Source: Chloroflexota bacterium (lineage in GTDB: Bacteria > Chloroflexota > Dehalococcoidia > GIF9 > JBFMDU01). Taken from it: a stretch of DNA of 64,000 nt. A model generated the notes under the pieces. It was not told the DNA's origin, did no database searches, and was given only the letters and a program-made list of their open reading frames with translations. Positions 1 through 64,000 of the stretch are shown in pieces. The stretch covers positions 64,811 through 128,810 of the forward strand of contig JBFMDU010000016.1 in the NCBI GenBank assembly GCA_040753815.1. The letters are read 5' to 3'. Every line of letters starts with the position of its first letter. The first letter of the stretch is position 1. The position numbers were made by a program, and so were the translations under genes.

Positions 1-2
1 AA

Positions 3-887
3 GTGATTCCAGCTACCGACGAGCAAATACTGAAGCGGCTAAATAAGGCGGAGAAGAAAGACGGAACTCTGCCAAAGCCGCTTCAGTTTTTTCGCGAACT
101 GGTAAGCACCCGCGCCGAAGTCAAAGACCGAATCGGCATCCTTAAACCGTCCATCAGCACTCCAGAGGCAAGCAAGCGTCTGGAGTTGGGAAGCCCGCTC
201 CTGGTTTTTGCCGAACTTAACGTTGATTGGAAATCGGTCCGCGACCTGTACCAGCAGGTAGCCAACCTGCTGGCCAAATACGCCGATGTCTTCGAGAATG
301 TCCCGCCCGCTGGGAAGGAGCCTTCCCTCGCCGACTTAATCGAAGCCGCCCGCGCCTGGTTCGAAGGCCATGCGCCGTCCCCAGATTCGGAAGTCGCACC
401 GGTAGTGCTTAGCGCCGCCATGCACCCGTTCCTCACCGCCTACCGCGAAGCGCTGGCCGGGCTCGTCAACCAGGAGCAATGGCTCCGCGGCTACTGCCCG
501 GTCTGCGGCGGCAACCCGGACCTCGCCTATATCGAACCCGACCGGGGAGAGCGGCGGCTCATCTGCTCCCGGTGTGACATGGAGTGGGCTTTCAAGCGGC
601 TGGAGTGCCCCTGTTGCGGTAACCAGGACGAGAAAACCCTCGCCTTCTACACCGATGACTCCGGACGCTACCGTCTTTATGTCTGCGAGAACTGCCGACA
701 CTACCTAAAGGCGGTTGACTTAAGGAAGGCCCCCCCGGATGTGCTCTTCCCCATTGAACGAGTGCTCACCGTCAATGTCGATGTCCAGGCGCGCGACGAC
801 GGGTATCTTCCTTGTACCGAGTGTCGGCGCGAGCAATGGTCAACTGGAGCCGCCGTGACATCTCCAGACGGCAACCAGTCAGAGTAG
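3..887 (+). CDS. fdhE: Formate dehydrogenase accessory protein FdhE-like
   Basis: 294-aa ORF. The C-terminal half has four CxxC pairs (CPVCGG, CSRCDMEW, CPCCGN, CENCRHYLK) in the arrangement typical of FdhE. The GTG start sits at the window edge, so the N-terminus may be incomplete. Tat genes follow. Confidence 0.75.
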   Translation: MIPATDEQILKRLNKAEKKDGTLPKPLQFFRELVSTRAEVKDRIGILKPSISTPEASKRLELGSPLLVFAELNVDWKSVRDLYQQVANLLAKYADVFENVPPAGKEPSLADLIEAARAWFEGHAPSPDSEVAPVVLSAAMHPFLTAYREALAGLVNQEQWLRGYCPVCGGNPDLAYIEPDRGERRLICSRCDMEWAFKRLECPCCGNQDEKTLAFYTDDSGRYRLYVCENCRHYLKAVDLRKAPPDVLFPIERVLTVNVDVQARDDGYLPCTECRREQWSTGAAVTSPDGNQSE

Positions 888-938
888 CCATTAGTATTAT
901 ACTCATATTCAGGATATAATTTCCCTCAGGAGGGAAAC

Positions 939-1139
939 ATGCCGTTCAAGATTGGACCATGGGAAATCGGGCTTCTCCTCTTGATAATCCTTATCATCTT
1001 CGGCGTCGGCAAGCTACCCCAGGTCGGCGGGGCCATTGGCAAGGGCTTGCGCGAGTTCCGCAAGGCACACAAGGGCGAAGAGACCGACGACGCAAACAAA
1101 GCGGAGAGCAAGGAACCCAAGGAAAATACTAAAAGCTAA
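939..1139 (+). CDS. tatA: Twin-arginine translocase subunit TatA/E
   Basis: 66 aa. N-terminal TM helix followed by the FG.GKLP hinge and an amphipathic helix ([25 protein letters not shown]). GGAGGGA ribosome-binding site upstream. Confidence 0.85.
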
Positions 1140-1253
1140 TCGTCTGTACTGACTTGAAGGGGATTCTCTTCGCGCACTCTGTGCGCTCGAGGATGACAAC
1201 AAGATGTTCCGTACCAGGCAGAAAACAGTGCTAAAAATGACGAGGCTGGCCTG

Positions 1254-1454
1254 ATGGATTTTTTCGGCATGGGCACCGGCGAGATATTGCTCATCCTCGT
1301 CGTCGCCCTGGTGCTCTGGGGACCAGGACGACTGGTGGAAATCAGCCGCACCATCGGCCGTACCATGCACAACCTGAGGAAGTCAACCGTTGACTTCACC
1401 GCCCAGATAACCAGGGAACTGGAAGACCAGGATAAGAAACCGCCGTCGAAATAG
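1254..1454 (+). CDS. TatA/TatB family protein (TatB-like)
   Basis: 66 aa. Sequence GEILLILVVALVLWGPGRLVEISRTIGRTM matches the TatA/B TM-hinge-amphipathic pattern (GP.RL as in TatB). Lies between tatA and tatC. Confidence 0.7.
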   Translation: MDFFGMGTGEILLILVVALVLWGPGRLVEISRTIGRTMHNLRKSTVDFTAQITRELEDQDKKPPSK

Positions 1455-1477
1455 GCGGATATAATTCATCCCACCAC

Positions 1478-2224
1478 ATGAGTACCGAAAAGAAACTAAC
1501 CGTCCTCGGCCATCTCGATGAACTGCGGCGAAGACTAACCCGGAGCGTCATCGCTGTCGCTATAGCCACTGTCATCGCTTTCGCCTTTGCCAACTACATC
1601 TTCTACTTCCTCAAGCTCCCCGCCGGCGATATTGAGCTTGTTTTTATCGAAATGACCGAGATGATCAGCACCTATATGAAGGTCTGTCTCGCCGCCGGCT
1701 TCGCCATCACGATGCCCTACCTCGTCTACCAGTTCTTCGCCTTTGTCGCCCCAGCCCTCACCCGCAAGGAGAAAAAATATATTTACATCATCCTGCCCTG
1801 GGTGACCTTTATGTTCCTGGGCGGGATAGCCTTCGCCTATTTCGTACTCCTGCCGCCGGCGATAAATATCCTGCTGACCTTCGGCGAGGACATCGCTACG
1901 CCCCAGATAAGAATTGGCAACTATATCTCCCTGGTGACACGGATATTACTTGTCACCGGTCTTATTTTTGAACTGCCGGTGGTCACCACCTTCCTGTCCC
2001 GCCTCGGCGTTCTGTCGCCAAAGTGGCTGGCCGGCAAACGCAAGGCCGCCATCCTTTTGTCATTCGTTATCGCCGCCGTCGTCACCCCGACCATGGACCC
2101 CATCAACCAGACACTCGTCGCCGGTACTCTGATTGTCCTGTTCGAGATGAGCATCTGGCTGGCCAAGATATTCCAGCGCCGGCAAGTGCCCCAGACAGCC
2201 CGCGCCGGGGCCTCTGAAAACTGA
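1478..2224 (+). CDS. tatC: Twin-arginine translocase subunit TatC
   Basis: 248 aa with six predicted TM segments. N-terminal LGHLDELRRRL motif is characteristic of TatC. Confidence 0.9.
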   Translation: MSTEKKLTVLGHLDELRRRLTRSVIAVAIATVIAFAFANYIFYFLKLPAGDIELVFIEMTEMISTYMKVCLAAGFAITMPYLVYQFFAFVAPALTRKEKKYIYIILPWVTFMFLGGIAFAYFVLLPPAINILLTFGEDIATPQIRIGNYISLVTRILLVTGLIFELPVVTTFLSRLGVLSPKWLAGKRKAAILLSFVIAAVVTPTMDPINQTLVAGTLIVLFEMSIWLAKIFQRRQVPQTARAGASEN

Positions 2225-2344
2225 CGGAAAGGAGGAAAGCCATGTACCAGTCACAGCAGACATGAGCCATCCTTTCCGTCGGAGCGTGTCTCTCCGACAA
2301 GATTGCCCGCATCCTGAAATTAAGAAAATCGAAAGGAGACCACG

Positions 2345-3403
2345 TTGAGGAGGTTCTTCGGTCCCAAGACCTGGATTCTCGCTGCCGGCCTCGTGCTTGG
2401 CGTACTCGGAGCCTTGCTCGTTAAGTTCGGCAACCCGCCCAACATGGGCGTCTGCGTCGCCTGTTTCTACCGCGACATCGCCGGGGCTCTCGGCCTCGAC
2501 CGCGCTACCACCGTCCAGTACCTGCGCCCCGAGATCATCGGCTTCGTGCTGGGCGGCTTCATATCAGCCTATGCCTTCAAGGAATTCCGCGCCCGCGGCG
2601 GTTCGACGCCACTGGTGCGCTTCCTGCTCGGCATGCTGATGATGATAGGTGCGCTGGTCTTTCTCGGATGTCCCATCCGCGCCACACTCAGGCTGGCTGG
2701 CGGCGACCTTAATGGCCTGACCGGGCTGGCCGGGCTGGCCGGCGGTGTAGCCATCGGCGTCATCATGCTCAAACGCGGCTTCAGCCTGGGTCGGGCAGTA
2801 AAGCAAAAGACGGTTGCCGGCTGGATAATGCCGGCCTTCATGGCCGTCCTGCTCGTTCTGGCCTTCGTCCTTCCACCGTTCATCTTCTCCAGCCAGAGCG
2901 GCCCTGGCTCAATGCACGCCCCAATTCTCATCTCACTCGGGGCAGGACTCCTGGTCGGCTTCCTCGCCCAGCGCGCCCGGATGTGCTTCGCCGGCGCCTT
3001 CCGCGACCTGATAATGGTCAAGGACGGCTACCTGATTACCGGTGTGGTTTCGGCACTACTGGCCGCCTTCGTCTTCAACCTTATCCTCGGCCAGTTCAAG
3101 CTCGGCTTTGAAGGTCAGCCAATTGCTCACAGCAGCCACCTATGGAACTTCCTGGGCATGATGCTCCTCGGCCTGGCGGCGGTCCTGGCCGGCGGTTGTC
3201 CCCTGCGCCAGACCATCCTTTCCGGCGAGGGCGATACCGATGCTGCCCTTACCGTCACCGGCCTGCTTGCTGGCGCCGCCTTTGCCCATAATTTCGGCCT
3301 GGCATCAAGTGCCGAAGGCCTTTCCGCCCTGGGGCCATGGGCAGTCATTGCCGGGCTGGCAATCTGCCTGGTCCTGGGCTTCACCATGAGAGAGCAGGCC
3401 TAA
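2345..3403 (+). CDS. yedE: YedE/FdhT family selenium/sulfur-compound transporter
   Basis: 352-aa polytopic membrane protein with two halves each carrying a conserved Cys (GVCVACFYRD and GGCPLRQT), as in YedE/YeeE. Sits in a selenium gene context. TTG start per the ORF track. Confidence 0.75.
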   Translation: MRRFFGPKTWILAAGLVLGVLGALLVKFGNPPNMGVCVACFYRDIAGALGLDRATTVQYLRPEIIGFVLGGFISAYAFKEFRARGGSTPLVRFLLGMLMMIGALVFLGCPIRATLRLAGGDLNGLTGLAGLAGGVAIGVIMLKRGFSLGRAVKQKTVAGWIMPAFMAVLLVLAFVLPPFIFSSQSGPGSMHAPILISLGAGLLVGFLAQRARMCFAGAFRDLIMVKDGYLITGVVSALLAAFVFNLILGQFKLGFEGQPIAHSSHLWNFLGMMLLGLAAVLAGGCPLRQTILSGEGDTDAALTVTGLLAGAAFAHNFGLASSAEGLSALGPWAVIAGLAICLVLGFTMREQA

Positions 3404-3413
3404 GGAGCAACCG

Positions 3414-3953
3414 ATGCCTCTATTCGGCAAGAAAGACCGTAAGCCAGCTTTCGACGGCATCATCATCTTCCTCGATGTCCACGAAGCCATGAAGGCCGAA
3501 AAGACGCTCCGGGAAGCCGACTACGAAGTGAAGCTGGTCGCACCGCCGCGGCATTTGCGCAAAGGCTGTGACCTGGCCCTCCAGGTCAATCTGGTAGAGC
3601 AGGCCGGCATCGCCCGGGCACTCGACCAGAACGACATCGGCTACGTCGAGATTACCCCGCTGAGCGAGGCCAGCTCGGAACTGCTCCAGGTCGTCAGGAC
3701 AACCGACTTCGGTAAATGGCTCATGGTAAAGGCTGGCAACATGAAACTGACTTTTGAAAAGGAGACCGGCCGCATCGTCAACACCTCCGGCGGCGGCTGT
3801 CCCGATATCCCATACCTCCACTCCATCATGATCGGGAAGACCATTACCGAAGCGCCGAGCCCGCGGCGTGAGGGATACACCCTGTGCGCCGTAATGCTCA
3901 ACAGGGCCCTGGAAGAAAGCCACAAGATTGCCGAAAGGGGGAGCTTACCATGA
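3414..3953 (+). CDS. DUF3343 (putative Se/S carrier-like) domain protein with an extra C-terminal domain
   Basis: The N-terminal ~80 aa (IIIFLDVHEAMKAEKTLREADYEVKLVAPPRHLRKGCDLAL) fit the DUF3343 pattern, including the conserved Cys. A C-terminal ~95 aa of unknown type contains GGGCPDIPY. Adjacent to yedE. Confidence 0.6.
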   Translation: MPLFGKKDRKPAFDGIIIFLDVHEAMKAEKTLREADYEVKLVAPPRHLRKGCDLALQVNLVEQAGIARALDQNDIGYVEITPLSEASSELLQVVRTTDFGKWLMVKAGNMKLTFEKETGRIVNTSGGGCPDIPYLHSIMIGKTITEAPSPRREGYTLCAVMLNRALEESHKIAERGSLP

Positions 3954-4828
3954 TGTTGCTGGCTGGGACTGTCCCTGTCCAGGACATGCCGCTGACGGCC
4001 GGCGAGGTCCGATTCGATGGTGACTGCACCAGAGTCGGCGACCACGCCATCCCATCGACCCAAGGGACCGGCGCTATGATCAGTGCCGCCCTGGCAGTTA
4101 CCAACTGCCTGCGCTTGCCGCCGCCATGGGCGCTCGTCGCCGGTGATATTGGACGAGGCGCCGGCAGTCGGGAAATGTACAATTACCTTATCAACGGCAT
4201 CCTTGAGATTTCCCCCAGGGTGCTGGCGCTCCACTACTGCGTTCCCGACATGGCCCTCATGCGGAGCTTGTGTCAGGCAGTCGACAAATGCGACCGGCGG
4301 CCGGTGATGATAGCCGATGCCGGCTCGATGTACGCCGCCAAGGCCGCCGGCCTCGCCCCGAAGTTTGACATCATGACCCCCGATACCAGCGAGATGGCTT
4401 TCCTGGCCGATCCCGAGGCGACTCATCCGGCCTATATCGCCCGGCACCTCTTCGATACCGAGAGCGCCCGGATACCGGAGCTGGTAACAGCGGCTTACAA
4501 GAACAACAATGCCGCCCGTTACCTCCTGGTCAAAGGCTCGACCGACTACATCGCCTGCGAAGGCAAGATTGTCAGCACCATCACCGGCCCCAACATCCCG
4601 GCGCTGGAGCCTATCGGCGGCACCGGCGACACCCTCACCGGCTTAGTAGCCGCTTTGACCTACTACAGGATGGACCCGGAAGGCGCCTTGGTCACCGCCG
4701 CCCGGGCCAACCGGATTGCCGGTGAGGCCGCTGGGGCGACTCCGGCTACTCTGGTAAACAGCATTATCGAGAAATTCCCGGTAGTGCTGACCCGATACCT
4801 CAAACTCAGACCCGCCCATGATAACTGA
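3950..4828 (+). CDS. YjeF_C / ribokinase-like fold protein (NAD(P)HX-dehydratase-like carbohydrate kinase family)
   Basis: The ATG overlaps the upstream stop (ATGA) with a GGGGGAG RBS. Motifs IMTPDTSEMAFL, LLVKGSTDYI and GGTGDTLTGLVAAL resemble the YjeF C-terminal/HK-like kinase family. The 3884 start in the ORF track is probably a spurious extension. Confidence 0.5.
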   Translation: MMLLAGTVPVQDMPLTAGEVRFDGDCTRVGDHAIPSTQGTGAMISAALAVTNCLRLPPPWALVAGDIGRGAGSREMYNYLINGILEISPRVLALHYCVPDMALMRSLCQAVDKCDRRPVMIADAGSMYAAKAAGLAPKFDIMTPDTSEMAFLADPEATHPAYIARHLFDTESARIPELVTAAYKNNNAARYLLVKGSTDYIACEGKIVSTITGPNIPALEPIGGTGDTLTGLVAALTYYRMDPEGALVTAARANRIAGEAAGATPATLVNSIIEKFPVVLTRYLKLRPAHDN

Positions 4829-4836
4829 AAGGCAAC

Positions 4837-5055
4837 ATGAAAATGATAGAAGTTGATGCCCGTGGTTTCTCTTGCCCGGTACCGGTCATGAAGGCCGATA
4901 AAGCTATTGGAAAGAACCCGAAACAAGCTATCACCGTCCTGGTGGACAACCCGGCTTCCAAGGACAACGTCAGCCGCCTTGCCAGGAGCAAAGGGTACCG
5001 GGTGGAAGTGAAAACATCTGAGGGGGGCTACTGCCTGACACTGACGCCAGCTTAA
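4837..5055 (+). CDS. TusA/SirA/YedF family sulfur(selenium)-carrier protein
   Basis: 72 aa. DARGFSCPVPVMKA contains the CPxP active-site motif of TusA-like proteins. Last gene of the yedE cluster. Confidence 0.8.
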   Translation: MKMIEVDARGFSCPVPVMKADKAIGKNPKQAITVLVDNPASKDNVSRLARSKGYRVEVKTSEGGYCLTLTPA

Positions 5056-5096
5056 TTAAGTATGTGTCATCCCGATGCCAGCATTCCTCTTCTTAT

Positions 5097-5177
5097 GTCA
5101 TTCTGAGGGAGCGAAGCGACCGTGAGAATCTGGCGGGTGACTGCCACCCCAGATTCCTCACATTCGTTCGGAATGAC
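5097..5177. repeat. REP-like dispersed palindromic element (full unit)
   Basis: Left arm GTCATTCTGAGGGAGCGAAGCGACCGTGAGAATCTGG and right arm CCAGATTCCTCACATTCGTTCGGAATGAC are imperfect reverse complements. The same family recurs at more than 10 intergenic sites in the window. Confidence 0.7.
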
Positions 5178-5202
5178 ATCGAGAAGCCGGTTCGGCTATA
5201 CT
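5174..5202 (+). promoter_or_regulatory. Candidate sigma70-type promoter for tRNA-Sec
   Basis: TGACAT, 17-nt spacer, TATACT, ending 13 nt before the tRNA 5' end. Confidence 0.35.
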
Positions 5203-5215
5203 AGTTCCATCATCC

Positions 5216-5312
5216 GGGAGCGCCTGGGTCCCGGTGGGCTTCGCGGACTTCAAATCCGTCGGGAGGCATTTCTGATGTCTCCGGTGGGTTCGACTCCCAT
5301 GCGCTCCCGCCA
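5216..5312 (+). tRNA. selC: tRNA-Sec (anticodon UCA)
   Basis: Hand-folded. 8-bp acceptor stem (GGGAGCGC/GCGCTCCC). 6-bp D stem with a 4-nt loop. Anticodon stem GCGGA/TCCGT with loop CTTCAAA (anticodon TCA). Long 8-bp variable arm (GGAGGCAT/ATGTCTCC). 5-bp T stem with a TTCGACT loop. Discriminator G and encoded CCA. This is the 8/5 architecture of bacterial tRNA-Sec. Confidence 0.9.
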
Positions 5313-5324
5313 CCCCGCATCCTT

Positions 5325-5357
5325 ACCATTTCGAGCGCAGCGAGAAATCTGGCGGGG
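5325..5357. repeat. REP-like element (half unit)
   Basis: ACCATTTCGAGCGCAGCGAGAAATCTGGCGGGG matches the left-arm consensus of the dispersed family. Confidence 0.6.
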
Positions 5358-5467
5358 TGATGCTCTCAAAGTCACCGCCCGGTGACGGGGACTGCTCAGC
5401 CAGGGGATTGCTACGGTCAGGCAGATGCGTTATATTGGTGGCTTAAATTACTCGTGTGAGAGAACAG

Positions 5468-6553
5468 ATGGTAAAAAGAAACGTCAATTTTAATCCCGGC
5501 CCGGCGGCGATACCCCTGGATGTCCTCAAGACGGTGCAGGAAGAGCTCCTTGATTACCGGAACAGCGGCATGTCAATACTCGAAAGCTCGCACCGCGCCA
5601 AGGAATTCGAAGCGGTCAATGACCAGACAATCGCGCTGGTGCGCGAACTGCTCGGGCTGGGCAACGATTACCAGGTGCTGTTCCTCGGCGGCGGCGCATC
5701 CACCCAGTTCGACCTGATACCGATGAACTTTATCGGCGACGGCCAGACGGCCGCCTATGTGGACACCGGCGAATTCGCCTCCAAGGCGCTCAAGGAATGC
5801 CAGATTGTGGCCAGGGCGCACGTGGCATTTTCCTCAAAAGAGGAGAAATACCGCCGCGTGCCGAAGATGAGCGAAATCAACTGCCCGGAGGATGCCGCCT
5901 ACCTGCACCTCTGCTCCAACAACACCATCGAAGGCACCCAGTTCCACGAGTTCCCGGATACCGGCAAGGTGCCGCTGGTCGCCGACATGTCCTCGGACAT
6001 CGCCTCGCGCCGGCTCGATTTCAAGAAGTTTTCCCTAATCTATGCCGGGGCGCAAAAAAACCTCGGCGCCGCCGGTGTGACGCTGGTTGTCATCCGCGAT
6101 GATTTCCTAGCCAGGGGCAAAAAAGGCCTGCCGACCATGTTTAGCTACAAGACCCACGCCGATAACAAGTCACTGTACAACACGCCTCCGGTGTTCGGGG
6201 TCTATATCATGAAGCTGGTGCTGGAGTGGCTCAAGGGCAAGGGCGGCCTGACAGGGATGGAGAAAATAAACGCGGCCAAGAAGGATCTGCTGTACGGCGC
6301 CATCGACGCCGCCCCGGATTTCTACAAAGGCACCGCCGAGAAGGCCAGCCGGAGCTGGATGAACGTCACCATGCGCCTGCCGACCGAAGACCTGGAGAAC
6401 CGGTTCATCGCTGACGCCGCAAAGGAAGGCTTGCTGGGAATTAAGGGGCACCGTTCTGTCGGCGGCATCCGCTTCTCGATTTACAACGCGGTGTCTCTCG
6501 AGGACATCCAGAAGACCGTTGACTTCATGGCCCGGTTCCGCAAGACGGTGTGA
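5468..6553 (+). CDS. serC: Phosphoserine aminotransferase
   Basis: N-terminus MVKRNVNFNPGPAAIPLDVL and downstream SILESSHRAKEFE, GGGASTQF and SNNTIEGT are typical SerC motifs. ATG at 5468 is preferred over the GTG at 5456. Confidence 0.9.
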   Translation: MVKRNVNFNPGPAAIPLDVLKTVQEELLDYRNSGMSILESSHRAKEFEAVNDQTIALVRELLGLGNDYQVLFLGGGASTQFDLIPMNFIGDGQTAAYVDTGEFASKALKECQIVARAHVAFSSKEEKYRRVPKMSEINCPEDAAYLHLCSNNTIEGTQFHEFPDTGKVPLVADMSSDIASRRLDFKKFSLIYAGAQKNLGAAGVTLVVIRDDFLARGKKGLPTMFSYKTHADNKSLYNTPPVFGVYIMKLVLEWLKGKGGLTGMEKINAAKKDLLYGAIDAAPDFYKGTAEKASRSWMNVTMRLPTEDLENRFIADAAKEGLLGIKGHRSVGGIRFSIYNAVSLEDIQKTVDFMARFRKTV

Positions 6554-6640
6554 AAGCGGTGATAACGCTGTTGACCTAGCTTTCAGACGCGCGCGACGTT
6601 TCTGGTATAATCAAGACATCTGGCAATCTGAAGGGAAGCG

Positions 6641-6907
6641 ATGAGAGTTAGGAAAGTACAGGGGAAACAGGTTTCAAGACCATTCCAGGTCATCAGGGAA
6701 GGTCTAGTGCTTGAACTTCAGCCTGAGCCTGAAGGCGGCTACACCATATCAGTCCCTTCTCTCCCTGGATGCATCTCTTACGGGGAGACATTCGAGAAAG
6801 CTATCGAAATGATAAAGGACGCCATGGAAGGGTGGCTGGCTGTAGCTGAGCAAGAAGGCATCCCATTACCTGACCAATTCAGGCATTTGAAGGTAGCCGC
6901 AATCTGA
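6641..6907 (+). CDS. hicB: HicB family antitoxin
   Basis: 88 aa. YTISVPSLPGCISYGETFEKAIEMIKDAMEGWL is the HicB N-terminal domain signature. A TGgTATAAT extended -10 lies at 6603-6611. Immediately precedes hicA. Confidence 0.8.
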   Translation: MRVRKVQGKQVSRPFQVIREGLVLELQPEPEGGYTISVPSLPGCISYGETFEKAIEMIKDAMEGWLAVAEQEGIPLPDQFRHLKVAAI

Positions 6908-6939
6908 AAGAGGAACTGCCGTCTCTAAAATCGAAGGAG

Positions 6940-7131
6940 GTGGTTGCCGCCCTGGAACGGGCAGGCTTCGAGGTGAAGAGGCAAACAGGCAGCCACGCGA
7001 TTCTCTACAAAACTGGCCTCCGGCGACCGATTACCGTTCCATTACACGCAAAAGACATCCCTACCGGCACACTCCGGGCTATTATCAGACAAGCCAGTCT
7101 TACAATCACTGACTTTCTTCAGCTCCTTTGA
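6940..7131 (+). CDS. hicA: HicA family mRNA-interferase toxin
   Basis: KEVVAALERAGFEVKRQTGSHAILYK is the HicA SH3-like signature including the catalytic His. The in-frame upstream sequence LPSLKSKE looks like the usual N-terminus, so the true start may be a CTG near 6916. Confidence 0.75.
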   Translation: MVAALERAGFEVKRQTGSHAILYKTGLRRPITVPLHAKDIPTGTLRAIIRQASLTITDFLQLL

Positions 7132-7149
7132 ATCTCAAGGGGAATAAAA

Positions 7150-7392
7150 ATGAGGGCTTATATCCATAAATTGGGAAACAGCCTCGCCCTGCGCATCCCA
7201 AAATCCTTCGCTGGTGAAATAGGACTTCAGCGAGAATCGCCTGTTGAAGTCTCGCTAGCGGATGGGAAACTGGTTATCACACCAGTAGCCAGACCAGAGT
7301 TTTCCCTTAAGCAACTGCTGGCTAAGGTCACCAGAGAAAACCTGCACCATGAGGTTGATACCGGCCTCGCCATAGGTAGCGAAACATGGTAA
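7150..7392 (+). CDS. mazE: AbrB/MazE/SpoVT family antitoxin (no intact cognate toxin downstream)
   Basis: 80 aa. KLGNSLALRIPKSFAGEIGL and VEVSLADGKLVITPV form the swapped-hairpin AbrB/MazE motif. Confidence 0.75.
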   Translation: MRAYIHKLGNSLALRIPKSFAGEIGLQRESPVEVSLADGKLVITPVARPEFSLKQLLAKVTRENLHHEVDTGLAIGSETW

Positions 7393-7609
7393 ATCCCCGG
7401 ATTTATCATCCTCAATTTGCCACCCGAACTAAGACTACTTATTCAAGGTCATAATACTTTCGGGTTTTCCTGTGTCAGGAGCAATCTTATCAGACCAGGT
7501 TAAAAGCTTGGGCTAGCGTGCTCAGAAAGGAAGAGTTGATATGTACTTTGCCGGCCGAAACGATCTCGGAGACGCTCCAGAAGCTGGCCACGTTGTTCTC
7601 GTAAGTTTA

Positions 7610-7676
7610 GCGGACCCTAAATCTGTCGGGGGCATTTCTGATGTCTCCAGTGGGCTCGATTCTCATGCGCTCCCGC
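7610..7676 (+). repeat. Decayed direct repeat of the 3' two-thirds of tRNA-Sec (putative att remnant)
   Basis: Aligns with tRNA-Sec positions 5244-5311, from the anticodon stem to the 3' acceptor. About 8 substitutions and one 1-nt gap over ~68 nt. The anticodon TCA is changed to CTA. The 5' third of the tRNA is absent. Confidence 0.7.
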
Positions 7677-7704
7677 TATCGGCGTGCTTGAAATCCTGAT
7701 TACA

Positions 7705-8439
7705 TCAACAGTCTTTGATAGCTTCCTTTGCACCCTCATAGAATCCATATATAAACGCACCAAGTCGAAAGAGGACTTCGCCACATCTGGGACTACTAGG
7801 GTCATAGCCAAGTCGTTCTGCTACTTTAGCAGCTAGTAATTTGACGGCGATGCAATCACCCCGCTTCATATCCACCATGAGTCGATTAGCCGCTCGGGCA
7901 ATACACTCAGCGTGTTCCTCATCATACTCTGTCAAACAAGTTGAATTAATGCCGGATTTCTTTACCCAGTCTTCGAATATCCCTGACCGCATATAGTTTG
8001 TGAAGGCTACTGATGCCCTTCCAGCCCGCCCGTCTTGCTGGTGACCATCCTTCGATACAACAGTGGATTGTGCCAGGATCCGATTGTATTCGTACCCGAT
8101 AACCCAAATTTCAAACCGTCCAGTTTCTCGCAGGTACCGATGCGTAAAAACAGTCTGCTGTATTGGAGCATCGCCCTGTTGGAACTTTAACATCCAGGCA
8201 AGCCCGAACAATTCAACGCGTACTGCTGTCATTTCTTCTTCAAACTTAGCTTGGCCTATTTTCTCGAATGATGGGTCAGCTTCTACCAGGGACTTGTAAT
8301 AAGGCTCTAGAATGATTTGGCCCACATTCTCATGTCCAAGTGACTGGGAAACCGGATTCGGACTAAATAGGTAGTCGTCGTAGTAGTGGCGACAGAATTC
8401 TTCAACACTAACCTTCGGTTTGCGATCAAATAAGCCCAT
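7705..8439 (-). CDS. Hypothetical protein (low-GC insert)
   Basis: 244 aa from the ATG preceded by a GAGGAGG RBS (MGLFDRKPK...). No family recognisable by eye. Markedly more AT-rich than the flanks. Confidence 0.55.
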   Translation of the reverse strand: MGLFDRKPKVSVEEFCRHYYDDYLFSPNPVSQSLGHENVGQIILEPYYKSLVEADPSFEKIGQAKFEEEMTAVRVELFGLAWMLKFQQGDAPIQQTVFTHRYLRETGRFEIWVIGYEYNRILAQSTVVSKDGHQQDGRAGRASVAFTNYMRSGIFEDWVKKSGINSTCLTEYDEEHAECIARAANRLMVDMKRGDCIAVKLLAAKVAERLGYDPSSPRCGEVLFRLGAFIYGFYEGAKEAIKDC

Positions 8440-8575
8440 ACTGATGTACCTCCTCAACCCAGAATACTTTATTCAAGAGCAAGGCTCAAGAATACTACGT
8501 TCATCGTAATTAATTCGGCTAGTTAGCCGAATTACCCAGCCATTAACAAAACAATATCCAACCACAGTTCCAACG

Positions 8576-9340
8576 TTACATTGTCTGAGGGTTGCACACT
8601 TCGAAATTTATTAAAGGGATCAGTATTATGCCCCTTTCTTCTGCTTTCTTTTTAGCTATATCAATCAGTGATAGCTGGCGTGGTCTCCTAAGAGCGGAGG
8701 AAATGTCAAACGAGAAATCCATCAAGACATACTTCAGTGGAGCGGGTGTACCACTAAGTTGCTTTTCCGCTTCTTCCAAAGTCTTAAGAACCTTACTAAG
8801 TAGCGGGTTCTTGGCAGGATCGTCATCGAGAAATCGTGTGTTGACTTCTCGTGCTTCAGTCTTAACACAGCATCTCCTGATATATTTTCTGAAATCATTT
8901 GATGTATGAATGCTTTTGCATTCCATCGCCGCAATCAGATTACCAGCATGCCCTCGTGCTATCAGGTCGGGTGTTGGCTGGTCGGTTGTTTGATTGAAGC
9001 TGATTACGGCTTGCTTATGTTTCTCACTCAACCAACCCCAACCAAGAATCTCAACGAGGGCATCCAAGAACTTATCATTGTATTCATTCTTAAACGAATC
9101 AGCGTTCTCGGGTATTATCATAGTGAATCGACGAATTAGCCATTCCCGATCGGCGACCGGCATATCAGTCACTATATTATCCAAGCGGGTCATTATTGAG
9201 GAAATAACCGGATGCGAGATACTAGTCTTTGCCTTGAATATCCAAGCATTTACGCCACCGATTTGCTTAGCCCTTGTCTCAAAACCAGAGGTAATCTGAT
9301 CTAGATTGAAATACGTCATCGTAAGTTCATTATCAAGCAC
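8576..9340 (-). CDS. Hypothetical protein with candidate PD-(D/E)xK nuclease motif (low-GC insert)
   Basis: 254 aa. TPDLIARGHAGNLIAAMECKSIH fits PD-x(n)-E-x-K spacing. Start is ambiguous (GTG 9340 or ATG 9319). AT-rich. Confidence 0.45.
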   Translation of the reverse strand: MLDNELTMTYFNLDQITSGFETRAKQIGGVNAWIFKAKTSISHPVISSIMTRLDNIVTDMPVADREWLIRRFTMIIPENADSFKNEYNDKFLDALVEILGWGWLSEKHKQAVISFNQTTDQPTPDLIARGHAGNLIAAMECKSIHTSNDFRKYIRRCCVKTEAREVNTRFLDDDPAKNPLLSKVLKTLEEAEKQLSGTPAPLKYVLMDFSFDISSALRRPRQLSLIDIAKKKAEERGIILIPLINFEVCNPQTM

Positions 9341-9477
9341 CGTATGAACATTCTACTAAAGACGCATGTCATACAATATCGGGACTTACGGTCATGGTTA
9401 ATAATCGCCTCAATTAACCCTTTACAACCCAACCTTACAATTTCCTCCACTGAGACATAAAGGTCTACGATCTATCC

Positions 9478-11331
9478 CTACCGCCCCAACACCCTCTCAT
9501 CCCCTACCCGCTTTGTCACCTTTTTCTCGTCGAGGTATTCCAAGAAGGCCTGGGCGTACTTGCGGCTGGTGGCGAACATGTCGCGGACTTCGGCCAGGGT
9601 GATTTTACCCTTGCTCCTGAGGTGCGCGGTGACCTTCTGCACCATCTCGTCATAGGCCGCGGCGGAAAAGACCACGCCCTCGGCTACCCTGACCACCTTG
9701 CGCTCCTCGATAAGCAGGTTCAGGAGGTCGCCTTCGGGGATAAGCTCGCCCGGTGGCGCGTAGGGCTTCTCTTTCAGCGCCTCGAGGAAGGCATCAACCT
9801 TCTTTTGCTGTTCCGGAGTCAGCTTAACCCGGTGCTCCGGCAGGCGCACCGATAGGCCAAGCTCCACCAACCATCCCTCAGTAGATAACCGTGAGATAAT
9901 ATCGTTGGTAAAGACGCCGGTCTTGAGGCGGCTGGTCAACTCCGCTTTAGGCATACCGGGCCGGGCCGGGAAACGCTTGTGGTACTCGCCCACTACCGCC
10001 ACTGCATTATCCGCCAGCCTCTGCCAGCCAGTCCCAGTATAAAGCTGGCGCCGCTCACCGGAACCGATAACCACTACCTTGCCGTCTTTGACCAGCGAGT
10101 CCAGCGCCGCCTGCGCTTCGGCCTCCGGCATGGTCAACTGTTTCAGGAAGGCGGCTAGCTCGACCGGCTGTTTCGACTCAAGCCGGGCCAGGATAACACC
10201 TTCCGGCGAGCCTTCCGTCCGCTTTTCCAGCCCTTCAATGACCCCGGCGCGAAAGCGCTTGAGACGCTTCGAACGGGCGCTGACCACCTCGCCGCCGCCA
10301 ACGGTCTCCATCGGGGTGCGGATGATAAAACGGTCGCCGTCAATCACCGCTACCGGCGATTCAAGGACCATCTGCGCCCATGACTCCTCGCCCGGCTTAA
10401 GCTCGTCCTTATCAAGCAGGCGCACCTTGCCCATCGCCTCGGCGGTGCCGGTGTGGACACTGACCTCGGCATTGTGCTTGAGCGGCGATTTGACATACGG
10501 CAGGAGCTTCAACCGGGCACTGAACATATTGGTCGGGACCAGCCAGCCCGGCCTGGTCAGGACATCGCCGCGCTTCAACTGCCCGGTCTCAACGCCCACG
10601 ATATTGGCGGCGACACGGCTCCCGGGCAGGGCTTTTTCCACCGCCGAGCGGTGGGTCTGCAGGCCGCGGAGGCGGCTCTTAATCCCGGCCGGGACTATCT
10701 CCACCTCCATGCCGACCGAGAGCGCGCCGTCAATCAGCGTGCCGGTGACCACTGTGCCGGCGCCGGCGATGGTGAAAACACGGTCGATAGGAAGACGGGG
10801 GCGGCCGAGGTCACGCCTCGGCTCGGTGGTCTTAAGAACGGCGTCAATGGTCGAAAGAAGCTCGGGAATGCCCTCACCGGTCACGGCGGAGACCGCCAGG
10901 ACCGGCGACCCTTTTAAGACAGTACCGGCAAGAAGCTCGGCAACTTCCATGCTGACCAGGGTGACCATATCGGCATCGACCAGGTCTTTCTTGGTGATGA
11001 CGGCGATGCCGCGCCGGACGCCGATGAGGTCGAGGATAGCCAGGTGCTCCCGGGTCTGCGGCATGATGCCCTCGTTGGCGGCGACGATAAGCAGGGCCAG
11101 GTCAATGCCGCCGACTCCGGCCAGCATATTCTTGATAAAACGTTCGTGGCCGGGGACATCGACGATGCCAACCTCGCGCCCGCCGGGGAGCTTGAGCCAG
11201 GCGAAGCCGAGGTCGATGGTCATGCCGCGCTCTTTCTCCTCGCGGAGGCGGTCGGGGTCGATGCCGGTCAGGGCGCGGATGAGCGCCGATTTACCGTGGT
11301 CGATGTGGCCGGCGGTGCCAAGGACATACAA
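9478..11331 (-). CDS. selB: Selenocysteine-specific translation elongation factor SelB
   Basis: 617 aa. N-terminal GTPase motifs AGHIDHGKS, DVPGHERF and TKKD. Long C-terminal winged-helix extension. TTG start. Confidence 0.95.
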   Translation of the reverse strand: MYVLGTAGHIDHGKSALIRALTGIDPDRLREEKERGMTIDLGFAWLKLPGGREVGIVDVPGHERFIKNMLAGVGGIDLALLIVAANEGIMPQTREHLAILDLIGVRRGIAVITKKDLVDADMVTLVSMEVAELLAGTVLKGSPVLAVSAVTGEGIPELLSTIDAVLKTTEPRRDLGRPRLPIDRVFTIAGAGTVVTGTLIDGALSVGMEVEIVPAGIKSRLRGLQTHRSAVEKALPGSRVAANIVGVETGQLKRGDVLTRPGWLVPTNMFSARLKLLPYVKSPLKHNAEVSVHTGTAEAMGKVRLLDKDELKPGEESWAQMVLESPVAVIDGDRFIIRTPMETVGGGEVVSARSKRLKRFRAGVIEGLEKRTEGSPEGVILARLESKQPVELAAFLKQLTMPEAEAQAALDSLVKDGKVVVIGSGERRQLYTGTGWQRLADNAVAVVGEYHKRFPARPGMPKAELTSRLKTGVFTNDIISRLSTEGWLVELGLSVRLPEHRVKLTPEQQKKVDAFLEALKEKPYAPPGELIPEGDLLNLLIEERKVVRVAEGVVFSAAAYDEMVQKVTAHLRSKGKITLAEVRDMFATSRKYAQAFLEYLDEKKVTKRVGDERVLGR

Positions 11332-11355
11332 AGGGGTTCACCCCTCCCTCTATGA

Positions 11356-11408
11356 CTCCCTCCCTCTAAGGGGAGGGAGGAGACTTTTCAAGAGGGCTGA
11401 CGCCCTCT
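11356..11408. repeat. Pair of GC-rich intercistronic hairpins (type A CTCCCTCCC/GGGAGGGAG; type B AGAGGGC/GCCCTCT)
   Basis: A 9-bp stem at 11356-11379 and a 7-bp stem at 11391-11408 lie between the selA stop and the selB start. The same two hairpin types recur at 60224-60277. Confidence 0.6.
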
Positions 11409-11440
11409 CGAACACCCGGGAGACGGACGGATACCATGCC

Positions 11441-11470
11441 CCGCCGGATCTCTCACTTCGTTCGAGATGG
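11441..11470. repeat. REP-like element (half unit, inverted orientation)
   Basis: CCGCCGGATCTCTCACTTCGTTCGAGATGG is the reverse complement of the GTCATCTCGAACGCAGTGAGAGATCCGGCGG arm seen at 12982. Confidence 0.6.
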
Positions 11471-11480
11471 TGGGATAGGT

Positions 11481-12866
11481 TCAAGATGACGGGATGGGTT
11501 CAACATGGTGTAAAGCCTCTATAACCAGCCTGTCCTCGTCGGGCAGGACGGTGCGCGGGTCGAGGAGAAGGCGGTCTTTCTCGACACGACCGATGACGGG
11601 CACGGGACAACTGCGTAAACTCTCCGATAGCTTCTTGCCGCCGGGGAGCGCTACCAGCTTCGTCGGCAGACTGCCGCCGGGGATACTGCCGCCGCCGACC
11701 ATGGTCCGACCGTCAATGACTTCAGCGCCGGCCGCTTTCGCCCATACCTTCGCCCGTTTTTCGATATCACTAAGGGGCATCGAAATCATCTGCCAGACAG
11801 GTATCTTCGCCACAGCCTCGCCTTTAAGATAATGGACGAGCGTCGCACGAAGCCCGGCCAGCCGGGTCTTATCAACACGAACCGCCCGCGCCAGGGGATG
11901 CTTCTTGAGCTTATCAACCAGCGTTTTCTTACCAACAATGATTCCAGCCTGTGGCCCGCCGACCAGCTTATCGCCGGAGAAGAAGACCAGCCCGGCGCCG
12001 CCGGCGATGCTTTCCTGCACGGTCGGCTCGTGCTCCAGGCCAAACGGCGCCGTATCAAGGAAACAGCCGCTGCCGAGATCATCGAGAACGACAAGACTAT
12101 GCTTCTTTGTCAGCGCAATCATCTCCTCAAGGGTGACGAAATGGGTAAAGCCGACGACGCGGAAGTTGCTGGAATGGACGCGCAGGAAGGCCGCAGTCCG
12201 GGGCGTGACGGCCTGCTCGTAGTCAGCGGTGTAGGTGCAGTTGGTGGTGCCAACCTCGACCAGTTTCGCCCCGCTCTGGCGCATGACATCTGGGACGCGG
12301 AAGCCGCCGCCGATTTCCACCGCCTGCCCGCGGGAGACGATGACCTCCTTACGCTTCGCCAGCGCCGTAAGGCCCAGCAGAACGGCCGAAGCGTTGTTAT
12401 TAACTACCAGCGCGGCTTCGGCGCCAGTCAACCGGCAGAGAATGGACTCGATATGGACGTTCCGGGAGCCGCGCTCGCCGGTGGCGACATCGAACTCAAG
12501 GTCGCAATTGCCAGCAGCCACGGCTTTCATGGCCTCGATGGCTTCGGCGCTCAAAGGAGCGCGACCGAGGTTAGTATGGATGATGACCCCGCTGGCGTTG
12601 ATGACGCGGCGCGGGGAAGGCCCGTCGAGCGCCAGGACATGCTGAGAGACAGTACTGGCGATAACCTCAACTGACGGAGGCGGCCTACCCGAGGCGATGC
12701 CTTTTCTGGCCGCATCCAGTTGGTCACGAACGAAGCCGACGAGCAGGTCATGAGGATAGCTCAGGCTGAGTTCCTTTACCCGCTCATGGGCAAGGACACG
12801 GTCAACGGATGGGAGGTCACGGTAAGCGAACATACTGGGAAATTCTACTATACGATTAGAGGACAA
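11481..12866 (-). CDS. selA: L-seryl-tRNA(Sec) selenium transferase SelA
   Basis: 461 aa. YRDLPSVDRVL N-terminal motif, NLGRAPL, PLP-enzyme core, and a FSGDKLVGGPQAGII lysine region. Start may instead be the ATG at 12833. Confidence 0.93.
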   Translation of the reverse strand: MSSNRIVEFPSMFAYRDLPSVDRVLAHERVKELSLSYPHDLLVGFVRDQLDAARKGIASGRPPPSVEVIASTVSQHVLALDGPSPRRVINASGVIIHTNLGRAPLSAEAIEAMKAVAAGNCDLEFDVATGERGSRNVHIESILCRLTGAEAALVVNNNASAVLLGLTALAKRKEVIVSRGQAVEIGGGFRVPDVMRQSGAKLVEVGTTNCTYTADYEQAVTPRTAAFLRVHSSNFRVVGFTHFVTLEEMIALTKKHSLVVLDDLGSGCFLDTAPFGLEHEPTVQESIAGGAGLVFFSGDKLVGGPQAGIIVGKKTLVDKLKKHPLARAVRVDKTRLAGLRATLVHYLKGEAVAKIPVWQMISMPLSDIEKRAKVWAKAAGAEVIDGRTMVGGGSIPGGSLPTKLVALPGGKKLSESLRSCPVPVIGRVEKDRLLLDPRTVLPDEDRLVIEALHHVEPIPSS

Positions 12867-12894
12867 ACAAACGGACTGGGGTGAATCTTAAATA

Positions 12895-12975
12895 TCATTC
12901 CGAGCGAAGCGAGGAATCTGGGGAGGAATGACCCATCCTCCAGATTCCTCAGTCGCTGTGGCTCCTTCGGAATGG
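12895..12975. repeat. REP-like dispersed palindromic element (full unit)
   Basis: TCATTCCGAGCGAAGCGAGGAATCTGG ... CCAGATTCCTCAGTCGCTGTGGCTCCTTCGGAATGG. The arms are reverse-complementary. Confidence 0.7.
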
Positions 12976-12981
12976 CATAGT

Positions 12982-13069
12982 GTCATCTCGAACGCAGTGA
13001 GAGATCCGGCGGGGCGGGGCTTAATTTGCCACCACCCCAGATTTCTCGGCCCATAAAGCCTCGAAATGG
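12982..13069. repeat. REP-like dispersed palindromic element (full unit, variant)
   Basis: GTCATCTCGAACGCAGTGAGAGATCCGGCGGGG ... CCCCAGATTTCTCGGCCCATAAAGCCTCGAAATGG. In tandem with the preceding unit. Confidence 0.7.
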
Positions 13070-13085
13070 TTGGCCTGTCCAGCCA

Positions 13086-13094
13086 TGCTATAAT
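13086..13094 (+). promoter_or_regulatory. Candidate extended -10 promoter element upstream of selD
   Basis: TGcTATAAT lies 34 nt upstream of the selD ATG, and a GGAGAC RBS follows. No convincing -35. Confidence 0.3.
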
Positions 13095-13127
13095 GCGGCA
13101 TACCCATCGAACCGCTGGAAGGAGACT

Positions 13128-14174
13128 ATGACCAAGAAGCCCCTCCGCTTGACCGAAGCCGTCCGTGCCTCGGGTTGAGCTTCCAAGTTAAGTCCAGGGG
13201 ACCTGGACAAAGCCCTGTGCGGCCTGCCGTTCGTCTCTGACGACAACGTCCTGCGCGGCATGACCGACCTGGACAACGCCGGCGTCTATAAGCTGAGCGA
13301 TGACACCGCCATCATTCAGACGCTCGACTTCTTCACGCCGGTAGTTGACGACCCGTACGCCTTCGGTAAGATTGCCGCAGCCAACGCCCTGAGTGACGTT
13401 TACGCCATGGGCGGTCGGCCGCTCACGGCCATGAATATCGCCGGGTTTCCATCGAAGTCGCTCGATATCTCAATACTGCGCGAAATCCTGCGCGGCGGCG
13501 CCGAGAAGCTCATGGAGGCAGGTGTGGTGCTCATTGGTGGCCACACTGTCGACGACAACGAACTCAAGTACGGCCTTTCAGTCACCGGAGTGGTGCATCC
13601 TGAACGGCTTATCACCAATGGCGGTGCCAAGCCCGGCGACGGGTTAATTCTCACCAAACCACTTGGCCTCGGCATCATGACCACGGCGCTCAAGGCGGGC
13701 AGGTTGGATAAGACCGCCACAGCCCGCATCACTTCGGTCATGGCAGCGCTCAATGATAAGGCTTCCCAGCTAATGCAGGAAGCCGGCGTCCATGCCGGCA
13801 CCGATATCACCGGCTTCGGCCTGGCCGGCCACGCCATCAGTATGGCCCAGAACAGCGGCGCTGGAATCAGAATCGATTCATCAGCCCTGCCGGTATTCCC
13901 CGAGGCTCCGAAACTCGCCGCTCAGGGTCTATGCCCTGGCGGTCTCCACAAGAACCGGGAGTTCTATTCGCCCATGGTCAGGCTGGCCAGGGGACTGCCC
14001 GACTGGGTTTCCGACATCATCTACGACCCGCAGACATCCGGGGGACTGCTCATTTCAGTACCTTCAAGCAAAACGGCAGACCTGCTCCGGAGTCTCAAGA
14101 AGGCCGAAATCACCGATGCCGCCGTCATTGGTGAAGTAGTGAAAAGCCCCCGGGGCATCCTGACCGTAAGGTGA
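13128..14174 (+). CDS. selD: Selenide, water dikinase SelD, selenocysteine-containing (in-frame TGA at 13176-13178)
   Basis: The ORF track reports only 13260-14174. Reading upstream in frame gives MTKKPLRLTEAVRASG-U-ASKLSPGDLDKAL, the canonical SelD N-terminus G(C/U)xxK with TGA at the catalytic position. An RBS precedes the ATG at 13128. Confidence 0.88.
13192..13208 (+). promoter_or_regulatory. Candidate bacterial SECIS hairpin for the selD UGA
   Basis: Perfect inverted repeat GTCCAGG-gga-CCTGGAC starts 14 nt 3' of the TGA. GCTT/AAGC could form a lower stem. Confidence 0.5.
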
Positions 14175-14854
14175 AGCTGGTCTTCATCCACGGAAGCGGC
14201 GGCTTCGGCGGCGTCTGGCACAAACAGCTTGCCCATTTCAAAGACGCCGACGCCATAACCCGGCCCGGCCATCCCGAGGACAAGCCGCTTGGTAGCATGG
14301 AAGTTGTAGTTGACTGGCTTCATAACTACATTTCTAGCCGGAGCTACCGGGAAATCGTACTATGCGGCCACTCGATGGGCGGCGGCATTGCTCTGGCATA
14401 CACGCTGAAATATCCGGATGATGTCATCGGGCTGGTGCTGGCGGACTCAACTTCGCGGATGGGCATGCCGCCGGCCTTCTATAACGACCCGGAAGCCTTT
14501 GTCAACGACATTGACGGCTACCTGAAACGTCTCAAGGAGCAGTTCAAGCGGCTCCCTGTCCACGAACGGGACAGCCTGATTATGCGGATGCTGGGGGTCG
14601 GGACCTCAGGACGGCTCGCAGACATGACGGCCATGAGGGATTTTGATGTTTCCGGCCGTCTGAAAGAAATCAAGGTGCCGGTCCAGGTCATTATCGGCGC
14701 TGAGGACGCGATACCGAGGGCTTCTTTCGAACGGCTTGTTGCCGGTATCCCGGATGCCCGTCTTGAGGTCATCGAGAATGCCGGACACTACGTAATGCTG
14801 GACCAGCCGGATAAGTTCAACCGGATGCTGGGTGAATTCCTAGGCTCTCTTTAG
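14171..14854 (+). CDS. Alpha/beta-fold hydrolase
   Basis: 227 aa. The nucleophile elbow GHSMGG, the HGSGG oxyanion region and a C-terminal GH motif are present. The GTG start overlaps the selD stop. Confidence 0.75.
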   Translation: MKLVFIHGSGGFGGVWHKQLAHFKDADAITRPGHPEDKPLGSMEVVVDWLHNYISSRSYREIVLCGHSMGGGIALAYTLKYPDDVIGLVLADSTSRMGMPPAFYNDPEAFVNDIDGYLKRLKEQFKRLPVHERDSLIMRMLGVGTSGRLADMTAMRDFDVSGRLKEIKVPVQVIIGAEDAIPRASFERLVAGIPDARLEVIENAGHYVMLDQPDKFNRMLGEFLGSL

Positions 14855-14865
14855 AAAAGATTACC

Positions 14866-16788
14866 CTATCCCGGGAAGACCTTCTTCGGCCAGTCACTGC
14901 CGCGTCTGGGTGGCATGGGAGGAGGTGGCGGCTCCGGAGACTCAGATGATTCATCCGCAGGGAGCGGCGACTTCTTCGATTTCTGCCCATTCTGCTCGTC
15001 GGCCTCTTTTACCGCACCACGCAGAGCATCAATGGACGCATCAAGCGTTTCGTCATCGGACGCAGGCACGGCCTGAGCAGACCGTTTCCTGGAAGAAGAC
15101 GCCCTTGGCGGCGCTACCGGCTTGTAGCCGGCCAGTGGCTCGCCCGGTGCCGGCCGGACCAGGTCGTCTGCGGCTTTGTTAGCGGCGCGCGATGTTTGTT
15201 CCTCGCGATTCACGTCCTCATGAGAGGCACGGCTGACCGGCTGCGAGGCTTCCTTTACGGCCTCAACCGCACTTTCCGAGGCCGCTTTAGCGGTACGCCC
15301 GATTTCCTCAGCCTTGAGCACGTACTGTTTTAACGACTCAACCGCACGGTCAACCGCCTCTTTAGCGGCGCGATTGGACGCCTCGGCTGCGGTCTTTGCT
15401 TCCTGTGCCGCTTTTTCAACGGCGGCTACTGCTTCACGGGACGCCTCCTGGGAAAGCCGGGCAGCTTCACGACTGCTCTGCTCGGCATCATCGGCGATTT
15501 CACGCACGGCGCGTATCGCGGCATCAGCCGCTTCTTTAGCTGATTTCCCGGTCAATTCCACCCGGCGCACCGCCTCCTGCGAAGCACGTGTCGCGGCCTC
15601 AGCGGCCTCCTTTATCGCCTTGCCTATCACATCAGCCTGTTCCCGGGCTGCGGCTGAGGCCGCCTGTGTGCTTTCCCGGGCGGTCATTTCCACCTGCCGG
15701 AGCCTGCCCAGGGCCTCATCAACCGCCCCACGGGACTTGTCCTCGACTTCACGTGCGGCACGGACAGCGTCTTCAACAGCGTTCTTGGCCGTTGTAACCG
15801 CCGCTATGGCAGATTCCTTTGCCGACTTCACCATAGTCTGGACCCGGGCAATAGCCTCCTGACAGGCTTCCTCCGGTGCCTGGATGGCCTCCTTGACGGA
15901 GTCAACCGCGTTCCGGGCTGTCTCCTTGACCGCGGCTGTGGACTCTTCCGTTGACGCCCTGGCGGCGCTCGCCGCTTCTTCTACCCGCTCAATAGCGTCT
16001 TTAGAGATATCGCTGACCTTTTCCACCACGTCTTTAAGCGAGTGGACCGCCTCAGTAGATGTCTCCGTGGCCTTCCGGCTCGCTTCCTCCACCTTAAAGA
16101 TAGCGTCTTCAGAAGTCCTTGAGGCTGAATCGGCGGCATCCTTCAACTGGTCAAGCGCCGACTCTGCGGTGTTCTCAACAGCCTTTACTTTCTCTTCGAC
16201 CTGCCCGACTGCCGCCTTGAAAGCGGCGTCAAGCTCCTGCGCCTGCTTCCTCATTTCGCGGTCAAGTTCCTCAATTCTTGCGACAGCTTCACGGGAGGCC
16301 TGGGTCATGTCCTGGGCGACCTCACGAGCCGTCCGGGCAGCCTCATCCGCCGCTTCCTTGGCTTCAGCGGCGGCGGCCTTGGCCTGCTCTATGGCTTGCC
16401 GGGAAGCATCCTGGGCTGACCTGGCGGCCTCCTTAGCGGCGGCGACTGCCTCATTGGTCGCTTCATGGCTCAAGGCCGCAGCTTCTTTAACCGCGTTCTG
16501 AAGTTCACGGATAGCTTCGTCAGCCTTCTCTCCCGCGGTCTTGGCCATCTCCAGCGCCTTGCGCGCCGTCTCGGTGGTCGACCTATCCAGAGCTTCGGCC
16601 CGGCTCATCGCTTTCTGCGCCGACTTGGTCGCCTCAAGGGCCGCTGACTTGGTATCCCTGGCAATCTGTTCGAGACGGCTGACAACATCCTCGGCCTTCT
16701 GCGCCGCCATTACCGCATCGGATGCGGCAGATTCAGCTTTTTCCTCAGCCTGTAGTGCGTCTCTCTCGAAACTTCTTCTGGTAGTCAT
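14866..16788 (-). CDS. Ala/Glu-rich repetitive helical protein with Pro-rich C-terminal tail
   Basis: 640 aa. About 520 aa of degenerate A/E/K/S/T-rich helical repeats (e.g. EAVxxAxEAAxxA) are followed by a basic/Pro-rich tail ending PPPPMPPRRGSDWPKKVFPG. No signal peptide or TM segment. Confidence 0.6.
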   Translation of the reverse strand: MTTRRSFERDALQAEEKAESAASDAVMAAQKAEDVVSRLEQIARDTKSAALEATKSAQKAMSRAEALDRSTTETARKALEMAKTAGEKADEAIRELQNAVKEAAALSHEATNEAVAAAKEAARSAQDASRQAIEQAKAAAAEAKEAADEAARTAREVAQDMTQASREAVARIEELDREMRKQAQELDAAFKAAVGQVEEKVKAVENTAESALDQLKDAADSASRTSEDAIFKVEEASRKATETSTEAVHSLKDVVEKVSDISKDAIERVEEAASAARASTEESTAAVKETARNAVDSVKEAIQAPEEACQEAIARVQTMVKSAKESAIAAVTTAKNAVEDAVRAAREVEDKSRGAVDEALGRLRQVEMTARESTQAASAAAREQADVIGKAIKEAAEAATRASQEAVRRVELTGKSAKEAADAAIRAVREIADDAEQSSREAARLSQEASREAVAAVEKAAQEAKTAAEASNRAAKEAVDRAVESLKQYVLKAEEIGRTAKAASESAVEAVKEASQPVSRASHEDVNREEQTSRAANKAADDLVRPAPGEPLAGYKPVAPPRASSSRKRSAQAVPASDDETLDASIDALRGAVKEADEQNGQKSKKSPLPADESSESPEPPPPPMPPRRGSDWPKKVFPG

Positions 16789-16963
16789 AGCCGTCTCTCC
16801 CGCCGGACAACCGGCATGATGTCGTTGAGGCAGTTGAAGTTATTCTATGCCCGCAAGCCGGGGTTTTCAATGGGGGAAAGATTCGTGGTGGGTAATACCA
16901 ACCGCTCCAAAGACATGATAGACTAATCGCATTGCGCCAGCGACTTGAGAGGAGGTCCAGCCC

Positions 16964-17410
16964 GTGGATATCAAGGAGATTTTCCGCAAGAAATTTGAGA
17001 CTTACCGTAAGGTGACGGACCAGTCCGGCGAGCAGAAGGCATGGGAGACGCTCTTTCAGGGTTATCCGGAACGGCAGAAGGCCAACATGGGAAGGATGAT
17101 TGATAACTGTAGCCTCGCTGAAGGCTTCGCTAAAGGCATCCCGCTCTACAAGCAGATGGGCATGGATATGCAGGTAATCGACCTTTCCAGCGACAAGGTC
17201 GATGCCGTCCTCGAAATCCAGCGCACCTGCCCGGCGCTGGCCGGTGGCCTTCACAAGGAGTTCGGCTTCGAAAAGCCGTGCAAAATAATATGCGACATGG
17301 ACATCGCCGCCACTCAGGCGGCGTTCCCGGGCATGAAAGGCGAGCGCCTTGCCGCTATGGGTGAAGGCGATGTTGTCTGCCTCTTTAAATATGAGCGGCC
17401 GAAGAAATAA
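16964..17410 (+). CDS. Hypothetical protein (possibly ATC-hydrolase-like family)
   Basis: 148 aa. The Cys pattern RTCPAL...PCKIICDMD...GDVVCLFKYE resembles the L-2-amino-thiazoline-4-carboxylate hydrolase family (PF14196). This is a weak call by eye. Confidence 0.4.
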   Translation: MDIKEIFRKKFETYRKVTDQSGEQKAWETLFQGYPERQKANMGRMIDNCSLAEGFAKGIPLYKQMGMDMQVIDLSSDKVDAVLEIQRTCPALAGGLHKEFGFEKPCKIICDMDIAATQAAFPGMKGERLAAMGEGDVVCLFKYERPKK

Positions 17411-17425
17411 TGGCAGGATGGAACC

Positions 17426-20347
17426 ATGAGCAGACGGCTCAAGATCACATTCATATTTGTCTGCGTCGCGCTTCTGGTGGGCCTTGTCCAATGCATACCA
17501 GCCGGCGCACCACCGCCATCCACATTACCTGTCACTACCCCCTCAAATACAGCCACACCAGCACCGTCAACCAGCCAGGGGCCAGCCCCCACACCAAACG
17601 AGATCCGCTTCGAAAGCTATGGCTGGGCCGAGTACGGCGACTGGTGGGCCGAGGCTGCCGTCAGCCCTGCCGTCTGGCGACCCGGCATTCCAATCAAGGT
17701 CACATCCACCCTGAGGGTCCCGGACAGATTCTTTGAAGCCTTCTATACCGCTGGCCAGAAAGCCGATGGCTTTGTACTTCTGGTCACCGCAGAACGGACC
17801 TTCGATGCCGAGGGTCATTTCCGACAGGCCAGCGATGAGCGCATGTCAACGCTGGTGACACCGACCGGCCTGGCCATCGAGGGCGGCATCCAGGGTGCTG
17901 TTACCAACCGCTTCGGCTATGCGTTCAAGACTCCGGTTGACCAGCTCGTCACCATTCCCTTCAACCCACAGCAGACCACCAAGGGCGGCCGCGAGGTCGT
18001 CTTCAATGTCCAGACAACCCTGCCACAGGACCTGCCGCCGGGCATCTACCGGGTCCGCCTCGATTACGGCTTCACCCAGGGCAAGAGCTTCAAAAGTCTT
18101 AGCTGTGAAGGCTTCGCCCGGAGACCCTTTTTCAAAGGCCGGCCAACCGAATCACATTTATTCTCGCCGCCAATTCCGGCCAGCGGCAAAAACATCAGCG
18201 GCAAAGCGGTCGATGCTTCCAAGATACAGCCGCGTATCCCATGGGTAATCCTGGGCGACTACAACTCAAATGGCTACAGGGGCGTTGTCGCTGAAGAGGA
18301 CAAACCCTATTTTGTCCTGTCTAACCGCAACATCATCCAGGACGACGTCATTCTACCGCTCTATAAAGACGATAATAAGACGAAGCTGTCCTATAACCTC
18401 GAGCCTCAGCTCCCGACCGATATTATCGAGACCCGCTCCAACATTCCCTGGGACTATACCAGGGGGGAACTATCTATCGAGGTCACCGGCCCCGATGGAA
18501 AGACAGTCAACCTGGGAAAGTTTCCATTCGTTGGCAAGCGCGGCATGTGGCCAACTACCCGCAAGGCTGAATTCACGGCATGGAAGCCACCGGCTTACGG
18601 CCAGTACACGGTCAAGGCCACCGGCTGGATTGCCGATATCTGGGGCAACCGCTATGAGGGCGGCGGCACCTACAAGTTCTGGATTGCCAAGCGCATGACT
18701 CTGGCCACCGCTACCTTCCAGGGCCAGCCATACCCGGTCGGCAACCGCTACGGCCGTGATATCGGATTCGCTCCGGCAGTACCGGCTGATGTCACTATTA
18801 CCGCCACTCTGTACCCCTACTCCGACCCGAAGCAGGCGAAGACAGTCATCTCCACCGGCAAAGCATCGGCCTCCGGTATTTTTGGTGCGGCGCAAGGGAT
18901 GAAACCGCTTCCTTTTGATGCACCCGGCGAGTACATCGGCCATGTCCTGGCTACTTACACCGACAAAGACAGCCACCTCTGGGTATCCACCATGCGCCAT
19001 GCCAGCGTTGTTTACCCCGAGGACTCACCCATCGAGGCCCACGGCAAGAAAATCTGGCTCAACGGTAAGTTCTATGAGCGCGTTGAGACCCACCGTGAGG
19101 GCTGGGCCGACCGCACCAGGGATGTCCAGTTCCTCGACCACATCAACTTCCCCTATAACCAGGGCGATGTCCTGCTCATCGCCAGCGAACAGGAAGGCGC
19201 CAACAAGATTGAGCCAGTGCTCAACTGGGAATACAAAGGGCAGAAGGTGCCGGATGATGCCCGAATGCGCTCCCACGGCGTCGGCGCTTCAAGTACCAGG
19301 TTGAGGACTTCAAACGGTCTCTCGCCGCACATGTTCCCGGAATACATTGTCGACTGGGAGTATTACTATGCAGGCGCGCCGCGCTCCGGTTTCATGGGGC
19401 GGTTCATCGTTGGCGATGACGGCATCCGCGCCCCTTACTGGCCAACCAGCCCAAACAGCTTCGGCGGCCAGTACAACGCATCTTATAACGGCGACCTGCC
19501 CGGTGATATCTACCGTCTTCTCGGCGGCGTGGTCGTAAGAAAACAGGGCCAGACACCGATGTATGCCGGCTATATGGCCAGCGCCTTCATTTTACCCAAG
19601 GACACGAATAACAATGCGGTCGTCGCCCCGGGTGCTCAAGACATTATCGGCTCAGACGGCTCAAAAGCCCGCTTTTTCATCGTTAGCACCCGCCCCGGCA
19701 TGATGTACGAGGTTGGAACAGTTCTCAGTGTAGTTGCCCAGATAGACCCAATGCTCCCGATCAACGCCAAGGCGACGATGAAATACCCGGACGGCCGCGT
19801 TCTGACCACAGAGGGCACGGCTGATAAGATGGGTTATGTGGTCGGCAAAGACCGCTTCACTCTGGATGTTCCAGGGGTCTATCAGTTCAGCATCGAGGGT
19901 GAGTGGAACGGCTACAAAGGCTACATGCCCGGCCTGCCGCGCGATGGCGGCTATATCTACGTGGTCGAAAAAGAGCGTCCGGCTGGCGTGCCCGACCTCA
20001 AGCTGAACCTGCCACTTACTTCCTACTTCTCACCGGACCGGCCTTTCACCATCTCCGGCACCAGCACCGACAAGGAGGTCTACTACGCCGCGGTTATCCC
20101 CGGCGCTGTCATCGACCAGGGCATAGCTCAGGTAAAGAACGGCAAGTTCGAATACGTCTTCGACCCGGTTTCTATCAGCCAGAAATTCCCGACCTACGAC
20201 ATTATCAATTTAACTACCGGCAAGCCTGAAATCCGGGATGTCGTCCACCTGACCTTCTTCTCTAAAGAGACCGGCCCCGGCGGCGCCACCGGGCATTCCA
20301 TGGTGCGGCTAATTATGCGCGGCACCCAGGTGCTGTACACGAAGTAG
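17426..20347 (+). CDS. Large secreted/cell-surface protein of unknown function
   Basis: 973 aa. N-terminal signal-like hydrophobic segment (ITFIFVCVALLVGLVQC), then a Pro/Thr/Ser-rich linker. The rest has beta-rich composition with no recognisable catalytic motif. Confidence 0.65.
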   Translation: MSRRLKITFIFVCVALLVGLVQCIPAGAPPPSTLPVTTPSNTATPAPSTSQGPAPTPNEIRFESYGWAEYGDWWAEAAVSPAVWRPGIPIKVTSTLRVPDRFFEAFYTAGQKADGFVLLVTAERTFDAEGHFRQASDERMSTLVTPTGLAIEGGIQGAVTNRFGYAFKTPVDQLVTIPFNPQQTTKGGREVVFNVQTTLPQDLPPGIYRVRLDYGFTQGKSFKSLSCEGFARRPFFKGRPTESHLFSPPIPASGKNISGKAVDASKIQPRIPWVILGDYNSNGYRGVVAEEDKPYFVLSNRNIIQDDVILPLYKDDNKTKLSYNLEPQLPTDIIETRSNIPWDYTRGELSIEVTGPDGKTVNLGKFPFVGKRGMWPTTRKAEFTAWKPPAYGQYTVKATGWIADIWGNRYEGGGTYKFWIAKRMTLATATFQGQPYPVGNRYGRDIGFAPAVPADVTITATLYPYSDPKQAKTVISTGKASASGIFGAAQGMKPLPFDAPGEYIGHVLATYTDKDSHLWVSTMRHASVVYPEDSPIEAHGKKIWLNGKFYERVETHREGWADRTRDVQFLDHINFPYNQGDVLLIASEQEGANKIEPVLNWEYKGQKVPDDARMRSHGVGASSTRLRTSNGLSPHMFPEYIVDWEYYYAGAPRSGFMGRFIVGDDGIRAPYWPTSPNSFGGQYNASYNGDLPGDIYRLLGGVVVRKQGQTPMYAGYMASAFILPKDTNNNAVVAPGAQDIIGSDGSKARFFIVSTRPGMMYEVGTVLSVVAQIDPMLPINAKATMKYPDGRVLTTEGTADKMGYVVGKDRFTLDVPGVYQFSIEGEWNGYKGYMPGLPRDGGYIYVVEKERPAGVPDLKLNLPLTSYFSPDRPFTISGTSTDKEVYYAAVIPGAVIDQGIAQVKNGKFEYVFDPVSISQKFPTYDIINLTTGKPEIRDVVHLTFFSKETGPGGATGHSMVRLIMRGTQVLYTK

Positions 20348-20402
20348 CGATTACTTCGTTTTTTGGACCGCCCCATTGCCACCTTACTGAAGAGCGCCAG
20401 GC

Positions 20403-21722
20403 TCAGCTAGCTTTTTGACCATCTGCCATAACACCGCTGCTGACCAGCTTTTCGTAAAGTTGCGGGCGGTCCTTCTTAATGATGCCGACATTCCTGGCAA
20501 GCATCATGGCAGGATAACCTATCCTACCTGCAAAGAGTCCATATACGTAGTCAACGTCTTCATCAGTAGCATGTTTAATCCAGTGATACGCGACGCGGTG
20601 CTGTCCACTCCAGAAGGATGGAACCGCGAAAGTAGCGAAGGCCTTTTGTCGCCATTCTACGTATTCATTATAGCCGGGCTGACCTCCAAGCTCTCTCACA
20701 ATGGCCTTTGCAGCCTTGTATCCCTGGGCGACGGCACCCTGGACCCACGACTCCCCTAGTCCAGCATCGCCAGCGAGAACGACATTGCCAACAACACAGT
20801 CTTTAATCGGGGCCTTAAGCTGCAAAGGCGGCGTACCCATGCGCCGGATTACTTTAACCTTGTGGAACATCGGCGCATACCTGGGGTCTCGCATGAACTT
20901 GTCCAGAATTACCGTCACAGGCATATCTTTGGTTCCCGTAGCACCCACGAGGTTCGTACCGTCCTTCCACATCCCGATCATAAGCGTTGTAAACGGATTA
21001 ATGCTGGGCACGGTAAAGCTAACCCATGAGTTCGGCACATACGGACTCTCAAGCCCCTCAACAATATATTGCATATACGTAGCACCATAGTAGGTTTTGA
21101 CCTCCCTCTTCTCCTCCAACCCAAGGCTCTCCATAATCTTCGACTCGAGACCATCAGCGGCTATTACGGCTCTACCCTCAATTACTTCAGTATTACTCTT
21201 AGACTGCACCTGAACGCGAACACCGCCAGCTACGTTCTCGGCCGCAATGCCAGTGGTCTCAGTTCGTACGGTTGCGCCGGCTTTCTCAACATCTTTTGAA
21301 AGCTGCCCTAAGAAGGTCGCTTTGTCGAAGTAGAAGCCCCAGGGCCAGCAGTCAGGCTTGTAGCGGTAGACAACGTGACCAGACGGAGACACCTGCACCC
21401 AGTTGAGATAAGGTCTAAGCTGTCCCTCATAGTCTACATTAAAGCCAGGACCCCAGAGGTGAAAACGCGTCTTGTTAAGATCCGGCATACACTCAACAGA
21501 TACTGGCTCAATATAGGCGTCAAGATGTTCTTTAACCCCTGACTCAGTTTCGTAGCTGGAACTCATCTTGCACGTGTAGAAGATGGAAGCGCAACCGCGC
21601 GATATCTCCCCCAGATTGCTCTTCTTATCAATGAGGAGTACCTTCAAACCATCTTCGGCAGCCGTCTTGGCTGCCATTAACCCTGCTGGACCACCACCAA
21701 CAATTACTAAGTCATACTTCAC
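20403..21722 (-). CDS. FAD-dependent oxidoreductase (geranylgeranyl-reductase-like family), paralogue 1
   Basis: 439 aa. N-terminal MKYDLVIVGGGPAGLMAAKTAAEDGLKVLLIDKK Rossmann dinucleotide motif and an internal GDAG motif. Paralogous to the 28699-30012 gene. Confidence 0.8.
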   Translation of the reverse strand: MKYDLVIVGGGPAGLMAAKTAAEDGLKVLLIDKKSNLGEISRGCASIFYTCKMSSSYETESGVKEHLDAYIEPVSVECMPDLNKTRFHLWGPGFNVDYEGQLRPYLNWVQVSPSGHVVYRYKPDCWPWGFYFDKATFLGQLSKDVEKAGATVRTETTGIAAENVAGGVRVQVQSKSNTEVIEGRAVIAADGLESKIMESLGLEEKREVKTYYGATYMQYIVEGLESPYVPNSWVSFTVPSINPFTTLMIGMWKDGTNLVGATGTKDMPVTVILDKFMRDPRYAPMFHKVKVIRRMGTPPLQLKAPIKDCVVGNVVLAGDAGLGESWVQGAVAQGYKAAKAIVRELGGQPGYNEYVEWRQKAFATFAVPSFWSGQHRVAYHWIKHATDEDVDYVYGLFAGRIGYPAMMLARNVGIIKKDRPQLYEKLVSSGVMADGQKAS

Positions 21723-21890
21723 AGGTAGTCTCCTTCATAATTATTTGGCATGTATATTAGGACGGAGAGTGTTCGAATAGACCAGTAGACATCCCCTCTC
21801 GAGCCCATCCAAATTTAGAATCCAAAGCGGATTTGACGCTATTGAGTGATTAGGGAGGCTAAATGATACACTCACATAAGATAGCATATA

Positions 21891-21910
21891 TTACCTGACT
21901 AGTCAAGTAA
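21891..21910. promoter_or_regulatory. Near-perfect 20-bp palindrome in divergent promoter region (candidate MarR operator)
   Basis: TTACCTGACTAGTCAAGTAA has 9 of 10 paired positions and a core TGACTAGTCA. It lies in the 300-bp AT-rich gap between the FAD oxidoreductase (-) and marR (+). A second inverted repeat, TAATTCCG...CGGAATTA, follows. Confidence 0.4.
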
Positions 21911-22025
21911 TTCCGTAGCTAATTACTCCGGAATTAATAATCGTATATGACTATAAATACTTGTTCTAACTTTGGCCGTATAGTAATATTGACTCGATTT
22001 ATTAAGCCGATCGAGGCCTTCACAG

Positions 22026-22514
22026 ATGAGAAGAACAATCTCTTGGGAAGAGGGGCAACAACTATGGGTGATGTTCGATACCACATACTATGCCTTGCTT
22101 AAAGCTCGAGACCAGGAGTTAAAGGATGAAGGTATCCTCCTGATGCAGAGCGGCATACTGGCTCTCGTAGTAATGCTTGGGGACAATGCCTTCCCTGCGG
22201 AAATGGCCAGAAGATTGGTAAGAGAGCCTCATTCCGTTTCGCAAATTCTCACACGAATGGAGAGGAAAGGATTGGTGCGGAGGGTGCCCGACCCACGACG
22301 AAGGAATGGGATCAGGATCGAGGCAACCAGGAAAGGGCTGGAAGTCTTTCACTCGGCAAGGAAACGAGGCTCTTTCAACCGTATCATGATACGTATTTCA
22401 CCACGAAAGCGAACGCGGTTGATGCAACTTCTCGATGAGGTCAAACGAAGCGCTCTGCTTGAAACTGGCGGCACGGCCACGTCGGCTCCACCGAGCACTC
22501 GATGGCCCAGCTAA
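22026..22514 (+). CDS. MarR family transcriptional regulator
   Basis: 162 aa. Winged-helix region PAEMARRLVREPHSVSQILTRMERKGLVRRVPDPRRRNGIRIEATRKG is typical of MarR. Confidence 0.8.
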   Translation: MRRTISWEEGQQLWVMFDTTYYALLKARDQELKDEGILLMQSGILALVVMLGDNAFPAEMARRLVREPHSVSQILTRMERKGLVRRVPDPRRRNGIRIEATRKGLEVFHSARKRGSFNRIMIRISPRKRTRLMQLLDEVKRSALLETGGTATSAPPSTRWPS

Positions 22515-22566
22515 TTATTCGTGAAACACTATTGTTGTATACGAAGAAAGAGGTGTGGAAATTCCC

Positions 22567-23610
22567 TTACCACCTCTTGTGTTTAAGTGACCACTCCCTC
22601 GCTTCATCAGCATTCTTCGGCAGGTAATCGGCGAGCATACTGGGCGGGAACTGGCCGGGATGCTGGGTCAGCACCGGCGCGTAGATTTCTGTCCGAATGT
22701 TAGGGATAGTATGCGTCTTGCGGTGGAGGGCAATGGGGATTTGCCAGGAGACTATTTCTTCACGCGAGTCAGTGGCCTCCTGGAGTATCTGGCCATGAGG
22801 GCCGACAATCATCGAGCCGCCGCCACCATAATTGACATCGGGATGGCCGAAGCTTATACCTTGGAGCGTTTCACCGGAGCCGCCATTTGAATAGATGCCA
22901 TAAAGCATGCTGGCGGCACAGTCAGAGCGGAAGATAGTGCGGTAACGCCCATGTCGGAGTCCCTCACCAGCACCGCCGATACAGCGGCACAGGATTTCCG
23001 CCCCGTTGAAGGCAAAGGCCCGGGCAGTTTCCGGCGCGAACCCTTCTGAGCAGATATAAACAGCAATATTGCCAATGGGCGTTTTTGCCACCTGCCAAAC
23101 GGCATCCCACCCATACTTAGCTACATATTTATCAAGGACATCGTGAGCGCAGGTCGAGTACTCCAGACCCATCCCGGGAAAACCGCCGTAGGCTTTCCAG
23201 TGCACATGGATGACACCCTCTTTCGGGCCAATCAGGATTGCCGAGTTGAAGAAGTGACCAGGCCATTCCCGGTCCTGCGTGTGGCTTCCGAAGGCGATGT
23301 AGCAGTTCCACTCTTTTGCCTTTTGCGCCAGAGCTTCGGTTTCCGGACCCGGAACCATGATAGCGACTTTCAGCCACTCATCCCTCGTCCATCGCTCGCT
23401 GAATCCGGTTAGAGTAAACTCGGGAAAAACGAGCAGTTGCTTTCGACCTATAGGCCACTGCTGGGCAACATCGCACAAATAGAGCATGTGCTCCAGGTTA
23501 CGCTTACGGTCGCTGGCGAGGTTCTCCAGCGTCACCGGCCTCGGGTTCATCTGTACCGTGGCCACGGTGATTTCATCATATTCAAGTGGTACTGTTCCGT
23601 ATCCCGACAT
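22567..23610 (-). CDS. Carbon-nitrogen hydrolase family amidase (aliphatic amidase/formamidase-like)
   Basis: 347 aa. Glu in VFPEFTLTGF, catalytic Cys in VYICSEGFAPE, and AEILCRC as in AmiE/AmiF (AELIVRC). Length fits the amidase branch. Confidence 0.75.
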   Translation of the reverse strand: MSGYGTVPLEYDEITVATVQMNPRPVTLENLASDRKRNLEHMLYLCDVAQQWPIGRKQLLVFPEFTLTGFSERWTRDEWLKVAIMVPGPETEALAQKAKEWNCYIAFGSHTQDREWPGHFFNSAILIGPKEGVIHVHWKAYGGFPGMGLEYSTCAHDVLDKYVAKYGWDAVWQVAKTPIGNIAVYICSEGFAPETARAFAFNGAEILCRCIGGAGEGLRHGRYRTIFRSDCAASMLYGIYSNGGSGETLQGISFGHPDVNYGGGGSMIVGPHGQILQEATDSREEIVSWQIPIALHRKTHTIPNIRTEIYAPVLTQHPGQFPPSMLADYLPKNADEAREWSLKHKRW

Positions 23611-23918
23611 GTTTCCTCCTTATAGCATCCCCTGCATACGTAATAGTATTGAAACGCCTACACGGTCAATGGACGATCTTTATCTTGCCACGCTATGGTC
23701 ACACCCACAGGCGGACTATATCATAGACATTGCACCGCCGCCAGAATACCAATCCACATAACAGTTCACGCCGAATCAACAGTATGGTCGTTTTGTCCGG
23801 GGCGGCTAATCCAGTAAAATTACACTAGGCTAATTTTACTACCGCATGCACTTGCCGGCATCGCCCGATGCCTGCTTACGGATTGATGGCTAACTCTCAA
23901 GGAAAGGAGCCTGGAACC

Positions 23919-25511
23919 GTGAACAAACTGTTGATTATCTACTGGACTCAAACCGGACATGTTGAAAGCATGGCCAAAGCCTGCGAAGAAGGCGCCAAGA
24001 CGGCCGGGGCCACTGATGTACGGTGCATCAAGGTGACCGAGCTGACTAAGGCGGACCTGGAAAACTATGAGGTCTTCATCTGGGGGACCGGCAACTACTT
24101 CCAGACCATGGCCGGCATGATCTGGGACTTCTTCTGCAGATACCACTACGACTTGCTGAAAATGCCCAAGGCGAAAAATAAGGTCTATTCTTGCGTCGTC
24201 AGCGCCGGCATCGGTGGGGCAATGTGCCTCGACGGTCTCAACCACCGCCTCCAGGAGCTGAAGTGGAAGCGGGCGTTCGACACGGTGGTGGCCTTCGAAG
24301 AGCCCAAGCCGGAGATTCTGGAGAAGTGCCGCGAACTAGGCAAGAAAATGGCAGAGGTAAACCCGGCGGAGGCCGCCGACCTCAACCCACCCCGAAAGCC
24401 ACGATTTGAATGGCCGGAGTACTTCCGCATGATCGCCTGGAGCGGCGTCGGCGTCGAAGTATCCAAGTCCTGGACAAAGTTCCTGGCCGAAGATACCAAG
24501 ATGAAAATCATCATCACACCGGAGAGCAACACCGTCAACCGCTTCAAATGGACCGGCCTGAAAATGTACCAGCTTACCGCCGGCGGCACTACCGAGACCA
24601 GCCAGATGCTGATGGCCGACCACAAGTACGCCTCCCGTGACACCGGCCCGTGGCCAATCCGCGCTATCTGGGCACAGTCCAAGTCATGCTCTGGTATGTT
24701 CGTCCGCGGCGATTCCCCAATCAAGACCGTCTATGACATCAAGCCTGGCACACGAGTTGCCGATATGCTCCCCTATGCCGCCAGCACCCGCATCGTTGAT
24801 GCCTACCTTGCCTGGGGCAAGATTGATAAGAAGGACGTTACCTGGGTCCCCGGCAAGAACTACCCGGAGAACGTAAAATCGGTTATCGAAGGCAAGTGCG
24901 ATGTCTGCTTCGGCATACCTACCTCACCATCAGTCGAGGAGGCTGAGAAGAACCCTCACGGCATACGCTGGCTGGAATTTAATCCCAACGAGGACCCGGA
25001 AGGATACAAGCGGTTCATCGCTCACGACCCGCTGGTCACTTTCGGTAAAATGCACGCCGGTGTGCCTTCATGCCTCGGCGTCTGGTCCAACGTCGGTGTC
25101 AGCCTCTATACCTGCCATGCCGAAATCAGCGCTATGATGACCACTCGCCTCTGCCGCTGGTTCGATGAGAACTATGAAAAATACAAGAGCGCCCATCCAT
25201 GGAACCAGTGGATGAGCCTCGATACACTGCTCGAAGAGATGGAGCACACCTTCATCCCGGCCCATGAAGGACTGGTACGCTTCCTCACCGAGAAAGGCAT
25301 CTGGACGCCGGTCCACGCCGACCGTCAGAAGCAGAACGTCGAGCTGATTGACCGCTATGTCCGCGCCTATCAGGAGGCCAAAGATATGGCCGATACTAAA
25401 GGCCTAGCCATCCAGCCGGAAAACCAGCAGTGGATTGAGCTCTGGGAAAATTATAAAAAGGAGAAGAACCTCCCGCCTTTCTACCTGTTCAAATCACTTA
25501 AGGAGGCTTAG
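23919..25511 (+). CDS. Fusion protein: WrbA/flavodoxin-like domain + leaderless TAXI-type solute-receptor-like domain
   Basis: A GTG start lies 9 nt after AAGGAG. The N-terminal ~165 aa (KLLIIYWTQTGHVESMAKACEEGAKTAGA) are flavodoxin-like. From FEWPEYFRMIAWSG onward the sequence is colinear with the four other paralogues (NTVNRFKW, ETSQMLMADHKYASRD, YDIKPG, EAEKNPHG, HEGLVRFLTEKGIW). Confidence 0.7.
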   Translation: MNKLLIIYWTQTGHVESMAKACEEGAKTAGATDVRCIKVTELTKADLENYEVFIWGTGNYFQTMAGMIWDFFCRYHYDLLKMPKAKNKVYSCVVSAGIGGAMCLDGLNHRLQELKWKRAFDTVVAFEEPKPEILEKCRELGKKMAEVNPAEAADLNPPRKPRFEWPEYFRMIAWSGVGVEVSKSWTKFLAEDTKMKIIITPESNTVNRFKWTGLKMYQLTAGGTTETSQMLMADHKYASRDTGPWPIRAIWAQSKSCSGMFVRGDSPIKTVYDIKPGTRVADMLPYAASTRIVDAYLAWGKIDKKDVTWVPGKNYPENVKSVIEGKCDVCFGIPTSPSVEEAEKNPHGIRWLEFNPNEDPEGYKRFIAHDPLVTFGKMHAGVPSCLGVWSNVGVSLYTCHAEISAMMTTRLCRWFDENYEKYKSAHPWNQWMSLDTLLEEMEHTFIPAHEGLVRFLTEKGIWTPVHADRQKQNVELIDRYVRAYQEAKDMADTKGLAIQPENQQWIELWENYKKEKNLPPFYLFKSLKEA

Positions 25512-25513
25512 TC

Positions 25514-26635
25514 ATGCCCGCTTACCCCGATTTCAAATGGCCCAGGCGCTTCAATGTCATCAACTGGGCCGGCATGGGCTACGAATCGACGAAAAGCTGG
25601 TCGGAACTGTTCGAGGCCGACACCGGCTGTAAGGTCCACGTCGCCCCCGAGTTCGATACCGTCAACCGCTTCCGCTGGCTGGGCATGGGCATGTTCCAGC
25701 TTACCGGCGGCAACCATAGCGAGACCAGCCAGATGCTTATGGCCGACCGCAAGTACGCTACTCGCGACGGGGGGCCAATTCAGGTTAGGTCGGTCTGGGT
25801 GCATTCCAAAAACAACAGCGGCTTCTTCATGCGCGGCGACTGCAAGATGGTCACACCCTATGATATCAAGCCCGGCACCAAGATGGTCCATATGACCTAC
25901 GTGGCCAACACACGCGTCGTCGAAGGCCTGCTCGCCTGGGCCAAGGTGAAGAAGGAAGACATTGACTGGATACCCGCCAACAACTCAATCGAAAACTATA
26001 AGCTGGTACTTGAGGGCAAGGCGGAAATCGGCTTCAGCTTCCCTAACTCGCCGACGATGCGCGAGGCGGAGAAGAACCCTTACGGCATCAAGTGGCTGGT
26101 GCTCGACGCTGCTAAGGACCCTGAAGGGGCAAAGCGTTTTCAGACAATCGACCCGCTCATCCGCTTCGGCATTATCCCTGAGGGCGGTGTGAAATCAGCC
26201 GCCAATGTACCCAGCACCGAAGGCATCGTTTACGAGGTCACGCTGGAAAGCACCGACCCGGCTTTCGTCTACAACCTGGCCAAATGGTTCGACCTTAACT
26301 TCAAACGGTTTCAGAAGCGCCACCCGGACAACACCTTCAAGAACCGGGAGACCCTTGCCAGAGGACTGCGCTACACCTACATCCCCTGCCACGAGGGTCT
26401 GATTGAATACCTCAAAGAGCTTGGAATCTGGACCAAGGCGCACGACATCCGGCAGAAGAAAAACACTGCGCTTATCAACCGCTATTGCGAGGCCTACCCG
26501 AAGGCGATTGAAGAAGCCGACGACCGCCAGATTGTCGTCGACCCCAAGAACCCGGACTGGCAGACATACTGGGCGGACTACAAGAATAAGCTGGGCATAC
26601 CGGAGTTCAAGCTGTTTGACGACCTGCCTAAGTAG
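25514..26635 (+). CDS. Leaderless TAXI-type (TRAP solute-receptor-like) protein, paralogue 2
   Basis: 373 aa. Starts MPAYPDFKWPRRFNVINWAGMG with no signal peptide and has an AAGGAGG RBS. The C-terminal CHEGLIEYLKELGIW corresponds to the TAXI HpGA..Y motif. Confidence 0.7.
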   Translation: MPAYPDFKWPRRFNVINWAGMGYESTKSWSELFEADTGCKVHVAPEFDTVNRFRWLGMGMFQLTGGNHSETSQMLMADRKYATRDGGPIQVRSVWVHSKNNSGFFMRGDCKMVTPYDIKPGTKMVHMTYVANTRVVEGLLAWAKVKKEDIDWIPANNSIENYKLVLEGKAEIGFSFPNSPTMREAEKNPYGIKWLVLDAAKDPEGAKRFQTIDPLIRFGIIPEGGVKSAANVPSTEGIVYEVTLESTDPAFVYNLAKWFDLNFKRFQKRHPDNTFKNRETLARGLRYTYIPCHEGLIEYLKELGIWTKAHDIRQKKNTALINRYCEAYPKAIEEADDRQIVVDPKNPDWQTYWADYKNKLGIPEFKLFDDLPK

Positions 26636-26655
26636 TACAATAGTAAACCTGACCC

Positions 26656-27894
26656 TTGAACACACACGCCAGCGCACAGGCATCTCCGACGCCTGACCTC
26701 GAAGCCGCGCAGAAACGCCAACGGCTTGTCCGGGGCTTCCCTATTGTTGCCTTTTCCATCTTTGCCGCAATGCTCGGTCTTGGCGTTGTTGCGCCGATCC
26801 TGCCGTTGTATGCCAGAGACATGGGGGCTTCCGGACTGTGGATAGGGGTTATCTTCGGCGGGTATTCGGCTTCACGGGCCGCTCTTATGCCGCTCTTCGG
26901 CTGGCTGTCAGACCGCCGCGGCCGGAAGATATTCCTGAGCATCGGCCTGGTAGCGTGCGGCGTCGTTTCCTTTGGATACGTTTTCGCCACCGACCCTCTC
27001 CTTCTCACCATGGTCCGCATCCTCCACGGTGCGGCCTCAGCCCTTGTGGTGCCCATCGCCAACGCCTGGGTCGGCGAAATGTCGCCGCGCGGCGAAGAGG
27101 GTAAATGGATGGGCTACTTCAACACCGCTTTTTTTGTTGGCTTCGGCGTCGGCCCGCTTCTCGGCGGTGTTCTCGCCGATTATTTCGGCATGGATTCCGC
27201 CTTCATTGCCATGGGCATCATTACCCTGGTGGGTTTTATCGTTGTCGTATCTTTCCTACCCGAATCTTACAAAATCCAATCGAAAAGACGCGCCGGCGGA
27301 TCTTTCAAAGAGATGGGCAAAAGCGACCCGATGAAAGGCCTCTTTGCCTACCGCATGATGTTCGAGTTGTGCATGGGCGCCTTCATGGCCTTCCTCCCGA
27401 TTTTCGCCGGCGTCCAGCTTGGCATTGACCCGACCTTCATCGGCCTTCTCGTGGCCATGAACCTATTGCTCACTTCATTCCTGCAAATATACACCGGCCG
27501 GTTGGCCGACCGCTTCAACCGGAGGCTCTTACTTATCGGCGGCAGTGTTTTTAACTTCCTCATCCTGGCGCTGATTCCGACAGCCACCGGCTTCTGGTAC
27601 CTCATGGTTATCTTGCTTATACGGGTGGCCGGTGCAACCATCACCATGCCGACCCTAGCCGCGCTGACGATTGAAGAGGGGCGCAAGTTCGGCATGGGCA
27701 CGGCTACTTCCATCCTGGCTACCGCCACCAGCATCGGCATGGCTCTGGGGCCCATCTTAGGAGGCGCCGTCAACGACATGTCAAACGTGAGCATGGTCTT
27801 TATTTTCTCGGCGGTCATGGGTACTATCGGCACTGTCATTTATGCCTGGTTCAGTCGCAAACGGCAAACGCCAGTTACACAAGGAGGAAACTGA
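26656..27894 (+). CDS. MFS transporter (12-TM type)
   Basis: 412 aa and polytopic. The loop 2-3 motif GWLSDRRGRK is typical of MFS. TTG start per the ORF track. Confidence 0.85.
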   Translation: MNTHASAQASPTPDLEAAQKRQRLVRGFPIVAFSIFAAMLGLGVVAPILPLYARDMGASGLWIGVIFGGYSASRAALMPLFGWLSDRRGRKIFLSIGLVACGVVSFGYVFATDPLLLTMVRILHGAASALVVPIANAWVGEMSPRGEEGKWMGYFNTAFFVGFGVGPLLGGVLADYFGMDSAFIAMGIITLVGFIVVVSFLPESYKIQSKRRAGGSFKEMGKSDPMKGLFAYRMMFELCMGAFMAFLPIFAGVQLGIDPTFIGLLVAMNLLLTSFLQIYTGRLADRFNRRLLLIGGSVFNFLILALIPTATGFWYLMVILLIRVAGATITMPTLAALTIEEGRKFGMGTATSILATATSIGMALGPILGGAVNDMSNVSMVFIFSAVMGTIGTVIYAWFSRKRQTPVTQGGN

Positions 27895-27897
27895 AAG

Positions 27898-28680
27898 ATG
27901 ACGGCAATTAAACCAGTAATCGTTATTGCTGCCTACGGCACCGGAGACAAAGCTGCCCAGCAGAGTCTGGAGGCTATCGATACCCTGGTCTGCAACCGCT
28001 TCCCCGGTTACGAGGTATACTGGGCCTTTACCGGGCGTGTTATCCTCCAGCGCGTCCGCGCCGCCGGCCAGATGACCCTGTTCGCCCGGAAACTTCCAAT
28101 AAGGAGCCTTGAAGAACTTTATGCCCACCTTAATATGGAAGGCAAGACAAAAGCCGCCGTCCAGTGTTTGCTGGTCCACGAAGGCAGTGAGAGCGATATG
28201 GTACTTAAGACACCAGCGCCAGGGATTAGAATAGAGTACGGCACACCACTGCTCTCCGATCCGGCCAATATCGAGCCAACACTAAAGGCCATGGCAGCGC
28301 AGTTCGGCGGCCCGACTACGGCCAACATTCTCGTCGGCCACGGTAGTGATCACGAAGCACGAGCTAATGCCCCGTTTCTCAAAATGGAAGACCTGGCTAA
28401 AAAGTACTACCGCAATGTCTTCATGGGAACGATTCACGGACTGCCCGGGACCAGCTCTTTTACCGATTTTAAGAAGGCCGACTTCAAAGATGTCCTCTTC
28501 ATCCCGCTAATGATTACCACCAGCGAGCACATCCTGAATGACGTCATGGGTGAGAAGCCGGACTCGTGGAAGAACCAGCTTGGCCTGCCCGCCAGAGTTG
28601 GCGCCAGCTTTGCCGAAACCCCGGCAGTAATGGACGTCTTCCTAAAAAGCCTGGAGCGGGTGATATCAAGGTTCCAGTAA
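27898..28680 (+). CDS. CbiK-like (class II anaerobic cobalt/sirohydrochlorin chelatase family) protein
   Basis: 260 aa. VIVIAAYGTGD, YWAFTGRVI, LVGHGSDHEA and LMITTSEHILNDV are colinear with CbiK, including both conserved His positions. Confidence 0.6.
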   Translation: MTAIKPVIVIAAYGTGDKAAQQSLEAIDTLVCNRFPGYEVYWAFTGRVILQRVRAAGQMTLFARKLPIRSLEELYAHLNMEGKTKAAVQCLLVHEGSESDMVLKTPAPGIRIEYGTPLLSDPANIEPTLKAMAAQFGGPTTANILVGHGSDHEARANAPFLKMEDLAKKYYRNVFMGTIHGLPGTSSFTDFKKADFKDVLFIPLMITTSEHILNDVMGEKPDSWKNQLGLPARVGASFAETPAVMDVFLKSLERVISRFQ

Positions 28681-28698
28681 CAAAATAGGGGTGAGCCG

Positions 28699-30012
28699 AT
28701 GAAATACGACGTGATTATCGCCGGCGCCGGCATGGCCGGTCTGATTGCCGCAAGAACCGCAGCGCGGGACGGCCTGAAGACGCTGGTGCTAGAGTCAAAG
28801 AAAAACATATCCGAAATTAACCGCGCTTGCAGTGCGGTTGTCCGTATGAGCCGTGAAGGCTTCATGACCGCCAAGAAGCCTACGGACAAGACCGTCCAGC
28901 CGGTAGAGATAACACTGGAGATGGATGCCGACAAGGCCCAGTTCCACTTTTTCCAGCTCGGTTTCTCCGTGGACTACACCGGCCCTATTCGCGTCTATCA
29001 CAATAAGGTCAACCTCTCACCATCCGGCTACGAAATCTGGAACTACCCGGACAACAACCGCTTCTGGGCTTTCCAGCTCGACAAGGAAATATTCACGGCC
29101 GACCTATTTAAAGCCGCAACCGAGGCAGGAGCCGAAATCCGGACGGAGACATCTGTCCTTACCGCCGAGAATGTTCCCGGCGGCGTCATGGTACCGGTGC
29201 AGACCAGGACCGGACAGGAAACGCTCGAGGCCAGGGCACTGGTCGCCGCCGATGGCGTCATGTCCCGCATCGTTGATACCATGGGGCTGAACGCCAAGCG
29301 ACGTCCCCTTGGCGAAAGCCGCGTCCTGATGTACATCCTCGAAGGCGTTGAAACCGGCTACCCGGAATCGACCTTTGTCACCATCGCCATTCCCAGCCTT
29401 AACAGTTACATGCTTTTCGCCCTCGGTCTGTGGCCTGGTGATACTTTCCAGCTTCATACCAGCACCACACCGGGGATCAACCTGCCAGCGGCGCTCGATG
29501 GCTTTATGAAACATCCACGCTATGCCGGCTGGTTCAAAAAAGCCAGAGTAGTCAAACGGCTCGGATGTGCCCGCATGCTGAGAATGTCGCTAGCCGAGCC
29601 GGTGGCGGGTAACATCTTTTTCGCCGGCGATGCGGTGTCTTTCGTGGAATGCTCCATCAAGGGAGCGCTGGCTGCCGGCTTCAAAGCGGCCAGGTGTGCC
29701 GCCAAACAGATGGAAGGTAAAGATGGACGGGCCGAGTTCACCGACTGGTGGCAGCACTCGTTCAACTTCAACAGCCCGCAGTACATCGCTGCCGGCCGCT
29801 CCGTTCCACGGCCAACTCAAGTACTGACTGATGAAGAGGTTAACGACCTTTACCGGATATGTAAAGGCAAGTGGGGCGTCCTCAACGACGTCATTGGTGA
29901 TAATTTGGAACTGGTCAAGAAAGAGAAACCAGCAATCTACGAGAAACTGACGGCGCCGCCAGACACAGGCGGACGGCCGGACGGGGCCGGGTTCCGCCCG
30001 ACGACACAATAG
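28699..30012 (+). CDS. FAD-dependent oxidoreductase (geranylgeranyl-reductase-like family), paralogue 2
   Basis: 437 aa. MKYDVIIAGAGMAGLIAARTAARDGLKTLVLESKK. Shares FM(R/K).PRYA, GDA and KK(D/E)(R/K)P.(L/I)YEKL blocks with the 20403-21722 gene. Confidence 0.8.
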   Translation: MKYDVIIAGAGMAGLIAARTAARDGLKTLVLESKKNISEINRACSAVVRMSREGFMTAKKPTDKTVQPVEITLEMDADKAQFHFFQLGFSVDYTGPIRVYHNKVNLSPSGYEIWNYPDNNRFWAFQLDKEIFTADLFKAATEAGAEIRTETSVLTAENVPGGVMVPVQTRTGQETLEARALVAADGVMSRIVDTMGLNAKRRPLGESRVLMYILEGVETGYPESTFVTIAIPSLNSYMLFALGLWPGDTFQLHTSTTPGINLPAALDGFMKHPRYAGWFKKARVVKRLGCARMLRMSLAEPVAGNIFFAGDAVSFVECSIKGALAAGFKAARCAAKQMEGKDGRAEFTDWWQHSFNFNSPQYIAAGRSVPRPTQVLTDEEVNDLYRICKGKWGVLNDVIGDNLELVKKEKPAIYEKLTAPPDTGGRPDGAGFRPTTQ

Positions 30013-30018
30013 TGAGGT

Positions 30019-30053
30019 GTCATCTCGAACGCAGTGAGCGCTCTGACGGGGCG
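30019..30053. repeat. REP-like element (half unit)
   Basis: GTCATCTCGAACGCAGTGAGCGCTCTGACGGGGCG matches the left-arm variant at 12982. Confidence 0.6.
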
Positions 30054-30103
30054 ACGGCAGACAGGAATCTCACCCGGCACAGTCTCTGACCTGCAGGCAG
30101 ACA

Positions 30104-30598
30104 CTACTGGTCGCTATCCGGCAAATGAGGGTTCACGGGGGAAAGCCCTAACTCCTGCAACGCTACCTTCCTCAACTCCCCGAGGTCTGCCCTCAGTCTC
30201 TGAATCTGGCCGTTATCCAACTGCGACATTATCCGTTTGATTGACTCTCGCTGTCTGGAGTCTCTCAGAGCACGCTCTCCAGCTCTGGTCAGCACCACCT
30301 TTATCTGCCCCCGGCGCCTTCTATCTTCGATACGTTTCACCAGCCCCTGCTGTTCCATGCGTATCAACAGATTGGAAACGGTCGTGGTCTCGCGAAACAG
30401 TGCTCTGGCAATATTAGCCGGCGTGGCCCTTTCGCCATAGGCATTTACCATGTATAAGGCCGCCGACTGCATAACTGTCAGCCCGTATTGGCTTAACTCC
30501 CGGTCCCTGATTTTACCAATTAGATGGCTAATGTTCCGTATCAGAGTCCAGAGATAGAAATATTCAATGTTCTTGTTACCAGACATTCGTGTTACCAC
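30104..30598 (-). CDS. MarR family transcriptional regulator
   Basis: 164 aa. PANIARALFRETTTVSNLLIRMEQQGLVKRIEDRRRRGQIKVVLTRAG winged helix. Paralogous to the 22026-22514 gene. Confidence 0.85.
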   Translation of the reverse strand: MVTRMSGNKNIEYFYLWTLIRNISHLIGKIRDRELSQYGLTVMQSAALYMVNAYGERATPANIARALFRETTTVSNLLIRMEQQGLVKRIEDRRRRGQIKVVLTRAGERALRDSRQRESIKRIMSQLDNGQIQRLRADLGELRKVALQELGLSPVNPHLPDSDQ

Positions 30599-30745
30599 CT
30601 AACGTTCTTAATGAGACTTCAAGCCTTACAAACTTACATATACCCGACGATTGGAAGCAATTATGGCAATAAGCGCCAACGATGTAAACATTTAATTGCG
30701 GTTACCTCTTGACAAAACCACCGGCATACTGCTATCCTTAAATAT

Positions 30746-30761
30746 ACGGAGTATACTCCGT
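30746..30761. promoter_or_regulatory. Perfect 16-bp palindrome (candidate MarR operator)
   Basis: ACGGAGTATACTCCGT is self-complementary. The half-site GTATACTCC is repeated again at 30762-30770. It lies in the AT-rich divergent region between marR (-) and the lipoprotein/TAXI-TRAP genes (+). Confidence 0.45.
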
Positions 30762-30859
30762 GTATACTCCATTATATCAGAGATGGCAAGACTTCGATAC
30801 CCACTTCCGGCACCTTATCTTAATAGCCGCTAGAATGTTATTATTTTAAGGAGGTTGAT

Positions 30860-31348
30860 GTGGTTAAAACAATTGGGATGTCCTGTCTCATCGTCATGAG
30901 CCTCATCGTTCTAATGCTGGCCGCCGGCTGTCCCGCCCCCGCGACAACGCCAGCAGCTAAGACTCCATCATCACCGGTAACCACTCCGCCTGCGACACCG
31001 CCAGCAGTCAAAACCCCACCAACGACCACCCCACCGGCTACTTCACCAGGCGCCCTAACCCTTGACTTCGTTTCCGCCACCGAGACCACCCCGCAGGGCG
31101 GCCCGATGAAGGTCACGGTCAAGACCGCGCCCGGCGCGAAGTGCGTTCTAACCTTTATCAACCCGGATACTGGCACTCGGAGCGCGCACCCCGCAGACAA
31201 AGAACGAATCGCCGATAGCAGCGGTCTGGCTACCTGGGAATGGGAGATAAGTAAACGGACCCACGAAGGCCAGGCTACAATCGAGGTCGTGGCCACGCTG
31301 GGAGACAAGAGTATCACCAAAACGCGGCCGTGCACGGTTAAAAACTAA
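30860..31348 (+). CDS. Small lipoprotein with Pro/Thr-rich linker, unknown function
   Basis: 162 aa. Signal peptide with lipobox LAAGC, a PATTPAAKTPSSPVTTPPATPP linker, and a ~90-aa beta-rich domain. AAGGAGG RBS before the GTG. Confidence 0.6.
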   Translation: MVKTIGMSCLIVMSLIVLMLAAGCPAPATTPAAKTPSSPVTTPPATPPAVKTPPTTTPPATSPGALTLDFVSATETTPQGGPMKVTVKTAPGAKCVLTFINPDTGTRSAHPADKERIADSSGLATWEWEISKRTHEGQATIEVVATLGDKSITKTRPCTVKN

Positions 31349-31403
31349 TACGTAGTTTATACGGCAACCATGAACAGACATGATTATGGGAGGATAAGGT
31401 AGA

Positions 31404-32693
31404 ATGAAACTAACTAATTTAAAGCTAGCTTCATGGTTCCTGATTTTCTCACTCCTTTGTACGGCTTTCTTATCGGGATGCGCACCCACCAAAGGCTCTG
31501 ATTGGAGCACCGCTGGCACAACAGGGAATGACGCCGCCGGGCCCGACCCGAACTGGAAATGGCCTGATAAGATACCCGTCGTTGCGGCGGGCACGGCAGG
31601 AGTAACCGCGCTCGTTGCCTGGTGTTCCATGCTTGAAAAAGACAGCGGCATGGCCATTATGGTGGTACCTGAGGGCAATGCCAACAAAAGGTTCTACGTC
31701 GTCAAAGACGGCGATATGTTCATCCACGAGGCCGGAAAGTCCGGTGTAAGAAACCATGCCGAAGCCATAGGAGAGGCCGCCGAGCGACAGGGCGGCGGTT
31801 TTCAGGCCAAGATTGTTTGGGTTGCCGGTAATTCCCACTCGGCGGTATTTGTCCGCGGCGACTCCAATATTAACTCTCTGTACGATATCAAACCCGGTAT
31901 CCGATGGTCGGTCTGGTCAACCGAGCCGAGCATTGTCAAGGTCCCAAAGGCGATACTCGATTGGGTGAAGATGCCTCATGACCAGGTCAAGTGGGTTATT
32001 TCAGGTTCCACTGAAGGCGCTGTCAGAGCCGTGTCTGAAGGCCGCGCCGACATCATGTGGTTTTTCCCGACATCGGAGTACATCTACGAGGCGGCGGCGG
32101 CGCCATTCGGCATCAAGTTTATCGACCTGAATTCAAAAGCTGACCCTGAGGGAGCCGCCAGGTTCCGGCTCTCTGACCCGATGTACACTTTCGGTATAAT
32201 GGGCGAGACGGTAGTCCCTGAGGCCCGCGGTCACTGGGGCACCGTCGGAGAGAAATACTACATTACCCGTGAGCAGACCGACCCCAATCTCGTCTATAAC
32301 GTCGCTAAATGGCTCGACAATAGTTATGACAAATTCAAGGACCGTCATCGTGGCCTGACCGATATGACCCGTCAAGTGCTCATGCAGGGGTTAGAAACAA
32401 CCTACGTCCCGGCCCATACCGGGCTTATCTGGTACCTGAAAGAAATAGGCCTCTGGAATGCCGACCTCGAGCGGCGCCAGAAACAGAACATCAAGATACT
32501 GCAGGTCTATATCGACGCATATGCCGAGGCCATCGCCCTCGCGGACAAAAAGGGAATTGAAGTAGTTCCAAACAACAAAGCATGGATCGAACTCTGGGAA
32601 AACTATAAAAAGGAAAAGAACCTGCCGCCAATTGCCATGCACCAAAGTCTCAAAGTCGATGCACCCTGGGTTGCTGAACTCGGATTGAAATAG
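31404..32693 (+). CDS. TAXI-family TRAP transporter solute receptor (lipoprotein)
   Basis: 429 aa. Signal peptide plus lipobox FLSGC, then WKWPDKIPVVAAGTAG and the C-terminal AHTGLIWYLKEIGLW block shared with the paralogues. Directly upstream of the fused TRAP permease. Confidence 0.75.
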   Translation: MKLTNLKLASWFLIFSLLCTAFLSGCAPTKGSDWSTAGTTGNDAAGPDPNWKWPDKIPVVAAGTAGVTALVAWCSMLEKDSGMAIMVVPEGNANKRFYVVKDGDMFIHEAGKSGVRNHAEAIGEAAERQGGGFQAKIVWVAGNSHSAVFVRGDSNINSLYDIKPGIRWSVWSTEPSIVKVPKAILDWVKMPHDQVKWVISGSTEGAVRAVSEGRADIMWFFPTSEYIYEAAAAPFGIKFIDLNSKADPEGAARFRLSDPMYTFGIMGETVVPEARGHWGTVGEKYYITREQTDPNLVYNVAKWLDNSYDKFKDRHRGLTDMTRQVLMQGLETTYVPAHTGLIWYLKEIGLWNADLERRQKQNIKILQVYIDAYAEAIALADKKGIEVVPNNKAWIELWENYKKEKNLPPIAMHQSLKVDAPWVAELGLK

Positions 32694-32742
32694 TTTTAAG
32701 ATAGTATAGAGAACCCATTCCATCCGCTCAGAAGCCGGACGG

Positions 32743-34734
32743 ATGGGTAGCAACACGATGAATCCATTACCCAAAAACGTCCGGCCTCAAAGCGACGCCG
32801 CTGGCGAGGAACAACGCAAGGGTGGCTTAAGCCGCTACTGGCTTATGCCCCTTCCGTTCAAGATTATCTTCATAACTTCCTCTCTCGCCGCACTGGTCAT
32901 TTTCATTCTTTTTTGGTTTTCCATCCCCGTTTTCGGTAACGTCCTGACCGGTGTCTGGTATTACTACATCCTGTATGCCACCCTCGGCTTTAACATCTTC
33001 CTGGGGGTCGGCGCTACGAAGGCACAGAAACGCGTGGCGCCGCGATGGTATGACTACCTGCTCGGGGCCATTCTCTGGGGAATTATCATCTACTGTCTTA
33101 TCAATCATGAAGCTATTGGCAATAATGTTTGGATCAATAACCCGACCCCACTGCAGTTTACCCTGGGGTGTATTCTCGCGTTACTGGCGCTGGAATGCGG
33201 GCGACGGGTGGGCGGCTGGGGTTTTGTTGGCATGCTGGCTTTCGCTATCATCTATCCGCTGGTTTGCGGTTATATCCCAACACAGTGGCCGATTTCTGGA
33301 TTTCCGTTGAGCTTTCAGGGCCTAATCACCGACTATGCCTTTGGCGATAACGGGATGCTGGGACTGCCCGCCCGGATTCTCGGGCACCTTGTCATTGGCT
33401 TCTATTTCTTTGCCGGCATGATGATGGGTATGGGCGGCGGAGAGTTCTTTCTTAAGTTAGCGGTGGCGCTAGCTGGCAAATACCGGGGCGGCCCCGCTAA
33501 GGTAGCTGTTATCTCCAGTGCCTTCTTCGGCAGTCTCTCCGGCAGCGTGATTGCCAATATCGCCGGCACCGGAGGCTTTACCATCCCGGCGATGAAGCGC
33601 ATGGGCTATGAACCTGAATACGCCGCTGCCGTCGAAGCATGCGCTTCTACCGGCGGCGACACTATGCCCCCCATCATGGGAGGCATATTCATCATGATCA
33701 TTATCGCCCAGGTAGAGTACGCCGATGTCCTGGTTGCCGCCATAATACCGTCGCTTCTGTATTTCTACGGCCTTCTTGTCCAGGTGGATGGTTATGCGGC
33801 GACCCACGGCCTTCGAGGCCTACCTAAGAACGAAATACCTCCTATAGGTAAAACCTTAAAGGACGGGTGGCTCTATCTGCTCATCATCGCTTTTCTTGTA
33901 TTCGGGCTGGTCTATATGCGCTGGGGTGTTATCGTCCCGGTCTATGCGGTGTTCCTGGTACTTATCCTTTCCTTCTTCACAAAAAGGACCCGATTGACAT
34001 GGCGGACCGTGGAAGGAGGCCTTGCCCAGTATGCCGGCCTACTCAATTTCGGTACCGCTATCTTCCTTCCAATGGGATTCTTCATGGTCGGCCTGCTCAA
34101 GACTGGCATGGCTGGGCGTCTTACCGCTTGGATTGTTGGCTTTGGCGGCGAGAATGTTTATCTGATACTGCTAATCGGTGTCCTCTTCAGCTTAGCTATG
34201 GGCACAGTCGGCCTTGACCGTACATCCTATCTCTTCCTGGCGGTCACCATGGCCCCGGCGGTTATCAAGATGACCGGTCTGCCGACGATCGCCGTACACC
34301 TGTTCCTCATCATGTATGGAGGAATGGGCGGGCTGACCCCACCGGTGGCCATCCATGCCTATATTGCCGCGGGAATTGCCGGCGCTGACCCAGTCAAAAC
34401 GTCCTACCGTACCGTCCGCCTTGGGATTATTCTAGCTATTTTCCCATTCTTCTTTCTTTTACAACCAGCACTAATCATCTTAAATAGCTCTCCCCTGGAT
34501 ATACTGAAGTATCTCTCGATTGCTATGGTGGGACTGGGGTTACTTGCGTCGGGACTCGAAGGTCATCTATTCAAAGTTGGCCGGCTAAGTTTGTGGCAGC
34601 GGTGTCTCCTCATCCCGGGAGGATTCTTGTTTGCCTTCCCCGATTGGTCATCAACGATAGTAGGTGTAGTTATGTGCGCGGCCGCGATTACACCTGCACT
34701 GGTGCGTAAAAGATTAACCGTTAAAACGGGATAA
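32743..34734 (+). CDS. TRAP transporter fused 4TM/12TM permease (TAXI-associated type)
   Basis: 663-aa polytopic protein. GGPAKVAVISSAFFGSLSGSVIANIAGTGGFTIPAMKRMGY and ASTGGDTMPPIMG are hallmark DctM-like motifs. Confidence 0.9.
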   Translation: MGSNTMNPLPKNVRPQSDAAGEEQRKGGLSRYWLMPLPFKIIFITSSLAALVIFILFWFSIPVFGNVLTGVWYYYILYATLGFNIFLGVGATKAQKRVAPRWYDYLLGAILWGIIIYCLINHEAIGNNVWINNPTPLQFTLGCILALLALECGRRVGGWGFVGMLAFAIIYPLVCGYIPTQWPISGFPLSFQGLITDYAFGDNGMLGLPARILGHLVIGFYFFAGMMMGMGGGEFFLKLAVALAGKYRGGPAKVAVISSAFFGSLSGSVIANIAGTGGFTIPAMKRMGYEPEYAAAVEACASTGGDTMPPIMGGIFIMIIIAQVEYADVLVAAIIPSLLYFYGLLVQVDGYAATHGLRGLPKNEIPPIGKTLKDGWLYLLIIAFLVFGLVYMRWGVIVPVYAVFLVLILSFFTKRTRLTWRTVEGGLAQYAGLLNFGTAIFLPMGFFMVGLLKTGMAGRLTAWIVGFGGENVYLILLIGVLFSLAMGTVGLDRTSYLFLAVTMAPAVIKMTGLPTIAVHLFLIMYGGMGGLTPPVAIHAYIAAGIAGADPVKTSYRTVRLGIILAIFPFFFLLQPALIILNSSPLDILKYLSIAMVGLGLLASGLEGHLFKVGRLSLWQRCLLIPGGFLFAFPDWSSTIVGVVMCAAAITPALVRKRLTVKTG

Positions 34735-34800
34735 GCTTTCCCAGCGAATTAGTTGCCTATTATCAAACTACAATTTTTTCTAGAGGGGGTAAATCAATAA

Positions 34801-35949
34801 ATGGCTAAAAAAAACTTCCGCTGGCCCGACAGTATCCGGGTCATCGGCTGGACGGGACTCGGAGTCAACATCTACAACGCCTGGGTGCCGAAGATATGCA
34901 AAGACACCGGCATGAGACAGCGCATCGCCAACACCAAGGACAGCCTGGAGCGATTCAAGTACACCAAGCTGGGGCTGTTCGATATGACCGCCGGCGGCAC
35001 CACCGAAACCAGCCTGATGATGGAGGGCGATCGCCGCTTCGCCGACCGCGACACCGGGCCTTACCAGATAAGAGTGGTCTGGGTGCAATCTCGCGGCAAC
35101 TCCGGAATCGTGGTCAGGGGCGATTCCCACATCAAGAACATTTACGACATCAAACCCGGGGTACGCGTGGTGGACATGCGTCACTATGTCGCCAGTCAGC
35201 GTATCCAGGAAGCCTGCCTTGCCTGGGCAGGTCTCAAGGACATCGAAAAAGAAGTCCAGTGGGTGCCGGCATACAGTTCCGAGGAGAAAGTGAAACTGAT
35301 TGTTGACGGCAAAGCCGATATGACCCACATCGTCTCATCAACTGTCGCCGTGGTGGAAGCCGAAAAGAACCCGCACGGCCTGCGCTGGATAGACCTGAAC
35401 GAAGAGAAGGACCCGGTGGGCGCCGCATGGTTCCGCGCCCATGACCCGCTGGTCGCCTTCGGCCCAATGTTCAACGGACCGCCATCTTGCATCGGCGTCT
35501 GGGGCACCATCGGCACCAGCCTCTACATCACCAACGAAAAAAGCGACGCTGAATACGTATACCACCTGGCGAAGTGGATGGATGAGAACTGGTCCCGCTA
35601 CAAAGACGGGCATCCCTGGTGCAAATACATGACCCGTGATAACTTGATGGACGAGCTTAATCATACTTTCTACCCCTGCCACGAGGGCCTGATTGCCTAT
35701 TTGAAAGAGCTCGGCCTGTGGACGGCTGACCACGACCGGCGTCAGAAATTCAACGTTGGCATGGTCACCCGCTACTGTGAGGCTAACACCGCCGCCATCG
35801 CCAAAGCCGACGAGATGAACCTGTGGGTAAACCACCAGAACCCGAAGTGGATTGAGTTCTGGGAGAACTACAAGAAGGAAATAAACCTGCCCAAGTTCCG
35901 CATGTTCCGCAACATTAAGACCGATGAATTCGCCGCTGGAAGGAGATAA
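34801..35949 (+). CDS. Leaderless TAXI-type protein, paralogue 4
   Basis: 382 aa. Starts MAKKNFRWPDSIRVIGWTGLG with no signal peptide. Contains GGTTETSLMMEGDRRFADRDTGP, YDIKPG, EAEKNPHG and CHEGLIAYLKELGLW. Confidence 0.7.
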   Translation: MAKKNFRWPDSIRVIGWTGLGVNIYNAWVPKICKDTGMRQRIANTKDSLERFKYTKLGLFDMTAGGTTETSLMMEGDRRFADRDTGPYQIRVVWVQSRGNSGIVVRGDSHIKNIYDIKPGVRVVDMRHYVASQRIQEACLAWAGLKDIEKEVQWVPAYSSEEKVKLIVDGKADMTHIVSSTVAVVEAEKNPHGLRWIDLNEEKDPVGAAWFRAHDPLVAFGPMFNGPPSCIGVWGTIGTSLYITNEKSDAEYVYHLAKWMDENWSRYKDGHPWCKYMTRDNLMDELNHTFYPCHEGLIAYLKELGLWTADHDRRQKFNVGMVTRYCEANTAAIAKADEMNLWVNHQNPKWIEFWENYKKEINLPKFRMFRNIKTDEFAAGRR

Positions 35950-35952
35950 CCC

Positions 35953-37101
35953 ATGCCTGCTAAGAAAAGCTACAAATGGCCTGAAAAACACCGCATCCTG
36001 ACCTGGTCCGGCGTCGCTGTTGATGGCGCCCATAGCTGGGCCGACCTGCTTCAGCAGGATACCGGCATGAAATTCCAGATTGGCGGCGACTACAACACGG
36101 TCAACCGCTTCCGCTGGCTGGGACGGGTCGGGCTGTCCGACCAGACTATCGGCGCTCCTAGCGAGACCAGCCAGATGGTCATGGCTGACCGCAAATATGC
36201 TGTCCGCGACGGCGGGCCTTTCCAGGTAAGGGTCGTATGGATGCAGTCCAAAGGGAACGCCGCTTTCTTCACCCGCGGCGATTCAAAAATCAAGACACCT
36301 TACGATATCAAGCCCGGTACACGCATTACCGATATGAACCCCTACGCTGCCGCCACCCGCGTCGTCGAAGGCCTGCTGGCCTGGGCCAAGGTCGATCCCA
36401 AGGAAATCCAGTGGGTGCCGGTCCACAATCCAGAAGAGAACATCGGGGCCGTTGTTTCAGGCAAGGCCGATATCTGCTTCAGCTTTCCTATCAACCCGCT
36501 TATCCACGAAGCCGCTAAGAACCCGCTCGGCCTGGGCATTGTAGAGACCAACGCTGAGAAGGACCCTGAGGGCGCCAGACGCTTTCGCGAAAAGGACCCG
36601 CTGGTCAATTTCGGCATCATTCCTGAAGAAAGCCTCAAGGCCGCCGGTGGCAAATGGGGCACGCAGGGCCTCAACCTGGAACTGACCAACGAACGTGTTG
36701 ACGCCGAACTCATCTACCACATCGCCAAATGGCTCGATGAGAACTACGACCGCTACAAGGACCGCCATAGAGAGAACCGATTCCGCACCCGTTTCTGGTT
36801 GATGAAAGCGCTGGAGCAGACTTTTGTCCCCGCCCATGAGGGCCTTATCGCCTACTTAAAGGACCTCAAGCTCTGGACCGACAAGCACGAGCGGCGCCAG
36901 CAAAAGAACCTGGAACTGCTAACCCGCTACTGTGACGATTATCAGAAACTTATCTGGGCGGCTGATGACGCCAACATCGAGGTCACCCCCATTAACGAGA
37001 AGTGGGTGCGTCTCTGGACGGAATACCGCGACGCGGTACTGCCGCCAATCAAGCTTTTCACCAGCCTCGATGACGAACAGATGGTTGGCGACATTGGTTA
37101 A
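35953..37101 (+). CDS. Leaderless TAXI-type protein, paralogue 5
   Basis: 382 aa. Starts MPAKKSYKWPEKHRILTWSG with no signal peptide. Contains NTVNRFRWLG, ETSQMVMADRKYAVRDGGP, YDIKPG and AHEGLIAYLKDLKLW. GGAAGGAG RBS. Confidence 0.7.
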   Translation: MPAKKSYKWPEKHRILTWSGVAVDGAHSWADLLQQDTGMKFQIGGDYNTVNRFRWLGRVGLSDQTIGAPSETSQMVMADRKYAVRDGGPFQVRVVWMQSKGNAAFFTRGDSKIKTPYDIKPGTRITDMNPYAAATRVVEGLLAWAKVDPKEIQWVPVHNPEENIGAVVSGKADICFSFPINPLIHEAAKNPLGLGIVETNAEKDPEGARRFREKDPLVNFGIIPEESLKAAGGKWGTQGLNLELTNERVDAELIYHIAKWLDENYDRYKDRHRENRFRTRFWLMKALEQTFVPAHEGLIAYLKDLKLWTDKHERRQQKNLELLTRYCDDYQKLIWAADDANIEVTPINEKWVRLWTEYRDAVLPPIKLFTSLDDEQMVGDIG

Positions 37102-37111
37102 GGAGGTCTTA

Positions 37112-38152
37112 ATGAACGATACCTTTCTAAGAGCTTGTCGTGGCGAGCCGGTTACCTATACGCCGGTCTGGGTAATGCGGCAGGCAGGACGCAGTCTGCC
37201 CAGGTTCCGCAAAATCTATGACCGCCTCGGCTTCATGAAGATGATTCTCGACCCGGATATATGCGCCGAGGCGACCGTCATGCCCGTTGATGAACTCGGC
37301 GTTGATGCCGCCATTCTCTTTTCCGACATGCTCAACCCGGTAATGCCGATGGGCATGAATCTTGTCTACGAGGTCGGCAAAGGCCCCAAGTACGAACCGC
37401 TAATCAGGAGTAAAGCTGAGGTTGACCGCCTGCGCGTACCTGATGCTGAAAAAAGCCTGGACTATGTGATGAAAAGCATCAAGCTGGCTTCAAAAGCCCT
37501 AAGAAACAAGGTGCCGCTTATCGGGTTTTCCGGCGCGCCGTTTACCCTTGCTGGCTACATGATTGAAGGCGGCCAGTCAATGCGCTACTTCTACACCAAA
37601 CGGATGCTCTTTGAGGAGCCCAAGACTTTCCACGCTTTGATGACCAAGCTGACCGACTTCACCTGCGATTACGTCAATGCCCAGGTCAAGGCCGGCGTTG
37701 ACGCCATGATGCTGTTCGAAAACTGGGCGGTGATTCTGAACCGGCGCGACTATGCAGAATTCGCCCTGCCCTACGTCAAACAAGTGGTGTCATCGCTGAG
37801 AAGAAACGGCGCCAGAGCGGTTCCGATAATCATCTTCTTCAACGGCTTCTCCGCACTCGCCGACGAAATTAAGGCTACTGGCGCCGACGTTATCGGCATT
37901 GATTACCGAACCAACCTTGACCAGGCCATCAAGAAACTCGGACCGCGTTTCGCCGTCCAGGGCAACATCGACCCCTTTTGCCTCTTCTTGCCTCAGAAGC
38001 AGATGGAGACACGGGTCAAAGAAATCCTGCGCATGGGCGCTAAGGCTAAAGGGTTCATCTTCAACCTCGGCGAAACCGTCCAGCCTGAGACGCCCAAAGA
38101 GCGAATTGTTGCCCTGGTAGATGCGGTCCATCGCCTGGGCAAGGCCCATTAG
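37112..38152 (+). CDS. Uroporphyrinogen decarboxylase (URO-D) family protein, HemE-like
   Basis: 346 aa from the ATG after AAGGAGG. FLRACRGEPVTYTPVWVMRQAGRSLPRF, LFSDML, GFSGAPFTLAGYM, QGNIDP and FNLGETVQPETP are colinear with HemE. The usual GHG reads GET. The ORF-track start at 36932 overlaps the upstream gene and is rejected. Confidence 0.75.
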   Translation: MNDTFLRACRGEPVTYTPVWVMRQAGRSLPRFRKIYDRLGFMKMILDPDICAEATVMPVDELGVDAAILFSDMLNPVMPMGMNLVYEVGKGPKYEPLIRSKAEVDRLRVPDAEKSLDYVMKSIKLASKALRNKVPLIGFSGAPFTLAGYMIEGGQSMRYFYTKRMLFEEPKTFHALMTKLTDFTCDYVNAQVKAGVDAMMLFENWAVILNRRDYAEFALPYVKQVVSSLRRNGARAVPIIIFFNGFSALADEIKATGADVIGIDYRTNLDQAIKKLGPRFAVQGNIDPFCLFLPQKQMETRVKEILRMGAKAKGFIFNLGETVQPETPKERIVALVDAVHRLGKAH

Positions 38153-38240
38153 TGACCAGCCACTCATTGCCCGTCTGCCATCTCTCACGTCGTCTGGTTA
38201 TCGACGGCATCTGCTTCAATGCGAGGCGGGAGAAAAACTG

Positions 38241-39512
38241 ATGGTCATGGTAAATGGCAGGTCTCTGCCTCAGGATGAATGGCATCGGAAGTATTACTGG
38301 GACCTCCGGAAAAACGCATGGAACTGCGCCCGCTGCTCTATCTGCAAGTGGGTTGATTCCTGGGAGGTTAAAGACCCCCGGTTTGCCAAAGTCTGTCCCT
38401 CCAGCCAGTACTACTTGTTCGATGCCTATTCCTGCCAGGGGCGTATGGATATCTCGCTAGCTCTGATTGACGGGCGGCTGAAGTACGACGATTCCCCCGG
38501 GCTTCTCAATATTTACTACCGGTGTAACACCTGCGGCGGTTGTGACGCCGCCTGCAAACGTGTTCAGGACATGGAGCCTCTCCGAGTCATGATTGAGATG
38601 AGAACTCGCCTCGTCGCCGATGGCCAGCTCCTGCCACAGCATATTCCCCTGATTGAGAACCTCCGGCGAGAAGATAACATGCTGATGGAGAAGAAAGCCG
38701 GTCGTGGCCGGTGGGCGGATGGGCTCGCCGTCAAAGACCTGACTCGTGACAAAGCTGAATATGCTTTCCATGCCGGCTGTCGTTCTAGCTTCGACCATGA
38801 TTCACGGGAGGCGACGCGGGCTGCTGTTTCTCTTTTAACCGGCGCCGACCTTGACATCGGCATCATGGGTAGTGACGAAGCCTGTTGCGGCGGACGGGCT
38901 TACTCCATGGGCTACCACGGCGAGTTCACCAAGTATGCCGAGCATAATATCGAATCCTGGAGCAGGGCTGGCGTCAAGACGGTGGTCACCAGCTGTGCTG
39001 ACTGCTACTACGCTATCAAGCGCCTCTATCCTGATCTAGGAGCGAAGTTCGAAGTCCTCCATGTTATTGAGTTTATTGACCGCCTGCTTCAGCAGGGTAA
39101 GATAACGTACAGAAAAAGTCTTCCGGCAAGGGTAACCTACCATGACCCCTGCCATATTGGGCGCCGTCTATCTCAGGCGCCCGGTTTCTATATCCCGGGA
39201 CAGCCTATCATGGGTCTCTATGAGGAGCCAAGACACATCATCTCCAGCATTCCAGGTATCGAGTTGGTCGAGATGGCCCGCATCAAGGAATACGCCTGGT
39301 GCTGCGGTGCCGGCGGCGGCGTTCTAGAAGCCTATCCCGAATTCAACCACTTCACCGCCACCGAGAGGATTCGTGAAGCCGTCGAAACTGGCGCCAGCGC
39401 CCTAGTTACTGCTTGCCCCTGGTGTAAGAGGAGTCTCAGCGATGCCGCGACCAGCCTGTCCGCGAGGCTCGAAGTCCTGGACATAGTCGAAGTACTGCAA
39501 CGGGTCATCTAG
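38241..39512 (+). CDS. Fe-S oxidoreductase with two CCG domains (HdrD/GlcF/LutA-like)
   Basis: 423 aa from the ATG at 38241. Cys clusters [10 protein letters not shown] and [11 protein letters not shown]. Two CCG motifs ([14 protein letters not shown]) and YHDPCH. Confidence 0.8.
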
Positions 39513-39559
39513 TTCTTTATCAAGCGAGAGTAAAGAGCAAATCAAAAACGGAGACGCTA

Positions 39560-41137
39560 ATGCCGCACGGCGATGAAAAGCACACCGTCATATTGAGAGA
39601 GCTCCAGGCCATGCTTGGTACGGAATTTGTCTCAGACGACCCGGCTATGCTGGAGGCCTATAGCCGGGAATCCCAAACTCCCTCATTCCAGACTCGCGGC
39701 CGGTACGAGTTCGTCGTCCTGCCGGGGAACACCGAAGATGTCCGGCAAGTGGTCAGGCTGGCTAACCGCCTCCGCTTCCCTTACTCTGCGTTCAGCACCG
39801 GGTTGTACTTCGTAACCGCTTCTGCGGTGCGGCCTTACTGGTGCCTCCTCGATCTGAAACGTATGGACCGTCTCGATATAGAAGAGAAGAATATGTACGC
39901 TCTCGTGGAGCCATATGTCACACACGCCCAGGTTTCGGCTGCCGCCATGCGGAAAGGCCTCTTAAATGGTACCCCTGAAGCTGGTTCCCAGTCGTCCAGT
40001 CTGGCCAATCATATCGCCTTCGGCTTTCAGGGCACGGCTTATCGCAGCGGCTTTGCGGCGCGAAATGTGCTTGGTGTCGAGTGGGTGCTACCCTCCGGAG
40101 ACGTCTTGAAGACCGGGGCCTTATCGACGGCTAGCACGGAGTATTTTTGGGGTGAAGGTCCCGGGCCGGACCTCAGGGCTGTCTTAAGAGGACTAATTGG
40201 CAGTGTTGGGGCACTGGGCGTTATCACCAGAATGGCCATCAAGCTATATCCCTGGCCGGGGCCAACACAACTACCCACCTCAGGCGTGGCTCCGGAGCGA
40301 CGCTGTGACCTGCCCCCAGACCGCTTTCGCTGGCATCTGTTCCAGTACCCGGACATGCCGCAAATGATTGAGGCCGCGCGTGAAATCAGCCGCTCTGAAA
40401 TTGGAGGCATGGTCCATTGCTGGCCGCCTACCTATTACAACTGGTGGTGGTCTAAATCGCGTGAGGAGTACTGGCGCACCTGGATCGATAGCTATTGGCA
40501 GAAAAATGTTAGCAACTGCATTGCGGTCTGCCTCTGGGCTTACGCTTCGGAAAAGCAGCTTCAGTACGAAGAACGCGTCCTGGCCGGGATCATCGCTGAA
40601 ACTGGCGGCACCCCGGTGTCGACCGAAGTGTACGATAAATGGGTCCCCTATGCGGCCAACAACTGGGTGCGCGATGCCAATGCCTGCCGCCTCATGCGTA
40701 TCGGCGGTGGCTATGCCCTTACCGGCGTTACTTTCGACTCTCTGGATGATGCCCTACGTAGTGTGGTTGCCTGCTGGTGGGTTGCGGACAAGTACACCCC
40801 ACCCCTCCTCGATAACGAGCACAAAGCCTGGATTGTTCCTTATGATCTGGGCCATTTCGCCATCGCGGAAACGGAGTGTCCCCGTGAGAAAACGGATGAT
40901 AATGACGCGTCCCTCGGACAGGCCACACGGGACGCCACAACCCGCATGATCGAGGAGGAGGCAGTGAACGTCTTCGCCAACCTTGGCCCGCAAGGCCCGG
41001 TGTGGAGGGCTTTTCCCCGAAACCGAGAGATACTGGAAAAAATCAAGAGAGCACTGGACCCGAACAATCTGGCCAATCCGACCCGGTTGGTCGACATCGA
41101 CGCTATCGAAAGAGCCCGCCAAAAGCCTTCGCCCTAA
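39560..41137 (+). CDS. FAD-binding (PCMH/FAD_binding_4 type) oxidoreductase, GlcD-like
   Basis: 525 aa. [20 protein letters not shown] and [30 protein letters not shown] are typical of the vanillyl-alcohol-oxidase/GlcD family. Adjacent to the HdrD-like partner. Confidence 0.75.
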
Positions 41138-41148
41138 AAATGTCCTCG

Positions 41149-41244
41149 TTATCATCCCGTGGGTACCCGATGAATCTGGCTAGACGAAGACCTCTCCGTG
41201 TCATACTGGAGCAAAGCGAAGCATCTGGTGACGGATGCCACCCC
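41149..41244. repeat. REP-like elements (two degenerate half units)
   Basis: TTATCATCCCGTGGGTACCCGATGAATCTGGC and GTCATACTGGAGCAAAGCGAAGCATCTGGTGACGG both match the left-arm consensus. Confidence 0.55.
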
Positions 41245-41300
41245 TTTTAACCTCCCGACAGTGCTATAATGCAGCCACCAGCGTTGTTCGGAGGTGAAAC

Positions 41301-41687
41301 ATGTCCCGAGTCCTGCTTTCCGTGATTGCCCTGACTCTAGCTGTCGCGCTGCTTGCCGGATGCGCCGCCGGTGCTCCACCAGAGTACACCGATGATAAAG
41401 TACCGATCACCGCTAGCGTGGGCAAACCTTTCGTGATTGCCCTTGCCTCAAACCCGACTACCGGCTTTTCCTGGCAGCTCAACTACGACACAATGATACT
41501 TACTCTCACGAATAAGGACTATGTCCAGGACCCCGGCGCAGCCGGTAGAGTCGGCGCCGGCGGTACCGAAAAGTTCACTTTTCAGGGCGTCAAGACAGGC
41601 ACCACCAAAGTGACTCTAACTTATCAGCGCCCCTGGGAGAGTGTTCCCCCCACCGAGACCAAGACTTTCAGCGTAACTATTAGATAG
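41301..41687 (+). CDS. Chagasin-family (I42) cysteine-peptidase inhibitor lipoprotein
   Basis: 128 aa. Lipobox LLAGC. The NPTTGFSW motif plus the GTEKFTFQG and LTYQRPWE beta-strand motifs are typical of chagasin/ICP. Confidence 0.75.
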   Translation: MSRVLLSVIALTLAVALLAGCAAGAPPEYTDDKVPITASVGKPFVIALASNPTTGFSWQLNYDTMILTLTNKDYVQDPGAAGRVGAGGTEKFTFQGVKTGTTKVTLTYQRPWESVPPTETKTFSVTIR

Positions 41688-41717
41688 CACACTCTATCTA
41701 CTATTTGACACAATTGG

Positions 41718-42515
41718 ATGGCCAATCCGAGACGCCACGTTACGAGACAGAACGCTGACTTCTTCATCGGAGTTGATTTGTCCGATTTGGGGAGAGAAGC
41801 CCCGCGCCCATGTACTGTAGCTATTCTCGACAAGAACCTTCGTTGCCACTTTAACGAATGGGCGCGATTCGAAGATCCGGCTTCAATCATACCTCCCGAA
41901 GTTCTTAGCCAAGACTGGGTTCTAGCAATTGACGGACCACAAGGGCTTGCAGAGCACCGAGGGGCCCGGATGCGAATCTGCGAAAGAAAACTTGGGGCCC
42001 AAGCCAAATCGCCATACGTGATACGCAAAGGCCAGTTCATGGCTAATTTCGTGAGTGGCTCTATAAGACTCTTCCAATCACTATACATCGCAGGCATTTT
42101 TCACCTATTTGGTCTTCCGGATGTGGGATATTCACAAGCTAATCTCATCGAAGTCTACCCGGCCAGAATCTGGTGCGAGCTAATGAGTAGCGTAGATACC
42201 ATGCCTAAAAAGACGACCTTAAATGGTCGAAGACAACGTTACCGTCTTTTGATCGACCGTAGCCTAGAGTTTCCAAGCTTCTCAATGAAGAAACCACCAT
42301 CCCACGACGAGCTTGACGCAGCAGTTGCTGCATACTCGGCATATCTTTTCAAGCATAGAAAGACACGATACATTGGCACACAGCCACGCTATGACGAACG
42401 AAGTCGACACTTCAGAGGCGGCTTTATAGTGCTCCCTGCAATAGTGCCCCATAAATACTACAATACCAGCAACTCCCTGATCAGAGCACACTCGAATCCG
42501 GAAACAAAAGCCTGA
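41718..42515 (+). CDS. DUF429 family protein (predicted RNase H-like fold)
   Basis: 265 aa. IGVDLS, LAIDGPQGL, RICERKLG, LIEVYPARIW, KKTTLNGRRQRYRLL and HDELDAAVAAYSA are colinear with DUF429. Lower GC than the flanks. Confidence 0.55.
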   Translation: MANPRRHVTRQNADFFIGVDLSDLGREAPRPCTVAILDKNLRCHFNEWARFEDPASIIPPEVLSQDWVLAIDGPQGLAEHRGARMRICERKLGAQAKSPYVIRKGQFMANFVSGSIRLFQSLYIAGIFHLFGLPDVGYSQANLIEVYPARIWCELMSSVDTMPKKTTLNGRRQRYRLLIDRSLEFPSFSMKKPPSHDELDAAVAAYSAYLFKHRKTRYIGTQPRYDERSRHFRGGFIVLPAIVPHKYYNTSNSLIRAHSNPETKA

Positions 42516-42622
42516 TTGGGCCGCTTCACACAATGTTTCCGCTTGCCATATCTTGACATATTAGTTCCTATACGCTATCATTTAGATAGTTAATAGCTAG
42601 TTAAGTGATAGGAGAGTCGGAC

Positions 42623-43156
42623 ATGAATGCTAGTGTAATCTATGCTAGAGTTCCGAGAGAATTGAAGAGCGAACTCCTCGGCTTCGCAAAGATGGCAGGT
42701 AAACCACAGTCGGAGGCAATATCGGTTCTGATTCAACGCGGTCTCCAATCTGAACGGGTTCAGAAGGAGCTTGCCGATATACGCACGAAGCTTGAACAAG
42801 CTAACAGAGACCGCGAAACACTACGTGGGGAGAAACAGCAACTAGAATCAGAACTTACGATTGCTCGGCAATCCATGGAGAGTGCACACCGCGCCAAGGG
42901 ACACTTGGAGAGAATACTAAACACTGTCGTAGGCAAATGTTCAGTACCCGGGTGTGGAATGCCAATCAACCTCTATGGATTTGCCTATCAGCAATGTCCT
43001 AGAGGCCACTCAAAGAGTATCGACCTTCTTGAAGCTTACAAGAAGATGCCGGGGGTCGGCGAGGCTTTGGTAGCTGGTCTTGCCGTCTTCGGTGGGATCG
43101 CACTCGCGTCAGAACTACTCGGCCCGAGCAGAGCCGTGGACACACCCAAGAGATAG
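42623..43156 (+). CDS. Ribbon-helix-helix / coiled-coil / zinc-ribbon / C-terminal TM protein
   Basis: 177 aa from the ATG after AGGAGAG. The N-terminal VIYARVPRELKSELLGFAKMAGKPQSEAISVLIQRGL is CopG/Arc-like. About 60 aa of heptad-like coiled coil follow, then CSVPGCG...CPRGH, then a hydrophobic segment ALVAGLAVFGGIALA. Confidence 0.5.
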   Translation: MNASVIYARVPRELKSELLGFAKMAGKPQSEAISVLIQRGLQSERVQKELADIRTKLEQANRDRETLRGEKQQLESELTIARQSMESAHRAKGHLERILNTVVGKCSVPGCGMPINLYGFAYQQCPRGHSKSIDLLEAYKKMPGVGEALVAGLAVFGGIALASELLGPSRAVDTPKR

Positions 43157-43200
43157 GCAAGTCACAAGCCCGAGACAACACGGAAGGAAGTAAGACAACG

Positions 43201-43578
43201 ATGGATAATGCGAAAGATATTCCATACGACGAGATGTTCGAGACCCGCATACGCCAAGTTGCCGAGAGTCTGAGAGCCGCAATAGATGGCCTTAGCATGC
43301 TGCTCAGTGGGCTCGTGGATATTATAGAGTCACCCGGGGTCACCGAATACCTGAGTGATGAAGTCAAGGAAGCACTAGCCAGCACCGACGTTGGAGAATT
43401 GAAGGACAGAGTGACAAGACTACAAGTTGCTTCAGAAGTCCTGTCATGGTTACAATCCGACGAAGCGCTAACGCTTTTGTCTACTGTTCAGAATGATAAA
43501 CTGGCAACTGGCTACCAAAAGATCGGCGTAGGGATTTATAAACTACAGAAATTTCTCGGTGGCCGAAGTACACTGTAG
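43201..43578 (+). CDS. Hypothetical small acidic helical protein
   Basis: 125-aa ORF on the same strand as the two preceding low-GC genes. No recognisable motif. Confidence 0.4.
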   Translation: MDNAKDIPYDEMFETRIRQVAESLRAAIDGLSMLLSGLVDIIESPGVTEYLSDEVKEALASTDVGELKDRVTRLQVASEVLSWLQSDEALTLLSTVQNDKLATGYQKIGVGIYKLQKFLGGRSTL

Positions 43579-43634
43579 ACTACTTCTCGATCACCATCTT
43601 CCACATCAAATCCCTCTAGATAAGAAAGGACCAA

Positions 43635-45995
43635 GTGGACCAGCACAGTCTTGAGATGCTCGAGTTCCCCAGGGTCAGGGAGATACTGGCCTCGCTGACC
43701 TCGTTTTCGGCCAGCCGGGAGCTGGCGCTCGGGCTGATGCCGTCGTCTGACCTGGAAGTAATAACAGGCCTGCTAAAGCATTCAAGAGAAGCACGGCGCG
43801 TCCTTGCCCTGAAGCCGGACTTCTCAATCGGATATGCTTCCGATGTCCGCGAAGCCGCTCGGATGGCGTCTAAAGGCAGTAGCCTAGAACCACTTGTACT
43901 ACTGGACATCGGCAGGACTCTGGCCTCGGCACGGGTAGCCCGATCCGGCATCGAAAAGCTGAAAGCCGAAGTCCCAACTCTCTGGAGCATAGCCAGTAAA
44001 ATCACTCCCATACCTGACCTCGAAAGCGAAATCAACCGGTGCATCTCGCCCGATGGCGAGGTCATGGACAGCGCCTCGGAAAAATTAGCTAACCTGCGGC
44101 GCCGTCTGCGCGCCGCCCGCCAGGAACTAGTGGAACGTCTTGAAGCCATCACCCGCTCACGTCGCGGCCAGCGGTTACTGCAGGAACCCATCGTTACCGA
44201 GCGCGATGGCCGCTTCGTCATCCCGGTCAAATCAGAACTGCGCACCCAGGTCAAGGGCATCGTCCACGACGTTTCCAACACCGGTGCCACAGTTTTCATC
44301 GAACCCTGGGCAACAGTCGATCTGGGCAACGAACTTCGCGAGCTAATCGCCCAGGAAAAGTATGAGGTCGAGCGTATAATGGCCGAGCTCAGCGCCATGG
44401 TCGGCGAGAATGAACGTGCTGTCAGCACCAGCGTCACGTACCTGGCTGAACTCGACCTCGCCCTGGCCAAAGCCCGCTATGCCCAGCGACTTAAAGCAAC
44501 CGAAGCCAGCATCACTTTCCCTCAGCCCGAAAAGCCCGAAAGCAAATGGAACGTCCTCCGTCTGGTCAACGCCCGCCACCCGCTCCTCAAGGGCAAGCCG
44601 GTACCGATGTCAGTAGAAATCGGAAAGGACTTCTCAACACTCGTCATCACCGGCCCCAACACCGGCGGCAAAACAGTCGCTCTCAAGACCATCGGCCTGC
44701 TCACCATGATGACTCAGGCCGGTCTGCCAATACCTGCCGCCGAGGAAAGCTCAATACCGGTCTTCGATAGTGTCTTCGCCGATATCGGTGATGAGCAGAG
44801 CATCGAGCGCACCCTTTCCACTTTTAGCTGGCACATCGGTAATATCAACCGCATCATCGGCGAATCAACCGCCTCCAGCCTGGTATTGCTCGACGAGCTC
44901 GGCACCAGCACCGACCCTCTAGAGGGGGTCGCTCTGGCCCAGGCCATCCTGCTCCATTTCCTGTCACGCGGCACTATTGTCGTAGCCACCACCCACTTCA
45001 GCGACCTCAAGGTCTTCGCCCATACCACGCAGGGCGTCGAGAATGCCTCTTTGGCCTTTGATCCGGTGACCCTCTCGCCCACCTATTACCTGACGGTCGG
45101 CACTCCCGGTGGAAGCAACGCGCTGGCGATTGCCGCCAGGCTCGGCCTACCGCGAGAAATCATCGAAAATGCCCGCGGGGTCATGGCCAGAGGCCCTCAG
45201 CAGGTCGAAGTCATGCTTACCGACCTGGCCAGCGAAAAAGAAAAGGCCGAAAAGCTGACCAAATCGCTGACCGACCAGAGAGCTGCGGCCGAGACGATGC
45301 GCCGCCGTCTCCAGGAAGACCTGGCCCGCATCCACGAAGAAGAGCGCACCCTGCTCCGGGAAACACGCGACGGCCTGCTCCAGGAAGCCGCTGACCTCCA
45401 GCGCCAGCTCCGCGAGGCCGAAGCCGAACTAAAAAAGAGCCGTTCCAAGGATAGCGTCGAGCACGCCCGGAAGTCCCTGGCCGAACTTCACCAGCGGCTT
45501 GAGGGAGAGGCATGGCGGACTAAAGCTGGAAAGACAGCACCCGCCGAGGCTCTGTCCGTCGGCGATAAAGTGCGTCTTATCAACACCAACCTCGATGGGA
45601 CTATCGTACGCGTACTGAATGAGGGACGTCAGGTAGAGGTCCAGGCGGGACAGACACGAATCACCCTGGGTATTGACGGGGTGGAGAAGATACCGCCGCT
45701 AGCCGCCAAACTGCCGGATTCAGTCTCGGTCAAGCCGCGGTTCACATCACGCGCCATGTCCTTCGAGCTTGACCTGCGCGGCAAAAGGGCCGATGATGTT
45801 TACCCGGCGCTCGACGGCTATCTCAACGACGCTTTCATGGCTAATCTCAGCCAGGTACGCATCATCCACGGCTTTGCTACCGGCACCGTCCGGAGTGTCG
45901 TCAGGGAAATTCTGGGCCAGCACCCGCTGGTCAAGTCCTTCCGTCCCGGCACACGCGAGGAAGGCGGCGACGGCGTAACCATGGTAAGCTTGTAA
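43635..45995 (+). CDS. mutS2: Endonuclease MutS2 (MutS domain + C-terminal Smr domain; RqcU-type)
   Basis: 786 aa. Walker A ITGPNTGGKTVALKT, DELGTSTDP, a long coiled-coil and C-terminal Smr (LDLRGKRADD...IIHGFATG). Confidence 0.95.
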   Translation: MDQHSLEMLEFPRVREILASLTSFSASRELALGLMPSSDLEVITGLLKHSREARRVLALKPDFSIGYASDVREAARMASKGSSLEPLVLLDIGRTLASARVARSGIEKLKAEVPTLWSIASKITPIPDLESEINRCISPDGEVMDSASEKLANLRRRLRAARQELVERLEAITRSRRGQRLLQEPIVTERDGRFVIPVKSELRTQVKGIVHDVSNTGATVFIEPWATVDLGNELRELIAQEKYEVERIMAELSAMVGENERAVSTSVTYLAELDLALAKARYAQRLKATEASITFPQPEKPESKWNVLRLVNARHPLLKGKPVPMSVEIGKDFSTLVITGPNTGGKTVALKTIGLLTMMTQAGLPIPAAEESSIPVFDSVFADIGDEQSIERTLSTFSWHIGNINRIIGESTASSLVLLDELGTSTDPLEGVALAQAILLHFLSRGTIVVATTHFSDLKVFAHTTQGVENASLAFDPVTLSPTYYLTVGTPGGSNALAIAARLGLPREIIENARGVMARGPQQVEVMLTDLASEKEKAEKLTKSLTDQRAAAETMRRRLQEDLARIHEEERTLLRETRDGLLQEAADLQRQLREAEAELKKSRSKDSVEHARKSLAELHQRLEGEAWRTKAGKTAPAEALSVGDKVRLINTNLDGTIVRVLNEGRQVEVQAGQTRITLGIDGVEKIPPLAAKLPDSVSVKPRFTSRAMSFELDLRGKRADDVYPALDGYLNDAFMANLSQVRIIHGFATGTVRSVVREILGQHPLVKSFRPGTREEGGDGVTMVSL

Positions 45996-46015
45996 AGGGA
46001 AGGAGGGCAGTTACC

Positions 46016-46768
46016 TTGCTCTCACTAACGGAGTCCCGGCTCAGGCGGAAACAGGCGCTCGATTGGCTAACCGAACTCGAAAACAGACCAGGTCCGGCGG
46101 CATCCGTTTATATATCTCCTGGCACACTTCTGCCCGAGGTCGAGAAGCTAACGGCCAGCTCCGCTGTCGCTGGTGAACTGCCAGCCGGCCTTGCCGAAAT
46201 TATCGCCGCATCCCCTACCGGTGGAGTCGTCTTCCGCGGCGAGCACACCGGTGACCTGCTTGTCCCGCCATTCCCGGTCACGGACAAACACATCTTCCTC
46301 AATCTGTACTCGGGACCGCTTCGGGAGGTGCTTTCCCGCGACCTGACCGTGGCAGTTATACTGCTCAGGCTCGGGATGTATGCCATCGGCCTCTTCCGGG
46401 GAGAACGCCTGCTGGCCAGCCGGGTCGGCACCGGCAACATCCACTCCCGGCACCGCCAGGGAGGCTCTTCTGCACGCCGCTTCGAGCGCCACCGCGACAA
46501 GCAAATTGAAGAGTTCTTTGCCCGCGTCTGCCTTCAGGTACGCGACCGGCTCGACCAGTACATGAACGAGATCGACTGGTTAATTTATGGTGGCACGGAG
46601 GAAACGGTCCTTGAGTTCCGTAAACAATGCCAGTATCTCGCCCGGCTCGACGACCACGTCATCGACCGTCTGCTCAACGTCCGGGAGCCAAAGCAAGCCA
46701 GTCTCGAAGCCACCATAGAAGATATCTGGTCAAGCCGGGTCATCCACTGGGAGGAGACACGGCTCTAG
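46016..46768 (+). CDS. Bacterial eRF1/Pelota/Vms1(VLRF1)-superfamily protein, GGQ position reads GGS
   Basis: 250 aa. SRHRQGGSSARRFERHRDKQIEEFFARVCLQVRDRL...IDWLIYGGTEETVLEF aligns by eye with the eRF1 central domain [30 protein letters not shown]...VAGLVLAGSADFKTEL. Starts 20 nt after the mutS2 stop. Confidence 0.6.
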   Translation: MLSLTESRLRRKQALDWLTELENRPGPAASVYISPGTLLPEVEKLTASSAVAGELPAGLAEIIAASPTGGVVFRGEHTGDLLVPPFPVTDKHIFLNLYSGPLREVLSRDLTVAVILLRLGMYAIGLFRGERLLASRVGTGNIHSRHRQGGSSARRFERHRDKQIEEFFARVCLQVRDRLDQYMNEIDWLIYGGTEETVLEFRKQCQYLARLDDHVIDRLLNVREPKQASLEATIEDIWSSRVIHWEETRL

Positions 46769-47126
46769 CTGCATATCCGAAGCCTATGGTAAACACCGGG
46801 TAAACTAGGTAGTTGAGACCGATATCAGTCATGTAATCAAGAAGCGGCATTTGCATCGGCCCCCACGTAAACATCAGCAGGTCCATAAGCAGGCTGATGG
46901 CAAGCCAGAGCACTCCAAGGAGAACACCTTCACGCACCGTGAACAATCTTGCCTTACGGAAATAAAATATCGCCAGGGGCGCCACGCAGAGGGCCAGCAC
47001 CACCGTCATGATGGCTTCAAAGAACGCCAGGTGTGAAGCCCTCAACGGAAACACCAGAAACGAAATCAGGAACGGGACGAACCAAAGCAAGAAACCAAGA
47101 CCAAGCGCCAGCCGGTACCTTTTCAT
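46740..47126 (-). CDS. Small integral membrane protein (4 TM)
   Basis: 128 aa with four hydrophobic segments. 4-nt overlap with the upstream gene. Confidence 0.55.
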   Translation of the reverse strand: MKRYRLALGLGFLLWFVPFLISFLVFPLRASHLAFFEAIMTVVLALCVAPLAIFYFRKARLFTVREGVLLGVLWLAISLLMDLLMFTWGPMQMPLLDYMTDIGLNYLVYPVFTIGFGYAARAVSPPSG

Positions 47127-47734
47127 TCGATCGCCTCCTTATCGTACTTAGCATGCTCGCGCTTTAACACCGGCACGAACTCCCACCCCGCCTCCCTGAC
47201 CACCTTTATCACCGGGTCGCGCACCCACCGGACATCGAACCGGTACTCGTAAGCCTTACCGGGAGTGCCGTCATCCCTGATATCGTATCGTGCCCCCCAT
47301 GACTTACGGAAAAGGACGCGCCCTCGTATAAATTCCTTGCGCCAGCTCACCTGGGGCAGACCAGCTACCACTGTAGTCCAATCCACCCTCCCCATAATCT
47401 CCCAGTAACGCGCCGCATGCCGCGTCTCATCGAGCAACAGGAAGGCCAGGTATGTCTCCTTCACCTGCTCCCGGGATAGGACCTCATGCCAGTCGGCATC
47501 GACGATTTTCCATTCTATGACGATATCGGTGGACTTGCCGCGCCTTACCTGGTACGGCAGACCCGGGCAATTTACCGCCAGCAGTCTGGCCAGTAGCTTA
47601 TCCTTAGGCTCAGGTGAAGGCCCGGCACGCTTGCCACCGAGGTACTCGAAGGCGCCGGTTGCGCATACCGCGACGGCGATCGCCGCCACGGCAACGATGA
47701 AAGCAACGATACCAACTACCAGCTCGATGCTCAT
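47123..47734 (-). CDS. Hypothetical membrane-anchored protein
   Basis: 203 aa with a single N-terminal TM segment (ELVVGIVAFIVAVAAIAVAV). Translationally coupled on both sides. Confidence 0.5.
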   Translation of the reverse strand: MSIELVVGIVAFIVAVAAIAVAVCATGAFEYLGGKRAGPSPEPKDKLLARLLAVNCPGLPYQVRRGKSTDIVIEWKIVDADWHEVLSREQVKETYLAFLLLDETRHAARYWEIMGRVDWTTVVAGLPQVSWRKEFIRGRVLFRKSWGARYDIRDDGTPGKAYEYRFDVRWVRDPVIKVVREAGWEFVPVLKREHAKYDKEAIE

Positions 47735-48321
47735 TCCTTGCTATCCTCAACCGCAACTACTTTGTTTTTCAGAGAACCCACTTCCTCAACACCGACCTCT
47801 ACAGTATCCCCGGCTTTCATCGGGCCAATGCCCGACGGCGTACCGGTGGCAATAACATCGCCGGGTAAAAGCGTCATCACCCCGGAGATAAAGCTGACCA
47901 GCTTTGCTACGGAGAAGATGCCGAAGACATATTTCAGCGCATCACCCTGGAGCGCATTCCTGGCTTTCCGCCCGATGACTACCCCTAATTCAGCCTCGTA
48001 GTCAACACGCCGTGAGTTTGGAGGCAGGACAATCGCTCCACCCGGATCAAGCACTGCCGATGGCGGCTTTAGAAAGAGCAACGGTGCTAGCGGCAGCGGC
48101 TGGTTAAGCTCAAGCGCATGGGTACGGTAGTTCAGTCCGATACATACCAGCTTCGATGGCCGGCACGGCGCCAGTAGCTTCACATCGGCAAGGCGGTAAT
48201 CCGGGCCATCGGCCTTCTTCCCACCCAAATTAAACGGACTGCGTTTAAAAGCCCGGATGCTCTCCCCCGATAGCTCACCGTACCGGACCGTGCCATCAGC
48301 TTTGAACCGCACTATCCTCAT
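47731..48321 (-). CDS. Fumarylacetoacetate hydrolase (FAH) family protein with apparent in-frame internal deletion
   Basis: 196 aa. KLVCIGLNYRTHA, DYEAELGVVIG and LLPGDVIATGTPSGIG are FAH motifs. The ~55-60 aa normally between YV.G(Y) and the (L)I.Y(I/M)S segment are missing (reads YVFGIFSVAKLVSFISG). Confidence 0.7.
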   Translation of the reverse strand: MRIVRFKADGTVRYGELSGESIRAFKRSPFNLGGKKADGPDYRLADVKLLAPCRPSKLVCIGLNYRTHALELNQPLPLAPLLFLKPPSAVLDPGGAIVLPPNSRRVDYEAELGVVIGRKARNALQGDALKYVFGIFSVAKLVSFISGVMTLLPGDVIATGTPSGIGPMKAGDTVEVGVEEVGSLKNKVVAVEDSKE

Positions 48322-48383
48322 GGCGATAAATTATAACAGTGATGGGGGCTGGCCTCTACCAATAAACTTTCCCTACCAAACGT

Positions 48384-48414
48384 TTGACGTACTACTCCGG
48401 TCATATGTTATAAT
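48384..48414 (+). promoter_or_regulatory. Candidate promoter upstream of aor
   Basis: TTGACG, then a 19-nt spacer ending in TGt, then TATAAT (extended -10), 47 nt upstream of the aor ATG. Confidence 0.35.
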
Positions 48415-48461
48415 CACGAATCCCAAATGTATGAGGGACAATCCCTACAAAGGAGTAACTT

Positions 48462-50303
48462 ATGGGCGGCTATAAGAACAAAATTCTCCGTGTTGACCTC
48501 ACCACCCGCAAGTTCGAAGAGCAAACACTGGATGACAACCTCATCCATGACTATATCGGGGGCCGCGGCTTTGGCGTCAAGCTCCTCTATGACAACCTCA
48601 AGCCGGGCATCGACCCGATGGGCCCGGACAACGAACTTGTCTTCTTGGCTGGCCCGCTGGCTGATAGCACCGCTCAGTCATTCCACCGCTGGAAAGTTTT
48701 CTTCAAGTCTCCCCTCACCGGCGGCTACTTCAAGTCCTGCGGCGGCGCCCACTGGGGCTCGGAACTTAAAGCCACCGGGCTCGATGCTATCATCATCAGA
48801 GGAATCTCCGAAAAACCGGTTTACCTCTGGATTAAAGAGGGCCAGTACGAGTTCCGTGATGCCTATTATCTTACCGGGCTCGACTGCGACGATACCCATG
48901 AGCTTATCCGCGAGGAGCTCCGCGACCCGTTAATCCGCATCGCCTGCATCGGACCCGCCGGTGAGAATAAGGTCAAATACGCCGGCATCTTTAGCGACCG
49001 GCGCTGTGCTGGGCGCGGCGGCGGCGGCGCGGTAATGGGCGCTAAGAACCTCAAAGCCATCGCCCTTCGTGGCAAACAGCCCATGGAATACTCCGACCCG
49101 GCTGGCTTCGCTGAGGCATCGAAAGCCTGGATAGAGGCCATCCGCACCGACCGCGGCTATCCCTTTTTCTCGGAGACCGGCACCCAGGGCACTGCGGCTA
49201 CCACCAACACCCTGGGCATGTACCCGACGAAGAACTTCCGTGAAGGTATGCTTCAAGGCTGGGAAGCTCTTGACGGTGCGGAGTTCAAAAAGGTGCGCGT
49301 CCGTAAGACCGCCTGCCACAACTGCATGATCCACTGCGGGAGCATCATCCACATCAACTCAGGCAAGTGGGCCGGCGAGTGGTCGGAGGGCCCCGAGTAC
49401 GAGACCATCTGGGGCTTCAGCGGGCCTATCGGTGTCGCCGACCTCGGCCTGACGGTGGCGGCCGACCATCTTTGCGACCGGCTCGGCGTTGACACCATCT
49501 CCGCCGCCGGTGCTATCGGCATGGCCTACGAGCTTTACGAAAAAGGTCTCATCACCAGGTCGGACACCGGCGGCCTTGAACTGAGCTACGGAAACGGCTC
49601 AGCCGCTATATCGCTGGTCGAGCAGATTGCTTACCGCAAGGGCGTCGGCGACCTCCTCGCCGAAGGCGTTCGGTTCATGGCAAAGAAACTGGACCGCGGC
49701 AGTGAGCAATACGCCATGCATGTCAAAGGCCTTGAGTTCCCGGCCTACGACCCGCGCGGTGCCAAGGCCCATGGGTTAAGCTTGATGACCCTGCCCATCG
49801 GCGCCGACCACAATTCCGGCTACTCCTTCCAGGAGATTTTCGGCACCCGCTATAAGGGACAGAAGATTGACCGCTTCGCCGTCGAGCAGAAAGGCGAAAT
49901 CACCAAATGGAACCAGGACTTTGTTGCCGCACAGGAGACCGGTATCCTGTGCAACTTTGCCGGCGGATATCTGAGGGGCAATCTCCAGATGTTTGCCAGA
50001 CTTCTGTACACTGCTACCGGCGTTAAAGACTTCGAGGATGAAGCCTATTTGTGGAAGGTTGGCGAGCGTATTTACAATCTGGAGCAGTTGTTTAATGTCC
50101 GCGAGGGCTTCAATCGGAAAGACGATATCATGCCGGACAGGATTACAAAGGAGACCTTACCAGCCGGCGCGTCCGCCGGCAAGACCTTCGAAGCTGAAAC
50201 ACTACTCGACGATTACTACAAACAGCGCGGCTGGGACACCAGCGGCATCCCGACTGCAGAAAAGTTGCAAGAGTTAGGACTGGGATTTACGATTAAGCAA
50301 TAG
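48462..50303 (+). CDS. aor: Aldehyde:ferredoxin oxidoreductase (tungstopterin AOR family)
   Basis: 613 aa. The N-terminal ILRVDLTTRKFEEQTL...GGRGFGVKLLYD and internal Cys motif (CHNCMIHC region) are typical of AOR. Confidence 0.93.
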   Translation: MGGYKNKILRVDLTTRKFEEQTLDDNLIHDYIGGRGFGVKLLYDNLKPGIDPMGPDNELVFLAGPLADSTAQSFHRWKVFFKSPLTGGYFKSCGGAHWGSELKATGLDAIIIRGISEKPVYLWIKEGQYEFRDAYYLTGLDCDDTHELIREELRDPLIRIACIGPAGENKVKYAGIFSDRRCAGRGGGGAVMGAKNLKAIALRGKQPMEYSDPAGFAEASKAWIEAIRTDRGYPFFSETGTQGTAATTNTLGMYPTKNFREGMLQGWEALDGAEFKKVRVRKTACHNCMIHCGSIIHINSGKWAGEWSEGPEYETIWGFSGPIGVADLGLTVAADHLCDRLGVDTISAAGAIGMAYELYEKGLITRSDTGGLELSYGNGSAAISLVEQIAYRKGVGDLLAEGVRFMAKKLDRGSEQYAMHVKGLEFPAYDPRGAKAHGLSLMTLPIGADHNSGYSFQEIFGTRYKGQKIDRFAVEQKGEITKWNQDFVAAQETGILCNFAGGYLRGNLQMFARLLYTATGVKDFEDEAYLWKVGERIYNLEQLFNVREGFNRKDDIMPDRITKETLPAGASAGKTFEAETLLDDYYKQRGWDTSGIPTAEKLQELGLGFTIKQ

Positions 50304-50349
50304 AAGAGGCCTTGCCCCTTCATAAAACAACCTCCTGAATAAACCGCAA

Positions 50350-50619
50350 ATGAAAGTTGAAGCTGTCTTTTTCGCCCAGCTCCGTGAAATGGTCGGAGTA
50401 CGGCAGAAGCATGTCGAACTGCCTGCCGGCGCCAGGGTCAGAGACCTGGTTGATTTGCTCGCCCGCCAGCACGGCGATAACTTCCGCGATGAAATCAAGA
50501 ACCTGGAAGGCACCCGCATCCTCATCGGCGACCGCGAGTATTTTCCCGATGAGGTTATGGATACCAGGCTTAAGGATGGCGATCAGGTTGTTTTCCTGCC
50601 GCCGATTTTCGGCGGGTAG
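50350..50619 (+). CDS. MoaD/ThiS family ubiquitin-like sulfur carrier (C-terminal GG)
   Basis: 89 aa. FAQLREMVG start and C-terminal VVFLPPIFGG. Confidence 0.8.
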   Translation: MKVEAVFFAQLREMVGVRQKHVELPAGARVRDLVDLLARQHGDNFRDEIKNLEGTRILIGDREYFPDEVMDTRLKDGDQVVFLPPIFGG

Positions 50620-50647
50620 ACGAAGCACAGGCAGGGCCACCCCGCTA

Positions 50648-50717
50648 CCAGACCTCTCGCTGATGCTCGAGATGGTTAACCATTTCGAGGCAACTGCCGA
50701 GAAATCTGGCGTGGTGG
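50648..50717. repeat. REP-like element (right half then left half) between the two moaD-like genes
   Basis: CCAGACCTCTCGCTGATGCTCGAGATGG followed by CCATTTCGAGGCAACTGCCGAGAAATCTGGCGTGGTGG. The end abuts a TGgTATAAT extended -10-like sequence. Confidence 0.55.
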
Positions 50718-50737
50718 TATAATTTCCCTTCTGTAAC

Positions 50738-51007
50738 ATGTCTAATATCAAAATTGAAGTCCTCCTCTTCGCCCAGCTCCGCGAACTGACCGGCGTCAAG
50801 CAGAAGACCTATGACCTGCCCGCCGGCACACTCTTTAGCGCCCTGCTCGACCGCATGACCTCGGACTTCGGCGCCACCTTCCGCACCGAGGTGAACGACC
50901 TGCACGTTATCTTCCCTGACCGCGAGTGTTTGCTCAGGGAGGCCCTAACCGTCCCACTAACCGATAACGCCACTATCGTCTTCTTACCGCCCATTGCCGG
51001 CGGCTAG
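50738..51007 (+). CDS. MoaD/ThiS family ubiquitin-like sulfur carrier (C-terminal GG), tandem paralogue
   Basis: 89 aa. FAQLRELTG and C-terminal IVFLPPIAGG. Confidence 0.8.
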   Translation: MSNIKIEVLLFAQLRELTGVKQKTYDLPAGTLFSALLDRMTSDFGATFRTEVNDLHVIFPDRECLLREALTVPLTDNATIVFLPPIAGG

Positions 51008-51016
51008 GTTAAACCC

Positions 51017-52417
51017 GTGCGTCGCTACTTCGCCTTCTTCGGCGTCAGTCTTGCCCTCTTCCTGGGCTCGGTCAATGTCACCGCTATTACCGTAGCCTTC
51101 CCCATCATTATCGACGAACTGCATATTTCTGTGGTGCTCGGCGGCTGGATTCTCAATGCTTTCCAGCTCACTCAGATCGCTCTGATGCCGGTGGCGGGAC
51201 GCCTCAGTGAGACCATGGGCCGCCGGTCGTCGTTTCTTCTGTTCACCGGCATCTTTACCTTCGGCTCGGCCCTGTGCACGGTAGCGCCGGACGCCTACTC
51301 CCTCATCCTGTTCCGCATCATCCAGGCCGCCGGCGGCGCCGGCTTCCTGCCCTCGGCCGCGGGTATTGTCAGCGACGAGTTCCCGCAGTCGCGGCAAAAG
51401 GCCATCGGGCTCTTCAGCAGTGTCTTCCCCGTCGGTATGATTATCGGCCCCAACCTCGGCGCTCTGCTCATTGAAGCTTTCAACTGGCGCGCTACCTTCG
51501 GCGTCACCGCCGTTATCGGCATTCTCGTCATCATCATAGCCCGCTTCCTGCTGCGGAATGACCCGGCAACCTCCGCCAGCTTCAGGCCCTGGCGTGGACT
51601 CGACTTCGTCGGTGCCGGCTGGCTGGCTGGCTTTCTCTTCGCCTTCATGTTCGGCCTGACCCAGCTTTCAAAAGTAGGTGACTGGCAGTCCTGGGCTGCT
51701 GCCTTGCCCTGCTTCCTGGCCGGCGGCGGTTTTCTCTACGGTTTTATCCAGCGCGAGCGCTCTTCTCAAAACCCCATCCTTGACCTGACCATCCTTCGTG
51801 ACCGGCCTTTTATGGCCGCAAATATCTTCAACATGGTGTACGGTCTGTGCGCCTTCGGCATATTCACCCTCATCCCCCTTTATGCCATCACTACCTACAA
51901 CCTCACCGTCATCGAGGCCGGCCTGGCCCTGACTCCGCGCTTCTTCGGTATGATGGCCGCCTCGGCGGTCACCAGCCTCCTTATCAACCGGTGGGGCTAC
52001 CGCGGGCCGATGCTCATCGGCTCGATAATAATCGCCCTGTGCCTGGGCGCACTCTCACTGCGTCTGTCCGGGGCGGGCCTGTTCAGTCCTACCACTACCC
52101 TCATGATAATCATGCTCTTCACCGGCCTCGGCGCCGGCATTTCCGCCCCGGCGGCCAACAACGCCTGCATCGAGCTCATGCCGGAGCGCATCCCCACGAT
52201 TACCGCCCTGCGCACCATGTTCCGCCAGATGGGCGGCGCCACCGGCATCGCCATCAGCACCGTCATTATCCAGGGTATGGGCGAGACCGGCCTGTCCTAT
52301 ACCGTCGTCTTTGCTCTTTGGGGTGTGGTGATGCTGGCTACCATACCTGCCATATTTGCTATGCCGGCCAGCCCTGATTCGTCCGGAGCGACCAGGCCGC
52401 ACGAGACCGATATTTAG
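51017..52417 (+). CDS. MFS transporter (14-TM DHA2/EmrB-like)
   Basis: 466 aa. About 14 hydrophobic segments and the loop motif GRLSETMGRR. Confidence 0.85.
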   Translation: MRRYFAFFGVSLALFLGSVNVTAITVAFPIIIDELHISVVLGGWILNAFQLTQIALMPVAGRLSETMGRRSSFLLFTGIFTFGSALCTVAPDAYSLILFRIIQAAGGAGFLPSAAGIVSDEFPQSRQKAIGLFSSVFPVGMIIGPNLGALLIEAFNWRATFGVTAVIGILVIIIARFLLRNDPATSASFRPWRGLDFVGAGWLAGFLFAFMFGLTQLSKVGDWQSWAAALPCFLAGGGFLYGFIQRERSSQNPILDLTILRDRPFMAANIFNMVYGLCAFGIFTLIPLYAITTYNLTVIEAGLALTPRFFGMMAASAVTSLLINRWGYRGPMLIGSIIIALCLGALSLRLSGAGLFSPTTTLMIIMLFTGLGAGISAPAANNACIELMPERIPTITALRTMFRQMGGATGIAISTVIIQGMGETGLSYTVVFALWGVVMLATIPAIFAMPASPDSSGATRPHETDI

Positions 52418-52454
52418 CAAGCTGTGCTCACCAGGGCACACGCCCGCTTTGGCG

Positions 52455-52575
52455 GTCATTACGAGGGCGCGTCAGCGCCCGTAGCAACCCCCTGGCTCAC
52501 TCTGCAGACTGGCATTTTCTTACAATGTCATTCCGAAGCCAGCATAAGGGCGGCTGAGGAATCTGGCGGGGCGGG
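52455..52575. repeat. REP-like elements (two units)
   Basis: GTCATTACGAGGGCGCGTCAGCGCCCGTAGCAACCCCCTGG and GTCATTCCGAAGCCAGCATAAGGGCGGCTGAGGAATCTGGCGGGGCGGG. Confidence 0.6.
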
Positions 52576-52593
52576 TTCAGTCTGCTCCTCGTA

Positions 52594-52622
52594 TTGACGA
52601 AATATAACATTATTGTTATAAT
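52594..52622 (+). promoter_or_regulatory. Near-consensus sigma70 promoter, probably giving a leaderless higB-like transcript
   Basis: TTGACG, an exactly 17-nt spacer, then TATAAT. The GTG at 52630 lies 7 nt after the -10 and there is no RBS. Confidence 0.5.
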
Positions 52623-52629
52623 CATCGTT

Positions 52630-52797
52630 GTGTGGGAAATTAGCTACTACGAGTCGCCCGATGGCAAACACCCGGTCAAAGACTATATCGATTCGCTTGA
52701 TGCTAAGTCGCAGGCCAAGGTCGCCCGCACCATCGACCTGCTTGAGGAATTCGGCATCAAACTGGGGATGCCCTATGCTAAGGAAGAAATAACATGA
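52630..52797 (+). pseudogene. Truncated HigB/RelE-like (Gp49/DUF891-type) toxin gene
   Basis: (M)WEISYYESPDGKHPVKDYIDSLDAKSQAKVARTIDLLEEFGIKLGMPYAKE matches the N-terminal half of Gp49-like HigB toxins. The ORF stops after ~55 aa, and the expected C-terminal half (LWELR...) is absent. The stop overlaps the antitoxin ATG. Confidence 0.55.
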
Positions 52798-53069
52798 CCT
52801 GGAAAGAGCACAAGAAACAGCTTCTGAAGAATCCCGAATTCCGAAAAGAATATATGGCACTTGAACCGGAATACCGCGTAGCCGCATCGGTTATTAAACT
52901 ACGCCTTTTAAGAGGTCTTACTCAAGAACAGCTAGCCAGACCGATTAAGACCAAGCAGTCAAGTATAGCCCGTCTTGAGAGCGGGACCTCACTCCCATCC
53001 CTGTCAATGCTTAGACGTGTTGCTGATGCGCTGGATGCAAAAGTCGAGGTAGAGCTTCAGCCTCGGTAA
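52794..53069 (+). CDS. XRE-family HTH antitoxin (HigA-like)
   Basis: 91 aa. IKLRLLRGLTQEQLARPIKTKQSSIARLESG is a classic Cro/C1 HTH. Confidence 0.8.
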   Translation: MTWKEHKKQLLKNPEFRKEYMALEPEYRVAASVIKLRLLRGLTQEQLARPIKTKQSSIARLESGTSLPSLSMLRRVADALDAKVEVELQPR

Positions 53070-53083
53070 CCGCCGAATGCTCC

Positions 53084-53236
53084 ATGTTCCAGCAGATGGG
53101 CGGCATCGGTCTGTCTTATACCGTCGTCTTCGCCATCTGGAGCGTGGTGATGCTGGCGACCATCCCCACGATATTCGCCATGCTGAAAAGCCCGAATGCA
53201 CCTGTAGCGGCCCGACCGCAGGTGACAGATACCTAA
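53084..53236 (+). pseudogene. Remnant copy of the 3' end of the upstream MFS gene
   Basis: It translates to MFQQMGGIGLSYTVVFAIWSVVMLATIPTIFAMLKSPNAPVAARPQVTDT. The end of the 51017-52417 gene reads MFRQMGG...GLSYTVVFALWGVVMLATIPAIFAMPASPDS. DNA similarity is obvious, with an internal ~50-nt gap. Confidence 0.7.
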
Positions 53237-53352
53237 TGTAGTGAACGATCTATAACGTCTCTACTCTTGAAAATAATTCGCCAAGCGAACTCTCTTTTGC
53301 TCGAAAACACGTACCGTGATTTCTTACATGAGTAGTTACATCGTAAAGTGCT

Positions 53353-54816
53353 ATGATGTCCTCAGAAGCATGGCCTCAGATTAACATAGGGGCAAGGCGT
53401 GAGATAATAATGAATAGTTCAGCGTTTGAGCAATTCTTGGAGCAACTAGCCAGATACCCATCAATGTGGGATTGTTTAGAGCTGAAAGCTGTTGGAGCCA
53501 CCAAGGGGGAATCTCTATTCTTGTTGGCCTTGTCATGCACTCTTTCCGTAGCGCTCCATCCAAGCCGGGAGGTACTTCTTGAGACACCAGAACTAATTAT
53601 GGTCAAGGAGATTAAGCCCTTGACTGAATTACGGAGCGTCCTAAATGGCTTGACTAGCGGGAGTGTGCTCATATCGGATAGACCGTTTGTGGCTGATGGC
53701 TTCACCGCATTTGAGTGCAGAATGTGGGGTGGTGGCGGTCAAGGATGGGTTGACACTACATACCCGTATGTTTTGCTTTACTCAACTGGGAAATCTGTGA
53801 GAGAACTTGTTGACGACTCTGCGATATATCGTAGTCTTGAGCAGTGGGGTTATCGCTACTTATGGGATGTCAGTCAAGAGAAGGTTGGCTTCCCAGTGGG
53901 CGGAGCCCATGTGAGCCACATCCGTTTCATAGCACCCATATATCTGGAAGCGAATGCAGCGTTTGTCGACAACCACCTGCGAATTGTACTGAAATGCTCG
54001 CCTTCTTTGAAGACGGAAGACCTGTCAGCGGGATACGAAATCACGCTGAACTATCTTGGGAATAGGCAAGTACAGCGTGGCAAGCTGGATTTCCTAGACG
54101 CTTCACGTCTTGAGGATGCTGTTAGCTTTACCCTAGTGAAAGAATTAGACCTTTTGCCTCAGGCAGAGTCGGTGTTTATTTGGCTCTTCCATAGCACCCA
54201 AAAAGACCCTCTATATGCGCTACGTGTCCTAAAGCCCACTACAGCAAAGACTAACCCGGTTTGGGGCGCTATGAATGTGGTGCTATCAAAACGCGAAGGA
54301 GGCCAGATACTCTATGCAGAAGAATTATTACGGAGGTCGCTTGGCCTTACTGCCAAGGGCACAGATTCAGGAAGGTTCGAGAGTGCAGTGCACAATCTGT
54401 TTGGTTGTCTAGGCTACAGTTGCATTTTTACCGGGCGGGAGTGGGGGACTGAGGGGATTGATACTTTGGCTTTTGGGCCTGGGCTGGATGATAAGGTACT
54501 GGCCGTAAGCGTCACAACTTCGAATAATATTGCTGAGAAAATCCGGACGATGCTGTTACAGTTAGAAAACCTCAAGCGCGGCATTGGGAACATCGCTGTA
54601 ATTCCTGTCATATGCGCCTCAATTACCTCTGATTGTGTGCTGCATAGCGACTGGGTAAATCTCAAAGCCCATAACATAAGCCTGTTGCTGTTACCACAGC
54701 TTCAACAAATACTGGATGATATTCTCAGGTTACCATTGCCGGAAGTGAGGAGGAAATGGGAATCAATGCTGGGGGACATGGAAACGCTTCACGGTAAACA
54801 TGACGAAGGAGCCTGA
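53353..54816 (+). CDS. Hypothetical protein with C-terminal degenerate Mrr/restriction-endonuclease-like domain
   Basis: 487 aa. The N-terminal ~340 aa are unrecognisable. The C-terminal FESAVHNLFGCLGYSCIFTGREWGTEGIDTLAF...VLAVSVTTSNN follows the Mrr_cat pattern (FE..v..ll..lGy...D.GiD...QxK), but the (E/Q)xK position reads SVT. Low GC. Confidence 0.5.
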   Translation: MMSSEAWPQINIGARREIIMNSSAFEQFLEQLARYPSMWDCLELKAVGATKGESLFLLALSCTLSVALHPSREVLLETPELIMVKEIKPLTELRSVLNGLTSGSVLISDRPFVADGFTAFECRMWGGGGQGWVDTTYPYVLLYSTGKSVRELVDDSAIYRSLEQWGYRYLWDVSQEKVGFPVGGAHVSHIRFIAPIYLEANAAFVDNHLRIVLKCSPSLKTEDLSAGYEITLNYLGNRQVQRGKLDFLDASRLEDAVSFTLVKELDLLPQAESVFIWLFHSTQKDPLYALRVLKPTTAKTNPVWGAMNVVLSKREGGQILYAEELLRRSLGLTAKGTDSGRFESAVHNLFGCLGYSCIFTGREWGTEGIDTLAFGPGLDDKVLAVSVTTSNNIAEKIRTMLLQLENLKRGIGNIAVIPVICASITSDCVLHSDWVNLKAHNISLLLLPQLQQILDDILRLPLPEVRRKWESMLGDMETLHGKHDEGA

Positions 54817-54821
54817 TAGCT

Positions 54822-55391
54822 ATGGGGGAAGAAACACATCTCGAAGAACTCATACGTAAAGGCGAAAATCAAACGCTTGAATTCAAGAAATCGCTAAGCC
54901 TCCAGCGTGAAGGTCTAGAGGCATTATGCGCGATGGTGAATTCTGATTCAGCTCGCGGGACAGTAATTTTTGGAATTGAGCCAGATGGAACCATCTGTGG
55001 AATTGAGCGGGGCAACCTCGGTACAGCCCAACGTTCGTTGTCGCAAGCCATTAGAAACAGAATCGAGCCTGCACTAGCCGCACAAATAGAGGTCAGAGAA
55101 CTGGATGGTCGGTATGTTCTAGTGCTTAGCGCGGTAAGACATCGGGGTATTCCTTACCACGAATATGATGGTCGAGCTTGGATACGGCAGGGTTCAGAGA
55201 ATCGTAAGCTGGACCTCGCTGAAAAACAGCGCCTTATGAAGAGTAGGGACCGGAATAATCATTCGGGACCGTGGAGATGCGACCGGTGTGGAAGTTGGGT
55301 CGGAGTATTGCACAGCTTTGAGCTGTCAGCCGAAGGAATGAAGAAGAATTACAAATGTCACTGTGGTGGTGAATTCTGGCCAGCCACATGA
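54822..55391 (+). CDS. AlbA_2 (Schlafen-type) domain protein with C-terminal zinc ribbon
   Basis: 189 aa. ENQTLEFKKSLSLQREGLEALCAMVNSDSARGTVIFGIEPDGTICGI matches the AlbA_2 signature. The C-terminus has CDRCGSW...CHCGG. Starts 5 nt after the upstream stop. Confidence 0.6.
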   Translation: MGEETHLEELIRKGENQTLEFKKSLSLQREGLEALCAMVNSDSARGTVIFGIEPDGTICGIERGNLGTAQRSLSQAIRNRIEPALAAQIEVRELDGRYVLVLSAVRHRGIPYHEYDGRAWIRQGSENRKLDLAEKQRLMKSRDRNNHSGPWRCDRCGSWVGVLHSFELSAEGMKKNYKCHCGGEFWPAT

Positions 55392-55416
55392 GCAGGAACT
55401 CTGATTACGACAAACT

Positions 55417-56427
55417 CTACTCTAGTTGTTCGGCAAATTCATACGAAATCAATTCGCCGTTCTTGGTCGCCAGGTAGCCAGCTTCCTTATGCGAGTATTC
55501 CGTAATCTGACTCGCATTAAGCTTGCTGAAGCGCTCGGCAACCCCCGCCATAATGCGAAGCTCGCTATTCGAGAATAATTTCAGGTCAGGCTGTTGTTTA
55601 GCCTTGACTATCTCGCCAATATAGCCGTTCGGATAAGGCTCTTCAAGAAGCTCAATCGCCCCACTGACTTGGAGAGAACCAAGGTACATTTCCCACTTGT
55701 CCGGCGCCGGGCCGAATGGCACGTGAGCGTACCTTGCGCCTGTTACCGGCAAAGCATATTCCTTAAAGTGCTTGAAATCAGCATAAAACAAAAGCTTGTT
55801 CAGCTTGGTCTTGAGAACCCCCTCGCGGCTGAAGAACAAAATCATGTTATAAAGCTTATGAAGATCAAGCTTCCTAAACCCGCTGAACTTATCCGGACTA
55901 TAGTCGCCGAAGTTAAGCAGAATGGCATTATCAATAGAGCATGTACCTGCAAGCGATTCCTGCAGGGATTGGAGCAGTCTGGCTTTCCTTTCCTGACTGA
56001 ATATACCCTCCGACTTTCGGACCAGCTCTGCCAGGTTTTCAGATTTCATAGCAAGCCGGAGCAGTTTATCATGGGACTCTTCCTGCAGTGACCCATTCTC
56101 ATAGCGGCTCAAAGTGGCGGTGCCAATGCCTGTTAATTTGGAAAGCTCACTCTGGGATAAATCAACGGCTTTGCGCCACGCACGTATTTCCTCGGGTTTG
56201 AGAAGACCGTGTTCTGCCCGGTACTGATTGTAGGCCAGGTTGAATGGGTCTCCAGCGGTTGACGGGTCCAAGACTTCATCACCACATTCTTTGCACTTGA
56301 GATATGGTACCTGGACTCTAAGTTGGTCTCTCTTTACCGTGATAACTTCTTCCTTGGACAGAACCTCGAATTCGGCTTTCTTCTCGCAATTCGAGCAGAG
56401 ACGGCGGATTTTCTTTCTATTTTCCAT
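55417..56427 (-). CDS. MqsA-like antitoxin (Zn-ribbon + HTH) fused to a DUF4065/Panacea (SocA/GepA-like) domain
   Basis: 336 aa. CSNCEKK...CKECGDE zinc ribbon and LSQSELSKLTGIGTATLSRYENG HTH, as in MqsA. The C-terminal half has LNKLLFYADFKHFKEYALPVTGARYAHVPFGPAP, typical of DUF4065. AGGAAG RBS. Confidence 0.7.
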   Translation of the reverse strand: MENRKKIRRLCSNCEKKAEFEVLSKEEVITVKRDQLRVQVPYLKCKECGDEVLDPSTAGDPFNLAYNQYRAEHGLLKPEEIRAWRKAVDLSQSELSKLTGIGTATLSRYENGSLQEESHDKLLRLAMKSENLAELVRKSEGIFSQERKARLLQSLQESLAGTCSIDNAILLNFGDYSPDKFSGFRKLDLHKLYNMILFFSREGVLKTKLNKLLFYADFKHFKEYALPVTGARYAHVPFGPAPDKWEMYLGSLQVSGAIELLEEPYPNGYIGEIVKAKQQPDLKLFSNSELRIMAGVAERFSKLNASQITEYSHKEAGYLATKNGELISYEFAEQLE

Positions 56428-56462
56428 CTTAATCTTCCTGCTGCTGATATTGCCGCCGCAGT

Positions 56463-56831
56463 CTATTTGAAAGGGTGCTTAAGCACTTGCTCGGCTTCAT
56501 GAAATGAGACGACTCTGACGGACCTGAGTTTGTCAAGAGTGGCGAGCTTCAGTTTTATATATGCCTCCTTGCCTGATATCGTCTTCCCGAAAATCCAGAC
56601 ATAGCCCTGCTGGTCGCGGTCGTCAACCGGACCCTCACAATAGTCCTCAATGGAAAGACCAAGGACCGTATCTTTAACATCGTCATAGTTGAACCCAAGC
56701 TGAGCGATGAACCGCAGGTTCTTCTCACGCTTCACAACTACCCATGAAACTAAACTACCTGGAGGGCTGGTAAGTACATCCTTCACTTCCTGAAGAAACC
56801 GGCGTACATCTTCTCGATTGGGATGTGTCAA
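56463..56831 (-). CDS. MqsR-family toxin
   Basis: DYCEGPVDD...YVWIFGKTISGKEAYIKLKL...VRVVSFHEAE aligns with E. coli MqsR (DFYKSMTTY...WQDVYRP...GQVYLKITV...LIVSFKEK). A TTG start at 56831 is preceded by GGAGGAG at 8-nt spacing. The longer ORF-track version (to 57071) runs through a REP-like repeat. Confidence 0.65.
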   Translation of the reverse strand: MTHPNREDVRRFLQEVKDVLTSPPGSLVSWVVVKREKNLRFIAQLGFNYDDVKDTVLGLSIEDYCEGPVDDRDQQGYVWIFGKTISGKEAYIKLKLATLDKLRSVRVVSFHEAEQVLKHPFK

Positions 56832-56967
56832 AACATGGCTCCTCCACCCTCCATATGATATAAGTATATCATTTGATATGTCAATGTCAAGATGACGCAT
56901 CGAATGATTTATTTCACGGATATGAGGTTGCCACGCTTCGCTCATATGACCGGGCGTGACTTCACTT

Positions 56968-57004
56968 CCACCCCACCAGATGCTTCGCTTCGCTCCAGCA
57001 TGAC
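56968..57004. repeat. REP-like element (half unit, inverted)
   Basis: CCACCCCACCAGATGCTTCGCTTCGCTCCAGCATGAC is the reverse complement of the GTCATGCTGGAGCGAAGCGAAGCATCTGGTGGGGTGG-type arm. Confidence 0.6.
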
Positions 57005-57098
57005 ATAAATACAACCCTTGTTGCCCATTCCTTCGTAAGCTATAATCACCTTGATTCACGAGCGGGCACACTCGCTATCTGAAAACGAAGGACTTGAC

Positions 57099-59540
57099 AT
57101 GGCTTCACCTTACAACCCTGTCGAAATCGAAAAGAAGTGGCAGGAACGCTGGGCGGCGGACCGGCTTTACGAGGTCTCCGAGGACTCGCCGAAACCGAAG
57201 TACTATGCCCTTACGATGTTCCCATACACTTCCGGGGACCTCCACATAGGGCACTGGTACGCCATGGCGCCTTCGGACGTCCAGGCGCGCTTCAAGCGGA
57301 TGCAGGGCTATAATGTCCTTCACCCGATGGGCTTCGACGCCTTCGGCCTGCCCGCTGAAAACGCCGCCATCAAGCACGGTATTCACCCGTATAAGTGGAC
57401 CATGGACAACGTCGAGAATATGCGGCGCCAGCTAAAAACAACAGGCGCCGTCTATGACTGGCGGCGTGAGGTCATCACCTGCCTCCCCGACTACTATAAA
57501 TGGACCCAGTGGCTCTTCCTCAAGCTCTATCACGTCGGGCTGGCTTACCGCGCCAATGCGCCGGTCAACTGGTGCCCGAAGTGCCAGACCGCCCTGGCCA
57601 ATGAGCAGGTGGCCGGAGAAGGCGTCTGCGACCGCTGTGAAACGCCGGTAATCAAGAAAGACCTGGAGCAGTGGTTCTTCCGCATTACAAGATATGCCGA
57701 AGAACTGCTCGATATGTCGCATATCGACTGGCCGGAAAAAATCAAGCTGATGCAGACCAACTGGATCGGTCGCTCCACCGGCGCCGATATCGATTTCCCG
57801 ATGGAGAAGCCAACGGCTGGCCAGAAGGCTATCCGCATATTCACCACCCGGCCGGATACCACCTTCGGCGTCACCTTCATGGTACTGGCACCGGAGCACG
57901 CACTTGTCCCCTATCTGACCACGCCGGAGCAGAAAGCCGAAGTCGAAGCCTACATTGCTAAGGCGCGCCGTGCCACCGAGGTCGAACGCACCACCGCCGA
58001 GCGTGAGAAGACCGGCGTCTTCACCGGCAGCTACTGCATCAACCCGGTCAACGGCGCGAAGGTGCCGGTATTTATCGCCGACTACGTCCTGCCCACTTAC
58101 GGCTACGGCGCAATTATGGCCGTACCCGCCCACGATACCCGCGACTTCGCCTTCGCTAAGAAGTTTAACCTGCCGATACCGGTGGTCATCTCTCCCCTAG
58201 ACTGGGACGGCCAGCCGCTGGCCGGGGCCTATACCGAAGAAGGCGTCATGGTCAACTCCGGCCCCTTCAACGGCATGCCCAGCCTGGAATGCCTTAAGAA
58301 AATACCCGCCTGGCTGGAAGAGAAGGGCTGGGGCAAGTATGCCGTCACCTACCGCCTGCGCGACTGGCTCGTTTCCCGCCAGCGCTACTGGGGCGCACCC
58401 ATTCCCATCGTCTATTGCGAAAAATGCGGCACGGTGCCGGTACCGGAGAAAGACCTGCCGGTGCTCCTGCCGCCGGATGCTGAGTTCAAGCCGACCGGCG
58501 AATCACCGCTCAAGTACCATAACGCCTTCGTCAACACCAGATGCCCGCAGTGCGGTGGGGCGGCCAGACGCGAGACCGATACTATGGATACTCACATGTG
58601 CTCGGCCTGGTACTACCTGCGCTATACCAGCCCCAAATACGACAAAGGCCCATTTGACCCCAAAGCCGGGAAATACTGGCTTCCAGTTGACCTCTATACC
58701 GGCGGTGCCGAGCACGCCGTAATGCACCTGCTCTACGCTCGCTTCTTCGCCCGGGCGCTCCGCGACCTCGGCCTGCTCGACTTTTCCGAACCATTCAAGA
58801 AGCTCTTCAACCAGGGCACCATCATCTACCAGAAGGCCAAGATGTCCAAGAGCAAGGGCAACGTGGTCAATCCCGATGACTACGTGAACACTATGGGCGC
58901 GGACACTATCAGGACTTACCTCATGTTTGTCGGCCCCTGGGAGCAGGGCGGCGAGTGGATGGACAACGGCATTATCGGCATGAACCGCTGGCTCCACCGC
59001 GTCTGGAACTTGATCGAGGAGCCTTACGCTGAAAAAGCCGTCAGTCCCGAAGCCGAAAAAGAGCTTCTACACCGGACCCACCAGACAATCAAGAAGGTCA
59101 GCGGCGATATCGAGCGCTTCCGCTTCAATACCATGCTGGCCTGCCTGATGGAGTTTACCAACCACCTGGCCGATGTCCGGGAGGCGGGAAGCGTGGCGCA
59201 GGCGTCATGGAAAAACGCTATCAGCACATTGCTCAAACTGCTGGCGCCGACAGCGCCGCACCTGACCGAAGAGCTGTGGCAGAGATTCGGCGGCCCGTAC
59301 AGCATCCATAACCAACCGTGGCCGTCCTGGGACGAAGGACTGGCCAGAGAAGAGGAAATCACCCTGGTGGTCCAGGTTAACGGCAAAGTGCGCGACCGCA
59401 TTAGTGTCCCGGCCACCGTCACCGAAGATGCCGCTACCGGACTCGCCATGGCCAGCGACCGCATCAAGCCCTATCTCAACAACCGGAAACCGAAGAAGGT
59501 CATTTACGTACCCGGAAAGCTGGTCAATATCGTCGTGTAA
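57099..59540 (+). CDS. leuS: Leucine--tRNA ligase
   Basis: 813 aa from MASPYNPVEIEKKWQERW. HIGH motif (SGDLHIGH), KMSKS motif and a CP1 editing domain. The ORF-track start at 57051 is an upstream extension. Confidence 0.97.
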   Translation: MASPYNPVEIEKKWQERWAADRLYEVSEDSPKPKYYALTMFPYTSGDLHIGHWYAMAPSDVQARFKRMQGYNVLHPMGFDAFGLPAENAAIKHGIHPYKWTMDNVENMRRQLKTTGAVYDWRREVITCLPDYYKWTQWLFLKLYHVGLAYRANAPVNWCPKCQTALANEQVAGEGVCDRCETPVIKKDLEQWFFRITRYAEELLDMSHIDWPEKIKLMQTNWIGRSTGADIDFPMEKPTAGQKAIRIFTTRPDTTFGVTFMVLAPEHALVPYLTTPEQKAEVEAYIAKARRATEVERTTAEREKTGVFTGSYCINPVNGAKVPVFIADYVLPTYGYGAIMAVPAHDTRDFAFAKKFNLPIPVVISPLDWDGQPLAGAYTEEGVMVNSGPFNGMPSLECLKKIPAWLEEKGWGKYAVTYRLRDWLVSRQRYWGAPIPIVYCEKCGTVPVPEKDLPVLLPPDAEFKPTGESPLKYHNAFVNTRCPQCGGAARRETDTMDTHMCSAWYYLRYTSPKYDKGPFDPKAGKYWLPVDLYTGGAEHAVMHLLYARFFARALRDLGLLDFSEPFKKLFNQGTIIYQKAKMSKSKGNVVNPDDYVNTMGADTIRTYLMFVGPWEQGGEWMDNGIIGMNRWLHRVWNLIEEPYAEKAVSPEAEKELLHRTHQTIKKVSGDIERFRFNTMLACLMEFTNHLADVREAGSVAQASWKNAISTLLKLLAPTAPHLTEELWQRFGGPYSIHNQPWPSWDEGLAREEEITLVVQVNGKVRDRISVPATVTEDAATGLAMASDRIKPYLNNRKPKKVIYVPGKLVNIVV

Positions 59541-60217
59541 TGATGCCAGGTGTGATGAATATCACGGCTAATCTGGCCCGGCTTAACGAGCGTGTTGCCC
59601 GGGCATGCGGCCGGTGCGGTCGTTCACCTTCGGAAGTCACCGTGGTGGCGGTCACCAAGACAGTGCCGGTGCCGGAGATACGGGCGGCGTTTAGCGCCGG
59701 AATAAGGCAGTTTGGTGAGAACAGAGTGCAGGAAGCCGAGACCAAGTTTGGCAGGCTAACCGACCTCAGAAAGGAAATCACCTGGCACATGGTCGGGCGG
59801 CTCCAGATGAACAAGGCGCGCAAGGCAGTAGAAATGTTCGACACCATCCAGAGCGTTGACTCGGCGCGCCTGGCCGAAGTTTTAAACCGGCGGGCGGGGG
59901 AAAGACTGCCCATCTTCCTGGAAGTAAATGTGTCCGGCGAGGCGACCAAGGGCGGTTTTGAGCCACATGATGTCGCCAAAGCGGTCAAAATCATCAACAC
60001 ACTGCCGAACCTGAAACTGCGCGGGCTGATGACCATCGCACCAATCGTCAGCGAGCCTGGAGAGGCACGTCCCTATTTCCGCCGTTTGCGGCAGTTACGG
60101 GACGACCTCGGCTTAAAAGAGCTGTCCATGGGCATGACCGACGATTTCGAGGCGGCCATTGAAGAAGGTGCTACCATAATACGAATCGGCCGCGCGATAT
60201 TTGGCGAACGCACTTAG
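59540..60217 (+). CDS. yggS: YggS family pyridoxal-phosphate homeostasis protein
   Basis: 225 aa. VVAVTKTVPV, FGENRVQEA and SMGMTDDFEAAIEEGATIIRIGRAIFG are YggS/PROSC hallmarks. The ATG overlaps the leuS stop (TAATG). Confidence 0.9.
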   Translation: MMPGVMNITANLARLNERVARACGRCGRSPSEVTVVAVTKTVPVPEIRAAFSAGIRQFGENRVQEAETKFGRLTDLRKEITWHMVGRLQMNKARKAVEMFDTIQSVDSARLAEVLNRRAGERLPIFLEVNVSGEATKGGFEPHDVAKAVKIINTLPNLKLRGLMTIAPIVSEPGEARPYFRRLRQLRDDLGLKELSMGMTDDFEAAIEEGATIIRIGRAIFGERT

Positions 60218-60223
60218 GGAGTC

Positions 60224-60277
60224 CGAGAGGGTGGTGCCCTCTCGAAAAATTATTTCCCCTTCCCTCGAGGGAAGGGG
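60224..60277. repeat. Pair of GC-rich intercistronic hairpins (type B CGAGAGGG/CCCTCTCG then type A CCCCTTCCCTC/GAGGGAAGGGG)
   Basis: An 8-bp stem at 60224-60244 and a perfect 22-nt palindrome at 60256-60277 lie between yggS and proC. The motif types match those at 11356-11408, in swapped order. Confidence 0.6.
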
Positions 60278-60293
60278 CAGGGGATAGGTGACT

Positions 60294-61097
60294 ATGAAAA
60301 TAGCTTTCATCGGAGCCGGGACCATGGGCGAAGCCATGATTAGAGGCCTTATCCGCAAGAAAGTATGCGCCCCCGGCGACATCACCATCTACGATGTAAA
60401 ACAGGCGCGACTGGATGCAGTCACCAAGAAGCACAAGGTGAAAGCCGCTGGGGCGGCAGAGAGAGCCATCGCCGGCGCTGACATCATTATCATTGCGGTG
60501 AAGCCGCAGGACATTAAGGGACTGCTTTCTGAGCTTAAAGACGAAATATCGCGGAGAGCTTTAGTCCTATCCATCGCCGCCGGTGTCACCCTTGACACTT
60601 TGACACAGGGACTGCGCCACCGTGCCGTGGTGCGCGCTATGCCGAATATGCCGGCGCAAATCGGCGAAGGCATGACTGTCTGGACAGCGACACCGGAGGT
60701 AACCAGAGAACAGAAGGAAGCAGTCTCCAAACTGCTCGGAGCGCTGGGCGAAGAACTCTATGTGGCCGGTGAGGACTATGTGGACATGGCCACGGCGCTA
60801 TCGGGGAGCGGACCAGCGTTCATTTTCCTGATGATTGAAGCGCTGACCGATGCCGGTGTCCATATCGGCCTGCCGCGGGCGGCTTCGGAGAAGTTGACCC
60901 TGCAAACGATAATCGGCTCCGCCGACGCGGTGAAGAAGACCGGTCGCCACCCGGCGGAACTGAAAAACCTGGTGACATCGCCCGGCGGCACGACTACCGA
61001 GGGGCTGAAACAGCTCGAAGGCGGCGGCATCCGGCATTTACTGTTACAGGCAGTAACGGCGGCCTATGAAAAGGCAAAGCATTTAGGGAAGAGGTAA
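60294..61097 (+). CDS. proC: Pyrroline-5-carboxylate reductase
   Basis: MKIAFIGAGTMGEAMI NADP-binding start, VKPQD, and C-terminal SPGGTT...L motifs. Confidence 0.9.
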   Translation: MKIAFIGAGTMGEAMIRGLIRKKVCAPGDITIYDVKQARLDAVTKKHKVKAAGAAERAIAGADIIIIAVKPQDIKGLLSELKDEISRRALVLSIAAGVTLDTLTQGLRHRAVVRAMPNMPAQIGEGMTVWTATPEVTREQKEAVSKLLGALGEELYVAGEDYVDMATALSGSGPAFIFLMIEALTDAGVHIGLPRAASEKLTLQTIIGSADAVKKTGRHPAELKNLVTSPGGTTTEGLKQLEGGGIRHLLLQAVTAAYEKAKHLGKR

Positions 61098-61107
61098 AGC
61101 CCCCCAA

Positions 61108-61260
61108 CCAGATTCCTCGGCAACGGCCTCGGAATGACATTCAGGATATTATGTCATCCCGAAATGCTTCTGCGTGTTATCCCGAACGTATGTGAGGGAT
61201 CTGGCGATGGGGCTTTTACCACCACACCAGATTCCGCTGGGGCGGTCTGCGGAAGGACAC
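61108..61260. repeat. REP-like elements (one right half + one full unit)
   Basis: CCAGATTCCTCGGCAACGGCCTCGGAATGAC, then GTCATCCCGAAATGC...GAGGGATCTGGCGATGGGG...CCAGATTCCGCTGGGGCGGTCTGCGGAAGGACAC. Confidence 0.65.
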
Positions 61261-61272
61261 ATGATAGGCGCT

Positions 61273-63228
61273 TTACACTGCCATCCCCGCCAGGAACCCT
61301 TCCTCGACCGCGTCTTTGACCTTACGGGGCTTGACGCAGTCGCCGACGACTTTCAGCAACGGCACCTTGCCCTCCAGTTGTTGTGCCAGTGAATTACGCG
61401 GCTTCATCCCGGTGGCTATGACCACGGTATCGGCCTCGAAGAAAATTGTCCGCTGGCCGTTAATGCCAGTCCAGGCGCCTCTTTCGATTATTTCAACCAC
61501 CGGTGACAGCGGCTCCAGCTTAACACCGGCCTCGATAAGCCGGTCAATTAAAAGCCAGCGGTTGTGCTCACCAACGTCCTCGCCGACCACCGGAAGAGCT
61601 TCGAGGACCGTCACTTTCCTGCCCGTGACTGCCAGAAACTCAGCCGTTTCCAGCCCGACACTGCCGCCGCCAACTACGACCACGCGGTTTCCCGCCTTGC
61701 GGCTTCCATCCAGGATTTCCAGCGCACCCACCACGTTGCCGCCCTTCGCGCCAGGTATTCCCGGTACCAGCGGCACGGCGCCGGTGGCGACAATGACGGC
61801 ATCCGGCCGCTCTTTCACAACATCATCGGCACCGGCATCATATCCAGTCCTGACCTGAACCCCCAGAGTGGCCATTTGCGAAGTGAGGTACTTCAGGAAA
61901 CCAAGCCACTCATCCTTGTAAGGCGGGCGAGCGGCGTAATGGAGTTGGCCGCCAGGCCGGACCGAACGCTCAAACAGGACAACCCGATGCCCCCTTCCAG
62001 CCGCGGTTACCGCCACCTGCATGCCGGCCGGGCCGCCGCCGATGACAACAACTTTCTTCTTACCGTGCGCTGGTTTAATGACCGTCTTGCTCTCGCAGCC
62101 AAGAAGCGGGTTGACGGAGCACTGGAGCAGAACGCCCCGGGGCAAACACTCATAACAGTAACAGCACCGGGTGCAGGTGCGAATTTCGTCGAGTCGTCCG
62201 CTTTTTGCCTTCACCGGCAATTCCGGGTCGGCCAGAAGCGGCCGGCCCATGGTGACCATGTCGGCCTTACCCGAAGCGATGATGCTCTCGGCCAGTACCG
62301 GGTCAGTGATATTGTTACCAGCGGCAACGGGTATCCCGACCGCCTCCTTGAACCCGGCGGCGAGATGGACAAACCGGTCATGGGGTACGCACATCTGGGT
62401 CCGGGCGGCACGCGTTTCGTGCCAGCCGGGCAAGATAGTGATGGCATCAGCGCCGGCCTTCTCGAGCAGGACTGCCACCTGCTTCCAGTACTCGGTCCCC
62501 TCGCCCCATGGCAGCATGTCATCACCACACAGCCGGCAGATTACCGGGAAGCTCTTACCCAGCTTGTTCTTAATTCCGTCCACGATCTCGCAGGCGAACC
62601 GGACACGGTTCTCAATACTACCGCCGTACTCATCAGTGCGACGGTTGGTAAAGGGGTTGATGAAGCGGTTGACCAGGTTGCCGCCGACTATCTGGACTTC
62701 AATAGCGTCAAAACCGGCCTGGCGTGCTCGCTCTGCGGCGCAGATGACCTGCGCCTGAATCAGGTGAATCTCGTCAACCGCCAGCGCCCGCACCTTTGGT
62801 AAAAAGTCGGCCGTCATGTAGCGCGGGTGCAGGCCGTCTCTGGGTATTTCGACCTCGGATGGCCCGATATCTTCCGGAGTTGTGCCTTCACCGCTTTTGG
62901 CCCAGAAGTCGTAAGTGGCTAACTGCGCCGCCGCTTTAGCTCCGCCTTCATGAATGGCCTCGGTGACCTTCTCCAAGCGCGGAATCTGCCAGTCACTGTT
63001 CAAGCTGGCGGTCATCGGATGTTGCTGGCGGCGGCTGGGATAGATGGACTGAAGAGCGCCGACAATTATCAAGCCAACCCCACCACGCGCCCTCACTGCG
63101 TAAAACGCCCGCCACTGAGCCTCATCATCAAGCTCATACCTTGTGGTAATGGCCGGCATGATGATGCGGTTAGAAAGCTCCAGCGTACCCAGCTTAATCG
63201 GTTCAAATAATCTCTGGAGAACGGTCAT
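61273..63228 (-). CDS. Old-yellow-enzyme/2,4-dienoyl-CoA reductase-like NADH:flavin oxidoreductase with C-terminal FAD/NAD(P) domain
   Basis: 651 aa. N-terminal LFEPIKLGTLELSNRIIMPAITT (OYE TIM barrel), a Cys cluster CTRCCYCYEC, and then a VVVIGGGPAGM Rossmann domain. Confidence 0.85.
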   Translation of the reverse strand: MTVLQRLFEPIKLGTLELSNRIIMPAITTRYELDDEAQWRAFYAVRARGGVGLIIVGALQSIYPSRRQQHPMTASLNSDWQIPRLEKVTEAIHEGGAKAAAQLATYDFWAKSGEGTTPEDIGPSEVEIPRDGLHPRYMTADFLPKVRALAVDEIHLIQAQVICAAERARQAGFDAIEVQIVGGNLVNRFINPFTNRRTDEYGGSIENRVRFACEIVDGIKNKLGKSFPVICRLCGDDMLPWGEGTEYWKQVAVLLEKAGADAITILPGWHETRAARTQMCVPHDRFVHLAAGFKEAVGIPVAAGNNITDPVLAESIIASGKADMVTMGRPLLADPELPVKAKSGRLDEIRTCTRCCYCYECLPRGVLLQCSVNPLLGCESKTVIKPAHGKKKVVVIGGGPAGMQVAVTAAGRGHRVVLFERSVRPGGQLHYAARPPYKDEWLGFLKYLTSQMATLGVQVRTGYDAGADDVVKERPDAVIVATGAVPLVPGIPGAKGGNVVGALEILDGSRKAGNRVVVVGGGSVGLETAEFLAVTGRKVTVLEALPVVGEDVGEHNRWLLIDRLIEAGVKLEPLSPVVEIIERGAWTGINGQRTIFFEADTVVIATGMKPRNSLAQQLEGKVPLLKVVGDCVKPRKVKDAVEEGFLAGMAV

Positions 63229-63381
63229 TACAGTACCTCTGCTAAGCGGCTTGTAATTGCACCCGATGGGCCACCATTATAGAATAATTCACTACAATAA
63301 TCGCCGATTACCTTTAGCGGGCCTGAGATCGGACATTCTCTGGCTTTAAGACAACGAACACCAGAGGTTAAATAGCATACT

Positions 63382-64000
63382 TTGAGCAGGACAACCCACA
63401 CAAACATAATACCGACCAGTGACTGCCACGACTGCGGCGGACGGTGCGTCCTTAACATGCATATCGAAGCCGGGCGAATAAAGCGTATCGAGACCGATAG
63501 CAGCCGATTGCCGCAGTACCGGGCATGCGCTAAAGGCCGTGCTTACCGGCAGATGGTTTACGCGCCGGAGCGCCTCAAGTATCCGATGAAACGCGCTGGC
63601 AAACGCGGTTCCGGTCAGTTCACCCGCATCTCCTGGGATGAAGCGCTGGATACTTTGGCCGGCGAAATCAAACGTGTTCGGGAGAGGTACGGCCCGGCTT
63701 CTGTTCTCTTCCTCCAGGGCAGTGGCAGCCTTGGTGCAATCAACGGTGGAGGTGAACCTGTCCGCCACGTTTTGGTGAAATCAGGAGGCTGTACCACCCG
63801 CTGGGGAAGCCCCTCGGCAGAAGGCTCGCGCTTCGCCTCACGGGCGACTTATGGGACCCTGGCCACCGCTCATTCCCGGGATGATATTCTCAACTCCCGG
63901 CTCATCCTGATGTGGGGATGGAACCCGGCGGTGTCTTTACATGGTGTCAACACCAAAGTCTACCTGGCGCGCGCTAAAGAGGCCGGGGCAAGAATAATCT
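63382..64000 (+). CDS. Molybdopterin (bis-MGD) oxidoreductase catalytic subunit, 5' part (runs off window)
   Basis: Not in the ORF track because it has no stop in the window. From the TTG at 63382 it reads (M)SRTTHTNIIPTSDCHDCGGRCVLNMHIEAGRIKRIETD...ISWDEALDTLAGEIKRVRERYGP...LILMWGWNP. That is the N-terminal Cys-cluster and MopB domain signature of the DMSO-reductase family. Confidence 0.8.
   Translation, partial: MSRTTHTNIIPTSDCHDCGGRCVLNMHIEAGRIKRIETDSSRLPQYRACAKGRAYRQMVYAPERLKYPMKRAGKRGSGQFTRISWDEALDTLAGEIKRVRERYGPASVLFLQGSGSLGAINGGGEPVRHVLVKSGGCTTRWGSPSAEGSRFASRATYGTLATAHSRDDILNSRLILMWGWNPAVSLHGVNTKVYLARAKEAGARII

Follow-up and report, generated by a model that had tools for sequence, protein, structure and literature searches.

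Candidate defense module in an accessory island of a Dehalococcoidia bacterium: a mobile two-gene cassette of a Schlafen-type protein and a restriction-fold protein

The two genes described here lie in an accessory island in a 64,000-nucleotide stretch of DNA from a Chloroflexota bacterium of the class Dehalococcoidia; that whole stretch is referred to as the window. The island was delimited by GC content and by comparison with a congener, and extends from position 52418, after an MFS transporter gene, to about 57017-57086, at the leuS promoter. The GC fraction is 0.489 in the ~4.6-kb island (52418-57086) and 0.487 in the two-gene cassette within it, versus 0.564 in the rest of the window, confirming the AT-rich island described in an earlier note on this DNA. 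The island is missing from a genome of the same genus (G756), in which ~125-135 nt separate the MFS stop codon from the leuS start, and the leuS promoter-like sequence of that genome matches the window at ~57018-57047.

The cassette is flanked by toxin-antitoxin genes, as had been reported. On one side, on the forward strand (52594..53069), are a truncated Gp49/HigB-like open reading frame (Pfam Gp49, 2.1e-4, the match covering only profile positions 1-34 of 90) and an HTH antitoxin gene (HTH_3, 3.7e-12). On the other side, on the reverse strand and convergent with the second cassette gene (55417..57071), are genes for an MqsA-HTH-Panacea (SocA) fusion antitoxin (55417-56427) and an MqsR-like toxin (56463-57071), with matches to SocA_Panacea (3.7e-17), MqsA_antitoxin (6.4e-10) and MqsR_toxin (7.7e-6) in Pfam and to TIGR03830 (1.5e-27) in NCBIfam. 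ORF, Pfam and PADLOC searches of the island found no Argonaute, GHKL ATPase, Csx15/CARF or CRISPR component.

The two genes, A and B, form a discrete cassette (53347..55414, forward strand) that moves as a unit. By blastn, these 2.07 kb of the window are 88% identical to sequences in two other contigs (L001 and L009), and the DNA past both ends is unrelated; upstream of the cassette, these two contigs are unlike each other too. A fourth contig (L040) has the same A-B pair, and the cassette was found in at least three different flanks. Genes A and B have diverged in parallel (89% versus 84-85% amino-acid identity), and both open reading frames are intact, stop-free and 84-89% conserved across contigs. 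We found no convincing terminal repeats at the cassette ends.

The two genes are arranged like an operon. The open reading frames are at 53353..54816 (487 aa) and 54822..55391 (189 aa), both on the forward strand and separated by the 5-nt gap on which the earlier claim of tight coupling was based. A GAAGGAG Shine-Dalgarno sequence for gene B, read directly from the sequence, overlaps the end of the gene A coding sequence (54804..54810, forward strand), 11 nt ahead of the ATG at 54822. The A-B junction showed no promoter-like site; a solo homolog of gene B (in L044) has its own TGGTATAAT promoter. Because of the loss of the promoter and the 5-nt gap, expression of gene B would be dependent on gene A. 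Based on these observations, we conclude that the coupling of A and B is operon-like and that the unit is mobile.

Gene A most likely encodes a protein of 468 aa (53410..54816, forward strand) that is predicted to consist of two beta-sandwich domains and a variant restriction-endonuclease fold. The open reading frame is as first described, and the length of 487 aa assigned to its product is not: the true start is probably the ATG at 53410, since every homolog starts with MNSS or MSE and since, in the 88%-identical cassettes of L001 and L009, the upstream ATG meets a TAA after three codons. The gene A family is rare: a search of 1.84 billion cluster representatives (50% identity) yielded 286 members at E<=1e-3, mostly of 440-500 aa. 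Direct searches with the gene A sequence gave no match in Pfam, NCBIfam, PADLOC, PHROG or PDB, and a search with the family profile gave nothing meaningful. Neither family A nor family B has close relatives in IMG/VR, and the idea of a phage origin was dropped for this reason.

The N-terminal part of gene A is predicted to contain two Ig-like beta-sandwiches (residues ~20-275; 53467..54234, forward strand). Nothing had been recognized in the first 340 residues. The AF2 model (m8b9ae659ad88) now gives residues ~20-275 an all-beta architecture (pLDDT mostly 75-94), and Foldseek matches to this region remain generic: searches with the whole model returned CBM21, NPC2 and Ig-like proteins from the PDB and herpesvirus Ig-like glycoproteins from a viral library, all with a query TM <0.2. 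The N- and C-terminal parts of the protein evolve at equal rates (~52-54% mean identity). The size of ~470 aa and the match of the neighboring gene to the PADLOC pAgo model had raised the idea of a short Argonaute. This was ruled out, as the model is a beta-sandwich plus restriction-endonuclease fold with no Piwi signal; Pfam and PADLOC searches found no Piwi match in gene A or the island genes, and a MID-PIWI protein is absent.

The C-terminal part of gene A (residues ~300-455; 54307..54774, forward strand) is predicted to have a PD-(D/E)xK (Mrr-like) fold, in agreement with the Mrr_cat-like fold proposed previously. Aligned by hhalign with the Mrr_cat (PF04471) alignment (8 sequences), the family C-terminal profile gave a probability of 90.8% (E=1.2e-6). 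Foldseek searches with the domain as modeled by AF2 (pLDDT 82, pTM 0.80) returned PD-(D/E)xK nucleases only, with N.BspD6I at the top (probability 1.0, TMq ~0.5; best E-value 4e-3), and further matches to cap-snatching endonucleases, R2 RLE, EcoO109I, Card1, MUS81/Hef, BstEII and McrC. Gene A itself did not match Mrr_cat at E<=1 and did not reach the Pfam gathering score. Among 80 family A members there were weak Pfam matches to Mrr_cat (two members, best E-value 0.0049), Card1_endonuc (one) and BsuBI_PstI_RE (one).

The putative active site of this domain is non-canonical and conserved. Gene A shares with Mrr_cat the core fold and the order of its elements, and hhalign aligns E324 (54379-54381) with the 'FE' of helix 1 and D351 (54460-54462) with the 'G-x-D' of beta2. 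In contrast, beta3, the strand of the canonical (E/Q)-x-K, reads S367-V-T369 (54508..54516) and aligns with the Q-C-K of Mrr_cat, as the reported substitution of this motif implied, so that D351 of the D ... (D/E/Q)-x-K signature is present and the rest is not. Thr replaces Lys at position 369 in 73/80 family A members and Lys occurs there in 0/80, whereas a conserved Lys, K377 (54538-54540, all forward strand), is found eight residues on, in the following helix; position 367 is E in 38 of the 80, S in 36 and Q in 3. E324, D351, T369 and K377 are near-invariant across the family at <20% overall identity, which argues that gene A has its own active or ligand-binding site. The domain had been called degenerate. 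This was correct in that the site is non-canonical and incorrect in implying recent decay: since the Thr is conserved family-wide, the site is an old variant. The cassette clade of A additionally lacks the acidic residues at positions 367 and 373, which at least half of the sampled family keeps. The E-C-T-x3-D spacing of family A hints tentatively at a likeness to the 'ERKx3D' motif of XPF/Mus81, which the weak MUS81/Hef matches from Foldseek would fit; the ERCC4 Pfam domain was found in none of the 80 members.

By its sequence, gene B (54822..55391, forward strand) is a prokaryotic Schlafen (pSlfn) with an intact Ex4ExK motif and a C-terminal zinc ribbon. The AlbA_2 domain recognized earlier matches Pfam SLFN_AlbA_2 (PF04326) over residues 15-130 (E=2.4e-19; 70.4 bits versus a cut-off of 25.3; profile positions 1-117 of 118). 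The catalytic motif is E15-NQTL-E20-F-K22 (54864..54887, forward strand), and none of E15, E20 and K22 varies among 26 gene B homologs. The same alignment bears out the proposed CxxC...CxC ribbon as a Cys4 zinc ribbon, C153-x2-C156 ... C179-x-C181 (55269..55376, forward strand), in which every cysteine but C179 is invariant; C179 is at least 90% conserved, alongside G149, P150, W151, Y177 and G182-G183. The family comprises at least 237 clusters of 55-85% identity, all of ~185-195 aa. In the PDB, a gene B profile search reached 2kyy (0.007), an AlbA_2 domain from a RecG-related protein; the names of homologs in public records are regulatory ('predicted HTH transcriptional regulator') or RecG-like, and there is a weak match (2.1e-5) between gene B and the N-terminal Schlafen region of a PADLOC pAgo model. 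PADLOC recognized neither gene A nor gene B as part of a system.

The A-B pair is largely confined to a single lineage. Co-conservation of the pair had been expected if it were a system; as tested, among ~11 independent family A lineages, only the lineage of at least 88% identity has an AlbA_2-ribbon partner, and 9 of the ~11 have no AlbA_2 neighbor. The gene B family is otherwise solo, homologs of up to 77% identity having other neighbors or none. One distant family A gene (G424/L026) follows, 97 nt downstream, the gene for a different Schlafen protein of 355 aa (SLFN_AlbA_2, 3.2e-10; ETTSVEFK motif). AlbA_2 genes are rare in the phylum (111 matches in 151 genomes). There is one in G000 and there are two in G424; a family A gene directly adjoins the one in G000 and one of the two in G424. 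Both families are sporadic in the class (A in 1/401 genomes, B in 2/401). Searches in the class of G424 and G447 took in 5-6 genomes, and the final profile search gave 13 proteins.

Both families often lie beside known defense genes, as had been anticipated, although the sample is small (a GTDB scan added one locus and a metagenome scan six). Neighbors at loci of the two families include ShosA (1.9e-67), a type III restriction enzyme (1.5e-65), PDC-M11A (8e-156), a PglX-like methyltransferase, SIR2-like and RmrA proteins and a type II methyltransferase; the last five are found in the ~6 contexts of gene B homologs. When alone, family A sits beside unrelated defense genes. All-versus-all BLAST of the neighbors at 16 loci identified no conserved third gene or partner for either family.

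The earlier note recognized no named system in the pairing, but Schlafen-based defense does have a published name, pSlfn (Perez Taboada et al., Nat Microbiol 2026, PMC13056530). These anti-phage nucleases, e.g., RorSlfn5 and EcoSlfn7, are sorted into 55 classes (pSlfn1-55). Their catalytic motif is Ex4(E/D)xK, and RorSlfn5 E15A/D20A is nuclease-dead; 97% of pSlfn domains carry a fused domain presumed to act as a sensor, and in pSlfn5, where this role is proven, the sensor is an Ig-like beta-sandwich (PMC13056530). Gene B likewise has an N-terminal SLFN_AlbA_2 domain, in which the motif occupies identical residue positions (E15, E20, K22), and the cassette is likewise accessory, island-borne and among defense genes. 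By analogy, it is plausible that the cassette is a variant of Schlafen (pSlfn) phage defense. Unlike the described pSlfn, gene B is minimal (189 aa), its sole extra domain being the ~40-aa Cys4 ribbon, and the Ig-like beta-sandwich that is fused in pSlfn5 is here part of another protein, encoded upstream, which has a restriction-enzyme-like domain as well.

Other known systems resemble parts of the cassette. In SLFN-pAgo and CRISPR-associated Schlafen (Cash) systems (bioRxiv 2026.05.29.728809; PMC13462974), a Schlafen effector is likewise under a separate sensing module; unlike these, the island has no Argonaute, GHKL ATPase, Csx15/CARF or CRISPR genes. Gene A resembles the Shedu type in having non-catalytic N-terminal domains followed by a C-terminal PD-(D/E)xK fold and in occurring solo beside other defense genes. 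It differs in that it matches no PADLOC model, Shedu included, its N-terminal region is conserved rather than variable, and its catalytic motif is non-canonical. Proteins with Mrr_cat differ from gene A in having a winged-helix DNA-binding domain in place of the two N-terminal beta-sandwiches.

Our preferred reading, which we hold tentatively, is that the cassette is a horizontally mobile, co-transcribed, two-gene defense cassette built on a prokaryotic Schlafen nuclease. Gene B would be the effector, by analogy a Schlafen-type RNase that, once activated by some trigger, cuts tRNA and arrests translation, with the Cys4 ribbon binding nucleic acid or serving as an adaptor. Gene A may supply the sensing or regulating part that most pSlfn carry fused: its pair of beta-sandwiches would recognize an invader component, as suggested by the Ig-like sensor of pSlfn5, and its restriction-like domain, which is without the canonical catalytic Lys and beta3 acid, may bind (perhaps nick) nucleic acid or hold a complex together. 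The two proteins would be coupled physically or functionally. The interpretation first proposed was partly supported: the domain calls, the tight coupling, the island and the toxin-antitoxin neighbors were confirmed, and conservation of the pair largely was not; a defense role is plausible from the intact Ex4ExK motif and the defense genes often found beside both families. An arms race should make a sensor vary faster than the rest of the protein, and the equal rates of the two parts of gene A argue against that role. Some adjacency of defense genes is also expected in defense islands, which argues against coupling.

It is also quite possible that A and B are stacked, independent single-gene defense modules that in one lineage were joined as one transcription unit and hitch-hike together. 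Gene B would then be an autonomous minimal Schlafen nuclease with the ribbon as its sensor, and gene A an autonomous protein combining a beta-sandwich sensor and a variant nuclease effector. This fits the mostly solo occurrence of both families, their variable neighbors and lack of a conserved partner, and the location of family A, when alone, next to unrelated defense genes. Solo gene B homologs are highly conserved along their full length and, in L044, have their own promoter, and the near-invariant residues of gene A also fit a protein acting alone. However, promoter loss and the 5-nt gap tie expression of B to A, the cassette was transferred intact into at least three contexts, and the second Schlafen adjacency (in G424) is independent and improbable at the genome-wide frequency of AlbA_2.

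A toxin-immunity or addiction module is improbable. In such a module, a Schlafen RNase toxin would be neutralized or regulated by gene A and would stabilize the island, the rest of which consists of toxin-antitoxin modules; the tight bicistron and an RNase effector, a typical toxin activity, are consistent with this. However, gene B is alone in most contexts and so cannot need A for immunity, gene A is long (468 aa) and widespread without B, and the order and sizes of the genes are atypical for type II toxin-antitoxin systems, in which the toxin always occurs with its cognate antitoxin. A role outside conflict, with B a nucleic-acid-binding or regulatory AlbA_2 protein and A an inactivated nuclease remnant, is very improbable: the names of gene B homologs, the 30% of pSlfn genes that are away from known defense genes (PMC13056530), the missing beta3 acid and D373 in the cassette clade and a frameshift in one relative (L018) are consistent with it, but the Ex4ExK motif is invariant, both open reading frames are conserved without stops, and the sporadic distribution of both genes and the absence of the island from the congener indicate accessory, conflict-type behavior.

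The cassette bears on the question of how Schlafen nucleases, whose wide distribution as anti-phage effectors was demonstrated only in 2026 (PMC13056530), are switched on. If the genes are merely stacked, the locus is still worth annotating, as a pSlfn from Dehalococcoidia next to a candidate solo defense family; a specialist would not find this surprising. The gene A family is described by no database and has a conserved non-canonical restriction-fold site. It might, although we consider this unlikely, be a new unnamed defense class of ~470-aa proteins, acting alone or as a detachable sensor or regulator for different Schlafen nucleases; if so, the cassette would be the first Schlafen system split over two proteins, and the family would provide a PD-(D/E)xK variant with the catalytic Lys off the beta-strand, or one with its site repurposed for ligand sensing. 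A usually solo Schlafen-ribbon protein that in one lineage is encoded behind a separate Ig-like/nuclease-fold protein is a simple natural experiment on the regulation of a putative Schlafen RNase in trans.

Gene A and gene B form a compact cassette on the forward strand. The two ORFs (53353..54816 (+) and 54822..55391 (+)) and the 5-nt gap between them are in the window as the earlier note described. The large ORF had been taken to encode 487 amino acids; the ORF exists, but the protein is almost certainly 468 amino acids long, with its start at 53410. We placed the start there because the 88%-identical cassettes on contigs L001 and L009 have a TAA three codons after the upstream ATG; the database copy is also 468 amino acids, and the MNSS/MSE methionine is the start of all homologues. 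The Shine-Dalgarno sequence of gene B, GAAGGAG, lies inside the 3' end of gene A, and a search of the junction for a promoter-like site found none.

Judging from its sequence, we conclude that the 189-aa product of gene B is a prokaryotic Schlafen (pSlfn) whose site is intact and which carries a small Cys4 ribbon. The proposed AlbA_2 domain matched Pfam SLFN_AlbA_2 (70.4 bits, E=2.4e-19, residues 15-130). In a 26-sequence alignment, E15, Q17, E20, and K22 were invariant, as were C153, C156, and C181 of the CxxC...CxC ribbon that had been noticed, with C179 conserved in ≥90%. The Schlafen RNase catalytic motif is Ex4(E/D)xK (Perez Taboada et al., PMC13056530), to which E15-x4-E20-x-K22 is an exact fit, and RNase activity is predicted by analogy. 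Members of this family are numerous and much alike (237+ clusters, 185-195 aa, 55-85% identity).

Gene A belongs to a sporadic family with a PD-(D/E)xK-like C-terminal fold. It had no match in Pfam, NCBIfam, PADLOC, PHROG, or PDB sequences. When 1.84 billion cluster representatives were searched with a profile, 286 relatives passed E≤1e-3; most are 440-500 aa long and share one layout. The family was present in 1 of 401 class genomes (single-protein query), 5 of 401 phylum genomes (profile query), and one additional locus among GTDB species genomes. L018 (Dehalococcoidia MAG DAOUBE010000087.1, 5461-6962) holds the sole further copy of the close subfamily in a GTDB genome; a frameshift near residue ~280 splits it, which marks either a pseudogene or a misassembly. 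Two relatives at 44-47% identity (P0010, at L005 6001-6450, and P0011) have a further N-terminal domain of ~140 aa (MSRLTVESY...WYYIPELG...) that matches nothing in Pfam; the family tolerates N-terminal add-ons. In the AF2 model of gene A (pLDDT 78), a short helix precedes a pair of beta-sandwich domains (residues ~20-275), which are followed by an alpha/beta domain (~300-455). Modelled separately (pLDDT 82, pTM 0.80), the C-terminal domain matched only PD-(D/E)xK enzymes in a structure search, N.BspD6I best (probability 1.0, TMq 0.5), followed by cap-snatching endonucleases, R2 RLE, EcoO109I, Card1, MUS81/Hef, BstEII, and McrC, all with modest E-values (from 4e-3). The suggested Mrr-like fold was borne out by hhalign of the family C-terminal profile against Mrr_cat (90.8% probability, E=1.2e-6), using an Mrr_cat alignment built from eight relatives' genomes.

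The variant active site is an old feature of the family. In the hhalign alignment, E324 fell at the 'FE' Glu of Mrr_cat, D351 at 'GiD', and S367-V-T369 at Q-C-K, in agreement with the reported substitution of (E/Q)xK. Among 80 members, position 324 was E in 76, position 351 D in 79, and position 377 K in 74; position 367 was E (38), S (36), or Q (3), and position 373 D (47) or N (17). Because position 369 was T in 73/80 and never K, the absent lysine is an ancient, conserved feature. The site is 'degenerate' in that the catalytic Lys position is substituted, but this absence is family-wide. The gene A clade has further lost the acids at positions 367 and 373.

The cassette lies in an insertion, 52418-57017, since in a genome of the same genus (G756) the MFS gene and leuS are separated by only ~125-135 nt and the leuS promoter-like sequence there matches the window at ~57018-57047. 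Low GC was confirmed (island 0.489, cassette 0.487, versus 0.564 for the remainder of the window), as were toxin-antitoxin neighbours: a truncated HigB-like/HTH pair and an MqsR-like/MqsA-HTH-Panacea pair. A 149-nt direct repeat of the MFS 3' end (52264-52412 and 53083-53231, 73% identical) brackets the HigB-like/HTH cassette. The second copy reads as an ORF of 50 aa similar to the MFS C-terminus, and the divergence of the copies suggests that it came in on foreign DNA of a related genome and did not arise by local duplication. At 57051-57100, the longest leuS ORF, from a TTG at 57051, overlaps the MqsR-like ORF; alignment with the congener favours an ATG at ~57096 (MASPYNP...). The 202-aa MqsR-like ORF may have an internal start, because the toxin profile covers only residues 116-192.

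Both families are often found near defence genes. In the contexts sampled (~11 for family A, ~6 for the gene B family), family A neighbours included ShosA (1.9e-67), a type III restriction helicase (1.5e-65), transposases, a NurA protein, and a weak GmrSD_C match; solo gene B homologues adjoined a SIR2-like protein, RmrA, an HNH protein, and a type II methyltransferase. The L001 cassette is flanked by PDC-M11A (8.4e-156) and a PglX-like methyltransferase (6.7e-55). On L010-L012 (5744-6928), solo Schlafen-ribbon homologues (73%) are followed 174 nt on by a 394-aa SIR2-like protein (PADLOC SIR2, 2.7e-8), with an RmrA-like HTH-M78 peptidase further along, possibly an alternative partner arrangement. 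On L003/L038 (4196-5392; 3370-4581), a relative of gene A directly follows a NurA-domain nuclease gene within a housekeeping stretch (SecDF, CoaE, NADH dehydrogenase). Close relatives of either family were not found in IMG/VR.

The two genes move together in one lineage and are mostly apart elsewhere; the pair is largely not co-conserved. A blastn comparison aligned window 53347-55414 to L001 and L009 at 88% identity and showed unrelated DNA beyond either end; L001 and L009 are also unlike each other upstream. A fourth contig (L040) carries the pair, and the genes diverged in step (89% and 84-85% amino-acid identity). Family A members at 69% (L002), 61-63% (L003/L038), 51% (L004), 50% (L041/L018), 45% (L042), and 44% (L005), and the distant L024, L025, and L047, had no AlbA_2 neighbour, and gene B homologues at ≤77% identity had neighbours other than gene A. 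No conserved partner other than each other was found in the neighbours compared. These data suit a rival we consider only somewhat less probable than a functional unit, that two autonomous single-gene modules became co-transcribed and now move together. A solo gene B homologue (L044, 77%) shares DNA with the window only from 54813 and has its own TGGTATAAT promoter; gene B was therefore put behind gene A in the cassette lineage, with loss of the promoter.

Adjacency recurred in a second genome. In G424 (L026, 6054-11701), a distant family A member (630-aa ORF) is preceded, at 97 nt, by a different, 355-aa Schlafen protein (SLFN_AlbA_2 3.2e-10, motif E-TTSV-E-F-K, PADLOC PDC-S50 1.4e-10). The family A ORF has a ~190-aa N-terminal extension, the Schlafen protein a 200-aa N-terminal domain of uncharacterised type; downstream come a protein of 831 aa that matches nothing in Pfam or PADLOC and then a Mu-like transposase. 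The locus may represent a variant with three genes. Few AlbA_2 genes occur in the phylum (111 matches across 151 genomes; two in G424 and one in G000, where it adjoins the family A gene). By back-of-envelope estimate, two adjacencies in ~11 lineages far exceed random placement (probability roughly 1e-5 to 1e-6), but are borderline (~0.01) if strong defence-island clustering is allowed. Promoter loss, mobility as a unit, and this recurrence weaken pure coincidence.

We tentatively favour, at somewhat under even odds, a mobile Schlafen defence unit. Prokaryotic Schlafens act in anti-phage defence by trigger-activated tRNA cleavage, 97% carry fused presumed sensor domains, and the pSlfn5 sensor is an Ig-like beta-sandwich (PMC13056530). 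Gene B would be the RNase effector and gene A its sensor or regulator in trans, perhaps sensing through its Ig-like domains as in pSlfn5, while the restriction fold might bind nucleic acid or retain residual activity. Equal evolutionary rates of the gene A domains weaken the picture of an arms-race sensor. A toxin-immunity pair is unlikely, and a non-conflict role or decay slightly more so. The earlier note did not recognise the pairing as a named system; Schlafen defence was published in 2026 (PMC13056530). Within the domain libraries and literature searched, family A and the split gene A/gene B arrangement are, as far as shown, undescribed, and the minimal ribbon architecture of gene B is at most a new member of Schlafen defence.
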